Below, piece by piece: positions 1-64,000 of a stretch of 64,000 nucleotides of DNA. Below the pieces are notes generated by a model. It was not told where the DNA came from. It did no database searches and worked only from the letters and a program-made list of their open reading frames with translations. The stretch spans positions 128,001 to 192,000 of the forward strand of contig JAHPZI010000030.1 of the NCBI GenBank assembly GCA_019058295.1. Direction: 5' to 3'. The first letter of the stretch is position 1. Every line of letters starts with the position of its first letter. The position numbers and the translations under genes are program-made. This DNA is from Promethearchaeota archaeon (GTDB taxonomy: Archaea > Asgardarchaeota > Lokiarchaeia > Sigyniarchaeales > SOKP01).

Positions 1-362
1 TAATACTCTTTAAACATTTTTGCAAGATCCTTATCGATTTTATTTACAGAATATTCATACAATCCAATCATGTAAGGTGCTGAATTATAAAGTATTTTAC
101 CCCCCCTTTGGACTCTAAATATGAGCCCTTTTTTAGACATCGATTCTAATTTTTTTTCCATTTCCTTTTTATCCATTTTAGCGCGTCTTGCAATTCTGGC
201 AGCCGTATTTGGTAATGGAGTTAACAATACGGTAATCTTAGCTTCTTCCTCCGTAAAAAGTCTTTTTAAAATCTTGATTTCAATCCCAGTTGATGTTTTA
301 GGGAATCCTATAGGGAAATGATCTAAATATTCTCTTAATTTTAAATAGGGGTTATCAGACAT
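1..362 (-). CDS. N-terminal part of a probable 4Fe-4S dicluster-domain protein (runs off the window start)
   Basis: Not in the ORF track. ATG at 362 reads MSDNPYLKLREYLDHFPIGFPKTSTGIEIKILKRLFTEEEAK...APYMIGLYEY, which resembles the conserved N-terminus of a 4Fe-4S binding protein family. The Cys clusters would lie outside the window. Confidence 0.7.
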   Translation of the reverse strand, partial: MSDNPYLKLREYLDHFPIGFPKTSTGIEIKILKRLFTEEEAKITVLLTPLPNTAARIARRAKMDKKEMEKKLESMSKKGLIFRVQRGGKILYNSAPYMIGLYEYSVNKIDKDLAKMFKEY

Positions 363-535
363 TTATTCAATCCTTAGTTTGCTTTAAATCGATATATATT
401 ATTCTTCGAGTAATTAGAACTTGATAATAAAAATTTCTTTTAAGTTAAATAATATGTTATATTTTGTATTAATTATTCCAACTATTATAGAAAATGCTTT
501 AAAATAAATTCTTTTAATTCTAAAAGAGCTTATAA

Positions 536-1441
536 ATGATGATAACAAAGGTTATTTTTGATTGCGATAATACTATGGGAAAGATTGGTTGGGAGTTAGA
601 TGATGGACTCGCTCTCTTTTATATTCTTGGTTCCTCCGATCTCAAGCTTTTAGGAATTACAACCGTATTTGGTAATGGAAAAATTGAAAATGTTATGCGA
701 TATACAAAAAATCTTCTAAAGGTCATAGGTAGAGAGGATATCCCATTGAAAATAGGAGCAAACAGGAGAGGTGCCGCTCCCACTGAAGCCGCACATTTCC
801 TTGCTAACAATGCTGCTTCTAATCCGGGAGAGATAGTCATATTAGCAGTAGGTACACTAGGGAATTTACAAGCGGCAGCTCAAATTGATCCTAACTTTTT
901 TCGAAATTTAAAAGAAGTAATCTTGATGGGGGGTCATATTGAGCATCCATTTAAAATGGGGAATTTAATTCTTCCTGATGTGAATTTAAGACGCGATCCT
1001 AAAGCAACTTTCCGTGTTTTTCATGCAGAGTGCCCTGTAACAGTGATAAATAGTGAAATTTGTAAACAAGTTCCGTTTACAAAAGAACATTTTGAAAGAG
1101 TTAATTTTTGGCCTAAGAATATTAAGCACCTTATTGAAAGCCTTTTCTCAACGTACAATGAACATACTGGCCTTGATCTTATCTACATATGGGATGTCCT
1201 TGTACCTGTCTTTCTTAATCATCCGGACCTTTTTGATAAAAATCAGGTTCGAATTATTGCATCAAACGTGAAAGATATTAAAGAAGGACATTTAAAACTC
1301 ACTGACGATGAAGAGGGTGTATTGATAAATATGCCCTCCAAAATTATTGATCCAAATTTGTTCATGAATATCGTCATTGAAGCTTGGTTGCGGTTACATA
1401 ATATTACAATGGAAAAGAATAAAGGTTATTTAGATATCTAA
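536..1441 (+). CDS. Inosine/uridine-preferring nucleoside hydrolase family protein
   Basis: N-terminal DCD...DDGLAL Asp motif, ITTVFGN, LAVGTLGNL, LMGG, N..DP.A. Confidence 0.9.
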   Translation: MMITKVIFDCDNTMGKIGWELDDGLALFYILGSSDLKLLGITTVFGNGKIENVMRYTKNLLKVIGREDIPLKIGANRRGAAPTEAAHFLANNAASNPGEIVILAVGTLGNLQAAAQIDPNFFRNLKEVILMGGHIEHPFKMGNLILPDVNLRRDPKATFRVFHAECPVTVINSEICKQVPFTKEHFERVNFWPKNIKHLIESLFSTYNEHTGLDLIYIWDVLVPVFLNHPDLFDKNQVRIIASNVKDIKEGHLKLTDDEEGVLINMPSKIIDPNLFMNIVIEAWLRLHNITMEKNKGYLDI

Positions 1442-1470
1442 ATCACAAATAGTTTTAAATATTAAATTAT

Positions 1471-2154
1471 TTAATCTCCTTCTAAGAGTACTTTATTAGT
1501 AAGTGTTCCTATTTTTTCAATAGTGGCCTCAATTAGATCTCCTGGTTTAATAGCCCCTATTCCTCCAGGTGTACCCGTAGCTATAATATCTCCCGGTTCC
1601 ATCGTGAAAAATTGTGAGATAAATTCAAGTATTTCTGGAATCTTGAATAGTAAATGTTTCGTATTTGAAGATTGTTTAACTTCTCCATTTACTTTTAATT
1701 CGATATTTAGATTATGAGGGTCTTCTATGTCTTCAACAATTCTAGGACCAATAGGACCAAACGTATCTAGTGATTTCGATCTGAACCATGGTTGTTGCGA
1801 AGATATATCTTTTATTTGCATTTTTCTAGCTGTCACATCATTAAAAACAGTATACCCCAAGATATGATTGTAGACTTCACTAGAAGGGACGTTTTTACAT
1901 TTATCTTTTATAATGAATGCTAATTCTACTTCGTAATCAACTCTGTTGTATTTGCGATTATTGTATAATAATTTTGGATAAATAATTGGTTCTCCATCTG
2001 TTATAAGACAATTTAGAGTTTTGGGAAAAATAAGAGGTTCTTTTGGAACTTCTCTCTTGGTTTCCTCAATATGATCCATATAATTAGTACCTAAACATAT
2101 AATTTTCGTCGGATTAATTGTGTTATTTCCAATTTGTATCATTTTTTTCAACAA
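1471..2154 (-). CDS. Fumarylacetoacetate hydrolase family protein
   Basis: KIICLGTNY, DYEVEL, GYTVFNDVTAR, KSLDTFGPIGP, GDIIATGTPGG. Confidence 0.95.
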   Translation of the reverse strand: MLKKMIQIGNNTINPTKIICLGTNYMDHIEETKREVPKEPLIFPKTLNCLITDGEPIIYPKLLYNNRKYNRVDYEVELAFIIKDKCKNVPSSEVYNHILGYTVFNDVTARKMQIKDISSQQPWFRSKSLDTFGPIGPRIVEDIEDPHNLNIELKVNGEVKQSSNTKHLLFKIPEILEFISQFFTMEPGDIIATGTPGGIGAIKPGDLIEATIEKIGTLTNKVLLEGD

Positions 2155-2250
2155 ATAATAACTATTTTATAAGATGTAAAAACTTCATACAAATTTAAAA
2201 AATATTAAAATAAGTTTAATAATTAATTTACAAAATTTAAAGTAAATCAT

Positions 2251-2841
2251 GTGAAAACTATGGATGAAGAAAGTTCCGATCAAGTGGAAGAAAGAGCTGG
2301 AGAAAAAACAGTCCTACAAACAACTCTCACTAAAAGAGTAGCGACTGCTGGTATATTTATCGCAGTTGGATTAATTTTAAGTTATCTAAATCCTTTTGCC
2401 TATTTCACCATATTTGGTACTAAGATCAATCCTTTTGTACATTTTATTAATGCTATAGCAGGAGTTTTGATTGGAATGTCATTTGGTTGCATGGTTGCTT
2501 TGGGGATTGCTATTTTGCGTTTTGTTTTAGGAATAGGTACAATCCACGCTTTCCATGGAGGGATATCTGGAGCTTTTGTCGTCGGTTTATCTGCATATAT
2601 TTTGCGAAAAAAATATCCTAAACACGTAGAATTAGCAGCTTTAACTGAACCAATAGGCACGGTATTTATAGGAGGTACAATTGCACAATTAATTGCACCA
2701 CTCGGAGGTATTGAGGGCTTATTTATATATTGGGGTTTATTTGCTATGAGCTGTATCCCTGGCTGCATTTTAGGCTATTTAATATTAAGAATCTTAAAAA
2801 GAGCAGATATCACATGGGAAGATTATTTTCCGAGAGTTTAA
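2251..2841 (+). CDS. thiW: ECF transporter S component, ThiW (thiazole) family
   Basis: Multi-TM protein with P.xHFINAIAGVLIG, LR...GIGT..AF.GG and EPIGT.FIG motifs typical of ThiW. Confidence 0.8.
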   Translation: MKTMDEESSDQVEERAGEKTVLQTTLTKRVATAGIFIAVGLILSYLNPFAYFTIFGTKINPFVHFINAIAGVLIGMSFGCMVALGIAILRFVLGIGTIHAFHGGISGAFVVGLSAYILRKKYPKHVELAALTEPIGTVFIGGTIAQLIAPLGGIEGLFIYWGLFAMSCIPGCILGYLILRILKRADITWEDYFPRV

Positions 2842-3407
2842 ATTTCAACGAGTTTATTGACCATCAAACTATATTATATGGAGAAACTAACACAAAAAAA
2901 ACTTATTATACTGCTCGATTTGTCCAATTTCTTTTAAAAATTAAAAAATTTAATCCTAAAAACATAAGCATCTTAGATTTTGCCCCTAAGTTGTTTAAAT
3001 ATTATGACATAAAAATCGGCGGTAAAATAGACGATTTTTATCCTCAGAGTATAAAATGTAATAATATTACTTTTAAAGGAGAAATAATACCACCAAGGTT
3101 AAGGGCAAGTAATAAAAAAGAACTATTTGAAAATGCCTGTAAAAACTACAAAAAAACCCATGAGATATTAGAAATTTATGATGAAAACCCTACTTCAGTT
3201 CTTATAATTAATGATATCTCGATATATCTTCATCTAGGGAGTAAGAAACTTTTATTAGATGCAATTAAGAAAGCAAACACATTTTTTGGAAATACTTATT
3301 ATGGCACTTCAATAAAGCGTGATTTTACCAGTCTTTTTAGTTTAAAGGAAAAGTGTGTAGTTAAATCTCTAATTAAAAAGATTGAAAATTCATATTCTAC
3401 GGATTAA
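2814..3407 (+). CDS. Hypothetical protein with degenerate P-loop NTPase-like motifs
   Basis: Likely ATG at 2814 (28 bp overlap with thiW). TILYGETNTKKT is Walker A-like and VLIIND is Walker B-like. Confidence 0.55.
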   Translation: MGRLFSESLNFNEFIDHQTILYGETNTKKTYYTARFVQFLLKIKKFNPKNISILDFAPKLFKYYDIKIGGKIDDFYPQSIKCNNITFKGEIIPPRLRASNKKELFENACKNYKKTHEILEIYDENPTSVLIINDISIYLHLGSKKLLLDAIKKANTFFGNTYYGTSIKRDFTSLFSLKEKCVVKSLIKKIENSYSTD

Positions 3408-3552
3408 AAGCTTTAAAACATATCTATTTTTCTTATTTTTTTTAAAGTTCGTCACTAATTTAATTATCCTTAAGGTTCAAAAAACATAAAAAGAAATTTT
3501 CTATTTTTCCTTTATTTCATTATCAAGTGTATGAAGTCAAAAAGAAAATTTT

Positions 3553-4401
3553 TTACTTGAGTTCCCTACCACAACTAGTACAGTATTTAGCTCCTGGTTT
3601 TACATTAATCCCACAAGCAGGACAGTAAATAATCGAGGAATCCGACAGTGTTGATACTGGAGTAAGCTGGGTGGCTGATGCAGCCGGTTGTACCCTTATA
3701 GATAGGGATGAACGAGGAGGTGCCGGGGCTATATTATCTTCTGTTAAATTATATAGATAAAATATTAACAGAATAAATCCAATTATTCTAAAAATTCCAC
3801 TTAATGATCTTAAGATAAACCAGAGCGGTATAATTACATCTATAATAGCACCAACCATACATAAAATAGCACCCGCTTTCGCATTATTAGCTGGTAAAAT
3901 AAGTGATAAACCAGAGCTTAAGCGAACCCAGGCAACAATCTCCAATATAGCAGCAATAAATAATACAATTAAACTAATTCCCATACAAATTGCTCCGAAG
4001 ACAATCAAATAGGAAGAGGTCGTTCCATACCTAGTAGACGAAATACTTGTTAATATATAAATTGCATTTAACTGGACAAAAAATCCAATGATCCGTAATA
4101 TTGATAATGCAATCATTTTAGAGCGAAAACTAAGGAGCTCACTATTAAGATGAGCATCAGCAATATTTTTAATATTCCCTAACATAAATAGAAAAATAAA
4201 CCATATCAAAATTTGTAAATAAATCCCATAGTACAACCACCTACTATAATTTAAATTATAAAAAATCAAATAAACCGAATGAGTAAGTAAATAAATAGTA
4301 AAGATTAAGAAAAAAACGGATGAAATGACTGTTAAAATTAATATAGGGATTAATTTATTACCAAATTTTCGAAATTGGGTTGTTATTTCTTGATTGGACA
4401 T
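3553..4401 (-). CDS. Multi-pass membrane protein with C-terminal zinc ribbon
   Basis: About 6 hydrophobic segments, Pro/Ser linker, CPACG...CTSCG. Confidence 0.8.
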   Translation of the reverse strand: MSNQEITTQFRKFGNKLIPILILTVISSVFFLIFTIYLLTHSVYLIFYNLNYSRWLYYGIYLQILIWFIFLFMLGNIKNIADAHLNSELLSFRSKMIALSILRIIGFFVQLNAIYILTSISSTRYGTTSSYLIVFGAICMGISLIVLFIAAILEIVAWVRLSSGLSLILPANNAKAGAILCMVGAIIDVIIPLWFILRSLSGIFRIIGFILLIFYLYNLTEDNIAPAPPRSSLSIRVQPAASATQLTPVSTLSDSSIIYCPACGINVKPGAKYCTSCGRELK

Positions 4402-4599
4402 TTTAATCTTGTCTTAATGTTTAGTCTTTTATTTTGTCTTATTATAAATATAATTTCATCCTATAATTTATAAAACTTTTCACAAATAAATCCTATTTAA
4501 AGTTTAGGAAGTTAATAATAATAAGATTCAAATGATATTTAACATAATAATTGTTTAAACAAATTCTATAATTAAAAAACTTAATGTAATTGGTGTTTA

Positions 4600-5064
4600 T
4601 TATATCAATTCCTTATTCAAAATTATTTTGCTAAAAAAAATCTCTCCATTAACAATTTCAAATGGAATTCTCTTATTTTCAATCCAATCCTCTCCAAAAA
4701 TTGTATAATATTCCCTATATTTATCATTAGATATAATAAGTCCATGATTTTCAAATGAAAGTTGTAAAACATAAAGATCTGCTTTAATCTCTTTTGGAGA
4801 GATGATTATTTCTTTTTTTTTTATATAACCAATAAATTCATCTCGCTTATCAATACAATATTTTAGTGATTCATCACAAATAATTCTATTTTGCTTAACT
4901 CCATATTTATTGAGTTTTTTTCTAATATTTAGAATATTAGAAAGTTTAGGTTTATTATTTTTATCTCTTTCTTCAAAAGCGACATTAGATCCATCAATTA
5001 TTGTATATGGATTTAATAACTCGTATTTTTTATCATTTTTACCATCAAACACTATAACTGTCAT
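4600..5064 (-). CDS. Zc3h12a/Regnase-like NYN (PIN-fold) ribonuclease
   Basis: IIDGSNVA, KADLY and IISNDKYRE match the Regnase-1/N4BP1-type NYN motifs (DGSN...D...SND.YRD). SD-like GAGGT lies upstream. Confidence 0.85.
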   Translation of the reverse strand: MTVIVFDGKNDKKYELLNPYTIIDGSNVAFEERDKNNKPKLSNILNIRKKLNKYGVKQNRIICDESLKYCIDKRDEFIGYIKKKEIIISPKEIKADLYVLQLSFENHGLIISNDKYREYYTIFGEDWIENKRIPFEIVNGEIFFSKIILNKELI

Positions 5065-5088
5065 ATATCAACCTCTCTTCGTTCGTTT

Positions 5089-7650
5089 CTATTCTCTCTC
5101 TCTTGATTGTTTCATTGCTTTTTCTAATGTGTCTCTTTTTTCAATTGCCTTTTTTCTTATATTTTTTGCTAAATTTACCAAATATTTAGATTTTGAGTTT
5201 TCTCCCAATATTATTGTGTAATCCATTAGTGTATTCAAATTTATATAAAGATTAATCAAATTCCCTGTTTTAATTGAAAAACCTGGTCTCTTCAATTTAG
5301 ATTTACTTATTTTAATGTAATATTCCATTCTCGATTCTAAATCCAGTCTATTAATTTCGTATTTTTCTAAATATTCGGGATTTTGATGATAGGATTCTGC
5401 ATTTACTATTGCTTTTAAAAATTTAAAATAAAATAAAGGAAAAATTTGTTCAAAATCAACGTAGTATTCTCCAGTAAAAAATGGGCTCGTTTCGCTCTCT
5501 TTAATGCTATCAAAATATTGCTTAAAAAGATCAAAAGAAAGTAAAAAATTGTGCTCTCTATTAAATTTAATTCTCGATGATAGTTCTATGATATCATACG
5601 CATTATCTAAAAGAATTTGAATTTTATTTGGTATTTTTTTAACCACTTTCCCATATTGTTCAATTTCTTTGATTGGATTTTCATTTAACTCAATTAAAAT
5701 CTCTTTTCTTATTAAATCTAATTTTAAAAAATTTAATTTCAATTGATTCAATTCTAAAATAATAATTTCTATAAAAGTCTGATTTTTTCGAAAATTAGGA
5801 TTTTTTTTTAATTGAGAAATGTGATAGATATCGAGATCCTCAATTCTTAAATCGTCAATAAATTTAAATTCTTCATTAATTTTATTTAGTCTAATCTTAT
5901 ATGCTGTCTGGATTTTCTTTTCTAATTCATAAACTCTTTCAGATAGATCTGAATAATCTCCTTTACATCTTTGAATTTTTAGCATCTCTACATTGAATTT
6001 AAACAAATTCCTTTCTGATTTACTCTCTATTTCATTACCCTCTGAAAAAATAATTAATGCTTTGTCCAAATTCCACATCTTAAAATAGATCTCTCCTAAA
6101 TAATAGAGAATCTGTGAATAAATAATTGATTGATCTTTTAAGGGCTCAGGATATGATGAGTATATTTTTTTAAGTATTTTCTTAGCCACATCAAATTGTC
6201 TATCAGTATAGTAGAACATTGCTTCCTCATACTCTAACATAACATCATACGATTCTTTTGTATAATCATTAGTTGCTAAACTAATCTGCGTAATATCTTT
6301 TTTAATCTTGATATAATTAATCTCTCGCTCTGGTGGGATTATTCTAAATTCTTCACCCCCTCCTGGTTTTAGCCTTTCTCTTTTCTCAAAATTATTGATT
6401 TTGGTTGCTATTTTATCGAATTTATTATAAAATGTTCCTTGAGAAACTTTTAATTGTTTTTGATATTTATCGAAAAATTCCTTTTTACTTCTAAAACCTG
6501 CATCATCATCTTCTATACCATTCTTAATATCTTTATTATATTCCTTTAAAAATAGGCTATATACTTTATCTAGAGTTAACTTCTTTTTTTTCGGTATTTT
6601 ATATTCAATTTTTTTTTCTGGAGTGAGTTTTTCATAAAGTATATCTTCAGCTTTCAAAAACAAATCTTTTCCTTTTACTAGAAAATCTTTTAGTTCATTT
6701 TCAAATGCATCATAGTAAGATTTTGGATTTAGGATATTAGAGTATCTTTCAATGATGATTTTAATTTCTTTTAGATTGTTTGCTAGAAATGAAAAGAGTT
6801 CATGAGCAGAATTATGTAATAAGTTCAAGTAAAATGCTTTAAATTCAATAGGGGGAAAGATCCTTTTCTCAGGACTGGAATTCGAAAATGGATCAAATGT
6901 TATTTCATTCTGAACGATATTATAGTAATTGTTTATTATATTCCCATATTTCAAATCATCAGATATGTAAACTTCTCTGCTAGCATACTCTTGATCTACT
7001 TCATTATACCCTAATTCGCTTAAATAATTAATAAGTTCATACATTATTATAAAAGAATGATAATATTCATTAATAAATTCCATAGAGAATTCCTGATTAG
7101 CACTTGGATAATTTACAGTCAAGTTGATTAAAATAAGAAAGTTAAAATTAATACTCTTGTTTAATCTTAAATGTAGATTAATTTTTAATGGCCCATTTTC
7201 AAAAAATTCAAAACTATAAAGATTAAATTTTTGGAATTTTGTCAAATCTTCATTGGATAGTATTCTTGGAGATTTCTTTAAAATATTCAGCTTTTCATAT
7301 TCTATATCTTTTTCTTTTAACTTATTATCTTTTATAGATTGTTCAAATGCGGAACTGATTTGACTGTGCTTTAAAACAAAATCTATAACAGATAAATTTT
7401 CTGAGTCTTTGAGAATTAACTTCCAATTTGATTTTTTCGATTGATAATTAAGATAGGAATTATAAAAATTAATCGCGTAATTATCGAGTTCCTGCCAATT
7501 ATTCTGCAAATACTGCCAGAACTCATCTAAATATAAATCTAGAAACTTTATTTCTCGCTCTTCAAATGGGATTTCTTTATTTTCTTCAATATTAACTTCG
7601 AAAATATCCTCTAAAGATTGTATAAATTTATCAATATTTTTTACCATCAT
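5089..7650 (-). CDS. Large hypothetical protein (853 aa) with a central HTH/winged-helix-like segment and TPR-like repeats
   Basis: KQLKVSQGTFYNKF...KPGGGEEFRI is HTH plus wing-like. YEEAMFYY..FDVAKKILKK and ILYYLGEIYFKMWNLDKAL are TPR-like. Confidence 0.55.
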   Translation of the reverse strand: MMVKNIDKFIQSLEDIFEVNIEENKEIPFEEREIKFLDLYLDEFWQYLQNNWQELDNYAINFYNSYLNYQSKKSNWKLILKDSENLSVIDFVLKHSQISSAFEQSIKDNKLKEKDIEYEKLNILKKSPRILSNEDLTKFQKFNLYSFEFFENGPLKINLHLRLNKSINFNFLILINLTVNYPSANQEFSMEFINEYYHSFIIMYELINYLSELGYNEVDQEYASREVYISDDLKYGNIINNYYNIVQNEITFDPFSNSSPEKRIFPPIEFKAFYLNLLHNSAHELFSFLANNLKEIKIIIERYSNILNPKSYYDAFENELKDFLVKGKDLFLKAEDILYEKLTPEKKIEYKIPKKKKLTLDKVYSLFLKEYNKDIKNGIEDDDAGFRSKKEFFDKYQKQLKVSQGTFYNKFDKIATKINNFEKRERLKPGGGEEFRIIPPEREINYIKIKKDITQISLATNDYTKESYDVMLEYEEAMFYYTDRQFDVAKKILKKIYSSYPEPLKDQSIIYSQILYYLGEIYFKMWNLDKALIIFSEGNEIESKSERNLFKFNVEMLKIQRCKGDYSDLSERVYELEKKIQTAYKIRLNKINEEFKFIDDLRIEDLDIYHISQLKKNPNFRKNQTFIEIIILELNQLKLNFLKLDLIRKEILIELNENPIKEIEQYGKVVKKIPNKIQILLDNAYDIIELSSRIKFNREHNFLLSFDLFKQYFDSIKESETSPFFTGEYYVDFEQIFPLFYFKFLKAIVNAESYHQNPEYLEKYEINRLDLESRMEYYIKISKSKLKRPGFSIKTGNLINLYINLNTLMDYTIILGENSKSKYLVNLAKNIRKKAIEKRDTLEKAMKQSRERE

Positions 7651-7810
7651 AATTAAGATTTATACGTTTTGGAGACTTTATAAATCCTTTTGATTATAGT
7701 TTATAAACCTAATATTTCCAAATATAAACCTATAAACTAAATATTTTTTATCTTTAAATTAAACATATTTAGCATTAAATAAAACCAAAATAAGAATAAT
7801 ATATTAGGTT

Positions 7811-8506
7811 CTATGGAATCTTCGCTAATATACAAATAGAATTTATTTGTTTTCTATAAGTAGAATCTAATAACCAAGCTAAAATCTGTAGATAATTAAT
7901 AGCATCATTTAAATCGATTTTGGTTATTTGAGATGCCATAGATACTTTATGAGCAACATTATTCCTTTTATCAATTATCCCAGATAATAATTCTTTTATA
8001 ATATTTGTAGAGACTATTTTTTTCCATCTTCTTTGAAATCTTTTTGTTATATGTTTAAAAATATCCTTAAACCCAATTTCTTTGAAAAGATTTATTATAT
8101 GAATTGGATTAGGATTAGAACTTTGTAATTTAAAAATAGCTGGATTTATCTCATCATTAATAATAGATCTGCATGAATTTTTTATATTGGTTAAATTATT
8201 AATATTCTTTTTCATTTTAAATTGTTTTAAGGTTTTATTAACATTTGTTATTATTAAATCAGGAGGCAATTTTGAGAAATCTATAATACTCTTGTATTTT
8301 TTTATGACACTTAAATAGACATTTGATAGATTATTTAAAAATTCATTAAAAGACGCAACAATTAAAACTATTGAACCCCCTCGTAAACCATAAACATAGT
8401 TCCTATCTTTCTTCGGGGGTGGTTCTTTATAAGTATCTAATTTAATTAATGCTTTGACAATTTCTAAGGATTCAAGAAACTCATTATAGGCAATTGAATT
8501 ATTCAT
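7811..8506 (-). CDS. HEPN-domain ribonuclease (RiboL-PSP / MAE_28990-like)
   Basis: Rx4H motif RNNVAH near the C-terminus, helical IVLIVASFNEFL segment, NPN motif. Lies 7 bp downstream of the DUF262 gene. Confidence 0.85.
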   Translation of the reverse strand: MNNSIAYNEFLESLEIVKALIKLDTYKEPPPKKDRNYVYGLRGGSIVLIVASFNEFLNNLSNVYLSVIKKYKSIIDFSKLPPDLIITNVNKTLKQFKMKKNINNLTNIKNSCRSIINDEINPAIFKLQSSNPNPIHIINLFKEIGFKDIFKHITKRFQRRWKKIVSTNIIKELLSGIIDKRNNVAHKVSMASQITKIDLNDAINYLQILAWLLDSTYRKQINSICILAKIP

Positions 8507-8513
8507 TGAATAA

Positions 8514-9821
8514 TTACCTTTCTAAGGCATTCATTATTAAATTATATACTTTTTCCTTCCGTTTGAAAAAGGCAGTGGAAGAAGATATATGAAAAGAAAT
8601 AGAATCATTAAAGTCTTTATCTGAAAAAAGTTTTTTATATTCTGAAATAAAATCTTCTTTATTAAAATCATTTGGTATACTGACATTAACATCACGGTCG
8701 ACACATGCAAATATTACAGCATCAAATAATGAAGTTATCATTTTTTTCTTCCAATAACCCTTATCTTCCAACCATCTTTTAAAAGCAATTTCACCAAATA
8801 GTCTATTAATAAAATTAATAGTATTAAGAAATTTCTGTTCATATTCTTTAATTTTAGCCTCCTCCATCCTTTGATTTTTTCTAACAAAATCAGTCATTTT
8901 CCATGTAATATCTCCTGAAAAATATTTTGGATTCTCAAAGAAAGTAAAGAATCTAAGTACATACTCTACATCCTTCATCTCTTGATAAATTTTGGATTCA
9001 TTCTTATCATCTACTCCTAATAATTTGTGAAACGTTGGATTCACAGACAATCTTAGCGTCAAATCATTTAAATCTCCCGGAAAAGCACTATTCCGTATCT
9101 CTTGATCATTTAATTGTACACCTCCAGTATTTAAACGTTGAAAAACTGTATATTTAATATCTTCATCAGATTCATTGAGTATTATTATTGCCCTTAAAAC
9201 AGCTCGAGTTTTTAGATAATTTTGATATGGTAGTGGTAGATTAGAAAATGTTTTTCCATTTAATCCTTGAAATACTTTTAGACCAACCAGTTCTAATTCA
9301 TCTCTAAAAAATCTTTTAATAGAATTTAGCCTCTGTTTGCCATCTATAACAGAATATGTTCCAAAATCATCTTCATTTAAAAATATTGAAGGAACTGGAA
9401 CATTCATTATAAAGGATTCTATTAATTTCGATTGCCTTTCATCATTCCAACGAAATCTTCGTTGATATTCGGGGTGAAGATTAATTGTGTTTTTTTCTAG
9501 CAATTCTGATAATGTATTCAAGTTATAATCAACAAATTGAGTTATAAGATTACGTTGTTGATCTTTCAATGATTTCTTAATATCGATTTCAGTATTCTCT
9601 TCTGTTTCCTCATAATCAAGATCACTTTTTTGTATGTTTTCAATATAATAATCTTCTTTTGAATCTGCATTCTTGAAATTATCAAATATATCCTTTGGAA
9701 CATTTTCATAGATATGAACATCTCCACCTACAAATACAATTTTTATGATTTTACCATATGGTTCAAATCCGATTTTATCAATATTTTCAGAGATATCCTT
9801 AATATATTCCATAATCATCAC
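8514..9821 (-). CDS. KTSC domain fused to DUF262 (GmrS/ParB-like) domain
   Basis: N-terminal SENIDKIGF...IVF.GG.VH.Y.NVP..IFD.F..ADSK..YY..NI fits the KTSC pattern. PEYQRRFRW, IES..MNVPVP, VIDGKQRL and FQRLNTGG are DUF262 motifs. No C-terminal HNH (DUF1524). Confidence 0.85.
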   Translation of the reverse strand: MMIMEYIKDISENIDKIGFEPYGKIIKIVFVGGDVHIYENVPKDIFDNFKNADSKEDYYIENIQKSDLDYEETEENTEIDIKKSLKDQQRNLITQFVDYNLNTLSELLEKNTINLHPEYQRRFRWNDERQSKLIESFIMNVPVPSIFLNEDDFGTYSVIDGKQRLNSIKRFFRDELELVGLKVFQGLNGKTFSNLPLPYQNYLKTRAVLRAIIILNESDEDIKYTVFQRLNTGGVQLNDQEIRNSAFPGDLNDLTLRLSVNPTFHKLLGVDDKNESKIYQEMKDVEYVLRFFTFFENPKYFSGDITWKMTDFVRKNQRMEEAKIKEYEQKFLNTINFINRLFGEIAFKRWLEDKGYWKKKMITSLFDAVIFACVDRDVNVSIPNDFNKEDFISEYKKLFSDKDFNDSISFHISSSTAFFKRKEKVYNLIMNALER

Positions 9822-10084
9822 ATTATTAGGTATTTTATTAATACTGAATATTTATTACTTTTTATGCATTTTGGTTAAGCTCATTTTTTCTCAAATTGTC
9901 TCAAGCTGAGCTACAGAACATGAGCAAATTTGATCATTTTTTATTTTTATCACTTAGTTTTGTATTCTAGTTGTTATTAGCTTTATGTTTTTTACTTGTT
10001 TTTGATTTCCCCGCCTCTTTTAATTGGGCTTTAAAATAATTATATTTGAAGAACAACCTTATTTTTTATATTTTATATTTCTCT

Positions 10085-10408
10085 TTAATTAAAGAATAGT
10101 AGATTGAACAAGGTCGTAATTATAGTAATTGATAAGAATAATATAATAAAGATTAAGGCACTTTTAGCTTCCTTAAGATAATCATCATTTTTTAATAAAT
10201 AGTTAGGGGCTGTTTTAAATGATATTAACAACAGATATGCAATTAAAATCATAATAATAGCTGGAAATAATGTTAAAAGAACCAACGATTCTAAAAGAAA
10301 AGCTAAATAAAATATGATTGGAAAACCAATAATTAAGCAGACTATTGAAGTAAAGAATAAAGTTATTGTTATTTTACCTGAAATCGTTAAATCTTTAAAT
10401 TTTCCCAT
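10085..10408 (-). CDS. Small membrane protein (about 3 TM)
   Basis: 107-aa hydrophobic ORF with ATG start. Confidence 0.7.
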   Translation of the reverse strand: MGKFKDLTISGKITITLFFTSIVCLIIGFPIIFYLAFLLESLVLLTLFPAIIMILIAYLLLISFKTAPNYLLKNDDYLKEAKSALIFIILFLSITIITTLFNLLFFN

Positions 10409-10502
10409 TTTTATGAATCACTGGTGTTTTAATAGATTTCTATAGAGAAGTTAAGTCTCTTGTTTTATATTTTTTATTCTATAAGAGAATATTGTTATTA
10501 AT

Positions 10503-10556
10503 TAAATATAATATTTATATAGCGTATAAGCGCAATATATATTAAGATAAAATTCA
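10503..10556. repeat. 54-bp intergenic module with imperfect palindrome (copy 1; copy 2 at 15163-15216)
   Basis: taaatataatatttatatagcg-N6-cgcaatatatattaagataaaattca. 51/54 identical to copy 2, with all mismatches in the 6-nt centre. Confidence 0.95.
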
Positions 10557-10596
10557 GATCGGATTGGCTTAAGTTCTAAGGAGAGTTTTATAATAT

Positions 10597-11601
10597 TTAG
10601 TTTTCATCAACTATTTTCTTGAGCGCACTCTTTTTAATCCGATTGACGCTACAGTTTTTTAGAGTAATTATTCCTTCCACTTTCTCTCTCGCTATGATTT
10701 TATCTATTGAGGAATTCTCGATAATTATATCATGGCACGCACCAAACTCGAGCTTCTTAATTTTTACATCTCTTAACATAATGTTGGAGCAATTGTCAAG
10801 AGAAAATGAGTTTGTAAAGCTACAGTTTTCGAAAATCATGTTTTGAGTGTCAAATAACTTGACCTTCTTGGGGTGATAATTTTTCATAATTACATTAAAC
10901 CTATTCTTATATACTAAAATATCATTGAAATGATGTTTATAACCATATTTCGACTTAACTTTAGATTTTGCGTTGACGTTCTCGATAATTATAGGGTCGG
11001 TTTTCGTACCAGCACCCCTACATTCAAAAAAATCATTATATATAGTAAACTCATCGTCTTTCAAAACTGGTAGTTTATCGATGTCCTTTAGTTTTGAGTC
11101 CAACTCAACATCCCTGAAACTAAATTTGTTGTTTTCGAGAACATTACCCCTACTTTTATTTCCAAAGTTAGTGAATCTCCATAAAATCTCAGAGTTTTTT
11201 ATCGTACTTTCATCAAGCTTCGCAAGATAAAGCCACTCGATTTCAATATTATCTAAAGAACACTTTTCACATTCTACAAAATCTAAATTGTTGCCAAAAA
11301 AATTTCTAATATCTATATGAGAACAGTAATAGAAGCCCGTTGTATCGATTTCACAATTTTCAATAGTTATGTTTTTGCAATAATGACATGATAATTGATT
11401 AATCGGTCCTGATTTCCACTTAATGTCCCTGAACACTATGTGTGAATTCGACTCAAAAATCTCTATTCCTGAAGGGAGATTCACATCAGGGTCGATAATG
11501 TAAGGATTTTCTTTTATCCCCTCCCCTTCACAGTCGACTTCAATTATCTTTATTTTTTCCCAATCCGCATTGCGCTTAAATTCTTGAATTCTTAATGGGA
11601 T
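10597..11601 (-). CDS. Right-handed beta-helix repeat protein with two internal modules; probable start upstream of the called GTG (11484)
   Basis: xxNCxI/F repeats. The frame is open to 11601 and encodes CEGEGIKENPYII, matching the internal CRGAGTKTDPIII repeat. Confidence 0.65.
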   Translation of the reverse strand: MPLRIQEFKRNADWEKIKIIEVDCEGEGIKENPYIIDPDVNLPSGIEIFESNSHIVFRDIKWKSGPINQLSCHYCKNITIENCEIDTTGFYYCSHIDIRNFFGNNLDFVECEKCSLDNIEIEWLYLAKLDESTIKNSEILWRFTNFGNKSRGNVLENNKFSFRDVELDSKLKDIDKLPVLKDDEFTIYNDFFECRGAGTKTDPIIIENVNAKSKVKSKYGYKHHFNDILVYKNRFNVIMKNYHPKKVKLFDTQNMIFENCSFTNSFSLDNCSNIMLRDVKIKKLEFGACHDIIIENSSIDKIIAREKVEGIITLKNCSVNRIKKSALKKIVDEN

Positions 11602-11693
11602 ACTTTCTCACTTTTTTTTAATAATTTCTCTATATTAATTATATTATCTTGAACTAAATATAATATTAAATATTCTATAGTTAATTGTTAATA

Positions 11694-11741
11694 TTAGGAA
11701 TGAAATAATAGACAAAAAATCATTGAGAATATGGAAAAAAT
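11694..11741 (+). repeat. 48-bp leader plus first codons shared by two paralogous genes (copy 2 at 14452-14499)
   Basis: ttaggaatgaaataatagacaaaaa(a/c)tcattgagaatATGgaaaaaat, 47/48 identical. Confidence 0.95.
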
Positions 11742-12465
11742 AGACTCTTATTTAAAGCCAAATGAAAAAATCTTATGGAAAAAGTGTAAAATTTTCAATT
11801 ATTATTTAGATTCAATTAAAGAGGTAATGTTTTCCCTAGTTTTTATTCTTGTTCCAAGTGCCTTGGGCATTTATGCGTTAATAATGTTTATAATCACCTT
11901 TAATTTCATTCAATTAGGAGTCTTTATTTTTTTAGTCGTTATTTTGCTAGTCCCATTCGTAATTCTCTCTAAAAATCTAAAAGAAATGAAAAGACAGAGA
12001 ACAATATTACCTAAAAACGAGCTGAAGAATTATAAATATTGCTCAATAATAACTAACATGAGATATATTCACAAGCACCTTAAAAACTTAGAGAAAGCCT
12101 ACGTTGCACAAGTTGCTATTACAATTTCTGACCATAAGGATGATATTTTTTCAGTCAATCTTGATAATATCAAAATGGTTGGCGTTGAGTATATGAATGA
12201 TAAAGAATGTGAACTCTATCTATTCAGTAAAATTGATTTTAGCTTTCCTCTCACTCTGTATATCGAATTAACATTGCAAGAACTAATAAATGCAGTGAAA
12301 ATCTTAAATGATTTACTACATTTTGAACAAGAGGAGCATCACATTTATGGAGGGATAATATATCTTCGTTCAAAGCAAACAATCCCTAAAAATTTTGAAA
12401 ATTTTTTTAAAACTGAAAAAAACAATATAAAACCTGTTTCAGATGTTATAAAAACAAATAAATAG
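11731..12465 (+). CDS. 2-TM membrane protein with probable PH-like C-terminal domain
   Basis: EKILW, two TM helices, IITNMR motif. Paralog of 14489-15130. Confidence 0.65.
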   Translation: MEKIDSYLKPNEKILWKKCKIFNYYLDSIKEVMFSLVFILVPSALGIYALIMFIITFNFIQLGVFIFLVVILLVPFVILSKNLKEMKRQRTILPKNELKNYKYCSIITNMRYIHKHLKNLEKAYVAQVAITISDHKDDIFSVNLDNIKMVGVEYMNDKECELYLFSKIDFSFPLTLYIELTLQELINAVKILNDLLHFEQEEHHIYGGIIYLRSKQTIPKNFENFFKTEKNNIKPVSDVIKTNK

Positions 12466-12485
12466 AAATTAACAAGAAATAAATT

Positions 12486-13565
12486 ATGACTGATTTAGTT
12501 TCTTTCAGAGGCGCTGAAATCCCGAAATCTGAAGCTGAAGTTCTAGAGGAGTTAGAAGCTTTAACAGAAAAACAATTTAAGTTAGTTGGTGAGATTATAA
12601 TTGATGTTGAAGTAGTGTTTTCAATCAAAAATAATCGAGTTATCGGGTTAGGACTACCTCTATGTAAACTAAAACAAGTTCCAGAGGTAATTGCTAAATT
12701 ACATTCACTTCAATCATTATCTTTACTAAATAATCGTATAGAGACTATTCCAGAATGGATTGGGGATTTGAAACACCTTAAAGTTTTACATTTAGGTCAG
12801 AATTATATTCGGACTCTTCCTAGTTCAATCGGAAATCTAAAGTCCTTAGAAGTATTAACTATATATGCCTCTGAGCTAGTTTCCTTACCAGAGTCAATCG
12901 GGAATCTTACATCATTAAAGGCTCTATGGTTACAGGATAATTATTTATTAAACACTCTTCCTGATTCAATAGGGAATTTAACATCTCTTGAAGAATTAGT
13001 ATTTCATGACCATGAAATTTTAAATCTCCCAGATTCGATGGGAAATCTAACGTCACTTAAGGAATTATATTTAATTGGAACAGGATTAAAAAGGATTCCA
13101 GAATGGATTGGGAATTTAACATCTTTAAAACTTCTCGATCTTAGCTTTAATGAGTTAAAAATCCTTCCAGAATCAATAGGAAAATTAAAATCACTTGAAA
13201 TTTTGAACTTAAAGCGTAATAAAATGGAACCACTTCCAAAATCAATATATAGTCTAACTGCTCTCAAAGAATTTCATGTGAATAGGAAAGTATATAAAAA
13301 GTCACCTGATTTAATAAAAATCTTAGAACAAAAAGGAGTTGATATTTCTAAATATGGAATAGATTTATTCAATGTGCTTGTTGCTATATCCTTAGGATTA
13401 CCTTTCTATATATTCATAACTTTTATTATAACTGTGGTTTTCATTAGTCAAGAAACAATTATAGTTATAATTATTCTTCTGACTTCAATATTTTTATATT
13501 ATCTTTTAGGAAGAGCTATAATTGATATTGGAACAAAAAGAAAAAATAAAAAAGATAAGGAATAA
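12486..13565 (+). CDS. Leucine-rich repeat protein with C-terminal TM hairpin
   Basis: About 9 LPxSIGNLxSLxxLxL repeats and two C-terminal hydrophobic helices. Confidence 0.92.
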   Translation: MTDLVSFRGAEIPKSEAEVLEELEALTEKQFKLVGEIIIDVEVVFSIKNNRVIGLGLPLCKLKQVPEVIAKLHSLQSLSLLNNRIETIPEWIGDLKHLKVLHLGQNYIRTLPSSIGNLKSLEVLTIYASELVSLPESIGNLTSLKALWLQDNYLLNTLPDSIGNLTSLEELVFHDHEILNLPDSMGNLTSLKELYLIGTGLKRIPEWIGNLTSLKLLDLSFNELKILPESIGKLKSLEILNLKRNKMEPLPKSIYSLTALKEFHVNRKVYKKSPDLIKILEQKGVDISKYGIDLFNVLVAISLGLPFYIFITFIITVVFISQETIIVIIILLTSIFLYYLLGRAIIDIGTKRKNKKDKE

Positions 13566-13613
13566 CTATTTGGATTTGAAATTTGAGATAAAATTCAATC
13601 GTGAACTTTAATT

Positions 13614-13727
13614 ATGAGTGAGTTAGATTCTTTCAGAGGCGCTGAAATTCCAAAAAAAGGAGCCGAAGTATTAGAAGAGTTAGAAATTTTAATAAAAAAA
13701 ACAATTCAAGTTAGTTGATGAGATTAT
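13614..13727 (+). pseudogene. Truncated, frameshifted copy of the 5' end of an LRR gene
   Basis: MSELDSFRGAEIPKKGAEVLEELE versus MTDLVSFRGAEIPKSEAEVLEELE (12486). An extra A falls in the poly-A run, and similarity ends after about 38 codons. Confidence 0.9.
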
Positions 13728-13766
13728 GTATTGCAAAATATGTTTTGTATAAAATAGTGAAGAATT

Positions 13767-14426
13767 ATGAAAGCCAATAGGGAAAGATGTATTTACTGCG
13801 ACTCCGTACTTAAAAGAAGCAAGTTAAGTTGTCCTCAATGTAATGAAAAAATTTTTACTAAAGAGAATTATATTAAAAATCTCCCGTGGCTTTTTATTTT
13901 ACGCACATTAATAATAGCTAGTATTATACTTGCTATTATAATGTTCTCAGGGTGGTTATTTGTATTTTTAATTTCAGGGAATGACGCTTTAAGGTTTGTT
14001 GTTATTTTTTATATAGGATTAATAGTTGCTATGATATCTGCTTTAATTATACATAAAATATTTGAAAGTGGACAATTTATAATCTCAAATAAAAGTATTC
14101 AATTTAAGATGAGGAATGAGAAAGCTATTGAATTTGTATGGAATGAAATAAATAAAATAGAAATAATAAAAGAAAGATATCGAACGAGGTCAGGTTCAGA
14201 AACAGGATCCTCAATTGTAACAGGATATAACCTAAAATTCTATCTTCCCGAAGGAGAAAGATCTTTGAGACTTTGGTGTTTATACTTTACAAGAGACAAA
14301 TCTGTTGAAAAAGTAATTGAACTAATAAAAGAATTCTCTAAATATTTTAAGAAAGAAATAAAGGAATCAGACGATTTAGAAGATATTAAATATCGTAGAT
14401 TCGATTGTCCCAAAAAAATAAAATAG
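13767..14426 (+). CDS. Zinc-ribbon + 2-TM + PH-like membrane protein
   Basis: CIYC...CPQC, two TM helices, FIISNKSIQF..FVWNEINKIEI (PH-like strands). Confidence 0.65.
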   Translation: MKANRERCIYCDSVLKRSKLSCPQCNEKIFTKENYIKNLPWLFILRTLIIASIILAIIMFSGWLFVFLISGNDALRFVVIFYIGLIVAMISALIIHKIFESGQFIISNKSIQFKMRNEKAIEFVWNEINKIEIIKERYRTRSGSETGSSIVTGYNLKFYLPEGERSLRLWCLYFTRDKSVEKVIELIKEFSKYFKKEIKESDDLEDIKYRRFDCPKKIK

Positions 14427-14451
14427 ATTTTTTAGATTGAATATTAAATGT

Positions 14452-14499
14452 TTAGGAATGAAATAATAGACAAAAACTCATTGAGAATATGGAAAAAAT
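14452..14499 (+). repeat. Second copy of the 48-bp leader/start module
   Basis: 47/48 identical to 11694-11741. Confidence 0.95.
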
Positions 14500-15130
14500 T
14501 GAAGCTTTATTAGAAGAGGATGAGAGAATCTTATGGAAACATGTTAAGATTGAATATATCTTGAGATATATTTATAAGGCAATAATTGTTAGCTTGTTTA
14601 TTCCAAGCTTTATTCTCATATTTTTTCTTCTAATTTATTTATTTGGTGAGATAAAAAGTATTTTAATGTTGATACTCTTTTGTGTCATCCTCCTGTCTAT
14701 GGAGGTTGCTGTTATTTTTATTTTTTATGAAGATTTTGAGACTAAAAAGAAATCTTTTGAAAATATCCATTTAAACCTTAAAGATTATAAAAAATACAAT
14801 GAAATGTACATCATAACGAATAAGAGATGGTTTCATAAACATTATGGCTATACGGAAGAATTTATCTGCGATGCTTATTCATTTCATCAACAAAAAGATG
14901 AGATTCTGTTTTTTCCTTTTAATTCTATTAAAATAATTAGATTTGAATTGAAAAAACGCAAAATTACATTTTTTAATAATTATGATCTTTATATTATGAA
15001 GAGCGGATTAGAATATGAAATATCTTCAAAATCGGATTTTCAGGAATTAGTGAGGATTATTAAAGATACTTTTCCAATTGAAAAAGAAGAACTTCATAAG
15101 AAAGGAGAGATATTATTTTTACAGAATTAA
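14489..15130 (+). CDS. 2-TM membrane protein with probable PH-like domain
   Basis: ERILW, two TM helices, YIITNKRWFHKH. Paralog of 11731-12465. Confidence 0.65.
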   Translation: MEKIEALLEEDERILWKHVKIEYILRYIYKAIIVSLFIPSFILIFFLLIYLFGEIKSILMLILFCVILLSMEVAVIFIFYEDFETKKKSFENIHLNLKDYKKYNEMYIITNKRWFHKHYGYTEEFICDAYSFHQQKDEILFFPFNSIKIIRFELKKRKITFFNNYDLYIMKSGLEYEISSKSDFQELVRIIKDTFPIEKEELHKKGEILFLQN

Positions 15131-15141
15131 TTTTAACATTC

Positions 15142-15216
15142 AGAGAATCTTATATCTTGGACTAAATATAATATTTATATAGCGAAGAATCGCAATATAT
15201 ATTAAGATAAAATTCA
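15142..15216. repeat. Composite intergenic module: 29-bp unit (shared with 15709-15737, partly 11645-11667) overlapping the 54-bp palindromic unit (shared with 10503-10556)
   Basis: agagaatcttatatcttggactaaatata is 26/29 identical to 15709-15737; 15153-15175 is 22/23 identical to 11645-11667. Confidence 0.9.
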
Positions 15217-15229
15217 AGTTGTATAAATT

Positions 15230-15664
15230 GTGGTAAAGAAGTTTCGAAGAGATAGAATAGATGAAGTTTCAATAGTTTATATGCGGTTGGTTTTTTTAGG
15301 TTTTGTTTTAAGCCTTAGTACTGCTGGAATATGTTTACTATTATACGATTTTCTTCCTAAAATTTTAGCATCATTTATTATATCAATAAGCATTAGTCTC
15401 ACATTAATATTTTTTTACTTATTTGACCGAATTTTCCTTTTTCTTCCGAGTTATACTGGGGGGATAATGTTTTTTTTGCTCGGAATAACTCTTTTTTTGA
15501 TATTTCTTATATATGATCCATTTGGAGATATTACCCTGATCGCATTTCTAATTCTCACATTTGTTATGACAGTCTTCGGAATTATCTATATTTATGAAGG
15601 AATAAGATTTAGTCTCGAACAAAGAAAGAAGAAAAAATCCAAGAAACATGGAAAAAAAAGCTAA
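15230..15664 (+). CDS. Small 4-TM membrane protein with basic tail
   Basis: Four hydrophobic helices, Lys-rich C-terminus, GTG start. Confidence 0.7.
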   Translation: MVKKFRRDRIDEVSIVYMRLVFLGFVLSLSTAGICLLLYDFLPKILASFIISISISLTLIFFYLFDRIFLFLPSYTGGIMFFLLGITLFLIFLIYDPFGDITLIAFLILTFVMTVFGIIYIYEGIRFSLEQRKKKKSKKHGKKS

Positions 15665-15708
15665 ATACGATATTTAGGAAGAAAAAGCAGAAATTATTAA
15701 TTAGATTT

Positions 15709-15737
15709 AGAGAATCTTATATCTTAGAATAGATATA
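15709..15737. repeat. Direct-repeat copy of 15142-15170, flanking gene 15230-15664
   Basis: 26/29 identity. Confidence 0.85.
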
Positions 15738-15871
15738 TGACTTCTCAATGTGATTTAAATAGAGTAGTTTAAAACCTTTTTTTTAAAAAATTGAATTGAT
15801 GTTAATATTCATTTTTTTTACTTTTGATAAATATTTATAAATACCGGGGTATAATTAGTTCTGTATTTATT

Positions 15872-17335
15872 ATGATTGAAAAAAAAGAGAATAATGATAT
15901 TTATTTAGATTATGAAAACCATCGTTGTATTAGCGGACATTGTAAACCAAATCAACGAGCCATTTTTGGAAAAGCTTTAAAAAATTCTCAGGGAAAAATA
16001 ACTTTCAAAAAATTTGATGTTTTTACAAGTTCTGAGTGGGGTAATTATTATGGAATTATTTATAGAATCATTGATACTAATAAGGATAATTCATTACAAA
16101 GAAGAAAATTTTACATCGGGAGAACAATCCAAAAGCTAAAAGAGAGGTTTAGACAACATTTCAAAAGTCCTCCAAATTCTTTTCTTGCCAAAGCTTTTGC
16201 TCGTTATAATAAAAGATTTACAATTGTTGAAAATGGGATAATAAATGACTCAATGTCATACAGAACTAAAGGTGGTGAATTTATTATTGAAGTACTTAAA
16301 TATTGTATCGATGTCGATTCAATTAATAAAAATGAAATCGACGAAATTGAACGCCATCAATCATGGATTACTAAATATGGTACTCATTATGGTTATAATA
16401 TAAATAGAGGTGGAGGAGATCGTGGGGTTCCTAAGGAAGGGCAAAAGGGCGAAGATCACTATAGATGGATAAATATAGATGAAGGTTTATTAATTCAATT
16501 AATTCAAAAAGGATTATTATTGGATGAAATCGCAGGTGAATTTGGTACATCAACTCCTACGATTGAAAGAAGAATTAGGGATTTTAAAATTAAATATAGT
16601 GTAAAAAATATAACTGAAGCCAGAAAATTATTTGGCGGGGAACAAAAAGCCAATAAAAGGAGAAGTTATATTAATTCAATGGCTCATCCAAATAAAAAAA
16701 TAATCTTAGATGAAGATATGATTGAACAAATTGAACTATTAAAAACCAGATTAGAAATTCAAAAAATTCTAAAAATAGGGCATGTCCAATTTTATGATAA
16801 GTTGAATGAAATGGGATATGAAGGGTTAGATGATATTCGAGATGATCTGGGTGTATTAGAAGATTATAAAAAACAGTATGCAGAGAGATTGAGCAGATCA
16901 TTGTCAAAAGATGTTGATATAGATAAATTTATCGAAGCGATTATATCTGGTTTAAATAAAGAGGAGCTAGAAGAAAAATTTGGAATTGGTGATATATTGT
17001 TTTATAAGACATTAAAAAAGATTGGATACGATAGTCTTCCTATTGCTAGAAAGGATTTAGGTGGGCAATTAAATTTTGAATTTCGAAGATATATAAAATA
17101 TTCTAAACATGTTTTAGAAGCTTTGAATGTTCTTTTGAAAAATAATAAAGATTTTACAGCACAAATGCTTGGTGAAAGTTTAAATATATCAGAAAACGGT
17201 GCTTACCATCATATATCAAAACATTTAATACGTTATGGATTAGTTGAAGAACTCCCAAATCAAGAATATAGAAAAAAAAGACGATATAGATTAACTAATT
17301 TTGGGAATGAATTATTGTATAAGCTATTTTCTTAG
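15872..17335 (+). CDS. Free-standing GIY-YIG endonuclease with tandem HTH repeats and C-terminal winged helix
   Basis: GIIYRI...FYIGRT, R..QH, E, GYNINRGG; three HTH-like repeats; MarR-like wHTH ending RYRLTNFG. Likely ATG at 15872. Confidence 0.85.
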   Translation: MIEKKENNDIYLDYENHRCISGHCKPNQRAIFGKALKNSQGKITFKKFDVFTSSEWGNYYGIIYRIIDTNKDNSLQRRKFYIGRTIQKLKERFRQHFKSPPNSFLAKAFARYNKRFTIVENGIINDSMSYRTKGGEFIIEVLKYCIDVDSINKNEIDEIERHQSWITKYGTHYGYNINRGGGDRGVPKEGQKGEDHYRWINIDEGLLIQLIQKGLLLDEIAGEFGTSTPTIERRIRDFKIKYSVKNITEARKLFGGEQKANKRRSYINSMAHPNKKIILDEDMIEQIELLKTRLEIQKILKIGHVQFYDKLNEMGYEGLDDIRDDLGVLEDYKKQYAERLSRSLSKDVDIDKFIEAIISGLNKEELEEKFGIGDILFYKTLKKIGYDSLPIARKDLGGQLNFEFRRYIKYSKHVLEALNVLLKNNKDFTAQMLGESLNISENGAYHHISKHLIRYGLVEELPNQEYRKKRRYRLTNFGNELLYKLFS

Positions 17336-17489
17336 TATTTTTATAGATAAAGTCATTTTAACTTCTGTATTAGTTAATTTGTAATTAGCAAGTAAAAAAT
17401 ATCTATAGAATTACAAAAAATTATTATTATTTTTTTAACTTTTTATACTACTGTAAAAAGTATTTAAGAATCTTCGATGTGATGATAAA

Positions 17490-18149
17490 TTGAAAAGAAT
17501 TGTGCTTCTGGGAGCACCAGGAAGTGGTAAAGGAACCTTTTCTGCGCAAATAAAGAAGGTCTTGCCAGATATTATTCATGTTAGTACTGGAGATATATTT
17601 AGAGAAAACGTAAAGAATAACACTGAATTAGGAAAAAAAGCTAAATCATATATGGATCGTGGAGAGCTTGTTCCAGACAGTTTAGTTATCGATCTTGTTA
17701 TAGATAGATTAAATAAAAAAGATATTCTTGAAAATGGATTCATTTTGGACGGTTTTCCAAGAAATATTGAACAAAGTAATGCATTACAGGAGAACAGTAG
17801 CATTGACATTGTACTTTTACTAGAAGTCAGTAGAGACGTCATAACGAAAAGAATTTTAGGAAGGTTTGGTTGTAATAAATGTGGCGAGATATATAATAAA
17901 TATACCTTACCGCCTAAAATAGAAAAAGGGGAGGATCAATGGATTTGCGATAAATGTGGCGCCGAAATAAAATTTGAGCAAAGAAGCGACGATACTGAAG
18001 AAACATTGAAGAATCGTCTAGATGCCTACGAAAAAAATGCCAAACCGATAATTAAATATTATAAAAAGAAGAAATTATTGAAAAAGGTTGACGCCGAAAA
18101 TACTTTAGAATTGTCTGCTGCTGATATTAAAAAAATAATTGAAGTTTAG
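17490..18149 (+). CDS. adk: Adenylate kinase (bacterial/eukaryotic type, Cys4 LID)
   Basis: GAPGSGKGT, STGDIFR, LDGFPR, RSDD, CxxC...CxxC LID. Confidence 0.95.
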   Translation: MKRIVLLGAPGSGKGTFSAQIKKVLPDIIHVSTGDIFRENVKNNTELGKKAKSYMDRGELVPDSLVIDLVIDRLNKKDILENGFILDGFPRNIEQSNALQENSSIDIVLLLEVSRDVITKRILGRFGCNKCGEIYNKYTLPPKIEKGEDQWICDKCGAEIKFEQRSDDTEETLKNRLDAYEKNAKPIIKYYKKKKLLKKVDAENTLELSAADIKKIIEV

Positions 18150-18171
18150 TATAAAATCAAATTGATATTAC

Positions 18172-18924
18172 ATGAAATTTAACATTTGCGTTGCAATTCC
18201 AATTAAATCAGGAAATGTAAAGGAGAATGAAGAAATAATTAAAAGAGTGTTAGAAACTAAGCCTGATCTAATTGAATTTAGATTTGATTACATTGATGAA
18301 ATTTCGGAATTAACACCTGATTTTATAAAGAGCTTACTAGATCTTGTAGGATCTAATATTTTATCCATTTTTACATTTAGGGATCCCTCTGAAGGAGGTC
18401 AATGCGATTTAAATAAAGAAGAGCGCATAAAAATAATAAAATTATTGATTGAAGCTCAGCCTGAATATCTTGATATTGAAATGAACACAGAAATAGAAAA
18501 TCTAAGAGAAATTATAAATTTCGCTAATGAAAATGTAAAGCTCATATTTTCTTATCATGATTTTGATAAAACCCCATCTTTGGAAGTGGCAACTAGTATA
18601 TTTGAAAAATTTAAAGATAAATTACTTAATAATCATTTAGTTGATTTTTTAAGTTTTAAAAAAATTACTTATAAATTGATATTTACTGCTAAAAAATTTG
18701 AAGATAACTTAATTCCAATAAAATTATGTAGAGATATATCTGCGAAAGAAAAAAATCAGGGCATTATTAGTTTTTGTATGGGAGAATTAGGCATTTTCTC
18801 AAGAATAACATGTGCAAAGCTTGGCTCACTCTTAACTTATGGTTCTTTAGAGGATAAAACTGCACCAGGACAAATAAATATTAAAAAAATTAGAGAAATA
18901 CATCAATTATTATTTAATAATTAA
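18172..18924 (+). CDS. aroD: Type I 3-dehydroquinate dehydratase
   Basis: IEFRFD, FTFR..EGG, SYHDF..TP, MGE.G..SR, TAPGQ. Confidence 0.95.
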   Translation: MKFNICVAIPIKSGNVKENEEIIKRVLETKPDLIEFRFDYIDEISELTPDFIKSLLDLVGSNILSIFTFRDPSEGGQCDLNKEERIKIIKLLIEAQPEYLDIEMNTEIENLREIINFANENVKLIFSYHDFDKTPSLEVATSIFEKFKDKLLNNHLVDFLSFKKITYKLIFTAKKFEDNLIPIKLCRDISAKEKNQGIISFCMGELGIFSRITCAKLGSLLTYGSLEDKTAPGQINIKKIREIHQLLFNN

Positions 18925-18933
18925 AAATTAGAA

Positions 18934-20463
18934 ATGACGCTAAAAAAGGAAAGATCAATTTCAGAAATTTCCATTATACCCGAACCAGTAAAGATTATTC
19001 CGGAAGATGGAGAATTTATTTTAACCAATAAGACAGTTATTCTAACGGATGCACAATTAAAAAAGAATGCTGAATTTTTAAAAAAAATACTAACTCAAGC
19101 GACGGGTTTTAATCTACCCATCAAAGAGATCCCTCCAAGAGATAAAGATTCCAATGTTATAATCCTTAAAGTTAATGATAATAACAAAAAATTAAAGCCA
19201 GAAGGATATTCTCTTCATATTTCTCCAACAGAGATTAATATATCTGCTATCACGCCCGCAGGAGTATTTTATGGCATCCAAACATTATTACAGATTCTTC
19301 CCCCTGAAATAGAAAGTTCCAATGCAACAAACTTAGTATGGGCTATTCTATGTGTTAAAATTGAGGATTATCCCCGTTTTCCTTGGAGAGGATTTATGCT
19401 GGACGAATCAAGACACTTTTTTGGCAAAGATGTAGTAAAAAAATTGCTTGATCAAATGGCGCGTCTAAAATTTAATAAGTTTCATTGGCATCTTACAGAT
19501 GATCAAGGCTGGCGCATTGAGATAAAAAAATATCCTCTTCTTACAGAGATAGGATCGAAAAGGAAAGGAACAATCACTCCTCAAAATCGATTAGATGGAA
19601 TTCCTGTTTCTGGTTTTTATTCACAAAATGACTTAAAAGAAATTATTGATTATGCTGCTGAACGATTTATTACAATTATTCCTGAAATAGATGTTCCCGG
19701 TCATACTACAGCATTTATCGCTTCATATCCAGAGTTAAGCTGTACAGGTGGACCCTTCGAGGTCAGCACTCATTTTGGTATTCATAGAGAGGTTTTATGT
19801 ATAGGAAAAGAAAAAACATTTCAAGTTGTCCAAGATATTTTTGATGAAATCATAGAGATCTTTCCTTCTGAGATAATTCATACTGGGGGAGATGAAACTC
19901 CTACAAGAAGATGGAAAAGATGTCCTGATTGTCAAACTCGATTGAATAAAGAAGGGCTTGAGAAATTAGGAGATTTACAAGTTTACTTCACAAATAGAAT
20001 TGCGGATTACTTATCTTCTCAAGGATGCAGATTAATGGGTTGGAATGAAATTCTAAATGAAAAGTTATCTAAAAATGCCGTTTGCCAATATTGGTTCGGT
20101 CAAATATTGGAAGTTATAGATCATATAAGAAACGGAAGGGACGTAATTATGTCAGAAATGACTGCTGTCTATTTAAATTATCCTTATAAAATAACTCCAT
20201 TAATTAAAACTTATCAATATGATCCTATTCCAAATGATTTAGAAGAAAAATATCATCAATATATCCTTGGAATTGAAGCTTGTTTATGGGCTGAATTTGT
20301 TAAAGATCGTAAGCGTTTGGAATGGCAAGTATTTCCGCGCCTAATTGCTGTAGCAGAAACAGGATGGACTCCTAAAAAGAAAAAGAATTTCAACTCATTT
20401 GAAAAACGTCTTGATTCTTATCTTAAAAGATTAGAAATAAGTGGAATTAATTACGGTCAGTAA
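18934..20463 (+). CDS. Beta-N-acetylhexosaminidase (GH20)
   Basis: DYPRFPWRGFMLD.SRHF, FHWHLTDDQGWR, PEIDVPGH, HTGGDE, WAE. Confidence 0.95.
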   Translation: MTLKKERSISEISIIPEPVKIIPEDGEFILTNKTVILTDAQLKKNAEFLKKILTQATGFNLPIKEIPPRDKDSNVIILKVNDNNKKLKPEGYSLHISPTEINISAITPAGVFYGIQTLLQILPPEIESSNATNLVWAILCVKIEDYPRFPWRGFMLDESRHFFGKDVVKKLLDQMARLKFNKFHWHLTDDQGWRIEIKKYPLLTEIGSKRKGTITPQNRLDGIPVSGFYSQNDLKEIIDYAAERFITIIPEIDVPGHTTAFIASYPELSCTGGPFEVSTHFGIHREVLCIGKEKTFQVVQDIFDEIIEIFPSEIIHTGGDETPTRRWKRCPDCQTRLNKEGLEKLGDLQVYFTNRIADYLSSQGCRLMGWNEILNEKLSKNAVCQYWFGQILEVIDHIRNGRDVIMSEMTAVYLNYPYKITPLIKTYQYDPIPNDLEEKYHQYILGIEACLWAEFVKDRKRLEWQVFPRLIAVAETGWTPKKKKNFNSFEKRLDSYLKRLEISGINYGQ

Positions 20464-21955
20464 TAGAAATTACATTAAAATTGTTGTTGGAATCAAAATG
20501 AACGGGAAAAGTTTGTCCAACGAGTTCTTGTTGCTCCAGATTTAACAATACCTCTGTGTTTGCTTCTATATATGCAAGAGTGCGACGAGAGTTCTCAAGA
20601 TGGCCGATTACAACACCTCGCCTCGGATATCCTTTTCTGTCGTAAATAAATGTATAACCCTCAATAGTAAGTTGACCATTTGCTTCTTCAACTGGTTCTG
20701 GTAAAATCTCTGCTAAAATTGATTGTTGTACCTTGGCCTCATCATTATCGCCCCATAATTTAACAGGTGGATCATTACCATAAATTCCAAATGATTGTTT
20801 ATTATTATATCCTCCATTGGCTACAACCATTATTTTTAATGAGGGATTTTTACGAATAAGATTAATAGTTGATACAATTGCATGCATCGTATAATTACTC
20901 CAGGGACCACCAAAAAAAGGATTTCCTCCCGTTACAGTTAGGTCTCGAGTATCATTTTCAGGAATGCCAATTTCTTTCATCATGATTTCTACAATGGAAG
21001 GAAAGCAACTATATAGGTCAAATTTATCAATATTTTCCAGCGTGAGACCAGCTTGTTCTAAGGCAAGTCGTGATCCTTCCCTAGATGCTGGAGAATCGTG
21101 AATTCGTGGACGTCGTGTAATATCGTGGATGTTTTTAAGATCGGCACAACCCATTAGATAAATCCAACGTTTTTTATCAATTTTGAATTTTTCAGCAATC
21201 TTCTCATTCGTCATTATTAGAGTGGCAGCTTGATCGACGAACATATTTGAACACATGCGTTTAGTGTAAGGATAATTTATAATACGATTTTCAGGAGTAG
21301 CAGTGGCTATTTCTTCAGCACTATAAGCTTTTTTAGTCCAAGAATTTGGATTTTTGGATGCAATTTTAGCAAATCTTTCAAAAAGTTCTCCTATATACCG
21401 TTTATGCTCTTCCAGACTTCTACCAGACGCAGCGCGTATAGCTGTCTCAAAAATGGCATAACTACAAGAAGGGAATATCAGTTTGTAGTGATTCTCAAAA
21501 TGATTTATACCATTCCAACGTTCTCCTTCCATGTATTTAGGATTTTTGCGTTTAGGCCAATTTCTAGGTGTTAAACTGGTTCGTGAAGCTGTATAGTGAG
21601 CTTCACCACCTGTAATAAGAATTGCTTGGCTTTTTCCAGAGTATATGGCCTTAGCAGCCCGATTTACCATCATCTGAGGTGTATTACCACCATCTGGCAA
21701 ATAAACTTTTTGGACAGGCTTTATTCCGAGTATTTTGCTAAGTTCACCTGGAGCATCCTCATAAGACCAGCTAAAGACATTAATCATGTAGATTGTATCT
21801 ATTAATTCCTTTATACCATCTGTTCCAACATCTTTAAGAGCCATTTGGCCAGTTTTGACCATTAAATTAAGAGGATCAACTGCTTGAGTAGTTTCTTTAG
21901 GTTGTGTATACTGAGCTACTCCTACAATTATAGGATTATTTTCTTTACTCACCAT
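20447..21955 (-). CDS. Thiolase-like (acetyl-CoA acetyltransferase family) protein
   Basis: PIIVGVAQ, GGNTPQ, DLYSCFP, LTVTGG.PFFGGP..NY..HAI. ATG at 21955. Confidence 0.85.
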   Translation of the reverse strand: MVSKENNPIIVGVAQYTQPKETTQAVDPLNLMVKTGQMALKDVGTDGIKELIDTIYMINVFSWSYEDAPGELSKILGIKPVQKVYLPDGGNTPQMMVNRAAKAIYSGKSQAILITGGEAHYTASRTSLTPRNWPKRKNPKYMEGERWNGINHFENHYKLIFPSCSYAIFETAIRAASGRSLEEHKRYIGELFERFAKIASKNPNSWTKKAYSAEEIATATPENRIINYPYTKRMCSNMFVDQAATLIMTNEKIAEKFKIDKKRWIYLMGCADLKNIHDITRRPRIHDSPASREGSRLALEQAGLTLENIDKFDLYSCFPSIVEIMMKEIGIPENDTRDLTVTGGNPFFGGPWSNYTMHAIVSTINLIRKNPSLKIMVVANGGYNNKQSFGIYGNDPPVKLWGDNDEAKVQQSILAEILPEPVEEANGQLTIEGYTFIYDRKGYPRRGVVIGHLENSRRTLAYIEANTEVLLNLEQQELVGQTFPVHFDSNNNFNVISITDRN

Positions 21956-22020
21956 TATCAAATTAAAATATAGAAAAAAATATATCAATTATGATTTGAT
22001 AAAAAATTATTAAGTGCTTT
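21923..22020. repeat. 98-bp direct repeat covering the thiolase upstream region and first 11 codons (copy at 22773-22870)
   Basis: 90/98 identical, ungapped, 850 bp apart. Confidence 0.95.
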
Positions 22021-22713
22021 CTATTGAAAGCCTAAAAAGATCAAAATAACCCCTACACACTTTATAATGTGAGAAATTGCATGAATTTGTATTCGGTCTA
22101 AGCCAGTCATATTTACAATCACAATTAGAATATATTCATTTAGCATTAATGATCCAACAAATAATATTATAAAACCGAATAATGCTAATAGAGCTCTTTT
22201 TCTTATTATTCCATCACTTTTGATTGCGATATAAATATATGCTATAGGAATATAAAGCACCATAATTGTTGGCAGGAACAAAAAGAAAGTGGCAAGTAAA
22301 AGATCTGTTGCGATCATTCCAAGAGATACAAATGTAATATAAATAAAAAACAATAGATATTTATCACGACCATGTAGTATTCTTTTTTCTAATAAACCTA
22401 TTAATAAACCAAGAGTAACTAATTGAAATCCATTTCCTATTTTCCACATGATAAGATTTTCTGAAGTCATGTTTTCAGATACGTTAAATTCAGTTGCAAA
22501 GTCAAAAATAGTATAAAATATTCGCCCAATACACAAGAAAAAAAAACATAACCCATATATTAAAAATATATAATATTTTTCTCTTGTAGATTCATGTTCT
22601 TTATTCATAACATAAAATTTTCTAATGAAAAATAAACCAAATATTATATAACAACCTAAGAGTACTCCTAATGCAATAAAATAAAAAATTAAAATTGTGG
22701 TATCAATTTCCAT
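22021..22713 (-). CDS. Seven-transmembrane protein of unknown function
   Basis: About 7 hydrophobic helices in 230 aa; flanked by the 98-bp direct repeats. Confidence 0.75.
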   Translation of the reverse strand: MEIDTTILIFYFIALGVLLGCYIIFGLFFIRKFYVMNKEHESTREKYYIFLIYGLCFFFLCIGRIFYTIFDFATEFNVSENMTSENLIMWKIGNGFQLVTLGLLIGLLEKRILHGRDKYLLFFIYITFVSLGMIATDLLLATFFLFLPTIMVLYIPIAYIYIAIKSDGIIRKRALLALFGFIILFVGSLMLNEYILIVIVNMTGLDRIQIHAISHIIKCVGVILIFLGFQ

Positions 22714-22772
22714 TTTTTCATCCCATCTAACTTATAATTTACAAAATTTTCTTAATTATAATTATTATATAA

Positions 22773-22870
22773 TACAATTATAGGATTAAATTCTTTAATT
22801 ACCATTATCAAATTAAAATATGGAAAAAAATATATCAATTACGATTTGATGAAAATTTATTAAGTGCTTT
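22773..22870. repeat. Second copy of the 98-bp repeat (thiolase 5' stub MVIKEFNPIIV)
   Basis: 90/98 identical to 21923-22020. Confidence 0.95.
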
Positions 22871-22992
22871 TTATTACTTAGAAAAGTAGAAACTTCTGAA
22901 GATTATTATATCTTTATAAGAATTTAAAAAAAAAAATTAGTATTTATTATTCTTTCCCTCCGCTGAAGTGTCGCAACCAAATGTGAGATTGG

Positions 22993-23160
22993 TTACCGAT
23001 CGAACACAAAACCACAATCTCCACATTTAACTTGCTTCGCATAAACAGGTGTTCCTTGCATAGAATAATATAATACTTTAGTTTTATCAGGGGTTTCATG
23101 AAGTTTACGTGGATTCTCATTTCCACAATTAGAACATTTAACTCGCTTATAATCAGACAT
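22993..23160 (-). CDS. Small zinc-ribbon protein (55 aa; below the ORF-track cutoff)
   Basis: MSDYKRVKCSNCGNENPRKLHETPDKTKVLYYSMQGTPVYAKQVKCGDCGFVFDR, with two CxxC pairs. Confidence 0.85.
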   Translation of the reverse strand: MSDYKRVKCSNCGNENPRKLHETPDKTKVLYYSMQGTPVYAKQVKCGDCGFVFDR

Positions 23161-23218
23161 AATAAAATATATTCTTTTGTTTATAATTAAACAATGGATG
23201 AGTTTTATAAATTTAAAT

Positions 23219-23749
23219 TTAGGTTTTTAAGTTTGTTTTCGAGATGATTTCGATAACAATATCTTCAATTTTTTTTCCTGTTGTCTCAATAATTATCTCT
23301 GCTGCGGCTTCATAAAAAGGTTTTCTAAAGTCTAAAACTTTTTTAATCTCAGCTTCTGGATCTTCTTTATCAATGACAGGTCTAGTCTCTTGACCATCTT
23401 TCATGGCTCTTTTGTAAATTTCCTCTGCTGAGGCGTTTAATAAAACAATATGACAATTTTCTTTTAAATTATCAATGTTAATTTTATTTAAAACGACACC
23501 ACCTCCACATGAAATTATAACATTACTAAATTTTGCAGCTTTCTTACAAGCAGCAATTTCATACTCCCTAAATCTAATTTCTCCATCTTCAGTAAAAATT
23601 TCAGGAATCGTTTTCCCAGCGTCTTCAATAATAATTTGATCAGTTTCTATAAATCTATAATTGTCTCCGAGAGCATCAGCTAATGCATTTCCTACCACAG
23701 TTTTTCCAGTTGCCATGAAACCAATAAGCGCAATAGAATCCTTAGTCAT
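23219..23749 (-). CDS. aroK: Shikimate kinase (AroK/NMP-kinase type)
   Basis: LIGFMATGKT, GE..FR..E, SCGGGVV, TRP, R.PFY. Confidence 0.95.
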   Translation of the reverse strand: MTKDSIALIGFMATGKTVVGNALADALGDNYRFIETDQIIIEDAGKTIPEIFTEDGEIRFREYEIAACKKAAKFSNVIISCGGGVVLNKINIDNLKENCHIVLLNASAEEIYKRAMKDGQETRPVIDKEDPEAEIKKVLDFRKPFYEAAAEIIIETTGKKIEDIVIEIISKTNLKT

Positions 23750-23805
23750 TTTTTCTCTTAAAATTTTAAAATTTTACTTATTTCAATAATTATATAATAT
23801 TTATT

Positions 23806-25851
23806 TTAAATATTTTTTAGTTCGCTGAATAGTTGTGAAAATTCTGATATTGCTCTATAAAATACAGGAGGTTCTCCAATTGGTGTAGATATATCTAGCC
23901 ATCCTCCTTTGTAACTTCTACCTGACCAGAGATGGACCCAATTATCTTCTGGAAGATAAACTTTCCAGGTGGTTTTATCTTTTGAATATACTGGAGCAAT
24001 AAGGAGATCTCTTCCATAAAGATATTGATATTTAATACGATGGAGGATTGGCTCATCTTCATAATGAATATAAGGATGTCGCATTGAAGGCAACCCAGTA
24101 GTTCGATACTCGTCTAATATATGACGGGTATAAGGTACAAGATGTGAATGAATACGTGTAAATTTTGCTAAATGTGCTAGGGTCTCCTCATCGGAATCAA
24201 ATTTCCAGTCTATACGCCCTTCATATTCATGTCCTTCATGAGATCGCATAACACATGTGAAAGCTGCATGTTCAGTCCATCTCATAAATAGCTCTTTTGT
24301 GCGTTTAAATGCAGAAAAAGTAAATAAACCTCCGATATCAGAGTGAAAATGACCAATTCCGCAAAAACCTATTGATAATCCGGCACAAATGACGGATGCC
24401 AATCCATTATTAATAGAAAAACTTGCGAGTTGATCACCCCCCCATATTAATGGTGAATATTTCGAAGTTCCAATACCTCCAGAACGATTGAAGAAAATAA
24501 TCTCATCCTTTCCTTCTTGTGATTCATATTCTTTTGTGGCTTCATAGTTTACTTTTGCCCAAAGGACGGGATATTTATTATGATGAATACGCGGGGCCTC
24601 TCCTGAATATAAAGCACAATCCATAGGAATATATTCAGCATAATCACACATCCAACCGCTCAATCCTATCTTAAGCATATTTTCATTAATAATTTCTTTT
24701 ATCCATTCCCATGCTTCTGGATTTGAGAGATCAATCATACCTACAGAAAATGTCAGCATTAAAATATCGTAAACATTTCCGTCTTTCTTCTTTATTAGAT
24801 AACCTTTTTCTTCTGCTTCCTTATATTGATCGCCGTGCTTCATTAGAAAACAATTGTTATATCCTAAGAATTTTATTCCCTTTGCATTTAATTGTTTAAT
24901 AAAATCTGGAAGGTTGGGGTATCTTTGATTATCATATTGCCAGTCCCAGAATAAACGGGTTTCAAATCGCGAGATTTTATAGAGTCCTGTCCAATCTTGC
25001 GACCATATTGCAGAGACCTTTATATTCGCATCAAGTGCTCGTTTTAATTTCTGAGGAATACTCCATTGACTATTCTCATCAAGACCTCCTCCTACTCCTA
25101 ACCATAAACCATTAATAGACCAATCAGGAAGGTTGGGTTGTCGTCCTAAATAATTTGAGAGCGATTGGATCACCTCTACAGCTGTAGGTCTAACATCAAT
25201 GATAATTCGATTTGGTATTTCCCAAAAATGAAGCCTATGGAAGTTTCTACTACAAAAATTAAATCTTGCATATGCATAGCTCTCCACATGTATGAAATAA
25301 TTTCGTGAAGAAACAAAAGTAGGTTGCGGATAATATGTCGTATGCCAGGCGCCTGAACCACCCTCTAAATATAATTCTGCCAATTTTGAGAATCTAGAAT
25401 GATCTCGTCCAAAACCAGGTTCCCGACTCCAAAGAGGCACGTTTCGGCGACGCATATTTAACACAGAGAATTGTTCACCAAGCCCATAAATCGATTCATC
25501 TTTAATTGCGGGAATATGGATTGTGAAACGATTGTAATTTTGATTATTCTTCAGTAAAGATATATCAACTTCAAGACGATCAGATATTATATTTAACTGG
25601 AGTTTGAGTAAGTCGTCGAATTCGACTATTATCCTAATTTCACTAATTTCTACAAATTTAAATTCTTTAAGCCCCTGCATTTGCAGGTTATTATCTTTAG
25701 GTCTGTAAATTCCACAATGTTTATCATTCATGCGATAATTTTCTTGACCAGTACCAATTTCTATACAAGGATTTTTATTAGAATGTCTTAAAAATTCAAA
25801 TTCTTTGAAGAATATTTTAAATTGGTTTTGATCCCGTTCAAGTCTTAACAT
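23806..25851 (-). CDS. GH31 alpha-glucosidase, YihQ/sulfoquinovosidase-like
   Basis: YGLGEQFS, TYYPQPTFVSS, QDW.G, GWMCDYAEY nucleophile, WGGDQ, HSDIGG, MRSHEG. Confidence 0.9.
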   Translation of the reverse strand: MLRLERDQNQFKIFFKEFEFLRHSNKNPCIEIGTGQENYRMNDKHCGIYRPKDNNLQMQGLKEFKFVEISEIRIIVEFDDLLKLQLNIISDRLEVDISLLKNNQNYNRFTIHIPAIKDESIYGLGEQFSVLNMRRRNVPLWSREPGFGRDHSRFSKLAELYLEGGSGAWHTTYYPQPTFVSSRNYFIHVESYAYARFNFCSRNFHRLHFWEIPNRIIIDVRPTAVEVIQSLSNYLGRQPNLPDWSINGLWLGVGGGLDENSQWSIPQKLKRALDANIKVSAIWSQDWTGLYKISRFETRLFWDWQYDNQRYPNLPDFIKQLNAKGIKFLGYNNCFLMKHGDQYKEAEEKGYLIKKKDGNVYDILMLTFSVGMIDLSNPEAWEWIKEIINENMLKIGLSGWMCDYAEYIPMDCALYSGEAPRIHHNKYPVLWAKVNYEATKEYESQEGKDEIIFFNRSGGIGTSKYSPLIWGGDQLASFSINNGLASVICAGLSIGFCGIGHFHSDIGGLFTFSAFKRTKELFMRWTEHAAFTCVMRSHEGHEYEGRIDWKFDSDEETLAHLAKFTRIHSHLVPYTRHILDEYRTTGLPSMRHPYIHYEDEPILHRIKYQYLYGRDLLIAPVYSKDKTTWKVYLPEDNWVHLWSGRSYKGGWLDISTPIGEPPVFYRAISEFSQLFSELKNI

Positions 25852-26017
25852 ATTTTTACGCTCCTAAAACATGTATAAGAAATAATATTTTAAGACAATT
25901 AATATATTCTAAAATTAATGTTAGAATTAAAAATAAAATATTAGTTTAAAAACACTTAATTTGAATCTTAAATTCTAAATTTAACAATATAATTAATAAT
26001 AAGAGTCTGAAAAAATT

Positions 26018-26875
26018 TTGAAACTCTCCGGACATACAAAAACTTTTTGTCTCATTGGACATCCCGTTGAGCATTCAATGTCTCCTACAATGTGGAATCC
26101 TGCATTACAAGAATTAGACCTTGATTATATGTATGTTGCATTTAACGTACATCCAGATGATTTAGAAAAGGCTATAAACGGTATAAGGGCTCTTGGGATA
26201 AAGGGAGTGAATGTTACAATACCTCATAAGGAAACAATTATAAAATATATAGATGAAATTGATCCAATTGCTCGCAAAATGGGTGCCATTAATACGATTA
26301 AGAATGACAATGGATTATTAAAAGGCAGAAATACTGACGGTGATGGCGCCAGGAAATCTCTTATAGATGCTGGTTGCGAAATATTAGGTAAAAAAATATT
26401 AATACTAGGCTCAGGAGGAGTAGCAAGAGCTATATGTTATATTTTATCTAAAGAAGCTGAAAAAATTATCCTAACTGATATTATTGAGGAAAGAGCTATA
26501 AATTTAGCTAAGGAAGTAAAAGATAAGATGAAGGCTGAAGTTATAGGGAAACTAAGCAGTGAAACCAATATTAAAGAAGATATTAAAGATACGGATATTT
26601 TAATTAACGCAACACCTTTAGGTATGTACCCTAAGGTTAACGCAACTCCAATATCCAAGGAATTGCTACAAAGTAATTTATTTGTTTTTGATGTGATATA
26701 TAATCCTTTAGAAACAAAGTTAATGAAAGAAGCTGCAGAAATTGGATGTAAAACCCTTGGTGGCTTAGATATGCTGATTAATCAAGGAGTTATAGCTTTT
26801 GAATGGTGGACTGGAAAATCACCAAATAGTGCCCTTATGAAAAACAAAATAATCGATTTTTTAGGAATTAAATAA
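26018..26875 (+). CDS. aroE: Shikimate dehydrogenase
   Basis: GHPVEHSMSP, NVTIPHK, GAINT, NTDG, GSGG.ARA, NATPLGM, GLDMLINQG. Confidence 0.97.
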   Translation: MKLSGHTKTFCLIGHPVEHSMSPTMWNPALQELDLDYMYVAFNVHPDDLEKAINGIRALGIKGVNVTIPHKETIIKYIDEIDPIARKMGAINTIKNDNGLLKGRNTDGDGARKSLIDAGCEILGKKILILGSGGVARAICYILSKEAEKIILTDIIEERAINLAKEVKDKMKAEVIGKLSSETNIKEDIKDTDILINATPLGMYPKVNATPISKELLQSNLFVFDVIYNPLETKLMKEAAEIGCKTLGGLDMLINQGVIAFEWWTGKSPNSALMKNKIIDFLGIK

Positions 26876-28110
26876 TGTTAGGGAAGAAGAAAAAACCTAT
26901 TGTATCAGTAGCATGCAATGAAAATATTACCTTAGCGGTTAAAACATGTTTAGATCAAATTAAAATTCCTGATTTAACAGAAAAAACAGTCTTATTAAAA
27001 CCAAATGTTGGCAGAGAAGAGGATCCTTATTTAGGAATAAATACAAATCCTGAAGTTGTAATTGCTATTTTTAATTACTTAAAAAAAAAATTTAAGGCAC
27101 GATTTTTAATTGGTGACTCTCCTATAATAAATACTGATACAAGAAAGGCATTTGAGCAATCCGGCTATAATAATCTATTGAACGATGACGATATTCAATT
27201 TATCGATTTAGATGATAAACCTCCCATCGAATTAGATATACCAAATGGAAAAATTCTAAAGAAAATCAAGGTTACCGGTTACTGGAATGATATTGATTCT
27301 ATAATATCAATTCCCGTCTTAAAAATGCATATGCACTGTGGTGCTTCTCTAAGTTTTAAAAATTTAAAAGGGTTAATCTATAAAAGAAAAAAAGTTACTT
27401 TACATCATCTTCAAGCTCCCGAAGTAATAAGCCAATTGAAAGATTCGATAAGGAAAATTAAAGAATTAGATGTTGCAATCGCAGATCTTGCTCATATATT
27501 TCATCCTCACTTGATAGTAATAGACGCATCATATGCTCAAGAGGGGATGGGACCTTCTTCGGGAAATCCTGTGAAATTAGACACAATAATAGCATCTACA
27601 GATTACCTTGCAGCAGATATCATTGCCCTTGCATTAACTCAACCAGAATGGTCTTTAGAAAATGTCCCTCATTTGAAACTCATATCAGATATGATACCAA
27701 ATGCTCCAAAAAATTGTGAAGATATCTTAATAATTCCCGAAAATATTCAAGAATTTGTAAGACCTTTAGAACCCCCTCCAACTTCAATAAGCATTAAATA
27801 TAAAAATGTGAATTTAATTGACATTGATTCCTGCTCTGCATGTCTTTCCACAATATTTAATTTATTGAAAAATAATAAGGATTTTATTGATAATCATTTC
27901 ACTGCCGAAAATCCACTCAATTTAGCTATAGGTAAAGGAATAAAAAATTCCGATCTCTATGAAGATACATTTTTAATTGGAAATTGTACTTATGAACAAC
28001 GAGAAAATGGTACTTTTATTAAAGGATGTACACCCGTTGAGTCAACTATTTTAGAAATAATAAAGAACAACTTAAAAAAAATAAGAAAGAAGATTAAAAA
28101 AGAAAATTAA
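26875..28110 (+). CDS. DUF362 domain protein with C-terminal Cys-containing (Fe-S) domain
   Basis: VLLKPN, T.PEVV, PVLKMH, KNLKG, EGMGP, CSAC...GNC...GC.P. Confidence 0.85.
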   Translation: MLGKKKKPIVSVACNENITLAVKTCLDQIKIPDLTEKTVLLKPNVGREEDPYLGINTNPEVVIAIFNYLKKKFKARFLIGDSPIINTDTRKAFEQSGYNNLLNDDDIQFIDLDDKPPIELDIPNGKILKKIKVTGYWNDIDSIISIPVLKMHMHCGASLSFKNLKGLIYKRKKVTLHHLQAPEVISQLKDSIRKIKELDVAIADLAHIFHPHLIVIDASYAQEGMGPSSGNPVKLDTIIASTDYLAADIIALALTQPEWSLENVPHLKLISDMIPNAPKNCEDILIIPENIQEFVRPLEPPPTSISIKYKNVNLIDIDSCSACLSTIFNLLKNNKDFIDNHFTAENPLNLAIGKGIKNSDLYEDTFLIGNCTYEQRENGTFIKGCTPVESTILEIIKNNLKKIRKKIKKEN

Positions 28111-28442
28111 AATTTTTGTACTATATTATCTCCGCAAAAATTGCAGATTTTAGCTTCATCTCTATATTCTATTTCAGTTCCACAATTATAACAAAATTTT
28201 ACTTTTTCATTAGTTATTAATTTTGGTGTCACGTTTTCTAGTTGTGGGGGTTGACAGAGTGTACGACAAAATTCACAATATTTTGGCTTTTGGTCGATAT
28301 AGTATAAAATATATATGACTAATCCTATCCCTGTAAAAGCCAAAATGAATGCTAACAAAAAGCTAAAACTTCCTTTTTCTTTAACTACGTTTTTTTTACA
28401 ATTGGGACAATATCCTAATGATTCCAAATTTACTACCTCCAA
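28107..28442 (-). CDS. LITAF-like zinc-ribbon membrane protein with C-terminal zinc ribbon
   Basis: CPNC-hydrophobic segment-CEFC, then CYNCG...CNFCG. Confidence 0.75.
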   Translation of the reverse strand: MEVVNLESLGYCPNCKKNVVKEKGSFSFLLAFILAFTGIGLVIYILYYIDQKPKYCEFCRTLCQPPQLENVTPKLITNEKVKFCYNCGTEIEYRDEAKICNFCGDNIVQKF

Positions 28443-28585
28443 TTTTGAATTTTTAGTAATTAAATAAAAGGTAATATAGTTAATATTAAAATGATCTCGA
28501 GTCCAATTTTTACCATAAAATAGAACCGATTTAGAATAATATTTAAAAATATATGATCAAAATTGGTGTATAATAGAAAAAAAAT

Positions 28586-28945
28586 TCAATCTATTTCACT
28601 ACCGCAATGAGGACAAAAATTTTGGGTATGTTTATCTAATTTACCTCCACACAAATGACAATATTTAACTATATCAGATTCAATTGTTTTAACTTGAGCT
28701 TGTTGTTGATTTGGCAACTGGCTAATAGTCTGAGAATATTGGTTTGGTAATGCTGTAACTTGTGTACCGCAATGAACGCATCTGTTTTCGGATTTTGAAT
28801 AATATATAATTAAATAAATGAAAAAACCAATTCCGAATGTACAACAGATCAAAATAATGGCTAACTTTGGATTAATTGGCTCTCTATGTAGTAAAACGTT
28901 CTGCTGACAGTGCGGACAATAACCCATTGGAGTAGTGCTTGTCAA
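28586..28945 (-). CDS. LITAF-like zinc-ribbon membrane protein with C-terminal zinc ribbon
   Basis: CPHC-hydrophobic segment-CVHC, Gln-rich linker, CHLCG...CPHCG. Tandem paralog of 28107-28442. Confidence 0.75.
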   Translation of the reverse strand: MTSTTPMGYCPHCQQNVLLHREPINPKLAIILICCTFGIGFFIYLIIYYSKSENRCVHCGTQVTALPNQYSQTISQLPNQQQAQVKTIESDIVKYCHLCGGKLDKHTQNFCPHCGSEID

Positions 28946-29051
28946 AATATAATCTTCTTTTATTTTTTACTTTTTCAAAATGAATTAAATTCTAAGATAT
29001 TCAAAAATAATACTCTCTTATAATTTTTATACTTTTAAATATTTGATTTAA

Positions 29052-29663
29052 ATGAAAAAAATGAATTTAACTCAAAAATCTGTATTTATAGTCTTGGAAG
29101 GATTGGATGGTAGCGGTACAACCACTCATAGCCACCTACTTGAGGGTTTTTTAAAGAATGAAAAACTTAAAGTTCATTTAACTCAAGAACCTTCTAAAAA
29201 CGAAATTGGAGTCTTATTAAGAAAATTCTTGAAGGATAATAGTATTCCACCAACTACAGATGCTCTTTTATTTGCTGCAGATAGAAATCTCCATTATCAT
29301 AATGAAATTAAGAAAAAACTTGATGAAGGATATATAGTCATATCAGATCGTTATCTTGAATCTTCCATAATATATCAGTCATTACAATCTGATGAAATAT
29401 CTATTGATTGGGTAGAAGAACTTAATAAGTTTGTAGGTCAACCAGATTTAACTATTTTATTAGATATCGATCCAAAAGTAGCGATGGCTCGAAAGTCTGG
29501 AGCTTTAGAAAAATTTGAAGAAACCCCTTTTTTAGATAAAGTAAGGGATCTTTATCTAACTAGAGCTAAAAAATTAAAATATTACGTAATTAATTCTGAC
29601 GATATTATTGAATTTGTACAGGAAAAAATTCAAAAAATCGTTATAAATAAATTAAAAGCATAA
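29052..29663 (+). CDS. tmk: Thymidylate kinase
   Basis: FIVLEGLDGSG.TT, LLFAADR, SDRY..SS..YQ, PDLTILLD. Confidence 0.95.
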   Translation: MKKMNLTQKSVFIVLEGLDGSGTTTHSHLLEGFLKNEKLKVHLTQEPSKNEIGVLLRKFLKDNSIPPTTDALLFAADRNLHYHNEIKKKLDEGYIVISDRYLESSIIYQSLQSDEISIDWVEELNKFVGQPDLTILLDIDPKVAMARKSGALEKFEETPFLDKVRDLYLTRAKKLKYYVINSDDIIEFVQEKIQKIVINKLKA

Positions 29664-29735
29664 GAAATTAATCCTTTGTTTTATTTCTAGTTTTAAGATT
29701 AAACTTTAATAATCCTAATTGAAATAAGATAAATT

Positions 29736-31019
29736 GTGAATACAAAAGCCCCTCTTAATAATCATTGGTATAGTAAAGATAGGATTTATAAAAATGTTCA
29801 AAAATTTAGTTTTCCTCGACTTGCAGGAACAGATGGTGAGAAAGAAGCAGTAAAGTTAACTATTAATACATTTAAAGAAATAGGATATACTGAGAATGAG
29901 ATTAAAAAAGAAAAATTTGAATTTTCCGATTTCTATTCTACGACGCTTGTTAAATTTATAGGGATAATTAGTTTAAACGCTCTTTTGGTTTTTGTTTTAG
30001 CCATATACCTTAACATCCTCTTTACATTTTTTATAATAGGATTGATGACATTAATAGTTTTTTTAATTATAAGAGGATTAAAACATCCCGAAGAAAAAGG
30101 ATTTTGGGGAGAATATTTCGGTAATACTATTCAAGCTACAAATGTTTTTGTGAAATTACCAGCGAAATCTCTGCCAATTGAAAAAGCAGGTAATATTATA
30201 ATATCTGCTCATCTTGATTCCAAATCTCAAACTTTTAAAACTGCCTGGAGAATTATTTCCTATAGAATATGGTTATTTTGCGGAATTATTCTTGGAGGGT
30301 TTTATATTGCTTCCCTGCTTTGTTATTACTGCATTTTAGAGCTTAATTATTTAATTTTACAAATTGGTATTTGGATATTAACGGGGTTAATTTCGTTCTC
30401 AAATCTATTATTGATATTTCTCAATACTCAAAATAAATCCCCTGGTGCTTTAGATAACGCCTCTGGAATGTCTATTGTATTTGAATTAAGTAGATTTTTT
30501 AAAGATAATATCTTAGAAAATTTTAATATATGGTTCTGCCAATTTTCTGCAGAAGAATTAGGAACGATGGGCTCAAGATTTTTTGTAAATAATCACGAAG
30601 ACCAATTTGTTAAAGGTAAGATATTTCAATTAAATTTTGATATGGTTTCAGCAGCAAAAAGCAAAAGAGGAAATAGAGTTGAATATTTAAAATCTTACGG
30701 ATTTATCCCTCGGAAAAAAGTTGCTCCAATTCTTAGTAAATATTTGGAAAACGCAGCATCAGAGGAAAATGTTGAACTTCATGGTTTTCATATAACAACA
30801 GGAGCACATACCGATTCTGTTCCATTTCATTTAAGGGATTATAGTGCCATTGATATTACCACTAAATTGGCTGCATTATATACTCATAGTGCCATTGATA
30901 CAACAGACAAAGTAGATTCTCAAGTTTTAGTAGAAGCATGCATAATTGCTCGAAGAGTAATTTTAATGCTTGATGAAGATTATAAAATATTAAGTGAAGA
31001 ACACGAAATAGGTTGTTAA
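29736..31019 (+). CDS. Membrane-embedded M28 family metallopeptidase
   Basis: PRLAGT, AHLDSK, GALDNASG, AEELG..GS, NFD, H...DT; two TM hairpins. Confidence 0.85.
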   Translation: MNTKAPLNNHWYSKDRIYKNVQKFSFPRLAGTDGEKEAVKLTINTFKEIGYTENEIKKEKFEFSDFYSTTLVKFIGIISLNALLVFVLAIYLNILFTFFIIGLMTLIVFLIIRGLKHPEEKGFWGEYFGNTIQATNVFVKLPAKSLPIEKAGNIIISAHLDSKSQTFKTAWRIISYRIWLFCGIILGGFYIASLLCYYCILELNYLILQIGIWILTGLISFSNLLLIFLNTQNKSPGALDNASGMSIVFELSRFFKDNILENFNIWFCQFSAEELGTMGSRFFVNNHEDQFVKGKIFQLNFDMVSAAKSKRGNRVEYLKSYGFIPRKKVAPILSKYLENAASEENVELHGFHITTGAHTDSVPFHLRDYSAIDITTKLAALYTHSAIDTTDKVDSQVLVEACIIARRVILMLDEDYKILSEEHEIGC

Positions 31020-31024
31020 AAAGA

Positions 31025-32278
31025 ATGAGCAAGACAGTAGCAGAAAAAATATTATTAGAACATTCGGATTTAAAAGAAATATCGCCCGGACAGTTTATTG
31101 AATGTGATATTGATTTAATAATGGTTCACGAGCAATTAGGAGGAAGAATTCATAAAGAATATGAAAAACTTGGAATTGATTACGTTTGGGACCCAAATAA
31201 AATCTTTTTTATATTGGATCATTGGGTGCCAGCCCCTACGATATCTGCAGCTCAAATGCATCAAGATTGTAGAGCCTTTGCCAAAAAGTATAATTTTATA
31301 CATGATATGGGAATGGATAAAGGAATTTGCCACCAAGTGCTACCAGAAATGGGTTTTTCACGACCAGGAATGTTAATTGTTGGCTCCGATAGTCATACAA
31401 CTACTTATGGAGCGTTTAATTGTTTATCTACTGGTATCGGAGCTACTGATGTTTCAGTTGTTTTTGCTACTGGAAAATTATGGTTTAAAGTTCCCGAATC
31501 ATATAAAATAACTTTTGTAGAGGAACTAAATAAAGGAGTTATGTCAAAAGATATTATTCTAAAAATTATTGGTGATATTACAACAAAAGGAGCAATCTAT
31601 AAGTCATTAGAATTTCATGGTATAGAATCTCTTTCAATAGATGGACGCATGACAATCTCTAATATGGTTGTTGAAGCAGGGGCAAAATTTGGCGTCTTTT
31701 TATCTGATAATAAATTAGAAAATTGGATACAAAAGCGTAGTAAAGAAGAATATAATGTTATTCACCCTGATAAAGAAGCAATTTATGAAAAAACTCTCGA
31801 ATATAATTTATCAGAAATTACTCCTATGGTGGCTAAACCCTCCAGTCCAGGAAATGCAGCTGAAATAGAAAACGTGGAAGGTATTGAAATTGATCAAGCA
31901 TTTCTTGGAAGTTGTACAAATGGAAGAATTGAGGATTTAAGGATCGCAGCGAAAATTCTAAAAGGAAAATCGATAGATCCAAAAACTCGATTTATAATTA
32001 CACCAGCTTCTAAAGAAGTATATATAACAGCCATGAAAGAAGGCTTATTAGATATCTTTATAAATGCCGGTGCTGTAGTCACTCACTCCACTTGTGGTGC
32101 TTGTATTGGTGGGCATATGGGTGTATTAGGAGAGGGGGAAGTATGTATTAGTTCGACGAATCGAAATTTTGTAGGTAGGTTGGGTGCAGCCAGTTCTCAA
32201 GTGTATTTGGCATCTCCTGCTACTGTTACGACCTCCGCTATCTATGGTAAAATTACAGATCCTCGTGAGGTGTTGTAA
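31025..32278 (+). CDS. leuC: 3-isopropylmalate dehydratase/homoaconitase large subunit
   Basis: GICHQV, GSDSHT, GSCTNGR, CGACIG, STNRNF.GR. Could be HacA. Confidence 0.9.
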   Translation: MSKTVAEKILLEHSDLKEISPGQFIECDIDLIMVHEQLGGRIHKEYEKLGIDYVWDPNKIFFILDHWVPAPTISAAQMHQDCRAFAKKYNFIHDMGMDKGICHQVLPEMGFSRPGMLIVGSDSHTTTYGAFNCLSTGIGATDVSVVFATGKLWFKVPESYKITFVEELNKGVMSKDIILKIIGDITTKGAIYKSLEFHGIESLSIDGRMTISNMVVEAGAKFGVFLSDNKLENWIQKRSKEEYNVIHPDKEAIYEKTLEYNLSEITPMVAKPSSPGNAAEIENVEGIEIDQAFLGSCTNGRIEDLRIAAKILKGKSIDPKTRFIITPASKEVYITAMKEGLLDIFINAGAVVTHSTCGACIGGHMGVLGEGEVCISSTNRNFVGRLGAASSQVYLASPATVTTSAIYGKITDPREVL

Positions 32279-32281
32279 AAA

Positions 32282-32779
32282 ATGGATGCAATAAATGGTT
32301 TTGCTTACATTTTAGGCGATGATATCAATACAGATGATATTGTTCCAAGCCATACTCTTACTATGAGGGATCCTCATGAAATGGCTAAATGTACATTAGA
32401 ATTTATAGACCCTCAATTTGTAAAAAAAATAGATAAAGGAAATATAATCATTGCTGGAGAAAATTTCGGGACAGGAAGCTCGAGAGAAGAAGCTGTTAAT
32501 GTTTTTAAAATTCTCGGAGTTAAAGCAATTATTGCCAAATCATTTGCAAGAATTTATTTTAGGAACTTAATAAATGTAGGTATACCCGGAATTACTTTGA
32601 CCTGGGATGAAAATACATTTTCTAAAGGAGATAATTTGGTAATCTCTCTCTATAAAGGTGTTATTTTTAATAAAACTAAAAATATTAAAGTTGAATTCGC
32701 AAAGCTGCCTGAATTTCTAACAAATATTTTAAATGAAGGGGGAATAATCAACCAGTTGAAGAAAATGCTTTTAAAATAA
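32282..32779 (+). CDS. leuD: 3-isopropylmalate dehydratase/homoaconitase small subunit
   Basis: DDINTDDI, NFGTGSSRE, SFARIYFRN. Could be HacB. Confidence 0.9.
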   Translation: MDAINGFAYILGDDINTDDIVPSHTLTMRDPHEMAKCTLEFIDPQFVKKIDKGNIIIAGENFGTGSSREEAVNVFKILGVKAIIAKSFARIYFRNLINVGIPGITLTWDENTFSKGDNLVISLYKGVIFNKTKNIKVEFAKLPEFLTNILNEGGIINQLKKMLLK

Positions 32780-32785
32780 GAGTTT

Positions 32786-33337
32786 TTAAAATAAATTCTG
32801 TATTTCTTTTTGAATTTCTTCAATTCTTTTCTTAGATTTTAATAAAATTTTACTTTTCCCGTGTTTTGAAAACCAAATTTGAAATCTCTCCTCAATTGAA
32901 ACCTCTCTCCTTCCCGCCATTAATTTATCAGCAAGACAAACAATTTTTTCTTCGAGGGTTTCTGGAAGATAATCTCCGTCAGGTAATCCCACAGATTTGG
33001 CATCTTCTTTATCCAAACCTCCTAAAATGTGAGTTTCACAAATACGTGCGATTTCATTTGGAAATCCTCTTTCTCTTAAAATTTTACCACCTATTAATGC
33101 GTGTTGAAATCCATGTGTTTTAGATCTTCCAATATCGTGAAGTATAGCACCAATTTCAATTAAATTTATATCGACATTTGCTTTCCTAATTTTATTTGCA
33201 ATTTCTAAAGCCTTTTCACATACTTTCAGAGAATGTCGCCGAACACTATAAGGAACTTTTAATTTTTTTAACAGTTCTAATGCAAAATCTCGATCGGGTA
33301 AAACGATAGGTAGTTCTTCTGCTTTTTCTTTTACCAT
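32786..33337 (-). CDS. HD-domain (HDIG) phosphohydrolase, archaeal TIGR00295-like
   Basis: H..KV, LHDIGRS.TH...H, CETH, EEKIV.LAD. Confidence 0.88.
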   Translation of the reverse strand: MVKEKAEELPIVLPDRDFALELLKKLKVPYSVRRHSLKVCEKALEIANKIRKANVDINLIEIGAILHDIGRSKTHGFQHALIGGKILRERGFPNEIARICETHILGGLDKEDAKSVGLPDGDYLPETLEEKIVCLADKLMAGRREVSIEERFQIWFSKHGKSKILLKSKKRIEEIQKEIQNLF

Positions 33338-33715
33338 TAAGATTTATAAATAAATAATTAAGTTTAAGTTTTAGTTATTTACAGAAATGATTGAAAAAAT
33401 AAATAAAATTATTTATTCTATGAGTATAAATGTCATTTATATTAGGATAATCCTCTAAATTCTTCATTTTTAATCCTATTGAAAAAGAGATAAAGTATAT
33501 TATGCCTAATTTTTTTTAAATTCTAATTTTAATTATAAACATATTATCAATTATGAGGACAATATTATTCAAAAAATCTATTCACATTTAACTGATTGTT
33601 ATTGAAAATTATCTAACCTAATCAAAAAATTTATTATTTATACAATTTTTTATAATTAAAGAATTAGAAACTGAACAAAATAAATACTAAAATAAAAATA
33701 ATAAAGGCGGCTTGC

Positions 33716-34552
33716 TTGGCTAAAAAGAAAAATAAGGGCACTAAATCAGAAAAAGAAAAAGAAAAAAAAGATGACAAAATTGATTTAGACTTTGTGGACG
33801 ATTTTGTTGAGGATGATTTTATTGATCTTGAAGAAGAACTGGATTTACTCGACACTGAGGATTTGGAAAAAGAGCTTGAGGTAGAGGAAAAATTAATTGA
33901 TAAAGACGAAGCTCAAAAACAACTTTATTTATCTTGTGGAATTCATATTGGTACTAAATTATTATCTGGAGATGCCCGAAGATTCATTTATCGCCAAACT
34001 AATTATGGATTATATGTCATAGATTTAACACAAACTGATAAACGTCTAAAAATAGTGGCTAAATTTTTATCCAAATATGTAGAGGAAGGAAGTGATAGGA
34101 TAATTGTTAGTTCTGTTCGACGATACGGTAAGGAACCAGTTAAGAAATTCTGTGAAGTCCTCGGATGCAGAGCAATCGTCAATCGTTTCATTCCTGGGAG
34201 TTTAACTAATCCAATTATAGATACGTACGTTAAAGATGCGTCAGTGGTAGTAATTATAGACCCGCATGCCGATAAGGTGATCTTACGAGAAGCTCAATTG
34301 GCAAGAATTCCAGTAGTTTCTTTATTTGACACCGATGACACGCTTGTTGGCATCGATCTTGCGGTTCCGGCTAATAATCGAGGCAAGAAAGCATTAGGTT
34401 TAGTATTTTGGATTCTAGCAAGACAAATTATGCTTGAATTAGGTAAGATTTCAAGTGAGGACGAATTTCCCTATACGCTTGAAGAATTTACATCTAAAAT
34501 TGTTCCTGTCTATCGTCAAGAACAATCATCGCAACAAAGGCAAAGACGCTAA
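33716..34552 (+). CDS. rps2: 30S ribosomal protein uS2 (archaeal/eukaryotic type) with charged N-terminal extension
   Basis: GIHIGTK, RFIPGSLTNP, EA...IPV....DTD, PANNRGKKAL...W.LAR. Confidence 0.95.
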   Translation: MAKKKNKGTKSEKEKEKKDDKIDLDFVDDFVEDDFIDLEEELDLLDTEDLEKELEVEEKLIDKDEAQKQLYLSCGIHIGTKLLSGDARRFIYRQTNYGLYVIDLTQTDKRLKIVAKFLSKYVEEGSDRIIVSSVRRYGKEPVKKFCEVLGCRAIVNRFIPGSLTNPIIDTYVKDASVVVIIDPHADKVILREAQLARIPVVSLFDTDDTLVGIDLAVPANNRGKKALGLVFWILARQIMLELGKISSEDEFPYTLEEFTSKIVPVYRQEQSSQQRQRR

Positions 34553-34553
34553 A

Positions 34554-34922
34554 TTATTTGAGATGCTTTTTAATAATCTTTACTAAGTGAAGTAAATCTG
34601 CTGTTTTATTAATACAAAGATCAAATCCAGCATTTAGAATATGTTCCTGTTCTTTTTTCATATCTAAAGCCGTAAATGCCAGAATAGGTGTTTTTTTATA
34701 TTTTTGAATTTTTCTCAATTCTCTACAAATATTTATCCCATCCATTCCAGGTAAATTTATATCTAAAATAATAAGATCTGCATTTCCTGATTTAATTAGT
34801 CTAAAACCCCGCATACCATTAGTTTCAGTCATAATGAGTACATCTTTAAAATTCTTTAAAAGCATCATATTGATTAATTTTAAGATATTCTCATCATCAT
34901 CAATTATATAAATCTCTTTCAA
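34554..34922 (-). CDS. Single-domain response regulator (receiver)
   Basis: IIDDD, LIILDINLPGMDG, TA, K; strong SD GGAGG before the TTG. Confidence 0.92.
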   Translation of the reverse strand: MKEIYIIDDDENILKLINMMLLKNFKDVLIMTETNGMRGFRLIKSGNADLIILDINLPGMDGINICRELRKIQKYKKTPILAFTALDMKKEQEHILNAGFDLCINKTADLLHLVKIIKKHLK

Positions 34923-35148
34923 GAAACCTCCTCCCCCGTGTAAGGCTACATAAGAATGATTTCAAATTGATTCTTCTGAAAAGGTCTTATTATAATTACT
35001 CCAGATTTTATACATTTTTTCTGGAGATTCTATGGATAAATATATGATAAACTAATATATAAAAGTAAGTTTTTTTATATGATCACTAGGTATATAATTT
35101 TTCCTTTAAATATTAATAGGGTTAGGTAACAAAATTATTATTTTTACA

Positions 35149-35307
35149 ATGAGCATCGAAGATAAAAGTGATAAAGAGTTAAGAGTGATTCTTGACAAGG
35201 AAATCTATGAGAAATTAGAAAAAATAAGAGAATTCCACGGTTTAAAAAATATGACGGAAGTTATAAGATTTCTAATAACAAAAGAATTTAGAAATGTCGA
35301 AAAATAA
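35149..35307 (+). CDS. Small ribbon-helix-helix-like DNA-binding protein (52 aa; below the ORF-track cutoff)
   Basis: MSIEDKSDKELRVILDKEIYEKLEKIREFHGLKNMTEVIRFLITKEFRNVEK: beta strand, helix, G turn, then (S/T)EVIR helix. Confidence 0.75.
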   Translation: MSIEDKSDKELRVILDKEIYEKLEKIREFHGLKNMTEVIRFLITKEFRNVEK

Positions 35308-35496
35308 CTTAACTTGTTTAGAATCTTATCCAAATTCAGTTTATCATGCATATTATTATTTATTCTAAATAAGATTATTTTTGATATACTACAATTGTCT
35401 AAAACAAATCTTTTTTTTAAATTATTAGTCATAAATTTTTAATTCTAAATCAATTTCCTTTAAATAGAAGAATTACCATAAAAAAAGAGGTTTAAT

Positions 35497-36273
35497 ATGA
35501 AAAAAATTATAGCTTTTTCTGGAAAAGGAGGAGTTGGGAAAACCACTGCTTTAGTTCTATTATTAAAATATCTCATTGAAATCAAAAAAGATCAAGATAT
35601 TTTAGTGATAGATTCTGATCCAGATGCGAATATTGCGGATGTTATAAATGAAGAAGTAAAATTTAAAGATACTATTGGAGGAAAAATGAAAGATTTGAAG
35701 GAGAAAATCCAAAAAAGGCAATTACCTTTGGATATGCCTAAAAATCAAATTATTGAGGGTGATGTATATCGATGTCTCATTGAAATGGACAGTTTTGATC
35801 TCTTAGAAATGGGGCGTACGGAGGGAGAAGGCTGTTACTGTTTTATTAATTCTGTCTTAAAGAATGTAATAGACACCCTTTCCAAAAATTATGATATAAC
35901 ATTGTTAGATTCGCCCGCAGGATTAGAGCATTTTGCCAGAAAAACGGGTCGAGATGTTACAGACTTGGTAATAGTTACAGACCCCAGTAAAATGGGTATT
36001 CATACAATGAAAAGAATACTTGAAATTACTAAAGAATTAGAATTAAAATTTGAAAATATTTGGATTCTAGGGAATCGCTTCCCCGAAAATGTTAGAGATA
36101 TCTTAGAAAAAGAAGTGGAAGAATTTAAAGACGAGAACATCCATTTATTAGGATTCATTTCAAATGATGATGATATTAGTAGAATAAATTTGACTGGTGG
36201 TAATTTATTGGAAGCATTAAGCGATAATCCAGCATATCAACAAGCTAAAGATATTTTTGCTAAAATTCTTTAA
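35497..36273 (+). CDS. cooC: CooC/AcsF-like nickel-insertion ATPase
   Basis: GKGGVGKTT, DSDPD.N, GEGCYC, DSPAGLEH..R. Confidence 0.85.
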   Translation: MKKIIAFSGKGGVGKTTALVLLLKYLIEIKKDQDILVIDSDPDANIADVINEEVKFKDTIGGKMKDLKEKIQKRQLPLDMPKNQIIEGDVYRCLIEMDSFDLLEMGRTEGEGCYCFINSVLKNVIDTLSKNYDITLLDSPAGLEHFARKTGRDVTDLVIVTDPSKMGIHTMKRILEITKELELKFENIWILGNRFPENVRDILEKEVEEFKDENIHLLGFISNDDDISRINLTGGNLLEALSDNPAYQQAKDIFAKIL

Positions 36274-36319
36274 TTTCTATTAAATTATCTGGCAATATGC
36301 GTTATAATAGCTTTAACCA

Positions 36320-37480
36320 TTAAAGTCCCCGTTTATCAACAAATTTTAACATGATTGTAATGTGCATTAAAAGCTTTTTTAATAGTAAGCAATCTACTTT
36401 ATCAGGAGTGTCATTCTTTGAGTGTGCGTATTTATAGGATTTCTGATCCAATATACCAATACCACCGAAATTCTTATCAGCAAGGAAATAAGCATCGCTA
36501 CGCGCTAATTTAATTCTTTTGGGGAAATGTAGTCTAACTGTGAAGTCATTAGCATTTTTAAAAAAAAAAGCTCCTCTTTTCCCTGTAATTACATCGATAC
36601 TTCTTCCAATAGTATCAAACAGCAAGAAAAAGGTTTTTGTTCGATCGAGATGTTTTATTTTGTCATAAAGGTGTCTAATTCCCATAGTTCCACATTCTTC
36701 TGCGCCGGTAAAGACAAACCATAAATCGTAATTTTTTAATCTATTTTTTGAATCTAAATAATAATTTAATAATTCCAAAACACATGCTATTCCAGAAGCA
36801 TTGTCTATAGCACCCGGAGATTTATTATTAGTAGTATTATAACAGAGAACAATTACAGATATAAAATTAATTATTAAAGGAAAAACTCCAATTACGAGTA
36901 ACCAATAACTATATTGAACCAAAACAAGATTTTTTAGAAATATCACTATTGAACAAACTATTAAGGAGTATATCCATAATTTAAAAAAAAAAACTCGATA
37001 ATTTGTATGTAATCTTTGACCTTTTGAATCAAGATGGCTCAGAAATAGAATATTACTCCTATCATTATCTTGTTTTAAACCCTCATTAGTAAATTCACTA
37101 CTTTCCGAATTTCCAAGAATTTTCACATATAAATTATTAGATATTTTTTCTTTTCCTATTCTAATCTTATCAGGTTTTCTTGTAATAATGAAAATTGGTA
37201 GGTAAATTGTAAATATAATAATTAAACTTAAGGAGGTTAATATCCCTTCAATGTTTAAATATAAGATAAATAAGGCTAAGAAGCTTAGTATGAATACCAC
37301 TTTTTGATAAATCCGAGGATAAAAAGAAGTAAATGAAAAATTTTGAACCGAAGGCTCTAAATTTAATTGTTCAATTTTATTTTTTACTATATTGAATGCG
37401 TTTTCCTCATGATCCGTTCCACTTAATCGGGGAAATGAAATAAATTCTAAATTTTCTCTAATTCGGGTCTCATCAATCAT
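36320..37480 (-). CDS. Membrane-embedded M28 family metallopeptidase
   Basis: FPRLSGT, SHLDSK, GAIDNASG, GAEECG, RSDA, H...DT. Confidence 0.85.
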   Translation of the reverse strand: MIDETRIRENLEFISFPRLSGTDHEENAFNIVKNKIEQLNLEPSVQNFSFTSFYPRIYQKVVFILSFLALFILYLNIEGILTSLSLIIIFTIYLPIFIITRKPDKIRIGKEKISNNLYVKILGNSESSEFTNEGLKQDNDRSNILFLSHLDSKGQRLHTNYRVFFFKLWIYSLIVCSIVIFLKNLVLVQYSYWLLVIGVFPLIINFISVIVLCYNTTNNKSPGAIDNASGIACVLELLNYYLDSKNRLKNYDLWFVFTGAEECGTMGIRHLYDKIKHLDRTKTFFLLFDTIGRSIDVITGKRGAFFFKNANDFTVRLHFPKRIKLARSDAYFLADKNFGGIGILDQKSYKYAHSKNDTPDKVDCLLLKKLLMHITIMLKFVDKRGL

Positions 37481-37591
37481 TAATCAAAAACATCTAAATT
37501 TTTCAATTAACATATATATTCTTATCTGTAATAATAAAATTAAATTATATCATTAATTTTATTGTTTAAAATTTAATAATGAAAATTAATT

Positions 37592-37705
37592 TTAACAACA
37601 ACTATATCTTGGTTTTCGGGAACTGGCAATTCGTTAAAAATTGCAAGAGATCTTGCTGAAAAACTAGGAGATGCTGAATTAATACCAATCGCAAAATTAA
37701 TTTAA
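37592..37705 (+). pseudogene. 5' remnant of a flavodoxin-like (EFR1-type) gene
   Basis: Reads LTTTISWFSGTGNSLKIARDLAEKLGDAELIPIAKLI*. FSGTGNS is the flavodoxin phosphate-binding loop. No canonical start; stops after 37 codons. Confidence 0.8.
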
Positions 37706-37735
37706 AATTAAACTGCAAAATAATAATTGATAACT

Positions 37736-39559
37736 ATGGTAAAATATACAGGAGGAGAAATAATCTCAAAATATTTAATTAAAGAAGGTGTTAAGTACGT
37801 TGTAGGTATACCTGGACATGGGAACTTACCCGTCGTAGACGCATTCTATAAGGATAAGGATAAATTAACTCTTATCCAACCAAAACAAGAAATGTCAGGA
37901 GTCCATTTAGCAGTAGGCTATTATAGAATAACTGATAAACCACTTGTAGTATTTACATCAATAGGTCCTGGAGCCATTAATGCAGCAATCGGACTCGCCG
38001 ATGCATATGTGGATTCATTTCCCGTACTCGTTTTAAACGGCAATACACACACTCACATGCGGGGAAAAGGCGTCCTTCAAGAAATTGAACGAAAGAGAGA
38101 CTCAGATATGCCCCGAATTCTTGAGCCTATATGTAAGCGGAATTGGCAGGTCAGTTCTGTAGGACAATTATCAACCATCATGCAACGTGCATTTAATATT
38201 ATGATGTCAGGAAGGCGAGGACCATGCGTTATAGATCTTCCTATGGACGTTCAGGCTAATGCAATTGATGTAGATATTCCAAAACCATTAGAAAGAAGAG
38301 TTTCTGGAAAAACTTTGGGCGATCCTGAACAAATTAAAATAGCTATTGATTTGTTAAAAGAAGCAAAAAGGCCTGTGCTATTTTTAGGTGGTGGTATAGT
38401 GACTGCTAACGCTTTTGAAGAAGTGAAAATATTAGCCGAAAAAATTGGTGCTGCTGTCGTTGTAACTATGATGGCTAAGGATGCATTTCCAAATGATCAC
38501 CCATTATTTTGTTGGTCCGCTGGAAGTAAAGGAACTTTGATTGGTTTGAATATGAGCTCTAAAGCCGATGTAATCCTTGCCGTGGGATGCCGCTTTGCTG
38601 ACGAAACTGCGAGTTCATATAAAGATGGAGTTAGTTTTTCAATTCCTCCTACAAAATTAATTCAAATAGATATAGATCCCCAAGAAATAGGTAAAAATTA
38701 TCCCGTTTCAGTAGGAATTGTTGGAGACGCTAAGGCTTGTTTAAACCAGATTATAGACGAAATAAATAAACAAGGATATTTTAAAGACTTTGAGAATACA
38801 GATTACTTTAAGGAAATTCAGGAGGAGAAGAAAAAGTGGTTTGCTTTCCTTGACGAATATCGAGACGATTCTAAAGTTCCGGTCATGATTTCAACAGTGA
38901 TTCGTGAAGTAAGAAAATTTTTCGACAGAGATACTGTAATTGTGACTAGTTCTGGAAATATTCAAGCTCAAATGCTTCAAGAAATGGAATTTTACGAGCC
39001 AAAAACTTGTATTACTGCAGGTGGCTTCTCAACTATGGGATATACACTACCCGCTGCTATTGGTGCCAAATTGGGATCTATAGACATAGGAAAACCTGAA
39101 CGAAATGTTCTTGGATTTGTGGGTGACGGAGATTTTATGATGACAATCTCAGAGTTATCTGTTGCGGTTCAATTAGGATTACAAAACTTTTTTATTATTG
39201 TGTTAAATAACGCTGGCTGGATAGCGATAAAAGATCTTCAACAAGCTGCTTTTGGAGAAGATCGAGGTTATGGAACTGCTTTTGAAGATAAGGATGGAAA
39301 TATGTATTCCCCTGATTTTGCTAAAATAGGTGAAGCCTTTGGGTGCTATGCTGAGAAAATTTCGAAAAAAGAAGAGATTATACCAGCATTAGAAAGAGCT
39401 GCCAAATCGGGTAAACCTGCAGTCATTGAAATTTTAGTGAATCGTGAGTTCCCATATACTGGGAGCCCTGCTGTGGGTTGGTGGGATGTACCGATTCCAG
39501 AATACCTAACTGAGCGCCGAAAAAAATATGAAGAAGAGATAAAAGGAGAAAAATTATAA
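37736..39559 (+). CDS. Thiamine-diphosphate-dependent enzyme, acetolactate synthase-like family
   Basis: GIPGHGN, E, TSIGPG..N, TMGYTLPAAIG, GDGDF...N ThDP motif. Confidence 0.9.
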   Translation: MVKYTGGEIISKYLIKEGVKYVVGIPGHGNLPVVDAFYKDKDKLTLIQPKQEMSGVHLAVGYYRITDKPLVVFTSIGPGAINAAIGLADAYVDSFPVLVLNGNTHTHMRGKGVLQEIERKRDSDMPRILEPICKRNWQVSSVGQLSTIMQRAFNIMMSGRRGPCVIDLPMDVQANAIDVDIPKPLERRVSGKTLGDPEQIKIAIDLLKEAKRPVLFLGGGIVTANAFEEVKILAEKIGAAVVVTMMAKDAFPNDHPLFCWSAGSKGTLIGLNMSSKADVILAVGCRFADETASSYKDGVSFSIPPTKLIQIDIDPQEIGKNYPVSVGIVGDAKACLNQIIDEINKQGYFKDFENTDYFKEIQEEKKKWFAFLDEYRDDSKVPVMISTVIREVRKFFDRDTVIVTSSGNIQAQMLQEMEFYEPKTCITAGGFSTMGYTLPAAIGAKLGSIDIGKPERNVLGFVGDGDFMMTISELSVAVQLGLQNFFIIVLNNAGWIAIKDLQQAAFGEDRGYGTAFEDKDGNMYSPDFAKIGEAFGCYAEKISKKEEIIPALERAAKSGKPAVIEILVNREFPYTGSPAVGWWDVPIPEYLTERRKKYEEEIKGEKL

Positions 39560-39583
39560 AATTTATTTAATGGACCCCTAAGA

Positions 39584-40777
39584 ATGAATAATTCATTGAC
39601 TCCAGAGAAGATCCTAGATAATGTAATTAATAATAATATTAGTTTTAATGAAGCAATAGAGCTATTAATCTCTATAATTGAAGTTAGTGAAAGTGAGAAT
39701 GTAAGAGCCAAATGTATAGATGCCTTTAGTAAGATAGACGTAAAAAATAATAAAATCTTTAAAATACTGGAAAATCATTTATTATCCGATGAAAGCCCAT
39801 CGGTAAGGGGCGCCGCCGCTAAAGTATTAGTATCCAAATTTCCAAAAGATAGCATAGATCCGTTAAGATGGACAATTCAGCGCGATAATTCTGCTATTGT
39901 ATTAAAAACAATAGCTTATTCTTTAGAAAATGAAGAAAACCAGAATTTTAAAATTTTAAAGAAAGAACTAACTGCTAATTTTGAGAGAATTGCGGCGATT
40001 TACGGAATACTTCCAGATGAATTATTATTACTTTTAAATTTAGAATTTGATCTTGACTTTTTTAATGAAACCAGGTCAAACTCGGTGTTTGGCGTTAGAT
40101 ATGGCAGTTTAAGAAGTTTTGCGTTAAGAGATGGTCATGTAAATGCTTTACATCTTGATGGGTTAAAAGATCTTCCAGAATCAATAGGATCTTTCAAGTA
40201 CTTACAATATCTAAATGTTAGCAATAATAATCTCAATCAAATACCTAAATCAATAGGATCACTCACTTCTCTTAAAGCATTATGGTTAAGTAATAATAAT
40301 ATTAAAAACATTCCTGAATCAATAGGTTCTCTAAAATCCTTGATATCATTAAAATTGGACAATAATAACCTTCAAGAAATACCCAAGTCCATCAAAAATT
40401 TAACAAACCTCAAATATTTAGATTTAAAAAATAATAAAATTCAAGAAATTCCTGATGCAATAGATTTACTTAAATTTCTAGAGCAATTAGACTTAAGACA
40501 TAATCAAATTGAAAAAATTCCTGAGTCAATAGGTTCGCTAGCTCTACTTGAAGAATTATGGTTAAGCCATAATAAAATTCAAAAAATTCCCGAAAGATTA
40601 AAGGATCTTAAGAATTTAAAATATTTAGATTTAGGAAACAATAATATCCGAGAAATTACTGAATCAATAGGCTCATTAAAGTCATTAGTATCTTTAAATT
40701 TAACAGAAAATTTTATTCAAAATATTCCACAATCAATAGAAGATTTAAAAAAAAGGAATGTAAAGATTTTATATTAA
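39584..40777 (+). CDS. HEAT-like repeat + leucine-rich repeat protein
   Basis: N-terminal VRAKCIDA / LLSDESPSVRGAAA; about 9 IPESIGSLxxLxxLxLxxN repeats. Confidence 0.9.
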   Translation: MNNSLTPEKILDNVINNNISFNEAIELLISIIEVSESENVRAKCIDAFSKIDVKNNKIFKILENHLLSDESPSVRGAAAKVLVSKFPKDSIDPLRWTIQRDNSAIVLKTIAYSLENEENQNFKILKKELTANFERIAAIYGILPDELLLLLNLEFDLDFFNETRSNSVFGVRYGSLRSFALRDGHVNALHLDGLKDLPESIGSFKYLQYLNVSNNNLNQIPKSIGSLTSLKALWLSNNNIKNIPESIGSLKSLISLKLDNNNLQEIPKSIKNLTNLKYLDLKNNKIQEIPDAIDLLKFLEQLDLRHNQIEKIPESIGSLALLEELWLSHNKIQKIPERLKDLKNLKYLDLGNNNIREITESIGSLKSLVSLNLTENFIQNIPQSIEDLKKRNVKILY

Positions 40778-40787
40778 TAAAAAGATT

Positions 40788-41342
40788 ATGAAGAAAATAT
40801 TAGGAGTAATGGGAAGTCCCCGTATTAATGGTAATACGCATGTTTTAGTTTCCAAAATATTAGAAGGAGCGAAGGAAAAAGGAGCTGCTACAGATATTAT
40901 TTTATTAAAAGATTTAAATATTCTAGAATGCGATGGATGTCATACATGCTGGAAAGGCAGTGAGTGCAGTAAAAGCGACGATATGAATAATATTTATCCA
41001 AGAATAATTGAAAATGACATAATTTTGTTTGGCACCCCTGTATATTGGTATGGACCAACTGCGTTAATGAAAGCCTTTATTGATCGATTTGTCTACTTTA
41101 ATTGTCCAGAAAACCGGATAAAAATAAAAGGTAAATCCGCTGTAATTGTAATCCCATTCGAGGAAGATAATCTGGAAACAGCTGACCTATTAGTGAAAAT
41201 GTTTGAAAAATGCTTTGAGTATTTAGAAATTCCCCTTATTGAAAAAATTATCATTCCTGGAGTAACTAAAAGAGGAGAAGTTATAAAACAAGAAGCTACA
41301 ATAAAACAATGTTATAATTTAGGGAAAAAATTAGCTATATAA
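40788..41342 (+). CDS. Iron-sulfur flavoprotein / NADPH-dependent FMN reductase family
   Basis: GSPR.NGNT, CxxCxxCx4C, TPVYW, MKAFIDR. Confidence 0.9.
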   Translation: MKKILGVMGSPRINGNTHVLVSKILEGAKEKGAATDIILLKDLNILECDGCHTCWKGSECSKSDDMNNIYPRIIENDIILFGTPVYWYGPTALMKAFIDRFVYFNCPENRIKIKGKSAVIVIPFEEDNLETADLLVKMFEKCFEYLEIPLIEKIIIPGVTKRGEVIKQEATIKQCYNLGKKLAI

Positions 41343-41373
41343 GTGTACATTTAACAATTGTTTACCAGCGTTA

Positions 41374-41589
41374 TTATTTAGGGGAAAAGCCCGGGGCACC
41401 ATCTTTAAATTTTTCTGAAGCAGGTTCACCGCCAATCCCCCAATGAGTTCTGGGAATTTCGTGGACAATTACTTCAACGGCATGCTGAGGTACACCTAAA
41501 TCAACAAAAACTTGAGTAATTTTCTCAATAACGATTTTAACTCTATCTACACCAAATCCTTTCCATACATTTACATGAATAGTCGGCAT
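41374..41589 (-). CDS. 4-oxalocrotonate tautomerase family protein
   Basis: N-terminal Pro, V.VI..E.....WGIGG. Confidence 0.9.
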   Translation of the reverse strand: MPTIHVNVWKGFGVDRVKIVIEKITQVFVDLGVPQHAVEVIVHEIPRTHWGIGGEPASEKFKDGAPGFSPK

Positions 41590-41643
41590 TGATTTACCTC
41601 TATTTTATAATTTTTAATAATTATTATTTAAAAATATATAATT

Positions 41644-43188
41644 TTAATTTTTGTTATAAATCGAATATTTATTATCTAATTTTTCTTTAAATTGCTGAGA
41701 GAAATTAAATTTTTTTGCATACAAATCGAAAATTAACTCATCTATAACTTTTTGGTCATTTTTATAGTCGTAATTTATATCTTTCTTTTTATTTTCAATT
41801 ATTTTTTTAACTATACTTTCTACTTTTTCTTTTGTTTCATTGTCGGGTAAAATAAAAGGTAAAGCGTGAATTCCAGTTAATTGAATACTATTCGTATTAT
41901 TTATAATACCATTCATAAGGTAATTATATAAAGAGCAGTTTAAAAGACCAAGAGCATATTCTATTGAGAGGGAATTATTTTCTATAATAAAGCCAATTGC
42001 CTTATTTGAATCCCAATAACATCCTTTAGGCATGTATCGAGCTGCCAACCTTGAGCTTACACCACTTATAACAATTCCTTCTTGTTCGAAAGGTACATTA
42101 TTAGGAATATCATAAATTGAAATTGATTCAGGAGTCCAGAAAAGTGCTTCTATTATTGGGCGGTAATATTGATCACTACCTCCCCGTTTCATATAGGGCT
42201 TCCATTTTTTAGTTTCTAGAAGAGCTTTTGGGATAATTTTATGTTTTTTGTTAGAATTGGTTATTTTTTTATTTCTTTTTTCAAAAATTTCAGCTAATTC
42301 AGTGCCCTCCACAGCAGCAATATATTTTAAATTATTATGAGTATGCATCCCAATATTTCCATTTATGTATCCTTCTAATTTGGGTGATTTTTCAAATAAA
42401 TCTATGACCTCTTCTTCGATATCAGTAAAGAATAAATTAAAAGGTAATAAATGATATCTTTTTTGCTTAAATTCATGAACTATTTTTGGATTATTATAAT
42501 CATTTTCACTCTCAATCCGAGGTATGATTCTCATAATATTTTCTGATCGATTTATTCTATTTTCTTTTCCAGAACATTTTTCTAAAATAGTTATAACTGT
42601 AGATATACTTACATTTTGACTATCAAACAAATTTTTAGGCACTAAGAGGATTTCCTTGATTTTGCATGTACTAAGGATAAATTTTCTTAATCTCGTATGT
42701 GTATTTAATGTCAAAAAAGAGTCGCTTGTTATAAATCCAAGTCTTCCTCCTTCTTTTAATCTCCATATACTACTTACTATAAACATTGAATAAGTCTCAT
42801 GAGCATTAATCTTTCCGAATATCTTATGTAATTTTTTTTTATTCTTTTTTACATATTGACTTGATTTGTTTAGGTAGGGTGGATTAGCTATAATCACATC
42901 AAATTGAAAATTTAATAGGGGAGTATAAGATAACAAATAATCTTGATCCGTAAAAGAAATTCCAAGATCCTTCATTTTTTTTTTATAATCTGGATTAATA
43001 TCATAAGTTTGAATTTGATCTGATTTGACTCCAGATTTTAATAATTCTTCAATAAAAATACCCGGTCCAACACAAGGATCTAAAATTTTTTCATCTCTCC
43101 TAAATGGTGCTAAACGAGAAATGATATATTCAGCTGTTTTAGTAGAAGTTAAAACTAAACCTAATTCTTTATTGTTTAATTTATTAAT
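41644..43188 (-). CDS. N6-adenine DNA methyltransferase (gamma class, TaqI/Eco57I-like); true start lies upstream of ATG 42975
   Basis: In-frame upstream region encodes ELGLVLT and SAM motif I ILDPCVGPGIF, followed by IANPPY, LKEGG.LGFIT..SFL and a TaqI-C-like TRD. Candidate start ATT at 43188. Confidence 0.85.
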   Translation of the reverse strand: MNKLNNKELGLVLTSTKTAEYIISRLAPFRRDEKILDPCVGPGIFIEELLKSGVKSDQIQTYDINPDYKKKMKDLGISFTDQDYLLSYTPLLNFQFDVIIANPPYLNKSSQYVKKNKKKLHKIFGKINAHETYSMFIVSSIWRLKEGGRLGFITSDSFLTLNTHTRLRKFILSTCKIKEILLVPKNLFDSQNVSISTVITILEKCSGKENRINRSENIMRIIPRIESENDYNNPKIVHEFKQKRYHLLPFNLFFTDIEEEVIDLFEKSPKLEGYINGNIGMHTHNNLKYIAAVEGTELAEIFEKRNKKITNSNKKHKIIPKALLETKKWKPYMKRGGSDQYYRPIIEALFWTPESISIYDIPNNVPFEQEGIVISGVSSRLAARYMPKGCYWDSNKAIGFIIENNSLSIEYALGLLNCSLYNYLMNGIINNTNSIQLTGIHALPFILPDNETKEKVESIVKKIIENKKKDINYDYKNDQKVIDELIFDLYAKKFNFSQQFKEKLDNKYSIYNKN

Positions 43189-43272
43189 TGCTCAACACTC
43201 CTTCACATAATATTCTATTAATCTCGAATCTTTTCATTACTTCATCTACATAAAATTACATCAATCAATTAT

Positions 43273-44400
43273 TTATCTATTATTGGTATTATTATCAATT
43301 CTATTTATTACATCTAATATATATTTACAAAGCTTTTCTAAAAGAAAAGGATCGACTTTATCAACAGTGTCGTTGATTGTGTGAAGATACTTATACGAAT
43401 TCTTATCTCCAAAACCAAATCCTCTAAAATTTTTCTTTTTAAGATAATAAGCATCACTACGCCCAGTTCTGATAAATTTTTTTTTTGTATGGATAAAAGC
43501 ATTCAAATTTTCCGCACTCTTAAAATAAATTGCTCCTTCTGTAGAAGTCCATATATCTAAACCTCTACCAATCGCATCAAAATTAAACATAATAGATTTT
43601 TCCCTCTCTAAATGCTCTATAATCTTATAAAAATTTCGAATTCCCATTGTTCCTGTTTCTTCTGCGCCTGTAAATATAAACCATAAATTATAATTCTTTA
43701 ATCTAAACTTTGGACTTGAATAATGATTTAATAATTCTAAAACAGTAGCAATTCCAGATGCGTTATCAATGGCACCTGGAGATTTATTATTAGTCATATT
43801 TAAATCAATCATAACAGTTGAAATTAGGTTAATTCCTATAGGGACTATTCCTATAATATAAAGCCAAAAACTATATTGAATGAATAAAATATTCTTAAAA
43901 ATAATTATAATTAAACCACATATCAGTGAATAAACCCATAATTTAAAAAAAATTCCCCGAAATTTAATAGGTAATCTTTGTCCTTTTGAATCTAAATGTG
44001 AGAGAAATAAAATATTTCTATTCTTATTTTCTTCTTCCAGATTAACATATAGATTTTGGGATCTCCTATTTTTTCCTATTTTTATATTCTCTGGATTTCT
44101 GGTTTTAAAATATATTGGAATATAAATTAATAGGATAATTGATAAATTAAAAAAAAAGAAAAGATCTCCAAAATTCAAATATAATACAAATAGAAACCAA
44201 AAACCCAGTGTAAAGACTAATTTTTGATAAACACGAGGATAAAAAGTAGTAAATGAAAATTCTTGAACCAAAGGTCTTAATTGTAAATCTTCTATCTTCT
44301 TTTTTCCAATTTCAAAAGCTTTTTTCTCGTTTTCAGTCCCGCTTAATCTTGGGAATGAGAAGTCATCTAAATTTTCTTTTATTCGGTTTCCATCTATCAT
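43273..44400 (-). CDS. Membrane-embedded M28 family metallopeptidase
   Basis: Close paralog of 36320-37480: SHLDSK, GAIDNASG, GAEETG, NFD, RSDA. Confidence 0.85.
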   Translation of the reverse strand: MIDGNRIKENLDDFSFPRLSGTENEKKAFEIGKKKIEDLQLRPLVQEFSFTTFYPRVYQKLVFTLGFWFLFVLYLNFGDLFFFFNLSIILLIYIPIYFKTRNPENIKIGKNRRSQNLYVNLEEENKNRNILFLSHLDSKGQRLPIKFRGIFFKLWVYSLICGLIIIIFKNILFIQYSFWLYIIGIVPIGINLISTVMIDLNMTNNKSPGAIDNASGIATVLELLNHYSSPKFRLKNYNLWFIFTGAEETGTMGIRNFYKIIEHLEREKSIMFNFDAIGRGLDIWTSTEGAIYFKSAENLNAFIHTKKKFIRTGRSDAYYLKKKNFRGFGFGDKNSYKYLHTINDTVDKVDPFLLEKLCKYILDVINRIDNNTNNR

Positions 44401-44468
44401 GGGTGTAATTTATTAATTTTTGATAAATTAAAAAAACATTTAATAAAAATTATTTAATTTAATTACCA

Positions 44469-46019
44469 ATGACAAATGAAAATAAAATTAGTATTAATGT
44501 AGGTTCTCCTAAAAAACCTATTGATTCTATGATCTATAGTAATTTTGTTGAACATTTAGGGGAATGCATTCAAAATGGTTTATGGGCATATGATCCTGTC
44601 AATGTTCCATTAGTTACCGATAATCCGGTCTTAATTGGGATGAGACAAGACGTTTTACAAGCGGTAAAAGAATTGAAACTCACCGTCTTAAGAGCGTTTG
44701 GAGGTTGCTATTCTGATGTATATCATTGGAAGGATGCAATTGGTTCGAGAGATTCACGAAAATTCGTTAAAAATTTACATTGGGGGGCCATAGAGGGAGC
44801 ACCACCAGAAATTGGACCTGATATCGAAAATCAATTTGGTACCGACGAGTTTTTAACTTTATGTGAAGAAATTGGTGCTAAGCCTTATCTTAATGTGAAT
44901 TATGGTACAGGAACACCTGAAGAGGCTGCAGATTGGGTAGAATATTGTAATGGCTCTATTGATACCGAATATGGTGCCTTAAGAGCTAAAAATGGGAGGA
45001 AAGAACCTTATAATGTCAAAATTTGGGGAATCGCCAACGAGATCTTTGGCTTTTGGGAGCCAGGATACGAAAAATTACCTGAGAATTATGCAAAGAAATA
45101 TCTTAAATTCGCAAAGAAAATGAGAGAAAAAGATCCAACAATTAAATTAGTCGCTTGTGGCTACGAAAATTCTAATTGGAATCGTACTGTTTTAAAAAAT
45201 ATTGGAGAAGAATGGGTTGATTATATTAGCATTCATCGATATTTACCATATGGTGCAGGTAAGGTAACTGGAAAAAAACACCCAGATAATCAAAGGTGTT
45301 ATTATGCGTTAATGGCATCAAGTCCTTTAATTGAAAATGATATTAACGATACATGGAACGATATTATTGCTGCATTAGGGAAAAATTCTCACGTACGTAT
45401 AGCTTTTGACGAATGGGGCGTATGGTATTTATTTATGGATATAGTAAAAACCAATTATAACCTACAAGATGGTGTTTGGACAGCAATTATTTTGATGACT
45501 TTTCAAAAAATGTCAGATAAATGTCCGATGGCTAATTGGGCTCAGTTAGTTAATTGTATTGGGACTATTCAAACAGATCCAGATGGTTTAATCTTGACTC
45601 CAGTTTATTTGGCATTCAAACTGTTTGTCGATCATACGTATAATAATTTAATAGAGAATTTGAATGTAAATTGTGAAACATTTGATACAGATAAATTTAG
45701 ACGTATTCCTAAAGCTAATAATGTTCCATATATCGATTGTAATGCCACTATTAACGATGAAGGTAATAAATTGTCGATAATGCTTATTAATAAACATTTT
45801 ACGGAACCATTAAATATCACTCTTGAGATAGAGGGATTCTCGCCTAAGGAACAAGGAGTACTTGTAGAACTAAACAGTCAATCTCCGTTTGAATATAACA
45901 CAATAGAAAATCGCAATAAAATTAAATTAGAACATAAAGAAATCGACGATGTTAAACCTAATATGACTCTTGAATTACCAGCACATTCAGTTAAGGTTAT
46001 AAAATTAAACAAGAAATAA
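44469..46019 (+). CDS. Alpha-L-arabinofuranosidase (GH51)
   Basis: FVEHLG, GGC....YHW.D.IG, NQFGTDEF, WVEYCN, ANE, AFDEWG.W, AQLVN. Confidence 0.92.
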   Translation: MTNENKISINVGSPKKPIDSMIYSNFVEHLGECIQNGLWAYDPVNVPLVTDNPVLIGMRQDVLQAVKELKLTVLRAFGGCYSDVYHWKDAIGSRDSRKFVKNLHWGAIEGAPPEIGPDIENQFGTDEFLTLCEEIGAKPYLNVNYGTGTPEEAADWVEYCNGSIDTEYGALRAKNGRKEPYNVKIWGIANEIFGFWEPGYEKLPENYAKKYLKFAKKMREKDPTIKLVACGYENSNWNRTVLKNIGEEWVDYISIHRYLPYGAGKVTGKKHPDNQRCYYALMASSPLIENDINDTWNDIIAALGKNSHVRIAFDEWGVWYLFMDIVKTNYNLQDGVWTAIILMTFQKMSDKCPMANWAQLVNCIGTIQTDPDGLILTPVYLAFKLFVDHTYNNLIENLNVNCETFDTDKFRRIPKANNVPYIDCNATINDEGNKLSIMLINKHFTEPLNITLEIEGFSPKEQGVLVELNSQSPFEYNTIENRNKIKLEHKEIDDVKPNMTLELPAHSVKVIKLNKK

Positions 46020-46022
46020 TTC

Positions 46023-47690
46023 TTAATAAAGATAGGCACCATCCTTGGCAGAAGAAACATGTTTTCTGTAAAAATTTAAATATCCTGCTTTTATTTTAGG
46101 CTCTGGCCTCTTCCATCTTTTTAATCTTTCATTTAATTCATCATCTGAAATCAATAAATTTAATATGCGTTTTTCAATATCAATCTCGATGAAATCTCCA
46201 TCTTGAACTATTGCTATAGGTCCTCCTTCTATTGCCTCCGGACAAACATGCCCAATACATGGGCCTCGAGTTGCTCCGGAATAACGACCATCAGTAATCA
46301 TCGCCACTGAATCTCCTAATCCCATACCAACTAAAATCGCAGCGGGGAGAGATAATTCTCTCATTCCCGGTGAACCTTTTGGACCTTCGTATCTAATGAC
46401 TAAAACATCTCCGTCTTGAATTTTATTTGATAATAGCGCTTCTTTTACATCTTCTTCACACTCAAAAACTTTTGCTGGTCCCTTATGTTGACGCATTTTT
46501 TGGCTTAAAGCGCTTTGTTTTATAATTGCGCCATCAGGTGCAAGATTCCCTTTTAAAACTGCAATGCCTCCTTCGGTTGCTATTGGATCTTCTAAATTTC
46601 GAATGATTTGGTAATCTTCTATTTCTATCAATTCAAGATAATCGTTTAAAGTTAATCCAAGAACATTTTTAGTCGATAAATCTAATAATTTAGATAATTT
46701 TTTCATTAGAACTCTCACACCTCCTGCATTATGAAATTCAGTAAGATTGTATTCGGAAGCTGGTTTGAACTTGGCTAATAATGGTATAGCCTTGCTAAAG
46801 GTATCAAAATCAAAATGATTTAGACTCCCACCGATTTCATGTGATAACGCACACATATGAAGTATCATATTAGTTGAGCCACCAAAAGCCAAAGCAACTT
46901 TAATAGCATTTTCTATAGATTTATTCGTGATAATATCTAACGCTTTCACACTTTCATTAACTAAATCCATTATGTATTTACCAGTTTCCTTACATAAACC
47001 TTCCCTTTCTTTGCTAATGGCGTCCATAGTAGCACAACCAGGTAATGAAAGTCCCATTGCCTCCACAATACATGCCATCGTATTAGCCGTCCCCATCATA
47101 TTACAAGCTCCAGGAGAGCAACAAGTTTCAGATTCGATAAGAAAAAATTCCTCTTTGGTAATTTTTCCTGCTTTATACAATCCAATTGCTTCCTTAATAT
47201 CACACGTAACAAAAGTTTTTCCTTTAAGAGGGCCATCTTCGAAGGTTTTTGGTTCCATAATCCCCCCAGTTAAAAAAATCGTAGGAATATTACATCTAAC
47301 AGCTGCTAATAACATTCCAGGAATGATTTTATCACAAGAGCAAAGCATTACCATGCCATCGAAATTATAAGACTTTACTGTACACTCAATTGAAGCGGCG
47401 ATAATTTCTCTTGAAGGTAAAACATATTTAGAAAAATTTCCTGAATTAGCAATACCATCACAAATGGCGATTGTATTAAATTCCATTGGTGTGCCACCTG
47501 CTTCTCTCACTCCTTCCTTAACAAATTTACTTAATTTACACAAATGAATATGCCCAGGATTAAGTTCGTTCCAAGAATTAACAATCGCAATTCTCGGTTT
47601 TTCTAAATCTTCATAGGTATATCCACAACCGAGATATAAAGCTCTTTCATATGATTTGCTTGGATCTAATTTATTCTTTTCAGATGTCAT
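46023..47690 (-). CDS. ilvD: Dihydroxy-acid dehydratase (IlvD/Edd family)
   Basis: PGHIHL, ICDGIA, CDKIIPG, GTANTM, GGSTN, YEGPKG.PGMRE, TDGRYSG. Confidence 0.92.
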
Positions 47691-47768
47691 CGTTAAGTAT
47701 TTGTGCTATAGAGCTTTTATAAATTTAATTGATGTTAGATTTTTCTGATTCCTTCAGAAATTTATTTT

Positions 47769-48692
47769 TTATTTTTTTTGAAAAGAAATTCCTTCAACTC
47801 TTAATACAAGTTCGACTATTTCTTCTAATAAATTGTGTAATTCTTTCTTATCAAATTCAGGATTTTCGTGATTTAATTCTTCCCAAATGAAGAAAACTTT
47901 ATTTTTAATTGGAAGAATAGCAGTATTTCCGAAATCAACATAATTATTCGATTGCTTTTCTTCTGCTCTAATGACTATAGAAGGAAAGATTTTACCAAAC
48001 ATTTCAACTTCCCCATCAATCATCTCAATTTTTTTAAAATCTGCTTTATGCATTTCGTTGATAATTTTTTTCAGTTGTTTTATCAAAAACGTTATTGTTA
48101 GCTCATCATCTTCAACCTTATTATCGTAAATAGAAACTACAAAACCAATCATTTGAATTTTATCAGATAACTTTGGATGTTGGAGGTGATATTCATAATA
48201 ACCTTTTACCCCAAGAATATTGATCCCTTCTTCTTTTCTTTGAGTTTTTACGATCCACCCGTTCTTTAATAAGGACTCAAAATATGGCTGAATAAAGGGA
48301 TCCAAATCATCATATGTTAGATTTAGACCACTCACATACACATTCTGGAGGGTCTCAATTACTTTTACCCTAACGCCTTTCAAGTAATCTAATTCCTTCT
48401 TCTTCTTTATAAAAATTTTATTAAAATATTCTTTAGGGTCCGTCGCAATAAAAGTTTTTAGATTTTTCCCTTCCTCATCTAATAAATTTTCCTTAACACA
48501 TTCTTTTTCAATTAATCTTTTTAAAATAGAATATAGCGTTGTTCGCTCAATGAATGGCAATTCTTCTCTAAGCTTCCTTACGATGGTACCTCTTTTTCCA
48601 TATTTTATGAGAGTATAATAAATCTGTGCTTCATTAGAATCAAGATCCATTCTCTGTAATGCATCTATCAATGATTTTTCTAGTTCTACCAT
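47769..48692 (-). CDS. TrmB-like HTH transcriptional regulator
   Basis: L..MDL..NEA.IY..L..., RTTLYSIL..LIEK. Likely ATG at 48692. Confidence 0.75.
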   Translation of the reverse strand: MVELEKSLIDALQRMDLDSNEAQIYYTLIKYGKRGTIVRKLREELPFIERTTLYSILKRLIEKECVKENLLDEEGKNLKTFIATDPKEYFNKIFIKKKKELDYLKGVRVKVIETLQNVYVSGLNLTYDDLDPFIQPYFESLLKNGWIVKTQRKEEGINILGVKGYYEYHLQHPKLSDKIQMIGFVVSIYDNKVEDDELTITFLIKQLKKIINEMHKADFKKIEMIDGEVEMFGKIFPSIVIRAEEKQSNNYVDFGNTAILPIKNKVFFIWEELNHENPEFDKKELHNLLEEIVELVLRVEGISFQKK

Positions 48693-48725
48693 AATTAGAA
48701 TATAATTATACACATATTTAAGTTT

Positions 48726-48779
48726 TGTTGATCTGTTTCGACACAAAAACATTTAAATATGTTGACCCGTTTAGTCACA
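48726..48779. promoter_or_regulatory. Pair of 20-bp imperfect direct repeats flanking a TATA-like element (candidate operators)
   Basis: tgttgatctgtttcgacaca (48726-48745) and tgttgacccgtttagtcaca (48760-48779), 16/20 identical, lying between divergent genes. Confidence 0.55.
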
Positions 48780-48825
48780 TAATCATAAAAAAAAAAACTA
48801 ATAAAAAAAAAGGAGGTATAAAAAA

Positions 48826-49383
48826 ATGTTTAAAAGTCATGTTGAGAAACATAAAGGCGAAACACAGTCGAATTTAGACTTTAAAATGATGTCTATTTTT
48901 TTTTCAATTCGTGATATTTTTAAGAAACCTAAAGATATATTAAAAAACGCCGACATAAAAGTAGATGATTATGTTCTTGATTATGGATGTGGACCTGGGA
49001 GTTATTCGATTGTTGCTGCCGAATTGGTTGGTCCAAATGGACAAATTTTTGCTGTTGATAGACATCCTTTAGCAATTAAAAAAGTAAACAAAAAAGCTTT
49101 CAAGAAAGGATTGAATAATATTACAACTATTCAGACTAACTGTAAAACTGATTTAAAGAGTTGTATTATTGATGTTCTATTTTGCTTCGATACATTTCAT
49201 TCATTTACACAACCAAAAGATAATCTAAGCGAATTTCACAGAATTCTGAAAAATAACGCTGTGCTTTATATTATGGATCCTCACCTTTCTGAAGATGATT
49301 TAATCTTAAGTATAACAGGCAGAGGTCTCTTTAAATTCTCAGAAAAAAGAGATGAATTATATAAATTTATAAAATCTAACTAA
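48826..49383 (+). CDS. Class I SAM-dependent methyltransferase
   Basis: VLDYGCGPG, FAVD, EFHRILK. Confidence 0.9.
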   Translation: MFKSHVEKHKGETQSNLDFKMMSIFFSIRDIFKKPKDILKNADIKVDDYVLDYGCGPGSYSIVAAELVGPNGQIFAVDRHPLAIKKVNKKAFKKGLNNITTIQTNCKTDLKSCIIDVLFCFDTFHSFTQPKDNLSEFHRILKNNAVLYIMDPHLSEDDLILSITGRGLFKFSEKRDELYKFIKSN

Positions 49384-49399
49384 AAAGGGGGAAAAAATA

Positions 49400-50560
49400 A
49401 TGATGGCAAATAAAATGAATTTTGAAAATCAATTAGATTATTCTAAATATTTTCCTCATTTTGGAAATGCATTATTTGCAGGGCTTGCCATCCTTATAAT
49501 GTTTTTAGTGGGATTATCTGCTGCTATTTTAATTTATAAAAATAAATTGACAAAAAAAATAAAAATACTTTTGTTATCTATATCTTTATTATGCGGTGGA
49601 ATTCTTTTTGGCGGTTTTCCTAATGTAATATACTTAACGGGACTAACTTTTTTAATTTTAGGAATATCTCTATTTTTTGGTAGAGTGTTTTGTGGGTATA
49701 TATGTCCCTTAGGAGCTGGGCAAGAATTAGTTTCAATGGCACGATTTAAAACAAATTTAATCTACGAAAAACAAGATAAAGAGACCAACACTTTTGTCCC
49801 CATTATTGTGCGATGGATTTTTTTTGGAGGTTTTATAGCCCTAATCCTAATATGGGGGTTTGAAATTCTAACGCCTTTGAATCCTTTGAATGGTTTTCTC
49901 CTTATATGGTTTCCCCTGAATTTTTTGTTTCTAATTGCGTTAATTTTATTACTTGCTGTAATAATCGCAAGTATTTTCTTTTACCGCCCTTTTTGTAGAT
50001 ATATCTGCCCATTTGGGGCAATAGTGAGTTTATTAGGCAGGTTTAATATAATAAAAATAAGACGAACTGATGCATGCTTAGATTGTGGGTTATGTGAAAA
50101 AATTTGCCCTACACTACAAGGATTTAGAAAAAGTAAGAAAGGGGAATGCTATTTATGCTACCGTTGTGTGGAGTTCTGTTCAAATGAGATGTTTATAGAC
50201 CCTCATAAAATTGCTGAAATTAAAAGATATTTAAGCACATTCACTCTTAATTTTGATGTATTGCCAAAAGAAAAGTTTTTAGATAAAACCATTATAATGA
50301 TAATTCAATTATTTGTTCCCAAAAAGAGAATGCGCTATTTTAACGAATTTATCGATGCCTTAGAAGGAAATAGTAAATTTTTCAATGATGCAATTCAAAA
50401 TATTGTTGAAAGATTAAAAGAAATATTTTCTGATGAAATTAAAAATATTGATCGAAAAAGCTATGAAGCATGGATTAATAAAAATGAGCCTCGTTGGAGA
50501 GAAAAAATACAACCAATCCATTTAGATAAATTAATATATGGTTTAAGTAAACAAATCTAA
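49400..50560 (+). CDS. Membrane 4Fe-4S binding protein (NapH/FixG-like)
   Basis: FCGYICPLG, FCRYICPFG, CLDCGLCEKICP, CYLCYRCVEFC, TM helices. Confidence 0.88.
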   Translation: MMANKMNFENQLDYSKYFPHFGNALFAGLAILIMFLVGLSAAILIYKNKLTKKIKILLLSISLLCGGILFGGFPNVIYLTGLTFLILGISLFFGRVFCGYICPLGAGQELVSMARFKTNLIYEKQDKETNTFVPIIVRWIFFGGFIALILIWGFEILTPLNPLNGFLLIWFPLNFLFLIALILLLAVIIASIFFYRPFCRYICPFGAIVSLLGRFNIIKIRRTDACLDCGLCEKICPTLQGFRKSKKGECYLCYRCVEFCSNEMFIDPHKIAEIKRYLSTFTLNFDVLPKEKFLDKTIIMIIQLFVPKKRMRYFNEFIDALEGNSKFFNDAIQNIVERLKEIFSDEIKNIDRKSYEAWINKNEPRWREKIQPIHLDKLIYGLSKQI

Positions 50561-50624
50561 GAAAAATTAAATAATGTTTAAATTTTTTTATCTCTAAAGT
50601 TAAATATTTTTTTAAATATATATT

Positions 50625-51740
50625 ATGCTAAAAGTCGGATTTATTGGAACTGGAAGAATTTTTGACCTTAATGTGCTTGGATATTTAAATAATGATGATG
50701 TGGAAATAACCTGTTTATGTAATCGAACGATTGAAAAAGCAAAACAAAAGATTAAGCAATTTAATATAAATGAATCAATTCCAGTTTATTCTGACTATAA
50801 AGAAATGTTAGATAAGGAAGAATTAGACATAATCGTAATTCTTCTACCACATAATCTTCATGCAGAAGCAACTATTTATGCTGCTAATAAAGGAATAAAA
50901 GGAATCTCTGTTCAGAAGCCTATGGCATTATCATTAGAAGAGGCTGATAAAATGATTGAGGCTTGCGATAAATCAGGCTCCATCCTCTCGATTTTCGAGA
51001 ATTTTATGTTTATGCCTCATATTATGAAAGCAAAGGAACTTATAGACCAAGATTATATAGGTGATTTATCGTCTATAAGAATTAAAGTGGCAATAGGCGC
51101 TAAGGGTGGCTGGGATATACCAGAAAGTGCTAATTTTTGGAGAAAGGATCCAAAACAAGTGGGAGGTTCTTCTTCTCGTGGCTCACCGGTGCTTTTAGAT
51201 AATGGATGGCATGCATTTACTCTTGGGTGGTGGTTTTTCGAGGAAGAAATTGAAAAAGTATTTGCTTGGACAGATGAATTCCACGGCATTGATGCTCCAG
51301 CTTACGTAATGTGGAAATGTAAAGAAAATAAAGAACAAGAGCATGTCAGTCCACAATATGGCAATATGGAATTTTCCTTAATGCCAGAAATGAAAATTCC
51401 TTCAAATTATTATAATACTGATGAATTTATTGAAATTATAGGAAGTCGAGGCCTCATGAAAATAAACCAAGGGACTGCTATAGGAAATAAAATGTCCGAA
51501 TCCGAAGTTTTTGCTCCAATAATAATCATTAGAAACGGTAAGGTGGAAACATATACTGATTTTGAGAAAGATTGGAAGTATGGCTTTATTAACGCTACAA
51601 ATAATTTTATCGATGCTGTAAAAAATAATAAAGAGCCAATACTATCAGGTGAACAAGCAAGAAATATTCTAAAATTTAATTTAGCAGCAATTAAATCAAC
51701 TGAACTAGGTAAAGATATACATCTTGATGATATAAATTAG
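50625..51740 (+). CDS. Gfo/Idh/MocA family oxidoreductase
   Basis: GFIGTGRI, PH.LH, QKPMA, D.GWH. Confidence 0.92.
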   Translation: MLKVGFIGTGRIFDLNVLGYLNNDDVEITCLCNRTIEKAKQKIKQFNINESIPVYSDYKEMLDKEELDIIVILLPHNLHAEATIYAANKGIKGISVQKPMALSLEEADKMIEACDKSGSILSIFENFMFMPHIMKAKELIDQDYIGDLSSIRIKVAIGAKGGWDIPESANFWRKDPKQVGGSSSRGSPVLLDNGWHAFTLGWWFFEEEIEKVFAWTDEFHGIDAPAYVMWKCKENKEQEHVSPQYGNMEFSLMPEMKIPSNYYNTDEFIEIIGSRGLMKINQGTAIGNKMSESEVFAPIIIIRNGKVETYTDFEKDWKYGFINATNNFIDAVKNNKEPILSGEQARNILKFNLAAIKSTELGKDIHLDDIN

Positions 51741-51761
51741 TAATTAACTTGAATTTTAATC

Positions 51762-52277
51762 TTATAGATGTTTTGAAAAATATAATAAATCAACGAATTC
51801 ATTATCTTTTTTCATAAAACCATTAATTAGGCATCCAAATTCTTTGAAATCATATTTTTTCAACAAATTAATGCTGGCTATATTATCTGCGGCAACTTCA
51901 GCAACCATTATTCTAATAGTATTCTTTTTTTTTCTTGCTTCAATAATTAAATTCTCCATAAGTCTTGACGCTACTCCTTTTTTTCTATAATCAGAATGCA
52001 TAATATATCCAATATTAACAATATGGCTTAACAAATCTTCTAAACGAGGGAGAGAAGATATATGACCAATTAATTTACGCTTATATAAGGCAATTAAATA
52101 TATTGTATTTGGGTGGTAAAGGTATGTATCAAGAAATTGTTCACTCTCTTCGTATGAAATTTCTTTTTTTCGAGCTAAAAAATGTGATTCTCTAATAACT
52201 GAATTTAAGAGAGTTAAATTTTCCTCATAATATTTTTTAGTTATTGGCTTTATTTTTAACTCTTTCTTACTAAACAT
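51762..52277 (-). CDS. GNAT family N-acetyltransferase
   Basis: YRKKGVAS, N.ASINL..KYDF. Confidence 0.85.
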   Translation of the reverse strand: MFSKKELKIKPITKKYYEENLTLLNSVIRESHFLARKKEISYEESEQFLDTYLYHPNTIYLIALYKRKLIGHISSLPRLEDLLSHIVNIGYIMHSDYRKKGVASRLMENLIIEARKKKNTIRIMVAEVAADNIASINLLKKYDFKEFGCLINGFMKKDNEFVDLLYFSKHL

Positions 52278-52283
52278 ACTAAA

Positions 52284-53543
52284 TTATTGCTCAAATTCAT
52301 ATATAAATTTTTTATGCTTTAACCCTTCTTTTATCCCTTTTCTTAAGTCTTTCTTAATTCTTCTGCCATATTTAGATAATCCGCTCTCGTCTGCGTCTTC
52401 AGATTTTTCAACAGTGCATGAACCATTTTCTTCTTTTTCTGCGTTTATTTCTTCCCAGTAAACGATTTCTCCACGTTGATCTGAAATATATGGCATTTTC
52501 GCAAAAATACATAAATTCTTTCCTTGTTCTCCAGTATATATTGGTTCACCCTTACCGCTTTTAATTATTTCGATGAAATGTTCGGTAGAATTAATAAAGC
52601 TATATTTCCAATCTCTTGGTAAATCCTCACCGTAAGTTTTAACCTCCCCGTTAGCATAAACAGCAATTGGAGGATATTGAGGTGATTTAGATACAAAATT
52701 ACCACCAGAAGTACTTTGATTTATCCACATTATTCCCTTTGTACCGGATATCTCAATAAATTCATCACAGTTATAATAATTTGAAGGATAATACACATTG
52801 GGAGCTAAAGAAAATTCCATTGTGCCATATTTGGGAGGGTCATCTGAATTTTTACTTGGATATTTCCAGAAAATATTTGCCGGTGTATCCATGACACCTG
52901 TAAAATAATCTATCCAACTATAGACTTTTTCAACTCTTTCTTCATCCATTAACCAGAGGGCCACTGAAAATTTATGTTGTCCGTCATCATAAATCCATGG
53001 ACCGCCACCGCACATATCAATATTTATTCGCCATAGATAAGAATTTATCCCAAGAGGCCAACTCGGACCTCCGGTTCCGATGGTATTTATTCTAAAGTTC
53101 AAACGTTCGCCTATTATTCCCTGATCCAATAACTCTTTTGCTCTCAAATATACTGGATAAAACCTGAAATTCTCATATAATTTTAATTTTACATTTTGTT
53201 CCTCGCAAACCTCAATCATTTTTACGCAATCGGTAATGGTGTTTGCCATTGGCTTTTGAACTGATATACCGGGCACACCAGCATTAGCACAATATTCTGT
53301 CATAGGGTAGTGAAGGTGATGAGGCGTTAAAATTTCGACAATATCCAAATCTTCCTTATCAACCATTTTTTTGTAATCTGTGTAAACTCTTACTTTTCTT
53401 AAATTCCACTTCTTTAATTTTTCAATTGCCTCATTTTTATCGAGATTTGCAACAGCAACTATTTCTGCGTCGTGAGAATAATAATATCCTAAATAATTCA
53501 GATCTGATATTATACCCGTACCTATTATCCCAACTCTCAACAT
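52284..53543 (-). CDS. Gfo/Idh/MocA family oxidoreductase
   Basis: GIIGTG, TPHHLH, QKPMA, ENFRF. Paralog of 50625-51740. Confidence 0.92.
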   Translation of the reverse strand: MLRVGIIGTGIISDLNYLGYYYSHDAEIVAVANLDKNEAIEKLKKWNLRKVRVYTDYKKMVDKEDLDIVEILTPHHLHYPMTEYCANAGVPGISVQKPMANTITDCVKMIEVCEEQNVKLKLYENFRFYPVYLRAKELLDQGIIGERLNFRINTIGTGGPSWPLGINSYLWRINIDMCGGGPWIYDDGQHKFSVALWLMDEERVEKVYSWIDYFTGVMDTPANIFWKYPSKNSDDPPKYGTMEFSLAPNVYYPSNYYNCDEFIEISGTKGIMWINQSTSGGNFVSKSPQYPPIAVYANGEVKTYGEDLPRDWKYSFINSTEHFIEIIKSGKGEPIYTGEQGKNLCIFAKMPYISDQRGEIVYWEEINAEKEENGSCTVEKSEDADESGLSKYGRRIKKDLRKGIKEGLKHKKFIYEFEQ

Positions 53544-53564
53544 TTTTCAATTTAAAAAATTTTT

Positions 53565-54659
53565 TTATATTTTGATTGGATAATTTCCGAATTTTCTCCT
53601 AATATTCTGCATTGCTTCAAATCGATCCACTGTAACAGCGGGATTGATGCTATGTCCAGAACTAAAAATGTATCCTCCTCCTGGAGCTAACTCACGAATT
53701 AATCTTTTTGCGTAAGCTTCAATTTCAGAAATCTCTCCCATTGCTAACATTATTGGGCTTAAATTACCAGCAAAAGTTATTTTATCACCATATTTCTCGT
53801 TTAATTTGAAAATATCGTATTCAGGATTAGCAGTTGTAGATTCTATAGGATTTAAGATGTCAACACCACTTTTTATGATATCCTCGAAAATTTCCATTAA
53901 ATCCCCATCAGAATGTAGCATTATTTTGCAATCACGTTTATGAGCTGCATCACATATTTGTTTTATCCACGGGAACACGTATTTTCTATAATTTCTGGGG
54001 CTCATAAATAGACCATTTTTATAACCATAATCATCCCATAAAAGGACTATTTTTGCGTCATGTTCAGCTAGAATTTTTACCATTTCAAGCGCAAAGTTAC
54101 CTCGATCATCAAATACTTTTTTTGCTTGTTTAGGTCGAGCTAATAACCTGGAAAATACTTCTAATCCAAATCCCTCCCATGTACATTCCATTAAAGAACC
54201 GGTTGCGGGAATCGAGAATACTTCATTGTTCATTTCTTTTTGGATTTTTCGTCCTAATAAGAAGTTATTCATGCGCATTTTTAAATTGGGATCTGGCTGC
54301 TTGAAACTCTCATACTCTTCAAAGTTTTTGAAATATCCGCCATGATATGCCATTATTTGCGTTCCATCTTTATATGGTTCCATTTTCATTATCCGTCCAT
54401 ACTCGTCTATGAATCCTCTTCCACCCTTAAGAAGTTCTCTAGGATATAGACTAACATAACTTAGAACTAAATCTATTCCAACTCTACGAGAAAACTCGTA
54501 AATGCCTTTATAACCTCCTGATAGGCGAGGATCACAACCATAATGCTTTACAATCGTATTATTTGTAAAAGCACTTTCGAAAGCAGGAACTCTATCAGGT
54601 TCTTCATGATTTACTGTGGTTAAAACTCTTTCTTGGGCATCCATTTCTAATTTTATCAT
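53565..54659 (-). CDS. Uroporphyrinogen decarboxylase (URO-D/MtaA-like) family protein
   Basis: EPDRVP, DEYG, DDYG, HSDG, GGGYIFSSGHSI. Confidence 0.88.
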   Translation of the reverse strand: MIKLEMDAQERVLTTVNHEEPDRVPAFESAFTNNTIVKHYGCDPRLSGGYKGIYEFSRRVGIDLVLSYVSLYPRELLKGGRGFIDEYGRIMKMEPYKDGTQIMAYHGGYFKNFEEYESFKQPDPNLKMRMNNFLLGRKIQKEMNNEVFSIPATGSLMECTWEGFGLEVFSRLLARPKQAKKVFDDRGNFALEMVKILAEHDAKIVLLWDDYGYKNGLFMSPRNYRKYVFPWIKQICDAAHKRDCKIMLHSDGDLMEIFEDIIKSGVDILNPIESTTANPEYDIFKLNEKYGDKITFAGNLSPIMLAMGEISEIEAYAKRLIRELAPGGGYIFSSGHSINPAVTVDRFEAMQNIRRKFGNYPIKI

Positions 54660-54681
54660 TAATCTGTTTAATTTTTATATA

Positions 54682-56133
54682 TTAATCAGTGCCTTTATCT
54701 TGTCCATACCAATTTTTTAATGAACTTAAGAGTTGTTGAAGTTCCTCAGCATGTTTATCTTCTAAAAGAAGATCCCCTTTTGCGTCTCTTTCGATTTTTT
54801 CAAATAGCTCATCACAAATATCTGGATTATCTTTCGCGATATTAACATTCCATTCTGGATCTTTAGATAAATCAAATAATTTCTGATAATATTTATCATT
54901 TGTAGTGATTAGTGCATAGCGATCGTCTTTATATAAAGTACAAATACTAAATCCACATGTAATATAATCACGATCCTCTATTAATTGATCTCCATCATCA
55001 AGAAAGATTGAAAGATCTATGCCGTCGAACACTGCTGGCTTTACTTTCTTCAAAAAGCCGAAAATAGTAGGGAGAATGTCATGATCGTAAACGTAAGATT
55101 TTTTAATTCTTTTTGGACCATTTAAATTGCCCGGGGGCTTAACCATAAGAGGAATATCTACAAGTTCTGGATACATGAACATTGGAAGTTTGCCAGTAGC
55201 ATTATGTTCTCCAATACTATGTCCGTGGTCGGAAATTAAAATAATTAAAGAATCATCATATAAACCCAAATTTTTTAATTCTTCAATGAAATAACCAAAC
55301 CAATTATCGCACATTGAAACTTCTCCAGCATAAGATGCTCTCATATATTTTAACTCTCCTTCGGTAAGATATTCAATTGTCTCACTATAAACAGGTTGAA
55401 CAACTTTTTTGCCTGTATAATTCTTATCAACGTATAAATCAAGATATTTATCAGGAGGATCCCAGACTTCATGCGGATCAAATTCATCAGTAACAGCCAT
55501 TACATTTTTATCTTTTTTTGTATCCTTAACAAATTCGACTGTTTTTTTAAAAGTTTCCGCAGGAAAATAATCCTCTTCAGTCTTTCTATGTTGCATATTA
55601 CTAAAATAGGTTTTTAACATAAAATTTTGATACGCTTTTACTAAAGGATTTTTACCCGGAACATGTTCTTTAATTTTCTTATTTAGTTTCGCTCCCCCTT
55701 CCCTGTATCTTGCCCTTAATTTATCTTTTTCATGCCCTCTAATCCAGTTCCATTGGTGAAATCCAAGATGAAAATTCATTCCTGGTTTGAATTGGTGGTA
55801 AGTGCTAGTTATAAAAGAAGTAATATAGTTATATTTTCTCATGTATTCCGCTAAATGGGTCTGATGTGGAGGTATTGGGTGCCATCCGGGAATTGTAACT
55901 ATATCATCAGTTCTTAGTTGAGGTCGTTTATGATTAAAAGGAAAAGTACGAATTCCTGTATGTATTGCTCTTCGAACTGGGATTGTAGGTAAAGACTCTG
56001 GATATGCATTATCAAAAATCAAACAGTCCTTAGCAAATTCATCAAAGTTTTGTGTTTGAATCCAATTATTTCCATAGGTACTCCCTGTATGATCTTTACG
56101 AAGAGTGTCAAAGATTATAACAAAAATTTTCAT
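54682..56133 (-). CDS. Sulfatase / alkaline phosphatase superfamily hydrolase
   Basis: FDTLRKDH, TIPVRRAIHTG, FDPHE.WDPP, SDHG..IGEH. Confidence 0.88.
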   Translation of the reverse strand: MKIFVIIFDTLRKDHTGSTYGNNWIQTQNFDEFAKDCLIFDNAYPESLPTIPVRRAIHTGIRTFPFNHKRPQLRTDDIVTIPGWHPIPPHQTHLAEYMRKYNYITSFITSTYHQFKPGMNFHLGFHQWNWIRGHEKDKLRARYREGGAKLNKKIKEHVPGKNPLVKAYQNFMLKTYFSNMQHRKTEEDYFPAETFKKTVEFVKDTKKDKNVMAVTDEFDPHEVWDPPDKYLDLYVDKNYTGKKVVQPVYSETIEYLTEGELKYMRASYAGEVSMCDNWFGYFIEELKNLGLYDDSLIILISDHGHSIGEHNATGKLPMFMYPELVDIPLMVKPPGNLNGPKRIKKSYVYDHDILPTIFGFLKKVKPAVFDGIDLSIFLDDGDQLIEDRDYITCGFSICTLYKDDRYALITTNDKYYQKLFDLSKDPEWNVNIAKDNPDICDELFEKIERDAKGDLLLEDKHAEELQQLLSSLKNWYGQDKGTD

Positions 56134-56315
56134 AATAAGATTTTTTTCTCGTTATTTTATTAATTTAAATTTACAGCTATAGATTTATTAAAATAAAAAT
56201 TATAAATAATTTTACGAAAATAAAAATAATTTTTAATGATTCTACCATAAAGAAAGTATTAATAAAAGATATTTATTACCTCTAATTATTAAAAAAATAA
56301 TAAAAAGGTTCAAAG

Positions 56316-57101
56316 ATGTTATTACAGATACTACCACCTTCCGGTTACTCATTAAACGACATTATATTTGATATGTTTATGATAGCAGTCTGCTACATAT
56401 ACGTATTCATGATGATTCTTATCCCCGTTGCGCTAAAAAAGAAAGATAAAATTTCAAAATTTACTGCAAGGAAAATGGTTCATCTTTTTGCGGGTTTAGT
56501 TGTATTGTTTGTACCCTTTTTCATTTGGCCGATATATGCTATTTTTATCGCTTTAAGCTTAACTCTATTGGTTTATTTTAGTTCGAAAGAAAGTAGTGTT
56601 AAACAATTAAGAGAATTATATGAAAGTATTGGAGAGGAAGCTGAGGAGAAGAGAGGACGCTTAATGGGACCATTATATTATTGCATTTCAATAACAATAT
56701 TGATTTTAGTTTTTGTTTTGCTTTCTCCTCATCAACTATATTTTCCAATTGCAGGAATTCTAATAATGATCATTGCTGATACACTTGCTTCAGTAGTAGG
56801 AAAACGTTGGGGTAGAATTAAAATTCAACTCCCATGGACTTCTCCAAGAACCGTATTAGGTTCCGCAACTATGTTCGGTTCAGCATTTCTATTATGTCTT
56901 GGGTCTTTTTGGTATTTTGGTATTTTTATGCCACTAGCGCAGAAACCATTAACTTGGAATATTATAATACTTTACTCGTTTATAACGGCTTTATTAGCTA
57001 CAATAATTGAATTAATCTCGCCAAGCACTTTAGATGATTTAACTGTCCCAATTGGTACAACGATAATAATTTACCTTTTAACTTTAATATACTATTTGTA
57101 A
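56316..57101 (+). CDS. CTP-dependent polyprenol/phytol/diacylglycerol kinase family protein
   Basis: RKMVH, GPLYY, ADTLAS.VG..WG, RT..GS, E......DD.TVP. Confidence 0.85.
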   Translation: MLLQILPPSGYSLNDIIFDMFMIAVCYIYVFMMILIPVALKKKDKISKFTARKMVHLFAGLVVLFVPFFIWPIYAIFIALSLTLLVYFSSKESSVKQLRELYESIGEEAEEKRGRLMGPLYYCISITILILVFVLLSPHQLYFPIAGILIMIIADTLASVVGKRWGRIKIQLPWTSPRTVLGSATMFGSAFLLCLGSFWYFGIFMPLAQKPLTWNIIILYSFITALLATIIELISPSTLDDLTVPIGTTIIIYLLTLIYYL

Positions 57102-57140
57102 ATTCTTAATTTTTTTTATTTTTTAATTATTAACAAGAAA

Positions 57141-58559
57141 ATGGAAAGTTTACAAAAATCTTTTGATGTAATTGTTGTTGGAGCCGGTACCGGAGGAACT
57201 ACTGCTGCTAGATTTTCTGCTCAAAATGGATTAGACGTTTGTCTTATTGATAGAAAAGAAAGAAGTCAGATCGGGAATAAAATATGTGGTGATGCTGTTG
57301 GTACTGAGATTTTTGATATTTTAAATATAAACCATCCTAAGGAAAATGAGCTCTCTTGTCGTATAAATGGAGCAAAATTATATTCTCCCAATTTAAATAA
57401 ATGCATAACCTTAACTGACCCTAAACAAGCAGGTTATGAAATAAATAGGTTAGAATTTGGGCAAAGATTATTAAATGAAGCTCTCGATGCTGGTGTTAAA
57501 CAATTTTTAGATAACACTATCGCTTTAGATTTACTTTACAAAGATAATTCTGTCTCGGGTTTAAAAATACGAGTGAAAAACGGTGAAAAAATAGATCTTA
57601 ACTCTAAGATAATAATAGATGCGAGTGGATTCTATTCTCCTTTAAGAAAAGAAATAAAAAGCTCAATTATCGAAAAAGAAATTTCAAAAGAAGATTGTAT
57701 TTTATGTTATCGAGAAATTGTGAAATTTAATCCCCAAGATCAACAAGTTAACGATCCTGAATACATTACTATTATACTGGATCAAGAAAAAGCACCAGGC
57801 GGATATATTTGGTATTTTCCTAAGAACGAATCTTCGGTCAATATTGGCTTAGGTATGTTTATGGATTATAAAGGTCAAGTAAAAGAATACTACCAAAAAA
57901 ATGTGTTTAATGAGTTTATAAAGACTAAGAATTATGAAGTAATTTCCACAGGAGGGGATGTTGCTCCCGTAAGAAGACCACTTTGGTCGTGTGCTGACAA
58001 TGGGATCATGTTTGTAGGGGATGCTGCTTGCCATGTCAATCCTCTTCATGGCGGAGGGATAGATCCTTCAATGAGAGCTGGCTATTATGCTGCTTTGACA
58101 GCCTTAGATGCAATTCAAAATGATGATTATTCTATAAAGAAGTTGTGGGAATATAATTGTAAGATTATTAATAGTTTTGGAGCAGAGTTTGCTTCTCTCG
58201 ATTTATTAAGGATTGTCTTACAAAAACTTTCAAACGAATCTTTAAATTTTGGTTTAGAAAAAGATTTATTATCTGGTGATGAGATATTGGAAATTGCTTC
58301 AACCGGGGGTATTAAATTATCTATTATGGATATGCTATCGAAAGCAATTAAAGGTATTTCTAATCCAAAATTATTATTAGATTTAAATTATCTTCGTATT
58401 AAAATGAACGATCTCCGAAGCCATTATAAAAACTTTCCAAAAAATATTGAAGAAATTAGTGAATTTGACGCTTGGAAAGAACATACTAAAAATATTTATA
58501 ACAAAATAAAATTTACATCATTTGGTAAGAATATACATAAAGAAAATAAAAATATCTAA
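57141..58559 (+). CDS. Digeranylgeranylglycerophospholipid reductase (geranylgeranyl reductase family)
   Basis: VVGAGTGG, CGDA, GYIWYFPK, VGDAA...NPLHGGGI. Confidence 0.9.
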   Translation: MESLQKSFDVIVVGAGTGGTTAARFSAQNGLDVCLIDRKERSQIGNKICGDAVGTEIFDILNINHPKENELSCRINGAKLYSPNLNKCITLTDPKQAGYEINRLEFGQRLLNEALDAGVKQFLDNTIALDLLYKDNSVSGLKIRVKNGEKIDLNSKIIIDASGFYSPLRKEIKSSIIEKEISKEDCILCYREIVKFNPQDQQVNDPEYITIILDQEKAPGGYIWYFPKNESSVNIGLGMFMDYKGQVKEYYQKNVFNEFIKTKNYEVISTGGDVAPVRRPLWSCADNGIMFVGDAACHVNPLHGGGIDPSMRAGYYAALTALDAIQNDDYSIKKLWEYNCKIINSFGAEFASLDLLRIVLQKLSNESLNFGLEKDLLSGDEILEIASTGGIKLSIMDMLSKAIKGISNPKLLLDLNYLRIKMNDLRSHYKNFPKNIEEISEFDAWKEHTKNIYNKIKFTSFGKNIHKENKNI

Positions 58560-58572
58560 AAAAGTGTAATTC

Positions 58573-59391
58573 ATGGTCAATATCTTACTGGATGAATCCT
58601 CAACAAACACCTACGAGTATATCATAAATAAACTAAATAATGATGGAGCTCTTCATTTTTCCTTAATTGATCCAGATCCAATCCGACAAGGTCCTATTGA
58701 CGCAGCAAAAATGGCGAAACTTGCTGTAGATGCTGGGACAGACGCAATATTAATCGGAGGAAGTACTGCTTTCGATCAACGATTAGTTGAAGATACAATT
58801 TCAGCAATTAAAGAAAAAGTAGCTGTACCAATTATTATCTTCCCTGGAAGTATTGCTAATGTATCATCAAAAGCTGATGCTATCCTTTTTATGTCTATAT
58901 TAAACTCAACAGATCCCTATTTTATAATAGGTCAGCAAGCTATTGGTTCTTATACTGTTAAGCTGGCAAATCTTGAACAGATATCAACTGCTTATTTAAT
59001 AATCGAGCCTGGTGGAACCGCAGGGTGGATCAGTAATGCGAAATTATTACCTAGAAAAAAGCCAAAATTAACTGCCGCTTACTCTTTAGCTGCAGAAATG
59101 TTTGGTTTTAAATTAATATATTTGGAAGCTGGTTCTGGCAGTGAGAGTATTCCTCCAGAAATCTTAAAATTATGCAAAAAAGTTATAAAGATTCCTATTA
59201 TTGCTGGTGGAGGTATTCAAACTAAAGAAGACGCAAGAATATTAGTCAAAGCGGGTGCCGATATTATTGTTATGGGAACTTTCTTAGAAACTAATATTTT
59301 AAACGATAATGGAGCGTCTTTAAAAGTAATAATTGATGAAATTAAAGACGAAGGCAAAAGAGTTTCTTCTAAAAAGAATTTCAAAAAATAA
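58573..59391 (+). CDS. Geranylgeranylglyceryl phosphate synthase (GGGPS)
   Basis: HFSLIDPD, ILIGGS, IIFPG, YLEAGSG, GGGI, GAD.IV.GT. Confidence 0.95.
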   Translation: MVNILLDESSTNTYEYIINKLNNDGALHFSLIDPDPIRQGPIDAAKMAKLAVDAGTDAILIGGSTAFDQRLVEDTISAIKEKVAVPIIIFPGSIANVSSKADAILFMSILNSTDPYFIIGQQAIGSYTVKLANLEQISTAYLIIEPGGTAGWISNAKLLPRKKPKLTAAYSLAAEMFGFKLIYLEAGSGSESIPPEILKLCKKVIKIPIIAGGGIQTKEDARILVKAGADIIVMGTFLETNILNDNGASLKVIIDEIKDEGKRVSSKKNFKK

Positions 59392-59499
59392 GATATATTT
59401 ATATTATTCATTTTTAAATAAAGCTCTCTTTATTTCTATTATTTGAAATTTGATTGAATCGAAATAATTAAAATATAGCAAATTTTCATTAATTTACTC

Positions 59500-60402
59500 A
59501 TGGAAAATTCAACAATTAAACCGAAAAAAAGCTTCTTAGCTGGCAGTATTATAATAATGAGACCCGTAAATTGTCTTATGGGATCTCTTACTGTCATAAT
59601 AGGTCTTTTAAACACGCGCACAGGAATTCCATTTGACATTTTATTAATTAACATTATTTTAGGAATATTTACATATTTTTTTATTGCCGGTTCTGGAATG
59701 ATTATTAATGACGTTTACGATGTTGAAATTGACAAAATAAATAGACCTGAGAGACCAATCCCGAGTGGCTCAGTAAGCTTAACACAGGCCAAGGTATTAT
59801 TCTTTTTAACGCTTGGTATAGGCGTAATGATATCGATTATTCACAGTTTAATATTTTCGTTAGGCGTTGTTAACATAATATTGGCAATCTTCTTTGGTTT
59901 TATTGGATGGCTTTATTCCGCTTGGGGAAAGAAACAAGGATTTATTGGCAATATAATCGTTAGCATTTCATTTTCTATAGGGCTTATTTATGGAGCAGTC
60001 TTAAATAGTTTAGCTATTCCCATTTATATCTATTTCTTCTTTTTGACTTCATTTTTCTTATTACTCTCTCGTGAAATTATTAAGGGTTGTGAGGATATTG
60101 AAGGCGATAAAACTAAGGGTGTTAAAACTTTAGCAATTAAACTTGGAACTAAAAAAGCAATCATTTTTTCATTATTATTTGAAATTTTAGCAGTTATCTT
60201 TTTTATTTTGCCTCTGTTTACAAATATTATAAATCCAATTCTATTCATTATTTTCATGAGTTTTGGATTAATAGCTGTAATTTTTGCGATAGTTCTCTCA
60301 TTGCGCAAAAATTTAGAAAGAAAAGATTTTAAAAAAATAAGTTTAATACTAAAAGTAGGGGCGTTTCTTGGATTAATTGCCTTTATTTTTGCGAGTCTCT
60401 AA
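59500..60402 (+). CDS. Digeranylgeranylglyceryl phosphate synthase (UbiA family)
   Basis: RPVNC, NDVYDVEIDKINRP.RPIPSG, REIIK..EDIEGD. Confidence 0.93.
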   Translation: MENSTIKPKKSFLAGSIIIMRPVNCLMGSLTVIIGLLNTRTGIPFDILLINIILGIFTYFFIAGSGMIINDVYDVEIDKINRPERPIPSGSVSLTQAKVLFFLTLGIGVMISIIHSLIFSLGVVNIILAIFFGFIGWLYSAWGKKQGFIGNIIVSISFSIGLIYGAVLNSLAIPIYIYFFFLTSFFLLLSREIIKGCEDIEGDKTKGVKTLAIKLGTKKAIIFSLLFEILAVIFFILPLFTNIINPILFIIFMSFGLIAVIFAIVLSLRKNLERKDFKKISLILKVGAFLGLIAFIFASL

Positions 60403-60421
60403 TTTACTCCCTCATTGATAT

Positions 60422-61843
60422 TTATTTCTTTAATACTTCTAAAATTTCATTAAAATCTTTTTTTAAAATTAGCGATTTTAACCTATTCTTACTCTTCAAA
60501 TCTATTTTAACGATTGGGAAAGTCTCAATTAATCCTCTTACTTGAGTCAAACCTAAATACTTTCTAGTATATTCTGCATTAGAATATTTGTATGTTGTTA
60601 AAAATTCACTATCTAAGTTTTCTCTAAAATATTCTAATATAAAATTGAAATAGTCCTTTAATAGCATTTGATCTTCAATTGAAATTTGAGGCTCTAAAAA
60701 AATTTGTATAGGATGTGTACGATAAGTATTAGAGGACACATAAATCCCTTTTACATCAAAATCTTCTGCTATTATACCAAGCCCAACTCGACCTTCAATT
60801 GAACCTTTATCTACAGTTTGAACGTACAATATATTTGATTCGATTATTTCTTTTAACACATCATCTACTTGGAGATTTAGCCTTTTATATTGATTATTTC
60901 TATATTTATTTGCATCAATAACAGTAATTTGATTAGTTCCTTTATTTTTTGCCACTTCTTCTTTTAATAAATAATATTTTACTTTTAATGGATTACGTGT
61001 CCGATAATTCTCAAGGAACTCGTCAAATTCAGAACCGGCACGATATTTGAATTTTGGATTTAATATGTAATTTTTGGATATTAAATCTTCTTGATTTTTA
61101 ATTTTTACTCCGTTAAATTCTATTGGCTCAACTTTGGGATCTTTTTTTCTTTTAAAAAAGCCAATACAAATATTCGTTCCTGTGAATTCGAATATTTTTG
61201 TTTCAAATATAACCATTTTAAGAATTTTATAATATTTCAAAAAATCTAGTCGAAATTTATTAGAGACTGACGCTCCAAATAAAAAGTTAGAGGGAATAAT
61301 ATATATTAGGTTTTCAATGTTATTTCTTAAATCATTAATCATGGCAATTTGATATAAATCCTGATAACCATCATTCTCAGCTTTGAAGTATTTAAAATAT
61401 TTTTGAGTTTCTTTATGCTTCCTAATATATCCTAAATATAAATAAGGAGGATTTGTAACGTGGAAAATAGGAAATTCATTATTTTTCAGAAATTCGGGAA
61501 AGTTTTCCAAGTTATCACGCACCTTTATATTTTTTTTTGCTATTTCAATAGGGATCCCGTATGAATTAGCGTTTTTAACACACTTATGTACCATCTCAGC
61601 CTGAACATCAAATAGATAAATATGATTTTCAAAAAAATTTTCTCTCTCTTCTGCTGATATTTCATTTAAAATAGGTAAAAGTAAATTTCCCTCTCCAGCA
61701 TATAAATCAATCCAAATATACTCATTTAATTTATCTTTTATTTCTGGAAAAATATATTTTAAAAAAATATCAACCGAAGTAAGATGAACGCCTAAAGCTC
61801 GTCGGTCTTTTTTATCTATATTTAATTTGCTTTTTTTAACCAT
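60422..61843 (-). CDS. Orphan N6-adenine DNA methyltransferase
   Basis: LGVHLT, IDLYAGEGNL (motif I), TNPPY (motif IV), YIIPSNFL. Confidence 0.8.
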   Translation of the reverse strand: MVKKSKLNIDKKDRRALGVHLTSVDIFLKYIFPEIKDKLNEYIWIDLYAGEGNLLLPILNEISAEERENFFENHIYLFDVQAEMVHKCVKNANSYGIPIEIAKKNIKVRDNLENFPEFLKNNEFPIFHVTNPPYLYLGYIRKHKETQKYFKYFKAENDGYQDLYQIAMINDLRNNIENLIYIIPSNFLFGASVSNKFRLDFLKYYKILKMVIFETKIFEFTGTNICIGFFKRKKDPKVEPIEFNGVKIKNQEDLISKNYILNPKFKYRAGSEFDEFLENYRTRNPLKVKYYLLKEEVAKNKGTNQITVIDANKYRNNQYKRLNLQVDDVLKEIIESNILYVQTVDKGSIEGRVGLGIIAEDFDVKGIYVSSNTYRTHPIQIFLEPQISIEDQMLLKDYFNFILEYFRENLDSEFLTTYKYSNAEYTRKYLGLTQVRGLIETFPIVKIDLKSKNRLKSLILKKDFNEILEVLKK

Positions 61844-61984
61844 ATATATAAAAATAAATCTCTTTTTTATTTCAAGTATTCTACGAGAAAAAAAGCTAAT
61901 TTTATTACTTTTTTTTTACAGAATATGTGTTATATAATCTCAAATTTTTTTAACTTAAAACCAATTATATTCAATAGAATATAG

Positions 61985-62815
61985 ATGAATTTGTCAAAAA
62001 ATCTTGAAGCTAAACTTGAAAGGCTTATATCATCTCTAAAAAATAAAAAAGTAATAGTAGCCTTCTCAGGAGGTGTGGATAGTACACTTTTAGCTTTTCT
62101 TTCAAAAAAATATGCAAAAGATACTTTACTTGTTACTGAGCATTCTATTCTTTATCCTGAAGAAGAAATTGAGTTAACAAGTAAATTTGCCCTAAAGTAT
62201 GATATATCTCAAATTATTCTTGAACGAAATCCTTTAAATGATGAAGATTTTAAATTAAATCCAGTAAATCGTTGTTATATTTGTAAAAAAGGATTATATA
62301 ACGAGATACTCGAAATTAGAGATGATTTTGATTTTGATATAATTTTTGATGGTTCAAATTTTGATGATCTTCAAGATTTCAGGCCCGGATTACAAGCCTT
62401 AAAAGAATTAGATATTTTTACACCATATATCGAATTTAAAATTAATAAACAAGAAATAAGAGAAATTTGTAAATATTATAATTTAGATGTCCAATCTAAA
62501 CCTTCAATGGCATGTTTCTCTTCTCGAATCCCTTACAATCAAGTCATAAATGAGAAAAAATTAAATTTAATTAGAGAAGGTGAAAGATTTTTAAAGCAAA
62601 CCTTTAATTTAAAGCAATTGAGAGTACGAGTTCACGATGAAAGTCTAGCACGCATTGAATTCCTAAAATCTGATTTGCCAGAAATTTTAACCAAGGAAAA
62701 CCTACAAAAAATCAAAAATAAATTTAAAGATCTTGGCTTTAGTTATGTTACTATAGATATTGAAGGTTTTCGTTCTGGTTCTATGAATGAAGTATTATTT
62801 CTTCAGGAAGAATAA
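61985..62815 (+). CDS. larE: ATP-dependent sacrificial sulfur transferase LarE
   Basis: AFSGGVDS, NP.NRCY.CK, DG.N.DD..D.RPG, C.SSRIPY, RVRVH, GFRSGSMN. Confidence 0.92.
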   Translation: MNLSKNLEAKLERLISSLKNKKVIVAFSGGVDSTLLAFLSKKYAKDTLLVTEHSILYPEEEIELTSKFALKYDISQIILERNPLNDEDFKLNPVNRCYICKKGLYNEILEIRDDFDFDIIFDGSNFDDLQDFRPGLQALKELDIFTPYIEFKINKQEIREICKYYNLDVQSKPSMACFSSRIPYNQVINEKKLNLIREGERFLKQTFNLKQLRVRVHDESLARIEFLKSDLPEILTKENLQKIKNKFKDLGFSYVTIDIEGFRSGSMNEVLFLQEE

Positions 62816-64000
62816 AACTTTTTTTCTCTTATTTAATGCTTCAATTGCCGATTTTTCAATTTTTTCTTCCATTTCGTTGATTAATTCTGGAGTTTGTTCA
62901 CCAATTTCTTGTTTTATTTTTGTATAAGCAGATTCTCGAAATCGCGGTAATATGTCTCTTTTTTCTTCATTTTCAAAAATCATAGAAACTTGATTTGAAT
63001 CATCAACGTATCCGATCTCAGCACATTTGACATTATTTTTAGATAAATCTGATATTATTCTTTCTGACACGTTCTCTGAACAATAAATAAGTAATGCATC
63101 TAGTGATACTCCTAAATAATCAACACCAACTTTATCTAATAACTTTAAAACCGTTGGATTAACTAGTTTTCGAACTTCATTTTCATAAATCACGACACCA
63201 CATTTCGCCTCGTAATTAATTTCGTACAAATCTCCTCTAATACCTCCATTTGTTACATCACACATGGCATGAATTTCATCTATGTAATCTGATTTTAAAA
63301 TTATTTCGCACGCTTCGAGGAATTTAATGTTCAATGTCTCTTTTACTACATCATGATTGCCAGAATATATTGCTGTCGTGGTAATTGTCCCTCCTCCAGC
63401 ACCTTCAGTCATTAATATTTTATCTCCCACTTTTATATTCCTTCGTGCCAATAGATTATTACTAGCAAGACCTACAGCCGCAACACCTCCAACCAATCGA
63501 TTCCCAATTACCATATCTCCTCCAATCCTCAAGGTTGATCCTGCTGTTATTGGAACTTTCGCTAATTCGGAAATAGTGGAAATTCCCGCCATGAAATCGA
63601 ATAGCTTTCCAACATCTGCATCGTCTCCTAAATGCACATCAATCATAATCGAAATTGGTTTTGAACCTTTTACGTATAAATCCCTTAAAGCGGCTCGAGT
63701 AACGTGAAATCCACAAATAAACGGAAAATCACTCAACCGAGAATGAATCCCTTCCATTTTTGATACGATCATTAAATTATTTCTATCAAAAGGTTCTCCT
63801 CTAAATCCAGTTATGTCATTCAATCGAACTGCTCCCGCATCATCCAAAGAACTAGGAGATAAAAACGCTTTATTCTTAGTTTCTGATAGTTCTGAAATTA
63901 ATTTATGCACGAAAAAATCTCCCGCACCTCGACATCCTACTCCTTGCTTTCCTGAACTTACATTAGCCATAGGAACTTTTAACAAATCTTTTAAGAAAGG
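62795..64000 (-). CDS. AIR synthase-related (PurM-like) archaeal protein; 5' end lies beyond the window
   Basis: GVGCRG.GDF, DDAG, HSRLSDFPF, DVTNGG.RGD. The frame is open to the window end. Confidence 0.85.
   Translation of the reverse strand, partial: PFLKDLLKVPMANVSSGKQGVGCRGAGDFFVHKLISELSETKNKAFLSPSSLDDAGAVRLNDITGFRGEPFDRNNLMIVSKMEGIHSRLSDFPFICGFHVTRAALRDLYVKGSKPISIMIDVHLGDDADVGKLFDFMAGISTISELAKVPITAGSTLRIGGDMVIGNRLVGGVAAVGLASNNLLARRNIKVGDKILMTEGAGGGTITTTAIYSGNHDVVKETLNIKFLEACEIILKSDYIDEIHAMCDVTNGGIRGDLYEINYEAKCGVVIYENEVRKLVNPTVLKLLDKVGVDYLGVSLDALLIYCSENVSERIISDLSKNNVKCAEIGYVDDSNQVSMIFENEEKRDILPRFRESAYTKIKQEIGEQTPELINEMEEKIEKSAIEALNKRKKVLFFLKK

What the first reader, a model, noticed from the sequence alone, without database searches (positions are those of the whole stretch)
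7811..9821. KTSC-DUF262 fusion paired with a HEPN RNase: candidate archaeal antiviral system
Seen: a two-gene operon (7-bp gap). The DUF262 protein has intact QR, DGxQR and FxxxN motifs, carries an N-terminal ~60-aa KTSC domain on an acidic linker, and has no HNH domain. The partner has an intact RNNVAH motif. Established: DUF262 (GmrS/ParB-like NTPase) plus HEPN gene pairs are associated with defence, and KTSC is a small single-stranded nucleic-acid-binding domain. Inference: KTSC could act as a sensor or substrate-recruiting module that lets the NTPase activate the HEPN toxin. I do not recognise this fusion from described systems.
Basis: partly seen in the sequence, partly recalled or inferred. 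Interest (0 to 1): 0.78.

Follow-up and report, generated by a model that had tools for sequence, protein, structure and literature searches.

The report
KTSC-tagged DUF262–HEPN defence gene pair
An Asgard (Promethearchaeota) archaeon carries a mobile two-gene module, a ParB-like NTPase plus a HEPN RNase, of a widespread type already shown to block phage in E. coli; its only new feature is a small KTSC domain fused to the NTPase.

Summary
Two minus-strand genes lie 7 bp apart. The first is a 435-aa protein with an N-terminal KTSC domain, an acidic linker, a DUF262/GmrSD_N NTPase domain with intact QRRFRW, DGKQR and FQRLN motifs, and a helical C-terminal domain with no HNH/DUF1524. The second is a 231-aa RiboL-PSP-type HEPN protein with RNNVAH.

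The core pair is not new. A DUF262 gene followed by a RiboL-PSP HEPN gene was found in 43/43 genome loci and 42/43 metagenome loci of close relatives, across bacteria and methanogens. It also occurs on an E. coli IncF plasmid and in a P2-like phage. It has the same domain make-up as the validated E. coli system PD-T4-2, and the operon type was noted in 2013.

The new part is the KTSC fusion. It forms one clade of 19 protein clusters (48–86% identity), and every named or taxon-assigned source is a Promethearchaeota genome. The partner HEPN is always present and the flanks always differ. I found no paper that mentions KTSC together with DUF262.

KTSC's role is not settled. The domain is net acidic in all 18 fused proteins examined. 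Its fold also matches the C-terminal arm of a HerA defence ATPase. It is therefore not an established single-stranded nucleic-acid binder.

Verdict: a new variant of a known kind, of moderate interest.

The parts
8514..9821 (-). Gene 1: KTSC-DUF262 fusion protein (435 aa from GTG 9821; probably starts at ATG 9818 or 9812, as its homologs do)
   Evidence: ORF; Pfam KTSC + GmrSD_N; PADLOC NsnA E 7e-71 and PD-T4-2_A E 3.8e-39; AF2 mean pLDDT 88.3
9627..9791 (-). KTSC domain (aa 11-65; the fold spans aa 1-73)
   Evidence: PF13619 45.7 bits; same place found by genome search; phmmer to PDB 7x8c E 5e-4; VIA Z 13.0 to 4rgi and 12.4 to 7x8c; net charge -5
9525..9626 (-). Acidic, low-confidence linker (aa 66-99)
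   Evidence: pLDDT 57-62 for residues 71-90; 10 D/E against 4 K/R over aa 65-100; net negative in all 18 fused homologs
9081..9512 (-). DUF262/GmrSD_N ParB-like NTPase domain with QRRFRW (9447-9464), DGKQR (9330-9344) and FQRLN (9129-9143)
   Evidence: Pfam E 5e-28; motifs read and invariant in 51 relatives; fold matches ParB/Noc/KorB/sulfiredoxin Z 5-7, SspE Z 7.0, BrxU Z 9.1
8517..9080 (-). Helical C-terminal domain (aa 248-435), NsnA-C/ParBDB-like; no HNH/DUF1524
   Evidence: PADLOC NsnA model is covered to position 383/385; the BrxU alignment runs to model residue 431; the ParBDB concept comes from PMC12065111; no DUF1524 hit
7811..8506 (-). Gene 2: RiboL-PSP-type HEPN protein (231 aa), predicted RNase effector; Rx4H = RNNVAH at 7949-7966
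   Evidence: Pfam PF18735 E 4.1e-14; R181/A185/H186 invariant in 43 partners; AF2 pLDDT 95.4; ten of the top eleven VIA-wide hits are entries titled HEPN or long known as HEPN-domain proteins, Z 8.7-9.9
8507..8513 (-). 7-nt intergenic spacer (operon junction)
   Evidence: Sequence; the same 7-nt gap occurs in L001, L002, L091, L092 and L093, and 13 nt in L094

Best explanation
This is a self-contained, horizontally mobile two-gene defence module of the PD-T4-2 type. Gene 1 is an NsnA-like DUF262 protein: a ParB-fold NTPase plus a helical DNA-binding-type C-terminal domain. It is the sensor or switch. Gene 2 is a RiboL-PSP-family HEPN protein, the RNase effector. Proposed mechanism (inferred by analogy with SspE, GmrSD/BrxU and the Menshen model): the DUF262 protein holds the HEPN RNase inactive. 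When it recognises a feature of the invader, most likely foreign or modified DNA, NTP binding or hydrolysis at the DGKQR pocket changes its conformation. This releases or activates the HEPN dimer, which cuts RNA (tRNA, rRNA or mRNA) and stops virus production, possibly at the cost of the cell. In one lineage circulating in Promethearchaeota, a ~65-aa acidic KTSC domain was fused once, through a flexible acidic linker, to the N-terminus of the DUF262 protein. It is most likely an accessory input or regulatory module, comparable to the N-terminal 'sensor' domains of type II Menshen NsnA. Shown here: the domains, motifs and folds; the obligate gene pairing; the co-divergence of the partners; the single origin of the fusion; and the patchy, mobile distribution. 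Inferred: antiviral function in archaea, RNA cleavage, the direction of control, and the role of KTSC.
For: Domains and motifs. Gene pairing: a PF18735 HEPN gene lies immediately downstream in 43/43 close genome loci and 21/26 distant ones, and in 42/43 metagenome loci. Percent identity of the two partners correlates at r = 0.96. Validated relative: PD-T4-2 is DUF262 plus PF18735, and deleting it in ECOR65 restores T4 plaquing. Our protein matches the PD-T4-2_A HMM at 3.8e-39. Mobility and defence context: only the two genes are shared among seven KTSC-fused loci, and the flanks differ. Within the phylum 10/400 genomes carry a homolog, and 0/9 species of the window's own genus do. L092 sits beside an SNF2/PLD helicase plus an Eco57I-type methylase. 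Similar pairs lie on an E. coli IncF plasmid next to ccdAB/pemIK and in a tail-gene hotspot of a P2-like Klebsiella phage. Single fusion event: the KTSC clade has SH-aLRT 99 and is nested among KTSC-less bacterial and methanogen sequences. Folds. Precedent for variable N-terminal domains on NsnA-like DUF262 proteins: 33 families in PMC12065111.
Against: There is no functional datum for any archaeal member. The HEPN partner matches no PADLOC model, including PD-T4-2_B, so it is not a close ortholog of the validated system. L001 and L002 sit among housekeeping genes, not in recognisable defence islands. The KTSC domain and linker are net acidic in all 18 members, which fits direct nucleic-acid sensing poorly. 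The mechanism of PD-T4-2 itself is unpublished in the library I searched. No physical interaction between the two proteins could be modelled here.
Confidence: 0.72

Rival explanations
1. KTSC is not a sensor but an assembly arm. It reaches across to a neighbouring subunit, or to the HEPN dimer, and sets the oligomeric state of the complex, as the C-terminal arm of Paenibacillus HerA does in the SIR2-HerA defence complex.
For: Model residues 1-72 superpose on HerA residues 612-696 of 8wld/8wof/8wiv/8wj3 (Z 10.1-11.1, rmsd 2.2-2.3 A, 69 residues aligned, 22% identity). That region lies in the 'C-terminal arm domain (aa 576-696)', which the authors say stabilises the split-spiral hexamer through contacts in trans. 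The KTSC domain is acidic and sits on a flexible tether.
Against: The trans contacts described in the paper involve helices alpha19-20 and their linker, and it is unclear whether these lie in the KTSC-like part. More than 1000 KTSC-less relatives evidently assemble without it. The KTSC domain evolves faster than the core: 44% against 71% identity between subclades, and dN/dS 0.20-0.99 against 0.18-0.58. That is more typical of a specificity module than of a structural one.
Confidence: 0.3
2. KTSC is a nucleic-acid-binding sensor. It captures viral ssDNA or RNA and thereby switches on the NTPase and the HEPN RNase.
For: The comparative-genomics literature calls KTSC DNA-binding or RNA-binding. 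N-terminal nucleic-acid-binding sensor domains are common on NsnA-like proteins. A related PF18735-class HEPN system, DARNA/PD-T7-3, is activated by SSB-bound ssDNA.
Against: I found no binding assay for KTSC. Net charge is -3 to -9 in all 18 fused KTSC domains, and the linker is also acidic. The nearest language-model clusters are stand-alone KTSC proteins, mostly viral, which says nothing about the ligand and scores below the trust level.
Confidence: 0.3
3. The acidic KTSC plus acidic linker is an autoinhibitory nucleic-acid mimic. It occupies the DNA-binding groove of the ParB-like body until displaced, in the way sigma-70 region 1.1 works.
For: Charge is consistently negative and the tether is flexible. 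Sigma-70 region-1.1-like domains are among the N-terminal modules reported on NsnA.
Against: This is purely inferential. No coordinates or PAE were available to test docking. KTSC is a beta-rich fold unrelated to region 1.1.
Confidence: 0.12
4. The pair is a toxin-antitoxin-like addiction module (HEPN toxin, DUF262 antitoxin) that stabilises mobile DNA and has no antiviral role.
For: It is a two-gene operon with a HEPN RNase. It occurs on conjugative plasmids next to ccdAB and pemIK. Its distribution is patchy.
Against: A system with the same two Pfam families gives phage defence in its native host. The upstream protein is a large NTPase with three invariant catalytic motifs, unlike typical antitoxins. 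The TA and Abi-defence roles do not exclude each other.
Confidence: 0.1
5. The module is part of a larger four-gene system together with the downstream 853-aa TPR/wHTH protein and the NYN RNase (4600-7650).
For: The genes are co-oriented and adjacent, and the NYN domain is real (PF11977, E 3e-8).
Against: Neither gene has a homolog beside the module in L001, L002, L091, L092, L093 or L094. A 160-nt AT-rich spacer separates them from the HEPN gene.
Confidence: 0.04

Closest known systems
PD-T4-2 (E. coli ECOR65; Vassallo et al. 2022, PMC9519451)
   Same: Two-gene system. Gene A is DUF262/GmrSD_N without DUF1524, and the other component carries PF18735 (RiboL-PSP HEPN). The PD-T4-2_A HMM matches aa 104-414 at E 3.8e-39.
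   Different: The HEPN partner does not match PADLOC PD-T4-2_B. The host is archaeal. An extra N-terminal KTSC domain and acidic linker are present. The mechanism of PD-T4-2 is itself unknown.
Ribo L-PSP-HEPN 'operon with ParB' (Anantharaman et al. 2013, PMC3710099)
   Same: The same HEPN family and the same operon partner class.
   Different: That entry lists bacteria only and does not mention KTSC.
Menshen NsnABC, especially type II with N-terminal sensor domains on NsnA (Li et al. 2025, PMC12065111)
   Same: The DUF262 protein matches the NsnA HMM end to end (E 7e-71, model positions 17-383 of 385). The layout is the same, ParB-DUF262 plus a helical C-terminal domain, and extra N-terminal modules are added in some lineages.
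   Different: There is no NsnB ATPase and no NsnC inPIN-nuclease. The effector is a HEPN RNase encoded immediately downstream. KTSC is not among the 33 N-terminal families named.
GmrSD / BrxU / SspE (type IV restriction and PT-sensing)
   Same: DUF262 NTPase domain with QR, DGxQR and FxxxN motifs. The fold matches BrxU at Z 9.1 and SspE at Z 7.0.
   Different: There is no DUF1524 His-Me nuclease domain. The effector is a separate RNase, not a fused DNase.
KTSC-fold C-terminal arm of HerA in Paenibacillus SIR2-HerA (PDB 8WLD; PMC11472057)
   Same: A KTSC-like fold appended through a linker to an NTPase of an antiphage system (Z 11.1, 22% identity).
   Different: The ATPase family is different, the domain is C-terminal rather than N-terminal, and the authors do not call it KTSC.
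DARNA / PD-T7-3 (bioRxiv 10.64898/2026.02.22.705581)
   Same: A defence HEPN RNase with an Rx4H motif, listed under PF18735 in the review. It cleaves tRNA anticodon loops when activated, which gives a plausible target class for this HEPN.
   Different: It is a single protein with its own C-terminal sensor domain and no DUF262 partner.

Membership tests
PD-T4-2-type system | Component A: DUF262/GmrSD_N protein lacking DUF1524 | tested here: met
   PF03235 E 5e-28, no DUF1524; PD-T4-2_A HMM E 3.8e-39
PD-T4-2-type system | Adjacent component carrying PF18735 (RiboL-PSP HEPN) | tested here: met
   PF18735 E 4.1e-14, 7-nt gap; PF18735 is assigned to PD-T4-2 in PMC10952713
PD-T4-2-type system | Component B matches the PADLOC PD-T4-2_B model | tested here: not met
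   No PADLOC hit at E<=10. The same holds for 7 other partners, including E. coli plasmid and Klebsiella phage ones, so the model appears narrow
PD-T4-2-type system | Protects against virus infection | not testable with these tools
   Needs an experiment
Menshen (NsnABC) | NsnA: ParB-DUF262 plus ParBDB C-terminal domain | tested here: met
   NsnA HMM E 7e-71 over aa 61-433
Menshen (NsnABC) | NsnB ATPase gene immediately downstream of NsnA | tested here: not met
   The downstream gene is a 231-aa HEPN. The next is an 853-aa TPR-like protein with no ATPase domain
Menshen (NsnABC) | NsnC inPIN-nuclease effector as third gene | tested here: not met
   No such gene in the operon
GmrSD/BrxU/SspE | DUF262 fused or paired with a DUF1524 His-Me (HNH-like) nuclease | tested here: not met
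   No DUF1524 in either protein at E<=0.1; the C-terminus is all-helical
KTSC (PF13619) | Sequence match above the curated cut-off | tested here: met
   45.7 bits against 25; 48.6 bits in the genome search; all 19 clusters are annotated PF13619
KTSC (PF13619) | KTSC fold | tested here: met
   Z 13.0, rmsd 1.6 A over 71 residues to 4rgi; Z 12.4, rmsd 1.4 A over 69 residues to 7x8c
   No assay found. The literature labels are predictions. The domain is net acidic here
HEPN superfamily | Rx4-6H catalytic motif | tested here: met
   RNNVAH; R181 and H186 invariant in 43 partners
HEPN superfamily | Four-helix HEPN core fold | tested here: met
   Ten of the eleven best of 48,161 chains are entries titled HEPN or long known as HEPN-domain proteins (TT1696, HEPN-MNT toxins, sacsin HEPN, AF_0298 and others), Z 8.7-9.9. 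These Z values are modest for helical bundles
HEPN-MNT toxin-antitoxin | Adjacent minimal nucleotidyltransferase antitoxin | tested here: not met
   The partner is DUF262; no NTase domain

The most novel reading that the evidence does not exclude
In Promethearchaeota, the KTSC domain turns a generic DUF262-HEPN module into one that is gated by a protein or protein-nucleic-acid cue from Asgard viruses. For example, it could bind or mimic the small stand-alone KTSC proteins that are common in viruses. Alternatively it could act as a tethered acidic autoinhibitor. Either way KTSC would be a previously unrecognised, reusable regulatory module of defence NTPases, since it is also seen on a HerA.
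Probability: 0.2. Interest if true: 0.6.

Novelty: new variant of a known kind. Interest (0 to 1): 0.38.

Why it matters
The finding adds an archaeal, domain-extended branch to the PD-T4-2 / DUF262-HEPN class. That class is very widespread: more than 1000 homolog clusters, across bacteria, methanogens, plasmids and phages. It is mechanistically uncharacterised, and its HEPN partner matched no PADLOC v2.0.0 model here, so it may go unreported by such annotation. The finding also links the little-studied KTSC fold to two unrelated defence NTPases, DUF262 here and HerA in SIR2-HerA. That gives a concrete, testable handle on what KTSC does. It does not reveal a new kind of immunity.

Tried and rejected
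Genomic context was obtained instead through the search for related loci and the genome search.

2. The search for longer or fused forms (763-2175 aa) found none. This is weak evidence.

3. Foldseek against PDB gave no significant match for the HEPN model. VIA-wide was needed.

4. The profile of HEPN partners against PDB sequences gave only noise, E >= 0.15.

5. L137 (457 aa, 55% GC) looked like a divergent KTSC fusion by BLAST coordinates. It has no KTSC by Pfam or by my clade HMM; its N-terminus is a low-complexity extension.

6. Other long N-termini in Actinomycetota relatives (L003, L014, L042, L046, L107) and in P0080 and L157 carry no Pfam domain.

7. Split form (a stand-alone KTSC gene next to a KTSC-less module): not found in any fetched locus with the clade HMM, nor in 5 whole genomes with PF13619.

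8. Four-gene system including the NYN RNase: rejected for lack of conservation.

9. Menshen: rejected, no NsnB or NsnC.

10. I could not retrieve the genuine E. coli PD-T4-2 sequences for a direct pairwise comparison. The E. coli plasmid pair found (L178) is another member of the class, not PD-T4-2 itself.

11. The supplement of the Menshen paper is not held.

12. dN/dS estimates are rough. dS is unusually low relative to dN in these AT-rich genes, and the KTSC region has only 64 codons.

13. No model coordinates or PAE were available, so docking of KTSC onto the body could not be examined.
Full report
**1. What is there**

On the minus strand, ORF 8514-9821 (435 aa) and ORF 7811-8506 (231 aa) are separated by 7 nt, TAA-ttattca-ATG.

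Upstream lies a 263-nt AT-rich spacer. Downstream, a 160-nt AT-rich spacer precedes the next gene. The operon therefore consists of two genes.

Pfam assigns protein 1 a KTSC domain (aa 11-65, 45.7 bits, cut-off 25) and a GmrSD_N/DUF262 domain (aa 104-247, E 5e-28). Protein 2 is HEPN_RiboL-PSP (E 4.1e-14). No DUF1524/HNH is detected.

I read the motifs directly from the DNA: QRRFRW, DGKQR, FQRLN and RNNVAH. Their key residues are invariant across 51 DUF262 relatives and 43 HEPN partners.

**2. Structure predictions**

AlphaFold2 on a 51-sequence alignment gives mean pLDDT 88.3 for protein 1. Only the linker (residues 71-90) is of low confidence.

- Residues 1-73 superpose on the two solved KTSC proteins: 4rgi at Z 13.0 and rmsd 1.6 A, and 7x8c at Z 12.4 and rmsd 1.4 A.
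- The body matches BrxU (Z 9.1), SspE (Z 7.0) and ParB/Noc/KorB/sulfiredoxin (Z 5-7).

Protein 2 models at pLDDT 95.4 as an all-helical protein. Foldseek found nothing significant for it. In an exhaustive alignment to 48,161 chains, ten of the eleven best were entries titled HEPN or long known as HEPN-domain proteins, at Z 8.7-9.9. These scores are modest for a helical bundle, but they agree with the Pfam hit and the motif.

**3. What the core is**

PADLOC matches protein 1 to NsnA of Menshen (E 7e-71, end to end) and to PD-T4-2_A (E 3.8e-39). Protein 2 matches nothing.

Menshen requires an NsnB ATPase and an NsnC nuclease (PMC12065111), and both are absent here. The pairing of DUF262 with a RiboL-PSP HEPN is the make-up of PD-T4-2. 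The 2023 review lists PD-T4-2 under both DUF262 and PF18735, and deleting it in its native strain ECOR65 restores T4 plaquing. The operon type 'Ribo L-PSP-HEPN ... operon with ParB' was already tabulated in 2013.

**4. How general the pairing is**

The protein search returned 1494 homolog clusters among the candidates scored. About 375-aa KTSC-less proteins share ~50% identity with the core.

- In 79 genome loci, I located the gene immediately downstream of the DUF262 gene. All 43 partners of the close relatives, the window's own included, match PF18735, as do 21 of 26 partners of distant relatives.
- In metagenome loci with enough downstream sequence, 42 of 43 have the adjacent HEPN. The exception has a truncated DUF262 gene.
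- Percent identity of the two partners to the window's proteins correlates at r = 0.96, so the genes travel and diverge together.

Hosts span Actinomycetota, Bacteroidota, Planctomycetota, Acidobacteriota, Methanothrix, Methanoregula and others.

The pair also occurs on an E. coli IncF conjugative plasmid next to ccdAB and pemIK. It is also found between tail genes of a P2-like Klebsiella phage, a known position for defence cargo.

None of the HEPN partners tested hits a PADLOC model. This class is probably under-reported by current annotation.

**5. What is specific to this locus**

Nineteen protein clusters (48-86% identity) carry KTSC plus DUF262.

- The two named genome records are Promethearchaeota MAGs.
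- All DNA loci with the fusion have 26-31% GC, like the window.
- In seven fused loci (window, L001, L002, L091-L094), the two genes and their short spacer (7 nt, or 13 nt in L094) are conserved, while every flanking gene differs.
- Flanks range from housekeeping genes (L001, L002) to an SNF2/PLD helicase plus an Eco57I-type methylase (L092) and a GIY-YIG protein (L091).

Among 400 genomes of the phylum, 10 have any homolog and only 3 have the fusion. Those 3 are in different genera, and none of the 9 other species of the window's genus has it.

On a maximum-likelihood tree built from core columns only, the fused proteins form one clade (SH-aLRT 99). It is sister, at support 93, to a Bacteroidota-rich clade and nested among KTSC-less sequences. 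KTSC-less copies from other Asgard genomes fall elsewhere.

The simplest reading is a single fusion event in a module that then spread horizontally among Promethearchaeota.

KTSC is otherwise rare in that archaeal family: 7 of 135 genomes, three of which are this fusion. No stand-alone KTSC gene lies next to KTSC-less modules.

**6. What KTSC may do**

I found no assay. The papers found here (all from one research group) call it 'DNA-binding' in one and 'RNA-binding' in another.

Three observations bear on its role:

- **Charge.** The KTSC domain is net negative (-3 to -9) in all 18 fused proteins, and so is the linker.
- **Rate of change.** It evolves faster than the NTPase domain: 44% against 71% identity between the two subclades, and dN/dS 0.20-0.99 against 0.18-0.58 (rough estimates from small counts).
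- **Structural match.** The fold matches residues 612-696 of the Paenibacillus HerA subunit in the SIR2-HerA antiphage complex (Z 11.1, 22% identity). That region lies within the 'C-terminal arm domain', which the authors report stabilises the hexamer in trans. They do not name it KTSC.

The Aravind group also notes KTSC genes associated with HerA-like ATPases.

KTSC thus recurs on defence NTPases, but its role could be sensing, assembly or autoinhibition. I rank sensing and assembly about equally, with autoinhibition lower.

The Menshen study gives the best precedent. There, 23% of NsnA proteins carry one of at least 33 N-terminal domain families, interpreted as extra sensors. KTSC is not among them.

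**7. Mechanism**

Shown here:
- the domain architecture, catalytic motifs and folds;
- the obligate pairing and co-divergence of the two genes;
- mobility of the module.

Inferred by analogy with SspE and GmrSD/BrxU (NTPase-coupled sensing that activates a nuclease) and with HEPN defence RNases such as DARNA:
- the DUF262 protein senses invader DNA;
- through NTP binding or hydrolysis it licenses the HEPN dimer to cut RNA and halt infection;
- KTSC modulates the input or the assembly.

**8. Verdict**

This is a real, well-supported candidate defence module. Its core belongs to a known, validated and very widespread class. The KTSC fusion is a lineage-restricted variant that I could not find described.

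Novelty: new variant of a known kind. Interest: moderate (0.38). It would be higher only if KTSC proves to be a general regulatory module of defence NTPases.

**Limits**
- No co-folding, PAE or coordinates were available.
- PD-T4-2 itself could not be fetched for direct comparison.

Noticed in passing
L056:6064-7321 (same DNA as L085, genome G149, same archaeal family): A 5'-truncated relic of the module. Only the C-terminal half of the DUF262 gene remains (177 aa, equal to query aa 235-432, 55-57% identity), with no trace of the KTSC or NTPase parts upstream. An intact 236-aa HEPN gene follows (46% identity).
   Followed up: partly
PDB 8WLD/8WOF/8WIV/8WJ3, HerA residues 612-696 (compared with window aa 1-72, 9606-9821): The C-terminal 'arm domain' of Paenibacillus sp. 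453MF HerA in the SIR2-HerA antiphage complex has a KTSC-like fold (Z 10.1-11.1, 22% identity). The paper does not use the name KTSC.
   Followed up: partly
window 4600-7650: A NYN (Zc3h12a-like) RNase of 154 aa and an 853-aa protein with weak TPR hits lie just downstream of the module. Neither has a homolog beside the module in any of six related loci, so they are not part of it. They may be a separate system.
   Followed up: partly
L092:8165-13244 and L092:2456-3544: In the closest metagenomic relative (86% identity), the module sits next to a 1057-aa SNF2/PLD-domain helicase and a 633-aa Eco57I-type methylase on the opposite strand. A ParB_N protein lies upstream. This is a defence-island-like context.
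   Followed up: no
window 15824-17335 and L091:2575-4548: Related proteins (27% identity over 404 aa) lie within a few kb of the module in both the window and L091; only the L091 copy was scanned and hit GIY-YIG (E 2.9e-6), the window copy matched only a weak HTH domain. They may be mobile-element or homing functions linked to the variable region.
   Followed up: no
L178:3055-4650 (E. coli plasmid pRHB06-C20_2) and L179:2519-4422 (Klebsiella phage ST16-OXA48phi5.4): DUF262 plus PF18735 HEPN pairs occur on an IncF conjugative plasmid beside ccdAB/pemIK and in a P2-like phage between tail genes. The HEPN partners (180 and 220 aa) are annotated only as hypothetical proteins and match no PADLOC model.
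   Followed up: partly
L045, L048, L049, L050, L052, L053 (mainly Streptomyces/Frankia; L050 is a Halomonadaceae genome): In this subclade the downstream partner is longer (312-317 aa). At least one (L045) has no Pfam hit, although the alignment keeps the R...H positions. It may be a divergent or extended HEPN.
   Followed up: no
window 8514-9821 against L091, L001, L002 and L093: Synonymous divergence is unusually low relative to non-synonymous divergence (for example dS 0.14-0.25 with dN 0.04-0.14). This is probably compositional constraint in these ~28% GC genes, and it makes dN/dS unreliable here.
   Followed up: no
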